DNA from: Bacteriovoracaceae bacterium
GTDB lineage: Bacteria > Bdellovibrionota > Bacteriovoracia > Bacteriovoracales > Bacteriovoracaceae
DNA: 24,506 nucleotides
Direction of reading: 5' to 3'
NCBI GenBank assembly: GCA_041583335.1
Contig: JBFHGF010000001.1
Location: forward strand, 1-24,506
Part shown: piece by piece, positions 1 through 24,506 of the stretch
Numbering within the stretch: position 1 is the first letter of the stretch
Layout of the letters: every line of letters starts with the position of its first letter
Translations under genes and position numbers: made by a program
The notes under the pieces: generated by a model
Seen by the model: only the letters and a program-made list of their open reading frames with translations
Told to the model about the DNA's origin: nothing
Database searches by the model: none

Positions 1-791
1 GCTCCAATAGGGAAGCCGCCTCCAAGACCTTTGGCCATCGTAACCACATCAGGTGTGATTCCATAGTATTCATAATGAAAGAGTTTACCCGTGCGTCCAA
101 TTCCCGATTGAATTTCATCGACGGCAAAAACTGCATTGTGTTTAGTGGCCAGTTCACGTGCCTTTGTTACAAACTCTTGAGAGGCGACCGAAAGACCACC
201 TTCTCCCTGAAGGGTTTCCATGATGATCCCGCAAACGTTGTCATCAAAGGCCTGCTCAAGGGCATCGATATCATTTAATTCAATATTAATTACTCCGGAG
301 AGCATTTCCCCGAAACCTTTTTGAACTTTTTCTTGTCCCGTTAGGGCCATGGAACCAAAGGATCTGCCGTGGAAGCTATTCACTAGAGAGATTACTTTTT
401 GCTTAGATGGAGAGATGCTATATCCGTGGGCCCTCATAAGTTTGAAGGCTCCTTCATTGGCCTCTGTTCCCGTTGAACAATAAAGCAAGCGGGAGGGAAA
501 GGTTGCTTCTACAATAGTTTGAGACAGAAGAGATTGTTCTTGGTTGAAGAAGAGGTTTGAAGTGTGTTGGATGCTCATCACTTGATCATAAGCAAGTTGG
601 GCCAGCTCTTTATTTCCATGACCCAGAGACATAACCGCAATTCCACTTAGGTTATCAATATAACTCTTTCCCTTTTCATCAAAGAGAATATCGTTTTCTC
701 CTTTTACAAACTCAACGGGAAAAGGATTGTAGTTCTGATAGCGATACTTATGGTCTAATTCTTTTACGGTTTCAAAACTAATGTCAGTCAT
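1..791 (-). CDS. argD: Acetylornithine aminotransferase (class III PLP aminotransferase), 3'-truncated by the window edge
   Basis: Not in the ORF track. Manual translation from ATG at 791 (GAGAG RBS upstream) stays open to the edge: MTDISFETVKELDHKYRYQNY...YIDNLSGIAVMSLGH...STGTEANEGAFK...SFHGRSFG...ETLQGEGG...DEIQSGIGRTG...TMAKGLGGGFPIG, including the PLP-binding Lys motif. Substrate within class III is assigned by resemblance. Confidence 0.85.
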   Translation of the reverse strand, partial: MTDISFETVKELDHKYRYQNYNPFPVEFVKGENDILFDEKGKSYIDNLSGIAVMSLGHGNKELAQLAYDQVMSIQHTSNLFFNQEQSLLSQTIVEATFPSRLLYCSTGTEANEGAFKLMRAHGYSISPSKQKVISLVNSFHGRSFGSMALTGQEKVQKGFGEMLSGVINIELNDIDALEQAFDDNVCGIIMETLQGEGGLSVASQEFVTKARELATKHNAVFAVDEIQSGIGRTGKLFHYEYYGITPDVVTMAKGLGGGFPIG

Positions 792-942
792 GCAAAGTCT
801 CTCTTTTTATAGGTTATTCAAAATTTGAAAACCCATTCTACATACTTTCAAACCAAGTGTTAAACGGCCATTAGGCTTTTTTAAGATTTCGTTAGCATCT
901 GATTGATTTTTGAATAGAGACGTGAGTTGACGCGAAGCTAGT

Positions 943-1380
943 CTATTTCTTTGAGGAACATTGGGCGCAAAGACCGGTCAATTCTAGGGTATGACTTTTC
1001 ATAGTAAAGCCTACTTTTTTGGCCATCTTCTTTAGTTGTTCATCGATACTGCAGTCAGTAAGGCATTCGACGGCATCGCATTCAATGCAAATAATATGGT
1101 GGTGGTGGTGGTGACCCTTCTTGGGCGCAAATTCGTAGAGCTTTATATCCTTGGAGGAGGGGACCGAGTGGATTAGTCCGGCCTCTTCTAATTTGGTGAT
1201 ATTTCTATAGATGGAGGATTCGTCCCAGGTGCTAAATACTTTCTTCTTTTTGAAGTCAAAAATCGAGAGTGGCTTTTTACTGGTCAAGTATTCACTAAGG
1301 ATTTGCTCACGTGCCTTTGTAAGCCTGAGGCCATGATCCTTGAGTATTTTTTTAATGGTATCCTGATTGGGACGACCCAT
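943..1380 (-). CDS. Fur-family transcriptional regulator (Fur or Zur-like)
   Basis: LRLTKAREQIL N-terminus, winged-helix SSIYRNITKLEEAGLI, HHHHHHIICIEC and C-terminal LELTGLCAQC (two CxxC motifs). Metal specificity cannot be fixed from motifs alone. Confidence 0.92.
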   Translation of the reverse strand: MGRPNQDTIKKILKDHGLRLTKAREQILSEYLTSKKPLSIFDFKKKKVFSTWDESSIYRNITKLEEAGLIHSVPSSKDIKLYEFAPKKGHHHHHHIICIECDAVECLTDCSIDEQLKKMAKKVGFTMKSHTLELTGLCAQCSSKK

Positions 1381-1391
1381 GAAAATCCTTT

Positions 1392-1410
1392 AATGAAGTG
1401 CGACTTCATT
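1392..1410. promoter_or_regulatory. Perfect 8-3-8 inverted repeat, candidate operator
   Basis: AATGAAGT-GCG-ACTTCATT lies 11 bp upstream of the Fur-family start codon, in the divergent intergenic region shared with the TonB-dependent receptor. Confidence 0.45.
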
Positions 1411-1614
1411 TTCTAATAGGCTTAGTGCGAAATGTGAATGGAAAAATATTTTACTCTTTGTGTCAAAATGTTCTTTATTGGAAATTGGGTAAATTTTACT
1501 AAATAACTAATTCTAATAGTTAAGATTAGATTGGCCATGAAATGTTGGGTTTACAACTCCCGACTTAAACCTTAATAACACGTCATCAATATTTTCAAAA
1601 TTAAGGAATTCCAC

Positions 1615-4116
1615 ATGTCTATCAAGCGCTCGATGTTTCCCATCGTGATTTTACTCTCAAGTATTCCCTCGTCTCTCACTTATGCTCAAGCAGCTGAATC
1701 TGAGCAAAGAATCGAGAAGATTTCTGTTACTGGCTCTTACATTAAGAAAATTGATGTTCAGGGGATCGCTCCTCTTGAGAATATCTCTAATGAGGAATTC
1801 ACAAAGAGAGGGGCCGTTGAAATTGGTGATGTGTTCAGAGAAACTCCGGCCTTTGAATCAGTTTATAGTGATGGTGGTCACGTACGTTTTCGTGGTCAAC
1901 ACGCAGGTAACGTTCTTATCCTTCTCAATGGTTTAAGAATGCCGAAACTTGATGGTGGTTATTACACTTCCATTAGAGATCTTCCTACTGCCGCCATTGG
2001 TAATGTTGAGATGCTTAAGGATAGTGGTTCGGCCATCTATGGTTCTGATGCCATGAGTGGGGTAATTAACTTTAAAACAAAGAAAGACTTCGATGGGGCA
2101 GAGGTAACAACCAGTATGAGTCGTGCTGAAATGACTTCTGCCGGTTTCCAGCAGAATTATTCTGCAACTTATGGGAAGAACTTCGCACGCGGTAATATTA
2201 TGGGAGTGCTTCAGTTTGAGAAAACAGCTGAAGTGAATGAGTTTGACCTCGGAAGTTACAACACACAACCTGATCGTTATGGAGCTGTGAAAACTTCTAA
2301 TGTGGATTTAGGAAATAATAGATCCTACGAAGCTGGAGCTCCATGTGCTGATGGTTCGGGTACCTGTCAGACAGATCCGCTTTTCTTTCAACAATCTCGT
2401 CCTAAGAACCACGATATCAGTGCTCTTCTTACTGGAGCATATGAATTTGATAGCTTTGATGTATCTTTCCTCGGTTTGTTTAACCGAAACTCAACGACTT
2501 CTCTTTCTAATCCACAGAGTGTGAAGTGGCTTGATGGAACGAATTCTTCCATTGCTGGTGGAGATTTAACGACAACTACTTATAACTCATACCTTAATGG
2601 TAGCGGAAACCTTGAAGTTAATGGCTCATTTGTTGATGAGCTTGGTGATTATATTACAGAGAAAGAGAGAAGTACTTACTCTTTTCAAGGTCGCGCAGGT
2701 GGTTACTTTGGATCAAGTGACTGGAGTTGGGAAGTTTCAACGGGAATTTCTGTTGCCGACTATAAGGCAACCGTGGTTAGTGGTGAGGCCAATCAAAATG
2801 CTCTTAAAGATATGGTAAAAGACGGAAGCTTCAACCTCATTGCAGCTCAAGGTTCAAAGTCCGATGTAAGTTCGGCCAAGATTAAACCCGTTTATCGTAA
2901 TAATAGCTTTCTTTTTCAGACCAGAGCAGTTGTAACCGGTGACCTCTTTGACCTAAGCTCTCTTTATTCTGCTGGTGGCGTCGTTAGTATGGCCGCCGGA
3001 GCAGAGATCCAAAAAGAAGATTTTGAATTTGATAATGATGCTTCTCTCTCTAATGGTACGGCATTGGCCCAAACTTCAGAGAACTTTTCAGGAAGTCGTG
3101 AGATTGAATCGGCCTTTGCTGAATTAAGTATTACACCTCATGAGAAGGTGGAAGTTTCTATGGCCTCGCGCTTTGATCACTATTCAGATGTAGGTAACAC
3201 TTTTAATCCTAAGCTTGGTGTTTCATACCGTCCTTGGGATTTTCTTCTTCTACGCTCTTCTGTAGGAACAGGTTTTAGAGCACCAGGGATTACCGATGTT
3301 TATGCAAAAGAAAATACAGGTCTTGTTGGCTTTACCGATGGAACCAATAGCTCTTTCGATTACTATACGGTAACTGAATACAATAAACCTGACCTCGAAG
3401 CAGAAGAAGCCCTTACTTATAACTTTGGTACTGTGATTCAGCCTTTTAAAAACGTAACTTTCCTCATTGATCAGTGGAACTATGAAGGGGAGAATGTCAT
3501 TACCAGTCTGGATGCGGATGACTACACCAATATCGAAAATAACTATGGTGCAGGAGTTCTTGAGGGAGTAGGGGTAACGGCCACACGTGATGGAAGTGGT
3601 AACCTAACTTCAATGAGAATTCCCAATGTGATCAATCTTGGGAAGAGAACACTTCGAGGTGTTGACGCTCAATTGGATATGAAGTTCAAAGCTTTTGCAG
3701 ATTACGATATCAAGTTTGGCTCAAACCTTATGTATATTTTCAAAAGAACAGATCAGCGTTTTAATTTTGAAAAAGAGTTTAAATACCAAAAGAGTTGGAA
3801 GAACAGAACCTACTTGGCCCTTTATAACCAAACTCATTATATGAGGCTCTCTGTTCTTACCGTTTCTCGTGATCGCCAAAATCAATATTCACGTAACGAG
3901 ATTGAAATCCCAAGTTACCATGAACTTGACTTCAACTACTCTCACACATGGAAATGGGGTGGAAAATTGACTTTTACAGTTAAGAACTTGGCCAACTCTC
4001 GTCCAAAGCCAAACTCAAACTTTAACCCTGTTCGTTTTGGGTACCTAAGTCAACAGCAGTCATCCTTCTCTCCTTTAAGAAGAAGATACTACTTAGGTTA
4101 TACTCATACCTTCTAA
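1615..4116 (+). CDS. TonB-dependent outer-membrane receptor
   Basis: Signal peptide, TonB-box-like EKISVTGS, plug motifs FRGQHAGNVLILLNG and VEMLKDSGSAIYGSDAMSGVINF, barrel motifs (RFDHYSDVGNTFNPKLG, LRSSVGTGFRAP), C-terminal YYLGYTHTF; AAGGA RBS. Confidence 0.95.
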   Translation: MSIKRSMFPIVILLSSIPSSLTYAQAAESEQRIEKISVTGSYIKKIDVQGIAPLENISNEEFTKRGAVEIGDVFRETPAFESVYSDGGHVRFRGQHAGNVLILLNGLRMPKLDGGYYTSIRDLPTAAIGNVEMLKDSGSAIYGSDAMSGVINFKTKKDFDGAEVTTSMSRAEMTSAGFQQNYSATYGKNFARGNIMGVLQFEKTAEVNEFDLGSYNTQPDRYGAVKTSNVDLGNNRSYEAGAPCADGSGTCQTDPLFFQQSRPKNHDISALLTGAYEFDSFDVSFLGLFNRNSTTSLSNPQSVKWLDGTNSSIAGGDLTTTTYNSYLNGSGNLEVNGSFVDELGDYITEKERSTYSFQGRAGGYFGSSDWSWEVSTGISVADYKATVVSGEANQNALKDMVKDGSFNLIAAQGSKSDVSSAKIKPVYRNNSFLFQTRAVVTGDLFDLSSLYSAGGVVSMAAGAEIQKEDFEFDNDASLSNGTALAQTSENFSGSREIESAFAELSITPHEKVEVSMASRFDHYSDVGNTFNPKLGVSYRPWDFLLLRSSVGTGFRAPGITDVYAKENTGLVGFTDGTNSSFDYYTVTEYNKPDLEAEEALTYNFGTVIQPFKNVTFLIDQWNYEGENVITSLDADDYTNIENNYGAGVLEGVGVTATRDGSGNLTSMRIPNVINLGKRTLRGVDAQLDMKFKAFADYDIKFGSNLMYIFKRTDQRFNFEKEFKYQKSWKNRTYLALYNQTHYMRLSVLTVSRDRQNQYSRNEIEIPSYHELDFNYSHTWKWGGKLTFTVKNLANSRPKPNSNFNPVRFGYLSQQQSSFSPLRRRYYLGYTHTF

Positions 4117-4144
4117 GTTAATGAAATAATTGATTCTTAAATAG

Positions 4145-4172
4145 GGCGAGGACTGAGTTCCTCGCCTTTTTT
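4145..4172 (+). terminator. Rho-independent terminator of the TonB-dependent receptor gene
   Basis: GGCGAGGA-CTGAGT-TCCTCGCC 8-bp stem followed by TTTTTT, about 30 nt after the stop codon. Confidence 0.85.
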
Positions 4173-4224
4173 GTACCTTTTTGCCTGACTTAGGAATCTC
4201 TAGGATTCAGAGTAAAATAGGGGG

Positions 4225-5157
4225 ATGAAAGTCATCATCTCTATCGTTTGCACATTCCTTCTTCTTTCCTCATACGCCAAGACCGGTAGAGGAGGCGACT
4301 ATTGTGTCATTCAGCAAAAAGCGGCCACTTCAGATTTCTATTGCTACGTAAAAGAGAGCGATCGCGTGATTGGAAAAAGCGTCAGCCCGCTAGAAGAATA
4401 TATGGTGAGAAGAAAACTTGAGGATAAGGGAGTGAAATTCTTTGACAAAGACTTAGAGTTTACAACTCAATTGGCCACTGATGCTTTCAAGGCCATTGCT
4501 GGCAAAATTATTGAATGTAGTGAGTCTGAAAAACTTGAGAAGGTCTACTACCAAGTCGATCAATTCAATCGCCTTCCGGCCAGTTCAGAAGCGGTTCAAA
4601 GTGTAAAAAAACTTGCTCGTGCTCTCCATAAGGCAGGAGTGTGCAATGTGGATGTGAAGCAACAGAGCTTTAATGGTATTAATATCTCTAGTGCCGATGA
4701 TGTTCTTCATCAATTCCTTTGTATCTCTAACTCTGAATCTGTTTTCGGAAGAGATAATATAGGAATGGGAGGCCGTGGTCCGTGGGGGATTCATCCTATG
4801 CATAACCAGGCCAAAGGAACGAGGGCATTCACTGGTGGAAAAACTGTAACTTTGAAGAAAAACGGTATCTGTTATGACTACCCAAAGGCCATTGTTAGAG
4901 ATGGAAATGGCGTTGAAAGAAAAGTGAGCTCTCTCTATCGAGACCCTGAGGTTCAGTACCAAAATGCAAGGTGTGCTCTAATTCTTTATAATCAGAATGG
5001 TTTTAGAGATTGGGGAACAGGTCAGTCATGGGGCTCAAATCGTCATTGTTCGGCCAGTACTCGCAATCGACTTGAGTTCAATAAGCACTTAGGTGCAGAA
5101 CTGGGTTGCTGTACGCAAAGCTGTAAAGATCGCTTAAGAAACGTGAAGCAACTCTAG
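4225..5157 (+). CDS. Secreted Cys-rich protein with a C-terminal lysozyme-like (SLT/Rpf/c-type) domain
   Basis: Signal peptide MKVIISIVCTFLLLSSYA; FLCISNSES (Glu171), GPWGIH and NARCALILYNQNGFRDW resemble the catalytic helix, the GxxQI-like strand and the C-terminal helix of lysozyme-fold enzymes. CDS is confident; the function less so. Confidence 0.6.
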   Translation: MKVIISIVCTFLLLSSYAKTGRGGDYCVIQQKAATSDFYCYVKESDRVIGKSVSPLEEYMVRRKLEDKGVKFFDKDLEFTTQLATDAFKAIAGKIIECSESEKLEKVYYQVDQFNRLPASSEAVQSVKKLARALHKAGVCNVDVKQQSFNGINISSADDVLHQFLCISNSESVFGRDNIGMGGRGPWGIHPMHNQAKGTRAFTGGKTVTLKKNGICYDYPKAIVRDGNGVERKVSSLYRDPEVQYQNARCALILYNQNGFRDWGTGQSWGSNRHCSASTRNRLEFNKHLGAELGCCTQSCKDRLRNVKQL

Positions 5158-5172
5158 TTGATCAGCTTATGA

Positions 5173-5817
5173 TTAATAACTCATATCGAGTATAAGCTGT
5201 AAATTGCGATCTTCTTTGTAGGTCTCTACGGCCGCATCGTATCCATCATCTGAGTAAAACTTAGAATACAATTCTTCTCTGAGCTCTTGGTATTTGACGA
5301 TGAGGTAGTAAGTTTGGCGATAGTTGATATTACCGTTTTTTCGCTCTTCGGCGAGGGTGTAAAGAATAGAATCAAATCTATTGAAGGCCTGTTTTTTCAA
5401 ATCTTCAGAAAGAGTTCCGAAGGGTAAGACCCTATTCCAACCATAGCCCCAGCGCCAACTGGTTTCAAGATAGGGCGTACCACCGATCGCGACCCCTAGT
5501 TCCATGACCTTTCCATGATTCTCTGTGGTTTCAGCGGCAATGCATTGGCGTAAGTTCTCATCGGCTATTTGCTTTTCTTCTGCCGTTCCTCCTATCCAGT
5601 AGCGCATATCATGAGCGATACAGCAGTGTACCCATTCATTAACTTCAGTAAGTGGATTTCCATCGGGATAGGCCGAGCATCCATCGGTTGAGAAATTACT
5701 TATTTGATAAGCTGGAATTTTGAGTTCTGCCTTGTAGCTAACGTGAGCGGCCTCGACTCCAGAGAGGGTAGAGGAGAGGGTAAGAAGGAGCGTAAGAGCT
5801 AAGCTTAAAGTTTTCAT
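5173..5817 (-). CDS. Secreted phospholipase A2-like protein
   Basis: Signal peptide; TDGCS, then CCIAHDMRY (CCxxHDxxY catalytic His-Asp motif) and ADENLRQC, plus WRWGYGW. CDS is confident; activity is inferred. Confidence 0.6.
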   Translation of the reverse strand: MKTLSLALTLLLTLSSTLSGVEAAHVSYKAELKIPAYQISNFSTDGCSAYPDGNPLTEVNEWVHCCIAHDMRYWIGGTAEEKQIADENLRQCIAAETTENHGKVMELGVAIGGTPYLETSWRWGYGWNRVLPFGTLSEDLKKQAFNRFDSILYTLAEERKNGNINYRQTYYLIVKYQELREELYSKFYSDDGYDAAVETYKEDRNLQLILDMSY

Positions 5818-6059
5818 AGGTCCATCATATAAATATTTAACGTTTTAATCGTCACCCCCTCTCCTTATTACATAGAGGTGCCAGCTTATTAACAGCGCTT
5901 GGAATCGTACTTTTAGCTAGTTACGTAAGATTAACCGAGTCGTTCCGCTATGCAGAGTTCGCTTTTACCTAATTGAGGGAATTGTTTCGAACACTCGGTC
6001 GCTTAGTACGTTATAAAGAAGACAACTTCAAAAACCCGAATCCCCTCTCTGGATAAAGT

Positions 6060-7190
6060 ATGCAATTAAGAAATGAATTGAAAAATGTAAAACGTGTCGT
6101 CGTTAAAGTTGGAAGCAATGTCATTACCAAGAAGAATGGCAAGATGGACAGTCGAAAAATGAGGGCCATCGTTGAAGATATTTGTGAGTTGACGGAGGCG
6201 GGAATCGAAGTGGTTTTGGTGAGTTCGGGTGCCGTGAGCATAGGTAAGCATTTTCTTAAAAAGCATGTGCCCAAGAAAGGAAGGATTGATCTTCAACAAT
6301 CGGCGAGCTCTATTGGGCAACCCAAGCTTCTTAATATCTACTCGCGTTTATTTGAAGAGAATCAGCATGTTTGCTCTCAGATTCTCTTAACCCATGATGA
6401 TTTTAGAAATCGTAAACGCTTTCTCCATGTGAAAAGGACTTTAGATATCTTACTGATGAATAAGGTGATTCCTATTCTCAATGAGAATGATTCGATCTCT
6501 TATTCAGAAAATACGGTAGGAGATAATGATCACTTGGCAGCTCAGGCCGCACAAATGTCTAATGCTGACCTTTTACTTGTGATAACGAGCGCTCAAGGGC
6601 TCTACGACCGTGATCCAACGATAGAAGGAGCAAAGCTCATCGCAAAGGTTTCTTACGGTGACAATATTGATCACGTGGATATGAAAGCAAAGACGGCCGT
6701 TGGTCGTGGAGGAATGGAATCTAAAGTCTATGCGGTAACCAAGGTTACTCAAATGGGAATTAGTGCGGTCATTTCTTCTAAAGATAATGAACGCATTATT
6801 ATCGACCCTTTGACGAAGTCGATTGGAACCCTCTTTGAACCGATGGATAATTATGATCCTGAGCATAGAAAGTCATGGCTGCTTTCCATGAAGAAGCATA
6901 ATTGTGCCATTGAAGTAGATAAGGGAGCTTATGAGGCGTTACTCGATGGAAAGTCTCTCTTTGCGAAAGGTGTGGTGACGACAGAGGGGAGTTTCTTTAA
7001 AGGCGATAGTATTGATATTTGCTTTGATGGAGAACCCTTTGCTTCGGGAATAACTGAATATGATGCCAATGAGATTGAGTTAATTAAAAGAAAACACAGT
7101 GATGATATTGAAGATATTTTAGGACATAAACAAAAGAACGAAGTCGTTCATACCATTAACCTAGTGGTTAGTGAGGAGGTAAAAGCATGA
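6060..7190 (+). CDS. proB: Glutamate 5-kinase with PUA domain
   Basis: VVKVGSNV, SSGAV, PILNENDSI, GDNDHLAA, GRGGMESKV and a C-terminal PUA-like region (VDKGA...KSLFAKGV...G.F.KGD); first gene of a proBAC arrangement. Confidence 0.96.
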   Translation: MQLRNELKNVKRVVVKVGSNVITKKNGKMDSRKMRAIVEDICELTEAGIEVVLVSSGAVSIGKHFLKKHVPKKGRIDLQQSASSIGQPKLLNIYSRLFEENQHVCSQILLTHDDFRNRKRFLHVKRTLDILLMNKVIPILNENDSISYSENTVGDNDHLAAQAAQMSNADLLLVITSAQGLYDRDPTIEGAKLIAKVSYGDNIDHVDMKAKTAVGRGGMESKVYAVTKVTQMGISAVISSKDNERIIIDPLTKSIGTLFEPMDNYDPEHRKSWLLSMKKHNCAIEVDKGAYEALLDGKSLFAKGVVTTEGSFFKGDSIDICFDGEPFASGITEYDANEIELIKRKHSDDIEDILGHKQKNEVVHTINLVVSEEVKA

Positions 7191-8434
7191 GTGGATTAGT
7201 AAAAGAATTGGCAGCAAATGCAAAAGTCGCTGCGAGAAATATTGTATCTTTAAACGCAGACAAAAGAAAAACAGTCCTGACTAAAATGGCTGATAAGTTA
7301 TGGGACAATAAATCTCTTATCATCGAGGCCAATGGCAAAGACTTAAACTATGCCGATGAAGTGGGACTTAATAGCGCGATGAAGGATCGTCTCAAATTAG
7401 ATGAAGACCGCATTAAGGCAATGGTAGATGGTGTTCGCGCAATTGCCGAACAGCCGGAAGTTGTGAATACCTTTTACAATGAATTTGTTAATGATGCAGG
7501 TCTTACTATCAAGCGCCAAAGGATTCCTCTTGGGGTTATTTTGATGATTTTCGAAAGTCGTCCCAATGTGGTTGTCGACTGCGCGGCCCTAGCTATTAAA
7601 TCTTCCAATGCCATTGTTCTCAAAGGTGGTAAAGAGGCTAAGTACTCCAATGAAGTATTGGGACAACTTATTCAAGATGTCATTTCAGATTATATCCCTC
7701 GTGAGAGTGTGCAAGTTCTCGCTTCTGATGACCGCAGTGTAGTGAACGAACTTCTCTCCATGGAAGAATATATTGATGTGGTAATTCCACGTGGAGGGCA
7801 TCGTCTAATTGAGTATGTGAGTGAACACGCTAAGATGCCGGTTATCGCTCACTATCAAGGTCTGTGTCATATGTACTTGGATGAAAAGGCCGATTTTAAT
7901 AAGGCCATTGACTTGGTGGTTAATGCAAAAACTCAAAGAACAGGAGTTTGTAATGCCATTGAAACTTTGATTGTTCACAATTCTTTAAAAGATACTCTAT
8001 TTCCTAAAGTAGTGAGTGCATTAGAAGATAGAGGAACAGAGATTCGCATTGATGCCTCAGTGGCGAAGGATTTTCCTAAACTTAAAGTGGCCAATGAAAC
8101 AGACTGGGCCACAGAGTACTTGGATAATATTATTTCGATTCGAATGGTTGATCATGTTGAAGGGGCCATTGAACATATTGCTCAGTTTGGTAGCCATCAT
8201 TCTGAATGCGTTGTCTCTCAAGATGAAGCGGTTTGTAATCAATTCTTATCCTCTGTAGATGCCAGTTGTGTTATGGTTAATGCCTCAACTCGTTTTAATG
8301 ATGGTGGCCAACTTGGCCTAGGTGCTGAACTTGGTATTTCAACCACTAAAATCCACGCTTACGGACCTATGGGGGCCGAACAAATGACAACTTCTCGCTA
8401 TGTTGTTGTTGGAGATGGACATATTAGAAAGTAA
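7187..8434 (+). CDS. proA: Gamma-glutamyl phosphate reductase
   Basis: PLGVILMIFESRPNV, VIPRGG, KTQRTGVCNAIETL, VNASTRFNDGGQLGLGAELGIST, HAYGPMG; ATGA overlap with proB. Confidence 0.97.
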   Translation: MSGLVKELAANAKVAARNIVSLNADKRKTVLTKMADKLWDNKSLIIEANGKDLNYADEVGLNSAMKDRLKLDEDRIKAMVDGVRAIAEQPEVVNTFYNEFVNDAGLTIKRQRIPLGVILMIFESRPNVVVDCAALAIKSSNAIVLKGGKEAKYSNEVLGQLIQDVISDYIPRESVQVLASDDRSVVNELLSMEEYIDVVIPRGGHRLIEYVSEHAKMPVIAHYQGLCHMYLDEKADFNKAIDLVVNAKTQRTGVCNAIETLIVHNSLKDTLFPKVVSALEDRGTEIRIDASVAKDFPKLKVANETDWATEYLDNIISIRMVDHVEGAIEHIAQFGSHHSECVVSQDEAVCNQFLSSVDASCVMVNASTRFNDGGQLGLGAELGISTTKIHAYGPMGAEQMTTSRYVVVGDGHIRK

Positions 8435-8486
8435 ACTTAGAAAAGTTAAAATAAAAAATAACAAAGACAGTGATAGAGGTAGACAG

Positions 8487-9311
8487 ATGGCAAAGTCAGT
8501 AGGTGTTATCGGTTGCGGCAATATGGCCAGTGCAATTGTTACAGGTATCCATGAAGTTTTCCCTGAGGAGAAATTCATAACTTATACCCCTAGCTTTACT
8601 CGTGCCGATGAATTGGCCAAGAAGGTCAAGGGCACGGCCGTGAAGGAGCTAAGTGCTTTAGCGCAATGTGACTACCTCTTGATTGGCTGCAAGCCGCAGC
8701 AATTTGCTGACCTCGCTCAAAATTTGAAAGAGTCTCTTCCTAATCTTAGCGAGAAGTATATCATCTCCATGATGGCCGCTGTCTCTATGGAGTCAATTGA
8801 AAAACATCTGGGAACAAAGGCAATCACTAGGGTCATGCCCAATACTCCCATTCGTCATGGTGAAGGAATTAGCTTACTTCTTCATTCTTTAGTAGCTCAA
8901 AAAGAGAGAGCATCTCAATCTGAATTTGTCGTTAAGGTTTTTGATGCCTGCTCTAAGATTTTTGTGATGAAAGATGAGGAGCAGTTTGACAAGGTTACAA
9001 CCATTTCAGGTTCGGGACCGGCCTATATCTTTTATTTAGCAGAAGTTCTTGCAGATCAATTGAAGGGTTGGGGCTTAGAGGGAAGTGAGGCCACAGATCT
9101 CTCGATTCAACTTATTAGAGGTTCGGTGGAACTTATGGAAAATAGAGGAGATACAACCCTTTCTCAGCTGGTTGATCAAGTGACTTCAAAGAAAGGAGTT
9201 ACCATAGAAGCAGTTGAAGTCTTAAGGAATCAGGGATTAGCAGATCTTGTTAGTCAGGCCTTAGGGGCCGCGTATAAGAGATCGGTAGAGATGTCTAAGG
9301 AATTCTCGTAG
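8487..9311 (+). CDS. proC: Pyrroline-5-carboxylate reductase
   Basis: GVIGCGNMA Rossmann motif, CKPQQ, RVMPNTP, SGSGPAY, VTSKKGVT. Start moved from 8400 to the ATG at 8487 (GAGGT RBS, no overlap with proA). Confidence 0.95.
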   Translation: MAKSVGVIGCGNMASAIVTGIHEVFPEEKFITYTPSFTRADELAKKVKGTAVKELSALAQCDYLLIGCKPQQFADLAQNLKESLPNLSEKYIISMMAAVSMESIEKHLGTKAITRVMPNTPIRHGEGISLLLHSLVAQKERASQSEFVVKVFDACSKIFVMKDEEQFDKVTTISGSGPAYIFYLAEVLADQLKGWGLEGSEATDLSIQLIRGSVELMENRGDTTLSQLVDQVTSKKGVTIEAVEVLRNQGLADLVSQALGAAYKRSVEMSKEFS

Positions 9312-9374
9312 GACTAAATGGGGTTTTCAGGCACAATCTAATTAAAGCGAATTACTTGTTCTCGCTTAAAAATT

Positions 9375-9803
9375 ATGATGAAAAAGAAAATAGCTTTTAT
9401 TTGTCCCCATTGTCCGAGTCGTGCTCAAATGGCCTATGCCTGGGCACAGGAACTTCTTGGTGATAAATACGAATATTTTATCGTCGCCAATTGGCCCAGT
9501 GAAGCTGGACCAGGGACTCCTCTATATTTAGTGTTAGAGGAAAATGGCCTTCAGATTCCTATGGACCTTTGTACTTTCGATTCACTAACTGTGGATAAAT
9601 TCGATATTGTCTTTGAGCTTTCTTCATTGGCCGATGAGTCACTTCCTGAACTAAGAGGGGAGAAGAATATCCATGTTGGACTTGATAGTCCTGACTATCT
9701 AGCGAGGGATTTAGAGTTAGAAGATCAGCTTAAGGTTTTTCGCCGCATTAATGATGAGATTAAGCAGTTTGTCCTACATATTGATCACTACTTAGCTCGA
9801 TAA
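9375..9803 (+). CDS. ArsC/LMW-PTP-fold protein with an atypical active site
   Basis: IAFICPHCPSRAQMAYAW (CX5R P-loop), DIVFEL, HVGLDSP and FRRINDEIK align by eye with thioredoxin-type ArsC, but the resolving cysteines are absent. Start may be 9378. Confidence 0.75.
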   Translation: MMKKKIAFICPHCPSRAQMAYAWAQELLGDKYEYFIVANWPSEAGPGTPLYLVLEENGLQIPMDLCTFDSLTVDKFDIVFELSSLADESLPELRGEKNIHVGLDSPDYLARDLELEDQLKVFRRINDEIKQFVLHIDHYLAR

Positions 9804-9861
9804 GAATTGACTTCGAAATCCCTAAATTATAACTTTTTGCTAAAAGTGAAGAGGGCCTTCA

Positions 9862-12039
9862 ATGAAAGAAATTCGTTATCATATTCAAGGAATGAGTTGT
9901 GCTAGTTGTGCAGCGAGCATCGAGAAAGAAGTTTCTCGTCTAAAAGGTGTTGAGTCGGCCAGTGTGAACTATGCCATGGAAACTGGCGCCTTCAAAATCG
10001 AAGAGGACAGCACAGCTGGTCTAGATCAAGAAATCCAAAAGAAAATTATCGAATTAGGTTTTACTTATTCGACGGAGAAAGTTGAAAAAGAAGAGGGGCA
10101 TGGAATCACCAAGTTCCTTGTAAGCTTTTCCCTGTCTCTGATTATTTTCTTCTTGGCCATGGGCCCAGGAAAGGGCTGGCCGTCGCCCAAAACAAATTGG
10201 TTTATACAGATGATCCTTGCCGCTCCTGTGTGGCTGTGGATTGGATTTAAGTTTCAAAAGAGTATGATGGAATTCTTTCGCACGGGAAGATCCAATATGA
10301 ATACTCTAATCGGACTTGGGACTTCAAGTGCATTTATCTATAGCTTATTTATTACGATTTTCAATGATGTCTCGCTTGAAATAGGAATGACACAGAAAGT
10401 GTATTTTGAAGCGGTCGGATTCATTATTTCCTTTGTTTACTTAGGTAACTTCTTTGAAGCAAAGGCCAAGAAGAAAACGAAGAAGGCCCTAAATTCTCTT
10501 TTTCAGCTCTCTTCTAAGTTTGCCTATATTAGGAAAGAGGCCGAGGTTGTTGAAGTACGTGTACAAGATGTAGAAATTGGTGATGTCTTGATTGTAAAGC
10601 CGGGAGAGAAAATTCCGGTTGATGGAAAGGTCGTAAAAGGGGAGTCGTCGGTTGACGAGTCCATGCTAACCGGTGAACCCATTCCTGTCGCTAAAAAGGT
10701 TGGGGATAAGCTCTTTTCCGGAACGATAAATGGAGAAGGGGTTATCGAGTATAAGGCCCAAAAGGTAGGACCGGATACTTTCCTCTCTAGTATTATTAAG
10801 TTTGTTGAAGAGGCACAGAATTCAAAACCAGAAATTCAGCTCTATGCCGATAAGGTGAGCTCCATTTTTACTCCCGTTGTAGTGGGAATTGGTATTTTGA
10901 CTTTTGTGCTTTGGTTCTTCTTTGGGCCAGCGCCTGCTTGGGGTAATGCCATCTCTAACTTTATTGCTGTTATGGTTATTGCTTGTCCTTGTGCTCTTGG
11001 GCTGGCCACCCCTACTGCTGTTGTCGTGGCCACGGGCAAGGCATCGCTAAATGGTATTTTAATCAGTGGTGGTGCCGTTTTAGAAAAGGCGGTGGATATC
11101 GATGCTATTATTTTTGATAAGACGGGAACGTTAACTCAAGGGAAACCGTCAGTAATTGATTTTAAATTCAATGCTACTGGAGAGTTGGCCGTGCTCAAAG
11201 TTGTGGCCGCATTAGAACAGTATTCGGAGCATATCATTTCCAAGGCCATTAATCAGTATGCCAAAGATAGAGGGGTTGAGCTTGTCGACCCTGACTCCTT
11301 TCAAGTCGTAAAAGGAAGAGGAATCGAAGGTGAGGTTGAAGGTACTGCGATTCTGGTAGGAAATTCGGAGTTTCTTCAAGAGAGAAGTGTTTCTTTGGAT
11401 GAATCATTAAATTCAACAAAGGTTGGAACTGAAGTTTTCATTGCTCAGGACTCTCAGCATATAGGAACTTTGATTATCGGAGATGAAGTCAAAGAGGAAG
11501 TAAAGGCCGTTCTTAGTGCGATAAAAGAAAAGGGGATCAAAACCATTCTGATGACGGGTGATAATGAAAGGGTTGCCAATCAGGTGTGTGCCGAAGTGGG
11601 AATAGATGAATACTACGCCCATTGCATGCCCATGGATAAATCTGCCAAGGTTGAATCTTTACAGAAAGAGGGACATAGGGTCGCTATGATTGGAGACGGA
11701 ATTAATGATGCTCCGGCCTTGGCCAAAGCTAATTTGAGTATCGCCATGGGCACAGGAACTGATGTTGCGATTAATGCTTCAGATGTAACCCTAGTAAAAG
11801 GTGACCTGAGAAAATTTCTCGCCTTTATGGACCTAAGCTACAAAACGATGGGGATTATTAAGCAGAATCTTTTTCTCTCCCTTATATACAATACCCTCCT
11901 CATTCCAGTTGCGGCCGGAATTCTTGTCCTCTTTAATGGACCAATGATGCCGCCTGTTTTGGCCAGTATTGCCATGGGGATGAGTAGTATTTCTGTAGTG
12001 AGCAATAGCTTGAGAATTAAATTTAATAATAATATTTGA
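9862..12039 (+). CDS. copA: Heavy-metal P1B-type ATPase, Cu(I)-type (CopA-like)
   Basis: N-terminal HMA GMSCASC, TGEP, CPC (375-377), DKTGT (Asp419), [13 protein letters not shown] (LIYNTL) and MGMSS transmembrane motifs typical of the P1B-1 subgroup. Confidence 0.92.
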
Positions 12040-12047
12040 GGACCTTT

Positions 12048-12533
12048 ATGAAACTAATCACTCTTTCACTTCTCTTTCTTTTTGTTATTACCGCACAAGG
12101 ACGAACAGACCTTAAGGGAGAAGATCAGAAGTCTGTTCTTCATGTTCTAGAGATTAATGAGTCTCTTCATAAGAATTTCTTCGACTATAAGGGATCTTTG
12201 GTTGAAGAAGATGCTAAGAGACTAGAGCTGGCCATTGCTCAAATTAAGAATAAAGAATTGAGTAAATTATTGAAAGAAACTCGATCAGAGCTCTCTAAAA
12301 TTAAAAGTGCTCAAGAGAGAGAAGAGAATAATGTCGCCTATCACAAAGCAAGTCTTGGGCTTATCAAATTATTAGAGCAGTATAATCCAGGTAAGAGGTA
12401 TAATGCTTACTCTTGTCCTATGGTTAAAAAGAAGTGGGTTCAAAATAGTGAAGATAAGCTTCGCGTTCATAATCCCTATGCCCCTGAAATGCCCCATTGT
12501 GGTCAAAGAGATACTGAGTACGGTGAGGAATAA
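12048..12533 (+). CDS. Exported DUF3347-like putative metal-binding protein
   Basis: Signal peptide, helical core and C-terminal YSCPM...KWVQ...VHNPY..EMPHCG motif as in DUF3347 proteins. Start set at ATG 12048 (GAGG RBS) instead of TTG 12036. Confidence 0.7.
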   Translation: MKLITLSLLFLFVITAQGRTDLKGEDQKSVLHVLEINESLHKNFFDYKGSLVEEDAKRLELAIAQIKNKELSKLLKETRSELSKIKSAQEREENNVAYHKASLGLIKLLEQYNPGKRYNAYSCPMVKKKWVQNSEDKLRVHNPYAPEMPHCGQRDTEYGEE

Positions 12534-13276
12534 TGGAGGCCATTTACTCTAAAGATTATATTGTCGATACATTCACTTCAAATTCTCATAAGAGATTAGG
12601 TTTACTCGGCCTTGTGGGGATTTTGCAAGATATCGCAAGTTTTCATAGTAAAGATGCGGGTTTTGGTACTGAAGAGATGTTATCCAAAGGGGTCTTCTGG
12701 GCCTTGATTCGTAAAAGCATTAAAATGCAGAAGTGGCCTGCTCTTTTTTCACTAATTACGGTGAAAACTTGGTCTCGCATGCCGGATTCATTCTATGCTT
12801 ACCGTGACTTCGAGATTTATCATGAAGGAGAGCTTATTGGCTCGGCGACAACCACCTGGGTGACTCTCAATGTGAAAAGTCGACGACCTTGTGAGCTTCC
12901 CCTGGAGGACCTAACGATCACTCCTCGAACGCAGGGCTGTCTAGACTACTTCGCAAGTAAAGTGAAATTTTCAGAGCAACTTAGTCAGGTAACAGAGTTT
13001 ACTACACGCAATTCAGACCTAGACCTTAATGGTCATGTGAATAATACCAAATATACCCAATGGATTTTGGACTCTGTCGATTACAAACACCACGATTCCA
13101 AGCTTATCTCAGAGTACCATATCAATTTTCTCAGTGAAGTGAAGCTAGGAGATAAGATCGAAGTCTATCGAGATAGTGAAAATAGTGACGCTCTATCAAA
13201 AGTCAGCTTTGTAGGAAAAGTTCCCGATCACAAGAAGCCAAGTATGGTCGTAGCGCTTCATTATAGAGTAAAATAA
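12533..13276 (+). CDS. Acyl-ACP thioesterase (double hotdog fold)
   Basis: LQDIASFH, FWALIR, VKTW, YRDFEI, ATTTWV, RNSDLDLNGHVNNTKYTQW catalytic motif; 1-nt TAATG overlap with the previous gene. Confidence 0.9.
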   Translation: MEAIYSKDYIVDTFTSNSHKRLGLLGLVGILQDIASFHSKDAGFGTEEMLSKGVFWALIRKSIKMQKWPALFSLITVKTWSRMPDSFYAYRDFEIYHEGELIGSATTTWVTLNVKSRRPCELPLEDLTITPRTQGCLDYFASKVKFSEQLSQVTEFTTRNSDLDLNGHVNNTKYTQWILDSVDYKHHDSKLISEYHINFLSEVKLGDKIEVYRDSENSDALSKVSFVGKVPDHKKPSMVVALHYRVK

Positions 13277-13322
13277 ATTTAATTATATTACATATTTAAA
13301 TGAATTTTACCGATCAGAATAT

Positions 13323-15125
13323 ATGCCCTTTTTTAATAAGTTGAAATTAATTGTTAGACAGTTGGACTATAATTTATGGCTGTCCATTTGTCTTATTATT
13401 ACAGGAGCGCTCCTCTCATTTTATTACGGCAGTAATTTAGAGAAAGCGATGAGTTTTGCTCTTAATGATCAGTCGGTTATTTTGAGAACTCTCAATGATA
13501 TCGAAAAATTTGAGATTAGAATAAAGAATCATTTCTATCTCGGTGATAAGAATAGAGAAAACCTAAATTTAGAAGAGATCAAGAACTTAAGAATAGAAAT
13601 TGATTACCTTTTAAAGTCTCTAGCGGAGAAAGAAAAGTACCCACGAATCAAGTTACTTAAGAGAAGGTGGGAAAAGGAAGTCTCTACTATTTCAGAGATT
13701 TTGAATGTTATTGATAAAGAGCATATCGATTTTAGAAATCTAGAATCTTTCCTCTATTCATTTAAGGAATTATCTCAAGAAACTTTGGCCAATAATCAAG
13801 AAACGAAAAGCTTTGAAGTCGTAAAGTTAAAGTTATTGAGAATCTTTACGATCTCTATTATTACATTCGCCTTCTTTCTTATTTTAAGAAAACTGGTTTA
13901 TTTTAAGTTAGAAGCGGACATGATGAATATCTACTTTGATGAGACCATCAAAGGTCTGCCTCGAACTAAAATGTTCTTAAATCATCGCTCAATGTATTCC
14001 TTGAAAAAGAAGATTGACCAGCAAAATGAAAACTTCCTTTTGCTAAAAGATCAATGTGATGACTATCTCAATATTATTAAAGAGACTTTTATCGTTTGTC
14101 GTCCTGATTTTACGATTACCAAGTGCTCTAAAGAGATACGTGAGCTTGTGGGGTGGGAGTCATTTGAGTTAGAGAATAAGAAGTTATCTTTTCTCTTTGA
14201 GAGGAAAGAAGATTTTGAAGATTTGGAACTGAAGTACTATCAAAATGGAAAGAAACTCTTCAATATACCCTTACGCTGTCAAACCAGTACCGGTGTGCTG
14301 GTAAATGTACAGGGAACTTTTGTTGATTACTACGATAAAATTTTACACAAGAATATCATCCTAATCATCCTGAAAGATGGTACGGCCGAAATGAAGGTGG
14401 AAGAGCTAACCGAGAAATCAAAACATCTCTTTCACAATAGTAAAATGGCCTCCCTAGGTGAGATGTCTGGTAGTATTGCCCATGAAATCAATAACCCTCT
14501 TATGATTATAAAGGGATCGGTAAGTCGCCTTAGTAAAGTTCTCCTGAGAGAGGGGAATTATAGTGAGCCTGTAGAGATTTTATTAGATCGCCTTAACCGA
14601 ATGATTGAGAGGGTAAGTTCCATTATCTATGTTATGCAAAGTTTTGGAGATAGTGGAGACAGAACAGAAAAAGAATTTGTTCTCGTTAAGGATCTTATTG
14701 TTACTCTCTTAGAGTTACACGCGCAGAAACTACGTTCAAAAGGTATTCGTATCGACTTTTCTCTTTCTAACCCTGATATACAAGTTAAAATAAATAAGTC
14801 AGATATTGATCAGGCCTTAATGAATATCTTTACCAATGCGGTCGAAGGAATTACGCAATCGGGAGCAGATTCGGGTAATATCTCGCTTCGAGTTGTCTTT
14901 GAGAAAGAGCAGCTCTATATGCTCATTCGCAATGATGGAGCACCCATCGAAAAGCATTTGGCCTCTAAGATTTTTGAGCCTTTCTTTTCTTCAAAGGATA
15001 AGGGAACAGGAATGGGGTTGGCCATTGCCCATACTCTATGTCAGCGCAATGAAGTGGATTTGCGCTTAGACTGCCTATACCCCGTAACCTTTAGGCTTGA
15101 ATTCTATGGTGCTACCAAAGTATAG
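13323..15125 (+). CDS. Membrane sensor histidine kinase (2 TM, periplasmic helical domain, PAS-like, HisKA, HATPase)
   Basis: Two hydrophobic segments around a periplasmic region, a PAS-like segment, H-box LGEMSGSIAHEINNPL, N-box QALMNIFTNA, NDG, FEPFFSSK and GTGMGL. Confidence 0.93.
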   Translation: MPFFNKLKLIVRQLDYNLWLSICLIITGALLSFYYGSNLEKAMSFALNDQSVILRTLNDIEKFEIRIKNHFYLGDKNRENLNLEEIKNLRIEIDYLLKSLAEKEKYPRIKLLKRRWEKEVSTISEILNVIDKEHIDFRNLESFLYSFKELSQETLANNQETKSFEVVKLKLLRIFTISIITFAFFLILRKLVYFKLEADMMNIYFDETIKGLPRTKMFLNHRSMYSLKKKIDQQNENFLLLKDQCDDYLNIIKETFIVCRPDFTITKCSKEIRELVGWESFELENKKLSFLFERKEDFEDLELKYYQNGKKLFNIPLRCQTSTGVLVNVQGTFVDYYDKILHKNIILIILKDGTAEMKVEELTEKSKHLFHNSKMASLGEMSGSIAHEINNPLMIIKGSVSRLSKVLLREGNYSEPVEILLDRLNRMIERVSSIIYVMQSFGDSGDRTEKEFVLVKDLIVTLLELHAQKLRSKGIRIDFSLSNPDIQVKINKSDIDQALMNIFTNAVEGITQSGADSGNISLRVVFEKEQLYMLIRNDGAPIEKHLASKIFEPFFSSKDKGTGMGLAIAHTLCQRNEVDLRLDCLYPVTFRLEFYGATKV

Positions 15126-15199
15126 AAATTCAATAAATTTATCGCAAATTCAAGAGGAATTCCCTTTGCAACCTCCTTTGTGCACTTTAGAATATTGGA

Positions 15200-16390
15200 A
15201 TGAAAAGGAATTTCTTAATCACTATTGCAAGCACGGCCAGTTTTTTATCGACGATGGCCTTTGGTGCACAAGAAAAAAATGATCTTGAGGCCTTAAAGTT
15301 AAAAGTTGAAAAACTAGAACAGAAGCTTTTGCTAGAAGATCACAACTCTGGAAATGTCTCCTCCTTTGAAGCTCAACACTTAAATATTGGTGGCTATTTC
15401 AATCTTACGGGTACCAGCTGGAATCTTCCACATAGTAAAAATCAATATAACTTTGATGAAGTTGAGTTCGGTCTCATGATTAGAGGGCAAGTTAATCCCT
15501 CTCTTTCCTTTTTTACTCATATTGAATTTGAGCAAGAAGTACAGATTATAAATAACCACGCTCCCTTTCGTTCTTTCCAGGATGTCGAAACACAGGTTGA
15601 TCCGGAAGATGTTATTTTAACTTATGATGCTAGTGATGACCTCTCCTTTAGTATGGGAGCCCTGATTACTCCCTTCGGAGTGAGCAATAGGGAACATTTT
15701 GATTTCCTACGTTGGCAAAATGAAAAACCCTTGGCCCTAAGAGAAAATAGTGGAGATTTTATTTTCTTTGATGATCACGTTATGGGGGTTTCCGTAAATT
15801 ATAATTACAACCTGCAACGGGGTTTTATTGAAAGCTCCCTCTATGCTGGGTCCAGTAATGTGGGAGCGAGCCGCATTGTGAATGGTTATAGACTGGGGTA
15901 TCGCTCTGAGAATGGACAGCTCAAAGTAGGAACCAGTATGCAGACAGGACAGAGGGCCGCTCACGATCGATACTATACTTTCGGATTCGATGCTAAGGTT
16001 GAACTAGGCGCCTTTGGAATGAGATCAGAATTCTTTTTTACTGACCTGAGACCCGGAGTCTACGGGCAGGATAGTAATCCCATGTCATTCTATTTTGAAC
16101 CTTGGTATCACTTAGTCCATAACCGACATGTTCTCTATGGAAGAGTTGACTACTTACATGACACAATCGGATTGTATAAAGTTGATCACGACAGAAATAG
16201 CGCAACATCAGCGATAGTTGACCCTGTAGAACTCTACGAGTTCACTTTGGGATATAACTACTTACCTTGGCCATATTGGAGGATATCCTTTGGGGTGACT
16301 CAGTCGCAGTATGTGGGGAAGCATTCTCATTTAAATGGAGAAAAGCGTGACTTCACAAGTTTAGAGTGGGGGACAGTATTAAGTTTTTAA
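15200..16390 (+). CDS. Outer-membrane beta-barrel, porin-like (resembles phosphate-selective-porin-like families)
   Basis: Signal peptide, short coiled coil (DLEALKLKVEKLEQKL), GGYF, SFFTHIEFE, G.LITPFG..N..H, alternating amphipathic strands, C-terminal Phe. Confidence 0.75.
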   Translation: MKRNFLITIASTASFLSTMAFGAQEKNDLEALKLKVEKLEQKLLLEDHNSGNVSSFEAQHLNIGGYFNLTGTSWNLPHSKNQYNFDEVEFGLMIRGQVNPSLSFFTHIEFEQEVQIINNHAPFRSFQDVETQVDPEDVILTYDASDDLSFSMGALITPFGVSNREHFDFLRWQNEKPLALRENSGDFIFFDDHVMGVSVNYNYNLQRGFIESSLYAGSSNVGASRIVNGYRLGYRSENGQLKVGTSMQTGQRAAHDRYYTFGFDAKVELGAFGMRSEFFFTDLRPGVYGQDSNPMSFYFEPWYHLVHNRHVLYGRVDYLHDTIGLYKVDHDRNSATSAIVDPVELYEFTLGYNYLPWPYWRISFGVTQSQYVGKHSHLNGEKRDFTSLEWGTVLSF

Positions 16391-16890
16391 GGACTTTCTT
16401 TTTCAAGAGCCTATTACTGCTCATTAGTTTCGTTGTAGTAACTCCTGTTGCCGTTGCTAAGGATTCTGATGTTGCTAAAGAGAAGGCCATTAGCAAGAAA
16501 GAAGAATTGAAAAAGTGGGTTGTTGTTGTGCATGCAGATAATCCCATTGATCAAATTACGCTCACAAACTTAAGACGCTACCTCCTAAAGGAAAATATTT
16601 ATTGGTCCAAAAACTTCCAAGTGGTGCCCATCATTATGGACAGCAGCGATCCACGCTTTAATGATTTTACAACCCTCTTCCTCAGCTTTTCTCAAGCGCA
16701 ATATCCAAGGTTCTGGATTGAGCAAAAATTTACGAGAGGTTTAACAAGACCAAAAGAAGGGGATGTTAAAACTACTTTAAAGCTAATTGGTATTCTAAAA
16801 GGTGGAATATCTGTTATTCCTGAAAAGGATTGGAATCATCTAGAAAGACCTTCTGTGAAGTCTGTAGATATAATCTTCGATGAAAAATAA
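16366..16890 (+). CDS. Short exported protein resembling a partial phosphate-binding (PBP2/PstS-like) domain
   Basis: GTG start overlapping the porin end; signal peptide ending VAVA; VVVVHADNPIDQITLTNLRRYLL...W, FW...F..G...P and GGISVIP resemble small 'phosphate ABC substrate-binding-like' proteins. The start is uncertain. Confidence 0.6.
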   Translation: MGDSIKFLRTFFFKSLLLLISFVVVTPVAVAKDSDVAKEKAISKKEELKKWVVVVHADNPIDQITLTNLRRYLLKENIYWSKNFQVVPIIMDSSDPRFNDFTTLFLSFSQAQYPRFWIEQKFTRGLTRPKEGDVKTTLKLIGILKGGISVIPEKDWNHLERPSVKSVDIIFDEK

Positions 16891-17248
16891 ATGTATCGTC
16901 ATTATTGCTTTTGTCGCGGGGTGTATGCTCTGTTTTTGGGGCCACGAATGGTTTTCCCTCTCTGCTGTTGTCTCATCGTGCCTTGTTGGTCTTCTTGGGA
17001 GTTTTGTTACCAGTAAGAAATATCCTATCGTCAACTCGTGCCCAGCTGCTATCTATAGTGGATCTTTTGCGGGTATGTGCTCGGCCACCATGATTAAATC
17101 TTTTGGAGAGTTATTTTCGGTAGCGCTAATTGGGGGAATTACTTATATATCTCTAGATTGCTATTTTAAAGGTATAGGTGGCAAACTGGGGACCGTGGCC
17201 TTTACTTCTGTTGCTATATTCTATCTTTTGAATAAAGGATTTCTCTGA
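16880..17248 (+). CDS. Small multi-pass membrane protein of unknown function (paralog A)
   Basis: About four hydrophobic segments; motifs AIYSGSFAGM and FKGIGGKLGTVAF; overlaps both neighbours. Confidence 0.8.
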   Translation: MKNKCIVIIAFVAGCMLCFWGHEWFSLSAVVSSCLVGLLGSFVTSKKYPIVNSCPAAIYSGSFAGMCSATMIKSFGELFSVALIGGITYISLDCYFKGIGGKLGTVAFTSVAIFYLLNKGFL

Positions 17249-17670
17249 TGGAAGGTTTGCTACCTTTTCTCATTATTCTCTTTGGGGCACGAGTCACTTT
17301 TGCTCTTTCTTCTCTGAGACATTGGGGACCGATTCGCTCCTCTTCCTTTGTAAGCTTAGTCTTTGTTTTGGTGATGAAGTTGATTCCTTATCACTGGCCT
17401 ATGAATTCCGACATTCTCTTTTTTGGAGGAAGTTTCATTGGGATGTCGGGGGTGGATCGCTTGTCTCGCTTTTTTCTCCCTTTTTCTTGCCTGTTGTTTT
17501 ATCTCTTCTTTTATAATGTCGGTCCGTACATTAAAGGAATGGGTGGAGGGCTTGGGCTGGGAGCTTTTCTTAGTGTTGGGCCTTTGGCCTTAGTGAATTA
17601 CCTGCTTCATCTTTATAGAGATAGAGATAGAGATAGAGATAAGAGGTTGGATTCTACTGAATCGATCTGA
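17248..17670 (+). CDS. Small multi-pass membrane protein of unknown function (paralog B)
   Basis: Hydrophobic; motifs FFGGSFIGMS and IKGMGGGLGLGAF parallel those of paralog A; TGATG stop/start overlap. Confidence 0.8.
   Translation: MEGLLPFLIILFGARVTFALSSLRHWGPIRSSSFVSLVFVLVMKLIPYHWPMNSDILFFGGSFIGMSGVDRLSRFFLPFSCLLFYLFFYNVGPYIKGMGGGLGLGAFLSVGPLALVNYLLHLYRDRDRDRDKRLDSTESI
17615..17641 (+). repeat. Hexanucleotide tandem repeat (ATAGAG)x4 plus ATA
   Basis: Four exact copies at 17615-17638, encoding an RD dipeptide run in the C-terminal tail of 17248..17670. Confidence 0.9.
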
Positions 17671-18127
17671 CCGTATACTCTCTGGTGTCACCTTGAATTT
17701 CCACTTCAAAGGAATCACCTGAACTGAGACCGATGACCTCTACACCTATAGGGGAGAAGGCGCTAATGACAAGAACAACGCCCTCATCTGTTTTCATCAT
17801 GGTTCCCCCGGAAGTCGAACTGATAAAGTAGTGGCGGGTCATATTATTAAATTCTATTTCAACGAGGCTTCCCACACTTACCGTGTTACTGGGGAGTTTG
17901 AGATCGATTTCATCGAGAAGTTTAATTTCACTTTCAAGTTCATCCACTCTCTTTTTTTGAGCGCCTGCGAGATAGCCGGCTTCAATGGAGCGGGTATCGT
18001 ATTTTCCTTCCGATTTCAGCTCACCATTGGTGGCATGGGCACGCGAAGTTTCATAGGCCTCTTTGGCCTTGTCGAACTCAGTTTGAAGTTGGTCTTTTAA
18101 GTAGCTCAGGATATTTTCTTTATTCAT
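17654..18127 (-). CDS. GreA/GreB-family protein (non-canonical Gre-like factor)
   Basis: N-terminal coiled coil with tip SEGKYDTRSIE; C-terminal VSVGSLVEI and VISAFSPIGVEVIGLSSGDSFEV match the Gre C-terminal domain. Confidence 0.8.
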   Translation of the reverse strand: MNKENILSYLKDQLQTEFDKAKEAYETSRAHATNGELKSEGKYDTRSIEAGYLAGAQKKRVDELESEIKLLDEIDLKLPSNTVSVGSLVEIEFNNMTRHYFISSTSGGTMMKTDEGVVLVISAFSPIGVEVIGLSSGDSFEVEIQGDTREYTVRSIQ

Positions 18128-18148
18128 TAGGACATTATACTCATTCGC

Positions 18149-18871
18149 CTAGAGTTTTCCAGTTAAAGGACGATCGGGAAATCCAAGCCTTCCTAGAATG
18201 GGCATTTTTATGGCCGGAGGATAGACGTCGATTCCAAAGTTAAGTCCAAGAAGGTTCACTTCCGCCCCTTCTTCTAGTCCTAAGGTGAGTCCAAACATTC
18301 CATAGAGAGAAAATTGAAAACCCGTGTTTGAGGGAGAGGCCGTCAGACTAAAGGGTTTTACATAGAAGTCTTTCCCTACGGCATGGGAGGGAAGAACGAC
18401 TTTGATTTCAGGGGTGTTGCGAATTAAATAGGACACAAAAGTGTTGGAGTTGGGCCCAGGGTAGATTTGATAACGATCTTGCATGGGGTATTGCTTAATT
18501 AACTCTTTTACTCTTTTAATGATAGATCTGGCCTGGGCGCCTCGCGCTTCAAATAATAGGGTGGGTTGTGAATCGAACCAGAGGCGGTCGGGAATATCAT
18601 GGCGCGTGCTGATGGTGGAGTTAGAGTGGCGCAAGTTCCAAGCGGTCACTTGGGAAACGGTGTAGTGTTTGTCTTTTTCCTCCTTCCAGGCCACCCAGGG
18701 ATGGACGCCAAAGTAGCCTCGCCAAGCAAAGGCGCGGGCATAGTAGATCTGGAAAATATCTTCTTTTAATGTCGATGCTTTAGGCGCTATATGAGCACTC
18801 TCTCGCGAAGCGTCTCTAAAGCTTTTGGAGCTACAGGAAAGGAGGAAAAAGCATAAAATTAGGTATTTCAT
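18149..18871 (-). CDS. DUF3750-like lipoprotein
   Basis: Lipobox-like FLLSC (Cys13); ARAFAWRGYFGVHPW, YPGPNSNTFV and SL.G..GLTLGLEEG.EVNLLGL motifs recalled from the DUF3750 family. Confidence 0.7.
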   Translation of the reverse strand: MKYLILCFFLLSCSSKSFRDASRESAHIAPKASTLKEDIFQIYYARAFAWRGYFGVHPWVAWKEEKDKHYTVSQVTAWNLRHSNSTISTRHDIPDRLWFDSQPTLLFEARGAQARSIIKRVKELIKQYPMQDRYQIYPGPNSNTFVSYLIRNTPEIKVVLPSHAVGKDFYVKPFSLTASPSNTGFQFSLYGMFGLTLGLEEGAEVNLLGLNFGIDVYPPAIKMPILGRLGFPDRPLTGKL

Positions 18872-18926
18872 AGTCTGTTATTTTACCTTATACTGTGCGG
18901 CGCTCTAACAAGAAAAGGCCAGATAG

Positions 18927-19877
18927 ATGATGAAAATCGAAGAAACTATTAATTATTTATATGACAAATATAAGAATGACCTCTCGGGAAAGGTATCGAA
19001 CTCCTTTCCTGCTCTTGGGATGGTCGATCCGGACCTTTTTTCCATTAGTGTGACCATGGTTGATGGCCAAACGATTAATGTTGGGGACTGTGAGGCCCTC
19101 TTCTCTATTCAATCTATTTCCAAGCCTTTTTCTTATGGCCTTGCGCTAGAGCAGCATGGGAGCTCCTTTGTTGAAGAAAAGGTTGGAATGGAGCCCACAG
19201 GCGAAGACTACGATTCGATTATTAAAATGGATGACTTATCTCGTCCCTTCAACCCAATGGTGAACTCTGGTGCCATTGTAACGACTGGTCTTATCAATGG
19301 AACTCGTGAAAAGAGTAAGCAAGAGGTACTCATTGATTACTTCTCTTCCTTTGCCGGAAGAAAGTTAGAGATTGATCAAGCGGTTTATGAGTCTGAAAAG
19401 AATAATGGCCATAAAAACTGGGCCATTGCTCATTTACTGCGCCACTTTAATTTGATGACTAAAGACTTCAAGTCAGACTTGGATCTTTACTTTAACCAAT
19501 GCTCTTTACTGGTTAACTCTACTGATCTCGCCCTAATGGGGGCGACTCTTGCCAATGGGGGAGTGAACCCCAAGACTGGTGATCAGTGTATTGAGCGCGT
19601 TAATCTACGTCATGTTCTCAGTATCCTTCTGACCTGTGGTATGTATAATTACTCTGGAGAATGGGTTTTTGATGTGGGCGTTCCTGCAAAGAGTGGTATC
19701 TCGGGAGGAATTCTGATGATAATACCAGGGATGATGGCGATTTCTATTTACAGTCCGCGCTTAGATAAACGCGGCAATAGTGTGCGTGGTATTAAAGTCT
19801 GCGAAGAATTATCCAATCTCTTCAAATTACACATCCTAGATTCTTTTGGCCCAAAAGATATCAAGGATATTTTATAA
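18927..19877 (+). CDS. glsA: Glutaminase
   Basis: FSIQSISKPF (catalytic SxxK), PFNPMVNSGAI, CGMYNYSG, PAKSGISGG, SPRLDKRGNSVRG. Start may be 18930. Confidence 0.95.
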   Translation: MMKIEETINYLYDKYKNDLSGKVSNSFPALGMVDPDLFSISVTMVDGQTINVGDCEALFSIQSISKPFSYGLALEQHGSSFVEEKVGMEPTGEDYDSIIKMDDLSRPFNPMVNSGAIVTTGLINGTREKSKQEVLIDYFSSFAGRKLEIDQAVYESEKNNGHKNWAIAHLLRHFNLMTKDFKSDLDLYFNQCSLLVNSTDLALMGATLANGGVNPKTGDQCIERVNLRHVLSILLTCGMYNYSGEWVFDVGVPAKSGISGGILMIIPGMMAISIYSPRLDKRGNSVRGIKVCEELSNLFKLHILDSFGPKDIKDIL

Positions 19878-19911
19878 TTTCGTTTCTTTTTAAAATATAA
19901 GGTAGGCCCTC

Positions 19912-21537
19912 ATGCTTAACGTCAGCAATATCTCAAAAGTACAAGGTGGAGAAACCCTCTACTCCAAAGTAAATTTTCAAATTTACCCCGGAGAGAAGGT
20001 AGGCCTAGTGGGTCCTAATGGTACAGGGAAGACCACCCTCTTTCGTTTGATCATTGGCGAAGATAAGAACTATGAAGGACAGATTAGTTTTTCTGATAAG
20101 TTGAGAATGGCCTATTTCTCGCAAAATGTTGGAGAGATGAAAGGAGAGACCGCACTTGAAGTGGTTCTTAGTGGCGATGAGAAGGTTAGTGTTTTGCAAG
20201 AGCAGCTAACTGAATTTGAAACAAAGCTTTGTGATCCTGACCTCGATCCCGACGAAATGAATGATATCTTGATGAAGATGGGAGATGTGCAAATAGAATT
20301 TGAAAAGCGCGGTGGCTATGATCTCGAAAGTCGTGCAGAAGAAGTGCTTACCGGGCTTGGGATCGCTCCTGCCGATCATCGCAAAAATATAGAAGAATTT
20401 AGTGGGGGGTGGAAAATGAGAATTGCCCTTGCCCGCGTTCTCGTGATTAAACCAGACCTCATCGTTATGGATGAGCCCACCAACTACCTTGATATGGAAA
20501 CTATTTTATGGCTTGAAGAGTGGCTGCAAAACTATGAAGGTGCTGTCTTTATGACGACTCACGATCGTCACTTTATGAATAATATTTGTAAGAAGATTGT
20601 GGAAGTTTCTCATAAGCAAGTTACCGTTTACTCGGGTAACTACGACTTCTACGAAAAAGAGAGGAACCTAAGAAGAGATCAGTTGATCTCTGAGGCCAAG
20701 CGACAGGCCGACAGTATCGCCAAGGATGAAGAATTTATCGCCAAGTTTAAAGCGAGAGCTTCCCATGCGGCCCAAGTTCAATCACGTATTAAGAAATTAG
20801 AAAAAATTGATAAAGTCTATGTCCCACCAGAAGAGGAGACAATCTCATTTACTTTCCCTACCCCTCCTCGTGGTGGAGATGATGTTGTGGTCGTGAAGAA
20901 CCTCAAGAAAGTATGGAATAAGCCAGATGGATCAGAACTTCTCGTCTTTGAAGATCTCGATATGATGGTGAAAAGGCAAGAATGCTTGGCCGTTGTGGGA
21001 GTTAATGGAGCTGGGAAGTCTACATTGCTTAAAACCATTTGTGGGCAAACCGAGGCCACAGAAGGGGAGGTCGTGATTGGACCTTCTATTAAGGTTGGCT
21101 ACTTTAGCCAATTTTCTTTTGATGTTCTTGATCCCGAAAGTTCTGTCATTGATGAGGTTCAATCTTCACTACCGGAAGCGAGTGAAGGTTATCTACGAAA
21201 TCTCTTGGCCGCCTTTCTCTTTCGAGGGGATGATGTGAAAAAGAAAGTGAAACATCTCTCAGGTGGAGAGAAGAGTCGATTGATTCTCGCGGTTCTTTTG
21301 AGTCAAAATAATAACCTCTTAGTTCTGGATGAGCCTACCAACCATTTAGATATTCAGTCTCGGGAAGTTCTTCTTGACGCATTGAGAAGCTTTGAAGGAA
21401 CCATCCTCTTTGTGAGCCACGATAGACACTTTCTCAAGGAATTGACTCGTAAGGTTATCGAAGTGGATAAGTCAAAAGTGACTCTATATCCTGGAAATTA
21501 TGAATATTACTTAGATAAGAAATTGAGTGAAGCTTAA
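19912..21537 (+). CDS. ABC-F family ATP-binding protein
   Basis: Two ABC cassettes (GPNGTGKT/FSGGW/DEPTNYLD and GVNGAGKST/LSGGE/DEPTNHLD) joined by a helical linker; no transmembrane segments. Confidence 0.94.
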   Translation: MLNVSNISKVQGGETLYSKVNFQIYPGEKVGLVGPNGTGKTTLFRLIIGEDKNYEGQISFSDKLRMAYFSQNVGEMKGETALEVVLSGDEKVSVLQEQLTEFETKLCDPDLDPDEMNDILMKMGDVQIEFEKRGGYDLESRAEEVLTGLGIAPADHRKNIEEFSGGWKMRIALARVLVIKPDLIVMDEPTNYLDMETILWLEEWLQNYEGAVFMTTHDRHFMNNICKKIVEVSHKQVTVYSGNYDFYEKERNLRRDQLISEAKRQADSIAKDEEFIAKFKARASHAAQVQSRIKKLEKIDKVYVPPEEETISFTFPTPPRGGDDVVVVKNLKKVWNKPDGSELLVFEDLDMMVKRQECLAVVGVNGAGKSTLLKTICGQTEATEGEVVIGPSIKVGYFSQFSFDVLDPESSVIDEVQSSLPEASEGYLRNLLAAFLFRGDDVKKKVKHLSGGEKSRLILAVLLSQNNNLLVLDEPTNHLDIQSREVLLDALRSFEGTILFVSHDRHFLKELTRKVIEVDKSKVTLYPGNYEYYLDKKLSEA

Positions 21538-21631
21538 AGTTTTGCTGATTTTAATCAAATTCTCTAAAATTTCATTTTAATTACAGGCACTTATTGTTTC
21601 CACATTATTTCAACATTCCTTACATAGGATG

Positions 21632-21660
21632 GTTATAGGTTAACGAAGTTATCCGACTAT
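21632..21660. promoter_or_regulatory. Possible MarR operator (GTTA-N5-TAAC plus an adjacent imperfect copy)
   Basis: GTTATAGGTTAAC-GAA-GTTATCCGACTAT, 35-65 bp upstream of marR. The arms are short, so chance is plausible. Confidence 0.25.
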
Positions 21661-21695
21661 AAACATTTTATTGAATCAAAAGGAATGGTGAATAT

Positions 21696-22127
21696 ATGGA
21701 GGCCAAAAGTAAGTTGTCTCATCAGATTTTAATGACGATCCCCACAGCGATGTCTTTTCTGTCTTAGACGATTAAAGACTGCGCAGATGGAGATCTTGGA
21801 GTTACCCAATTTCGAATCCTCTCCAATATTGAGGGTGGAATTAAAAGGGTAAAAGATATTGCTGAGATTAATGGTGTTAGTCAGCCGGCCATTTCTAAAA
21901 TGGTCGAACTGATGGTGATGAGAGGATTAATTAGTCGCCAAAAGGATGAGCACGATCGCAGAAGTACTGTTTTGAATATGACCTTAAAGGGCAGAGAGGT
22001 TTTTGAAGGGGTCGAAAATAGGGCGGCGGATAAAGTTTTAGAAAAACTAACTCTAATGGAAGACAGAGAAGTAATCGAGATAGAACAGGCCTTGCTTAAA
22101 ATAGAAGAGTTAATCTATCCCAAATAA
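21696..22127 (+). pseudogene. MarR-family regulator interrupted by an in-frame TAG at codon 24 (21765-21767)
   Basis: Manual translation from ATG 21696: MEAKSKLSHQILMTIPTAMSFLS*TIKDCADGDLGVTQFRILSNIEGGIKRVKDIAEINGVSQPAISKMVELMVMRGLISRQKDEHDRRSTVLNMTLKG...YPK. One frame, with the MarR helix-turn-helix and DRR wing. The ORF track shows only the tail from 21900. Confidence 0.85.
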
Positions 22128-22137
22128 GTAGAAGAGA

Positions 22138-24506
22138 ATGAAGAATTTAATTGAATATTTTGTTAAGCGACCCGTCGTTGTAAACGCCCTGATGTTTGGT
22201 CTTCTGATTGCGTCTGTTTTTACTTGGAGCCGAATCGGCAAAGAAGAGATGCCAGAGTTTACTTTGAACTTTGTTCGTATCAATGTTGCCTATCCAGGAG
22301 CGACCGCCCAGGATGTTGAGCTCTTTATCACTAAACCGATTGAAGAAGAGCTCAAAGGCATATCGGATATCGATGAAGTCAATAGTACTTCGGCCTATGG
22401 GAGCAGTACGATCTCGATTATCTTTGAAGCAAATGTCGAGAATTTAACGGAAAAAGTTCAAGACGTGAAGGATGCAGTTGATGCTGTCGATCTTCCCTCA
22501 GAGTCAGAAGAGCCAACCTACTTTAGGTTTCGCTCAAAAGAAAAAGCTATTATTGATGTTGGAATGTATTTGGAAGGTAAGGAGATTCTCACGGTCGAAG
22601 ATCGTATGAAGCTACAGGAATTCGCACTGGCCTTTAAAAATAAAATTATCTCAGAGCAGAAAATTAGTGGTACCGAGGAAGATGCATATCTTGCCCCTGA
22701 GCTTCAGGTGAAAGTGAGTCCTGAAGCATTGGTGAAATATGAAATCTCGATGAGTCAGGTTAGGGAGGCGATTACCACTCAGCATATTCGTAACCCTATT
22801 GGAAATATGAAGGATAAACAGGAATCCGAAGTAACTCTGGTTTCTGAGCTTGATGATATTGTATCGATGAAGGATGTCACTGTAAGTGCTGGCTTCCAAG
22901 GCCAAAAGTTAAAACTGAGTGAAATTGCTGATGTTTCCTATGGCTTTGAAGATACGACTTCTGTTTTAAAAATCCAGGGACATGAGGGAATTCGATTAAG
23001 TATCAAAAAGAGTTCAAGTGCAGATATCTTGAGTGCTACTGATGCAGTCGTGGATTTTATCGAGAAATTTAAAAGTCAAAATGAAATGGGGAATTTGCGC
23101 TTTGTGCTCATTGATGATGAGTCCTACGATGTACGTAATCGTCTCGAATTGATTGGAAGTAATGGACTCGTTGGCTTTATTTTAATCCTTATCATCCTCT
23201 TTCTCTTTCTCGACTTTAAATCGGGGATTTGGGTGGCCATGGGAATTCCTTTTTCTCTTGGCTTTACCTTGATTGCCTCCCATTTGATGGGATATACGGT
23301 TAATAATATGACCTTGGCCGCGATTATTATCGTGCTGGGGATTGTGGTTGATGATGCCATTATTATTGCTGAGAATATTTCAAGAGAAGTTAAGCACCAT
23401 GGGAAAAAAATGGGGATCCAGGCGGTCCTCGATGTGATTGGACCTGTCACGGCGAGTATGCTGACCACTTGTGCGGCTTTCATTCCTCTACTTTTCTTTA
23501 GTGGACGCTTTAGCCTCTTTGTTAAGTATATTCCGCCGGTGATCTTTTTGATGTTGATGGCCTCTTTAGTGGAATCATTCTTTCTTCTTCCTGCGCACAT
23601 GATTCATAAGATGAAGATAGAACACTTTTTTGAAAGAAAAGGTTGGGGGAAGGGATTGACCAAGTTTCGCGATCACTTTATTCATGTCGTAGAAGATCGA
23701 TATGCAAATATCCTCAACAAAGTTTTGAAAGTTAGAGTTCCAATCCTTTTGATTTTTTTAGTATTGTTAGGTTCTTCTTTTTACATTTATAAAACTAAAA
23801 TGCGCTATGTAATGTTTCCTCGAGAGGAAACTCGCGATTTTGCTGTTCGTGTGATTGGTCATGAAAATATGAAGCGTCTTGAAACAGCAACCAAGGTTCG
23901 TGCCATTGAAGATATTTTCCTCAATGATAAAAGAGGCATTGTAACGGCCATCTATACTCGTATTGGTATGAATCGTAGAGGTGGAGCGGTTAGAGAGAAT
24001 GAGGCATCGGTAAGAGTTGAAATCGTTCCCGCTACTGAGAGGAAAGAGTCCATTAATCAGCTTTTTAAGGAGTGGGAAGCTCAGGCCAAAAAAGTTGCGG
24101 GTTTTGAAGAAATTCACTTTATGAAAAGTCGATTTGGGTCTGATAGTGGAAGCTCCCTTGATATTCGCGTTCAAGAAAATAACGATGAGCGCAGAAAACA
24201 AGTGGTCGATGAGTTAGTAAAGGCACTTGAGGCGGATGGTAGAGTTGTCGATATTGAAATTGAGCGACCCGTTCTTAAGAATGAGTTTAAACTGACGATT
24301 AATAAGGCCGAAGCGAGTCGTTTAAATGTTAGCTACTCTCAACTGGCCTCTACTTTACGGGCTTATATCGAAGGGAGCATCCTTTATACTTTGAATAACG
24401 GTGAAGAAGAAGTTGATGTACGTTTAACGAGTCATTCTGATAATAAAGATGATCTTAATAAGATTCTAGACTTAACCGTAGGTAATCAAGATGGGTATTT
24501 GGTTCC
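22138..24506 (+). CDS. RND-family efflux permease (AcrB/AcrD/AcrF superfamily), truncated by the window edge
   Basis: Not in the ORF track. MKNLIEYFVKRPVVVN...YPGATAQDVELFITKPIEEEL...; TM4 motif GIVVDDAIIIAENI (DD at 23350-23355). Frame was spot-checked as unchanged at 23341, 23821 and 24481. Confidence 0.93.
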   Translation, partial: MKNLIEYFVKRPVVVNALMFGLLIASVFTWSRIGKEEMPEFTLNFVRINVAYPGATAQDVELFITKPIEEELKGISDIDEVNSTSAYGSSTISIIFEANVENLTEKVQDVKDAVDAVDLPSESEEPTYFRFRSKEKAIIDVGMYLEGKEILTVEDRMKLQEFALAFKNKIISEQKISGTEEDAYLAPELQVKVSPEALVKYEISMSQVREAITTQHIRNPIGNMKDKQESEVTLVSELDDIVSMKDVTVSAGFQGQKLKLSEIADVSYGFEDTTSVLKIQGHEGIRLSIKKSSSADILSATDAVVDFIEKFKSQNEMGNLRFVLIDDESYDVRNRLELIGSNGLVGFILILIILFLFLDFKSGIWVAMGIPFSLGFTLIASHLMGYTVNNMTLAAIIIVLGIVVDDAIIIAENISREVKHHGKKMGIQAVLDVIGPVTASMLTTCAAFIPLLFFSGRFSLFVKYIPPVIFLMLMASLVESFFLLPAHMIHKMKIEHFFERKGWGKGLTKFRDHFIHVVEDRYANILNKVLKVRVPILLIFLVLLGSSFYIYKTKMRYVMFPREETRDFAVRVIGHENMKRLETATKVRAIEDIFLNDKRGIVTAIYTRIGMNRRGGAVRENEASVRVEIVPATERKESINQLFKEWEAQAKKVAGFEEIHFMKSRFGSDSGSSLDIRVQENNDERRKQVVDELVKALEADGRVVDIEIERPVLKNEFKLTINKAEASRLNVSYSQLASTLRAYIEGSILYTLNNGEEEVDVRLTSHSDNKDDLNKILDLTVGNQDGYLV

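What the first reader, a model, noticed from the sequence alone, without database searches (positions are those of the whole stretch)
13323..17670. Candidate trans-envelope sensing or uptake system: orphan kinase, porin, mini binding protein and a membrane pair
Seen: five co-directional genes, the last four physically chained (overlaps of 25, 11 and 1 nt). They encode one component per envelope layer: an outer-membrane barrel, a small periplasmic PBP-like protein (about 145 aa mature) and two inner-membrane proteins, preceded by a kinase with a periplasmic domain. There is no ABC ATPase, standard ABC permease or response regulator in the locus. Established: canonical PstS-type proteins are about twice this size and work with ABC permeases and ATPases; some kinases sense ligand through a periplasmic binding protein. 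Inference: the porin admits, or docks with, a ligand or partner, the half-size binding protein relays it to the kinase, and the membrane pair imports or dissipates it. I recall porin plus short PBP-like genes beside signal transducers elsewhere but cannot confirm this here, and I know of no characterised system that includes the membrane pair.
Basis: partly seen in the sequence, partly recalled or inferred. Interest (0 to 1): 0.72.

Follow-up and report, generated by a model that had tools for sequence, protein, structure and literature searches.

The report
Porin, half-PstS protein, sensor kinase cassette
A predatory marine bacterium carries a sensor kinase next to an outer-membrane pore and a secreted "half" of a phosphate-binding protein, a gene set that recurs beside many kinds of membrane sensors and probably feeds them an outside signal; the two small membrane proteins attached here are a separate gene pair that joined the operon only in this lineage.

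Summary
The five genes are real, and their coordinates and overlaps (25, 11 and 1 nt) are as described.

**Core module.** The core is an OprO/P-family porin plus a secreted one-lobe PstS-like protein beside a two-TM signal transducer. I tested this in 42 non-redundant Bdellovibrionota loci:
- 38 have the porin within two genes.
- 33 have a large signalling protein within three genes, against 2 of 283 genes further away.
- Outputs vary: kinases, hybrid kinases and class III cyclases.

**Small protein.** It is homologous to lobe II of PstS only. It lacks the Arg/Ser-Gly-Thr phosphate ligands, so orthophosphate is an unlikely signal.

**Membrane pair.** It is not part of the module. It is a free-standing tandem pair in 39 of 151 family genomes, with changing neighbours. 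It is joined to the cassette only in four genomes of this genus. The two partners have opposite K+R bias, which points to an antiparallel heterodimer of unknown fold.

**Precedents.** A published but only predicted counterpart exists: VpvABC of Vibrio cholerae (porin, periplasmic binding protein, diguanylate cyclase). This scan has noted the same cassette more than ten times on other DNA.

**Verdict.** This is a new variant of a known but mechanistically unstudied kind. How it signals is inferred, not shown.

The parts
13323..15125 (+). Sensor histidine kinase: TM1 (residues 18-36), about 137-aa periplasmic region without a Pfam match, TM2 (174-192), PAS, HisKA with the H-box 'AHEINNPL', HATPase_c. 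No response regulator in the contig.
   Evidence: Its sensor region is found only in the genomes that carry the tight cassette.
15126..15199 (+). 74-nt kinase-porin spacer. It holds a weak sigma-70-like site (TTGCAA-16-TAGAAT, 15166-15193) and no terminator-like hairpin. The gaps in the three orthologous loci are 44, 32 and 77 nt.
   Evidence: Promoter-like sites in the region are no more frequent than in shuffles, so this does not settle the transcription units.
15200..16390 (+). Outer-membrane porin of the OprO/OprP family: signal peptide, about 25-aa N-terminal coiled-coil segment, barrel, C-terminal Phe.
   Evidence: The protein alone has no Pfam hit. A profile of 39 cassette porins, with this one as first row, matches OprP 2o4v (E 7.6e-11) and OprO 4rjx (E 1.4e-10) over nearly full length. 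Relatives give weak Porin_O_P and Porin_4 hits. N-termini and C-termini.
16366..16890 (+). Secreted one-lobe PstS-like protein (half-PBP), about 143 aa mature. The signal peptide ends AVA|KD and has no lipobox Cys. It overlaps the porin gene by 25 nt.
   Evidence: AF2 model pLDDT 72; the best Foldseek matches are PstS proteins. The family profile matches residues 103-218 of 290 of 1twy (E 4.6e-12) and other PstS structures. 17 of 60 family members hit PF12849. The phosphate-ligand motif is replaced.
16880..17248 (+). Small membrane protein A (122 aa, five predicted helices; motifs IYSGSFAGMCS and GIGGKLGT). K+R bias puts its N-terminus inside. It overlaps the half-PBP gene by 11 nt.
   Evidence: (pLDDT 91.5). 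No Pfam or PDB relative.
17248..17670 (+). Small membrane protein B (140 aa), a paralogue of A with the same motifs (FFGGSFIGMSG, GMGGGLG) and a charged C-terminal tail. Its K+R bias is opposite to that of A. Start and stop codons overlap by 1 nt.

Best explanation
The locus combines two units.

**Unit 1** is a sensory input cassette. It consists of a dedicated OprO/P-family porin and a secreted single-lobe PstS-like protein that serve the adjacent two-TM histidine kinase.

Inferred mechanism: something that passes or occupies the porin changes the state of the half-PBP. The half-PBP cannot close on a ligand the way a two-lobe binding protein does. It therefore most likely acts by docking onto the kinase's periplasmic domain, the porin's periplasmic face, or a second copy of itself. 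This switches the kinase, which signals to a response regulator encoded elsewhere. The signal is probably not orthophosphate.

**Unit 2** is the pair of small membrane proteins. They form an antiparallel heterodimer, probably a small channel or transporter of unknown substrate. The pair exists on its own in many relatives. It became translationally coupled to the cassette only in this genus-level lineage. Any functional link to the sensor would be a local addition, not part of the core mechanism.

**Shown:** gene structure, homologies, one-lobe nature, loss of the phosphate ligands, gene associations, opposite charge bias of the pair.

**Inferred:** every physical interaction, the direction of signalling, the ligand.
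For: **Cassette association**
- In 42 non-redundant half-PBP loci from a 301-genome sample of the phylum, 38 have a porin-family gene within 2 genes. In 28 it lies directly upstream on the same strand, with gaps of -62 to +50 nt.
- 33 have a signalling protein of at least 350 aa within 3 genes. The background is 2 of 283 genes at 5 or more genes away.
- Nearly all the transducers share the window kinase's topology: TM, 140-160 periplasmic residues, TM. Their outputs differ: HAMP-GAF-HK, HAMP-PAS-HK, hybrid HK and class III cyclase. This pattern is expected of an input module.
- One sensor-region sequence group is shared by kinases and cyclases.
- The same pair sits beside an MCP and an EAL protein on Pseudoalteromonas and Caballeronia replicons.

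**Half-PBP**
- It matches PstS lobe II only.
- M91 and D95-P96-R97 replace the Arg and Ser-Gly-Thr ligands.

**Kinase**
- Its sensor region is found only in cassette-bearing genomes.

**Membrane pair**
- It is present as a tandem pair in 39 of 151 family genomes. It lies far from the half-PBP in G012, G074, G110 and G148, and its neighbours vary.
- The K+R bias is opposite in 35/35 A-type and 16/16 B-type proteins.

**Published parallel**
Against: - No interaction has been predicted or measured.
- The kinase sits upstream of the porin, across a 74-nt gap that holds a weak promoter-like site. The commoner order is porin, half-PBP, transducer.
- The kinase's periplasmic region shows no detectable similarity to those of the other cassette-linked transducers.
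- In this genus the kinase, the cassette and several flanking genes (P-type ATPase, thioesterase) are present or absent together. Co-occurrence within the genus therefore does not single out the kinase.
- The half-PBP to membrane-protein-A overlap is conserved in all four genomes. This could mean a real functional link that the wider comparison cannot see.
- The genomes compared are related, so the counts overstate independence.
Confidence: 0.6

Rival explanations
1. Uptake system. The porin admits a solute, the half-PBP captures it, and the two small membrane proteins form a new kind of binding-protein-dependent secondary transporter (loosely like TTT or TRAP systems). The kinase only monitors or regulates it.
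For: The four genes from porin to membrane protein B are translationally coupled here, and the half-PBP/membrane-protein-A overlap is kept in all four genomes. The pair has Gly-rich motifs and an antiparallel arrangement typical of small transporters.
Against: - In 20 other family loci the pair stands alone with no binding protein or porin next to it.
- The half-PBP family elsewhere pairs with transducers, never with this pair.
- One lobe cannot enclose a ligand the way transporter SBPs do.
- The lobe II ligand residues are lost.
Confidence: 0.15
2. Envelope-state sensor. The half-PBP sits on the porin and reports outer-membrane or porin integrity to the kinase, as RcsF with OmpA/C/F, YfiB-YfiR-YfiN or MipA-MipB-ParS do, rather than reporting a diffusible ligand.
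For: The half-PBP has lost the ligand-binding residues and one lobe. The pairing with an outer-membrane protein is tight. The window-type porins carry a periplasmic coiled-coil segment that could serve as a docking site.
Against: - Many cassette porins lack the coiled coil.
- The porin family is that of solute-specific channels.
- There is no sequence link to RcsF or MipB. None of the 60 half-PBP family members scanned hit any family other than PBP_like_2, apart from two single weak hits; whether the library's YfiR model would have detected a relative was not checked.
Confidence: 0.15
3. Neighbours without a shared function. The kinase is an unrelated orphan with its own transcript, and only porin plus half-PBP (with or without the pair) form a unit.
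For: There is a 74-nt gap with a promoter-like site. The kinase sensor region is unrelated in sequence to other cassette-linked sensors. vpvAB-type pairs without an adjacent transducer are reported in many Proteobacteria (PMC12456836), and one was seen on an Alteromonas replicon.
Against: - 33 of 42 loci have a transducer within 3 genes.
- The kinase has the same two-TM, roughly 140-aa periplasmic layout as the others.
- It is the only transducer near the cassette in all four genomes, with gaps of 32-77 nt and no terminator-like hairpin.
Confidence: 0.1

Closest known systems
VpvABC of Vibrio cholerae (vibrio phase variation operon; PMC12456836, PMC8754643)
   Same: It is described as a predicted three-part module: porin (VpvA), periplasmic binding protein (VpvB) and membrane-bound signalling enzyme (VpvC). 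An unknown signal is thought to enter through the porin. vpvAB pairs are conserved widely, with or without vpvC. VpvA and VpvB contribute to the c-di-GMP level.
   Different: - The output there is a diguanylate cyclase; here it is a histidine kinase placed upstream.
- There is no membrane pair in VpvABC.
- I could not reach the Vibrio sequences, so homology of VpvA and VpvB to the window's proteins is not tested here.
- The mechanism of VpvABC is itself only predicted.
Binding-protein-dependent receptors: PstS-CtpL (P. aeruginosa), LuxP-LuxQ, TorT-TorS, maltose-binding protein-Tar (review PMC8050422)
   Same: A periplasmic PBP-fold protein docks on the periplasmic domain of a membrane transducer and controls it. 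For PstS-CtpL the binding protein belongs to the same superfamily (PBP_like_2).
   Different: - Those binding proteins have two lobes and enclose a known ligand.
- Most are encoded with a transporter.
- None has a dedicated porin gene.
- Here there is one lobe, the ligand residues are lost and there is no transporter.
OprP/OprO phosphate and diphosphate porins with PstS (Pseudomonas Pho regulon)
   Same: The protein families are the same on both sides: an OprO/P-type barrel and a PstS-type fold.
   Different: - It is not linked to PstCAB.
- The binding protein is half size and lacks the phosphate ligands.
- It is linked to signalling genes.
- The Arg ladder and Lys cluster of OprP were not examined here.
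Trans-envelope sensors that use an outer-membrane partner: RcsF with OmpA/C/F and IgaA, YfiB-YfiR-YfiN, MipA-MipB-ParS (PMC10936184)
   Same: An outer-membrane protein and a periplasmic partner jointly control an inner-membrane signalling protein.
   Different: No sequence relationship was detected. Those systems sense envelope damage or antibiotics, and their outer-membrane parts are not OprO/P-type porins.
Paired small membrane proteins of opposite orientation (Fluc/CrcB pairs, SMR pairs such as EbrAB, DUF606 pairs)
   Same: Tandem paralogous genes of about 120-140 aa with opposite positive-inside bias, implying an antiparallel heterodimer.
   Different: No sequence or structural match to any of them. 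There are five predicted helices and distinct motifs (GSFxGM, GxGGxLG). The substrate is unknown.

Membership tests
PstS / PBP_like_2 (PF12849) phosphate-binding proteins | Detectable sequence homology to the family | tested here: met
   Met at family level. The profile of 60 relatives matches PstS structures (1twy E 4.6e-12, 4exl 9.6e-11), and 17 of 60 members hit PF12849. The window protein alone gives no Pfam hit.
PstS / PBP_like_2 (PF12849) phosphate-binding proteins | Two lobes joined by a hinge (Venus-flytrap architecture, about 250-320 aa) | tested here: not met
   The mature protein is about 143 aa. The alignment covers only residues 103-218 of 290 in 1twy and 77-187 of 265 in 4exl. 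Foldseek aligns about 125-131 columns of 240-260-residue targets.
PstS / PBP_like_2 (PF12849) phosphate-binding proteins | Lobe II phosphate ligands (Arg135 and Ser139-Gly140-Thr141 in E. coli PstS numbering, from established structural work) | tested here: not met
   The motif RE..SGTR in 1twy and 4q8r aligns with M91-D-S-S-D95-P96-R97-F98. The family consensus also lacks it.
PstS / PBP_like_2 (PF12849) phosphate-binding proteins | Encoded with PstC/PstA permeases and the PstB ATPase | tested here: not met
   No such genes are in the contig or beside the 42 surveyed relatives.
OprO/OprP porins (Porin_O_P, PF07396) | Sequence homology over the barrel | tested here: met
   Met at family level. 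The profile of 39 cassette porins matches 2o4v (7.6e-11) and 4rjx (1.4e-10) across positions 26-343. Relatives give weak PF07396 hits. The window protein alone gives none.
OprO/OprP porins (Porin_O_P, PF07396) | Signal peptide and C-terminal aromatic residue of outer-membrane barrels | tested here: met
   It has an N-terminal signal peptide and ends ...GTVLSF. Nearly all cassette porins end in F, Y, W or L.
OprO/OprP porins (Porin_O_P, PF07396) | Arginine ladder and lysine cluster that give anion selectivity | not tested
VpvABC-type porin / binding protein / transducer module | Adjacent genes for a porin, a small periplasmic binding protein and a membrane signalling protein | tested here: met
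   Here the order is transducer, porin, binding protein.
VpvABC-type porin / binding protein / transducer module | Homology of the porin and the binding protein to VpvA and VpvB | not testable with these tools
   No Vibrio chromosome could be reached. A last profile search returned no protein named from Vibrio. The paper's list of genera with vpvAB (Alteromonas, Shewanella and others) overlaps the genera where I found the pair, which is only a lead.
VpvABC-type porin / binding protein / transducer module | Diguanylate cyclase output | tested here: not met
   The output here is HisKA plus HATPase_c.
Two-component sensor histidine kinases (HisKA class) | HisKA dimerisation domain with H-box, plus HATPase_c | tested here: met
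   PF00512 at residues 378-435 and PF02518 at 493-579. The H-box 'AHEINNPL' is visible in the sequence.
Two-component sensor histidine kinases (HisKA class) | Cognate response regulator encoded nearby | tested here: not met
   No Response_reg domain was found in the ORFs of the 24.5-kb contig scanned against Pfam. The contig ends limit this.
Antiparallel paired small membrane proteins (Fluc, SMR, DUF606 type) | Tandem paralogues with opposite positive-inside bias | tested here: met
   A-type: 3.89 against 0.46 K+R on the two sides (35/35). B-type: 0.75 against 3.94 (16/16). They always occur as a tandem pair.
Antiparallel paired small membrane proteins (Fluc, SMR, DUF606 type) | Homology or shared fold with one of those families | tested here: inconclusive
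   There were no Pfam hits above noise and no PDB sequence hit. Foldseek's best E was 1.3. The VIA-align best Z was 7.5, within the range common for helical models.

The most novel reading that the evidence does not exclude
In this lineage the half-PBP has been recruited to serve both the kinase and the antiparallel membrane pair. Together these would form a complete envelope-spanning path (porin, periplasmic shuttle, inner-membrane channel) that couples uptake or release of an unknown solute to signalling. This would be a binding-protein-dependent system built from a one-lobe binding protein and a transporter family with no known relatives.
Probability: 0.12. Interest if true: 0.8.

Novelty: new variant of a known kind. 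Interest (0 to 1): 0.52.

Why it matters
Input cassettes that can attach to kinases, cyclases and chemoreceptors alike are rare, and this one includes its own outer-membrane pore.

Working out how a one-lobe binding protein can signal would add a new mode to binding-protein-dependent sensing. It would also explain the still unexplained VpvA and VpvB proteins of Vibrio cholerae, which influence biofilm signalling.

The Bacteriovoracaceae are predators of other bacteria, and the cassette is common in them, so it may report prey or envelope cues.

The membrane pair is a compact family with a confident predicted structure, no known relatives and clear antiparallel topology. That makes it a tidy case for studying small heterodimeric transporters.

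Tried and rejected
- **The look-up of encoding contigs was closed.** I rebuilt neighbourhoods with the genome search and the fetch from genomes instead.
- **The protein-atlas search could not read the membrane protein.**
With the tight alignment it found only the three known congeners.
- **Window kinase's sensor region compared with other cassette-linked sensors.** phmmer clustering, an iterated HMM and hhalign found nothing (best hhalign probability 0.9%). Pfam at E up to 1 found nothing credible.
- **Membrane pair.** It gave no Pfam, PDB-sequence, Foldseek or VIA-align match that stands above noise. A supposed natural A-B fusion in G066 turned out to be protein B fused to a GNAT-like tail.
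- **Expression.** No RNA holder was listed for the stretch.
- **Literature.** Searches for a described half-size PstS with a porin and a sensor found nothing.
- **Congeners without the cassette.** The site differs over a larger block (no ATPase, no thioesterase), so presence or absence does not test the kinase link specifically.
- **Identifying VpvB among named homologues failed.**

Full report
**1. The observation**

The window is a whole 24,506-base contig of a metagenome-assembled genome (3.47 Mb, 602 contigs, 83% complete). The closest public relatives are titled Bacteriovoracaceae or Halobacteriovoraceae MAGs, so the phylum is Bdellovibrionota, the predatory bacteria.

- kinase 13323-15125
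- porin-like protein 15200-16390
- small secreted protein 16366-16890
- two small membrane proteins, 16880-17248 and 17248-17670

The overlaps are 25, 11 and 1 nt, and the kinase-porin gap is 74 nt.

The kinase has PAS_9, HisKA and HATPase_c domains. Two hydrophobic segments at residues 18-36 and 174-192 enclose about 137 residues.

No response regulator, ABC permease or transporter ATPase lies in the contig. The ABC protein at 19912-21537 is an ABC-F type.

**2. The small secreted protein is one lobe of a PstS-type binding protein**

- Alone it hits no Pfam or NCBIfam model.
- Its tight family is rare: six clusters among 5.8 billion proteins.
- A profile of those six found 735 representatives at E up to 0.001, nearly all 135-170 aa.
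- Of 60 such proteins, 17 hit PBP_like_2.
- A profile of the 60 matches solved PstS proteins (1twy E 4.6e-12; 4exl, 4q8r, 4gd5 about 1e-10). The match covers only the middle stretch that forms lobe II: residues 103-218 of 290 in 1twy.
- The AlphaFold model (pLDDT 72) finds the same structures first.

In PstS the lobe II phosphate ligands are an Arg and a Ser-Gly-Thr loop. This is established knowledge from the E. coli structure. The motif RE..SGTR of 1twy and 4q8r aligns with M91-D-S-S-D95-P96-R97-F98 in the window protein, and the family consensus also lacks it.

With one lobe missing and the remaining ligands replaced, canonical phosphate binding is very unlikely.

**3. The barrel is an OprO/P-family porin**

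- Alone it has no Pfam hit.
- Relatives next to half-PBP genes give weak Porin_O_P or Porin_4 hits.
- A profile of 39 of them, with the window protein first, matches OprP (2o4v, 7.6e-11) and OprO (4rjx, 1.4e-10) over almost the full length.
- The window's subgroup has a coiled-coil segment of about 25 residues right after the signal peptide. Another subgroup lacks it. Nearly all end in an aromatic residue.

**4. Gene association**

I searched 301 genomes of the phylum with the half-PBP profile and fetched about 16 kb around the short-type hits. I called ORFs and clustered them. The window's four close orthologues were counted once, which leaves 42 loci:
- 38 have a porin-family gene within two genes. 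In 28 it is directly upstream on the same strand, with gaps from -62 to +50 nt. In 9 it is divergent.
- 33 have a signalling protein of at least 350 aa within three genes. At five or more genes away the figure is 2 of 283 genes.

The genomes are related, so these are not independent trials, but they span many families of the phylum.

Ten of the neighbouring transducers were scanned against Pfam: HAMP-GAF, HAMP-PAS and plain histidine kinases, two hybrid kinases and one class III cyclase. Almost all of the neighbouring transducers have the same layout as the window kinase: TM, 140-160 residues outside, TM.

Their outside regions fall into several sequence groups. The largest group (17 members) is shared by kinases and cyclases. 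The window kinase's outside region is not detectably related to any of them and matches no Pfam sensor domain.

Outside the phylum, family members are recorded from Nitrospinaceae and Vicinamibacteria. On RefSeq replicons of Pseudoalteromonas and Caballeronia the pair is annotated 'porin' (or hypothetical) plus 'phosphate ABC transporter substrate-binding protein'. It sits next to a chemoreceptor and a large EAL protein respectively.

**5. The kinase link in this lineage**

The whole block from the P-type ATPase to the glutaminase is syntenic in three congeners (G005, G008, G009). Kinase-porin gaps there are 32-77 nt.

The kinase's sensor region is found only in those genomes, not in two congeners (G003, G006) that lack the cassette, and not at meaningful level in the other genomes of the 121-genome family sample; one further genome gave a marginal partial match at E 9e-4. 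In congeners without the cassette the neighbouring genes are also missing. This therefore shows co-inheritance, not a specific functional tie.

No terminator-like hairpin separates kinase and porin. A weak promoter-like site lies just before the porin start, but such sites are no commoner here than in shuffled sequence. Transcription units remain open, and no RNA data could be found.

**6. The membrane pair is a separate unit**

The two proteins are paralogues that share the motifs GSFxGM and GxGGxLG.

A profile finds them, always as a tandem pair, in 39 of 151 genomes of the family. This includes G003, a congener in which the half-PBP was not found.

In G012, G074, G110 and G148 the pair lies 40 kb to more than 1 Mb from the half-PBP gene. 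In 20 fetched loci its neighbours differ from genus to genus and include neither porin nor binding protein. In G174 it lies about 5 kb upstream of a cassette, the only other case of proximity.

Only in the window's four genomes is it overlapped with the half-PBP gene.

The AlphaFold model of protein A is confident (pLDDT 91.5, five helices). It has no convincing match among solved structures, in Pfam or among PDB sequences.

Counting Lys and Arg in the loops gives opposite biases:

| Type | K+R, side 1 | K+R, side 2 | Proteins with this bias |
|---|---|---|---|
| A | 3.89 | 0.46 | 35 of 35 |
| B | 0.75 | 3.94 | 16 of 16 |

By the positive-inside rule the two partners insert in opposite orientations. 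This is the hallmark of antiparallel heterodimers such as Fluc or SMR pairs. Much of the B-type bias comes from its charged C-terminal tail.

**7. Mechanism**

The evidence best supports the following reading. Porin plus half-PBP is an input cassette for the adjacent membrane transducer, here the orphan kinase.

A single lobe cannot close on a ligand. Signalling is therefore more likely to go through docking to the sensor domain, to the porin, or through dimerisation. All of this is inference.

The rivals cannot be excluded: an uptake system using the membrane pair, an envelope-integrity sensor, or mere adjacency of the kinase. Their weights are given in the rival explanations.

**8. Comparison with what is known**

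The review of binding-protein-dependent receptors (PMC8050422) lists PstS-CtpL, LuxP-LuxQ, TorT-TorS and others. All use two-lobe proteins and none has a dedicated porin.

[quoted passage not shown] An earlier paper called VpvA and VpvB hypothetical proteins of unknown function (PMC8754643).

This is the closest published system. I could not obtain the Vibrio sequences, so homology is untested here.

Earlier notes of this scan describe the same cassette on more than ten other genomes. They are AI notes. I used them as leads and repeated the key tests on this phylum.

**9. Verdict**

It does not hold for the membrane pair, and it is weakened for phosphate.

This is a new variant of a kind that is known in outline (VpvABC-like modules, binding-protein-dependent sensors) but has never been studied mechanistically. 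The local novelty is the coupling to an antiparallel membrane pair of unknown fold.

Noticed in passing
window 16880-17670; L090-L109: The two small membrane proteins belong to a family found, with the queries used, only in Bacteriovoracaceae-type genomes (39 of 151). They always occur as a tandem pair with opposite K+R bias, a confident five-helix model and no known relatives. This is a candidate new family of antiparallel heterodimeric channels or transporters.
   Followed up: partly
L096 6442-7257 (G066:C3): In one genome the B-type membrane protein is fused at its C-terminus to about 140 residues that look like an acetyltransferase (GNAT-like motifs by eye). This was not scanned against Pfam.
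   Followed up: no
L069 (G275:C59) and L054 (G176:C1): Cassette duplications. L069 has two porin plus half-PBP pairs about 7 kb apart on one contig. L054 has two tandem porin genes before one half-PBP.
   Followed up: no
L044, L045, L055 (genus g36): Three loci have half-PBP followed by a HAMP-GAF kinase but no adjacent porin. A conserved protein of about 1230 aa lies convergent downstream.
   Followed up: no
G000:C127:4882-5067 (L110): The window's own genome gave only one weak PBP_like_2 match (E 0.004, below cut-off), so no clear full-length PstS was found. The assembly is 83% complete, so this shows little.
   Followed up: no
window 9862-12533: A P-type ATPase with an N-terminal CxxC metal-binding domain (probably copper export) overlaps by 4 nt a 165-aa secreted protein with a sub-threshold match to the Leptospira LIC13259/LIC11441 family (69 bits, cut-off 100).
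   Followed up: no
window 943-4116: A Fur-family regulator lies divergent from a TonB-dependent receptor, a likely iron-uptake pair.
   Followed up: no
L113 (Alteromonas macleodii plasmid pKD01, 256458-258035): Here the order is reversed: the half-PBP gene comes first and a 386-aa hypothetical protein second. No transducer is adjacent, and the pair sits beside a type IV CRISPR-Cas cluster.
   Followed up: no
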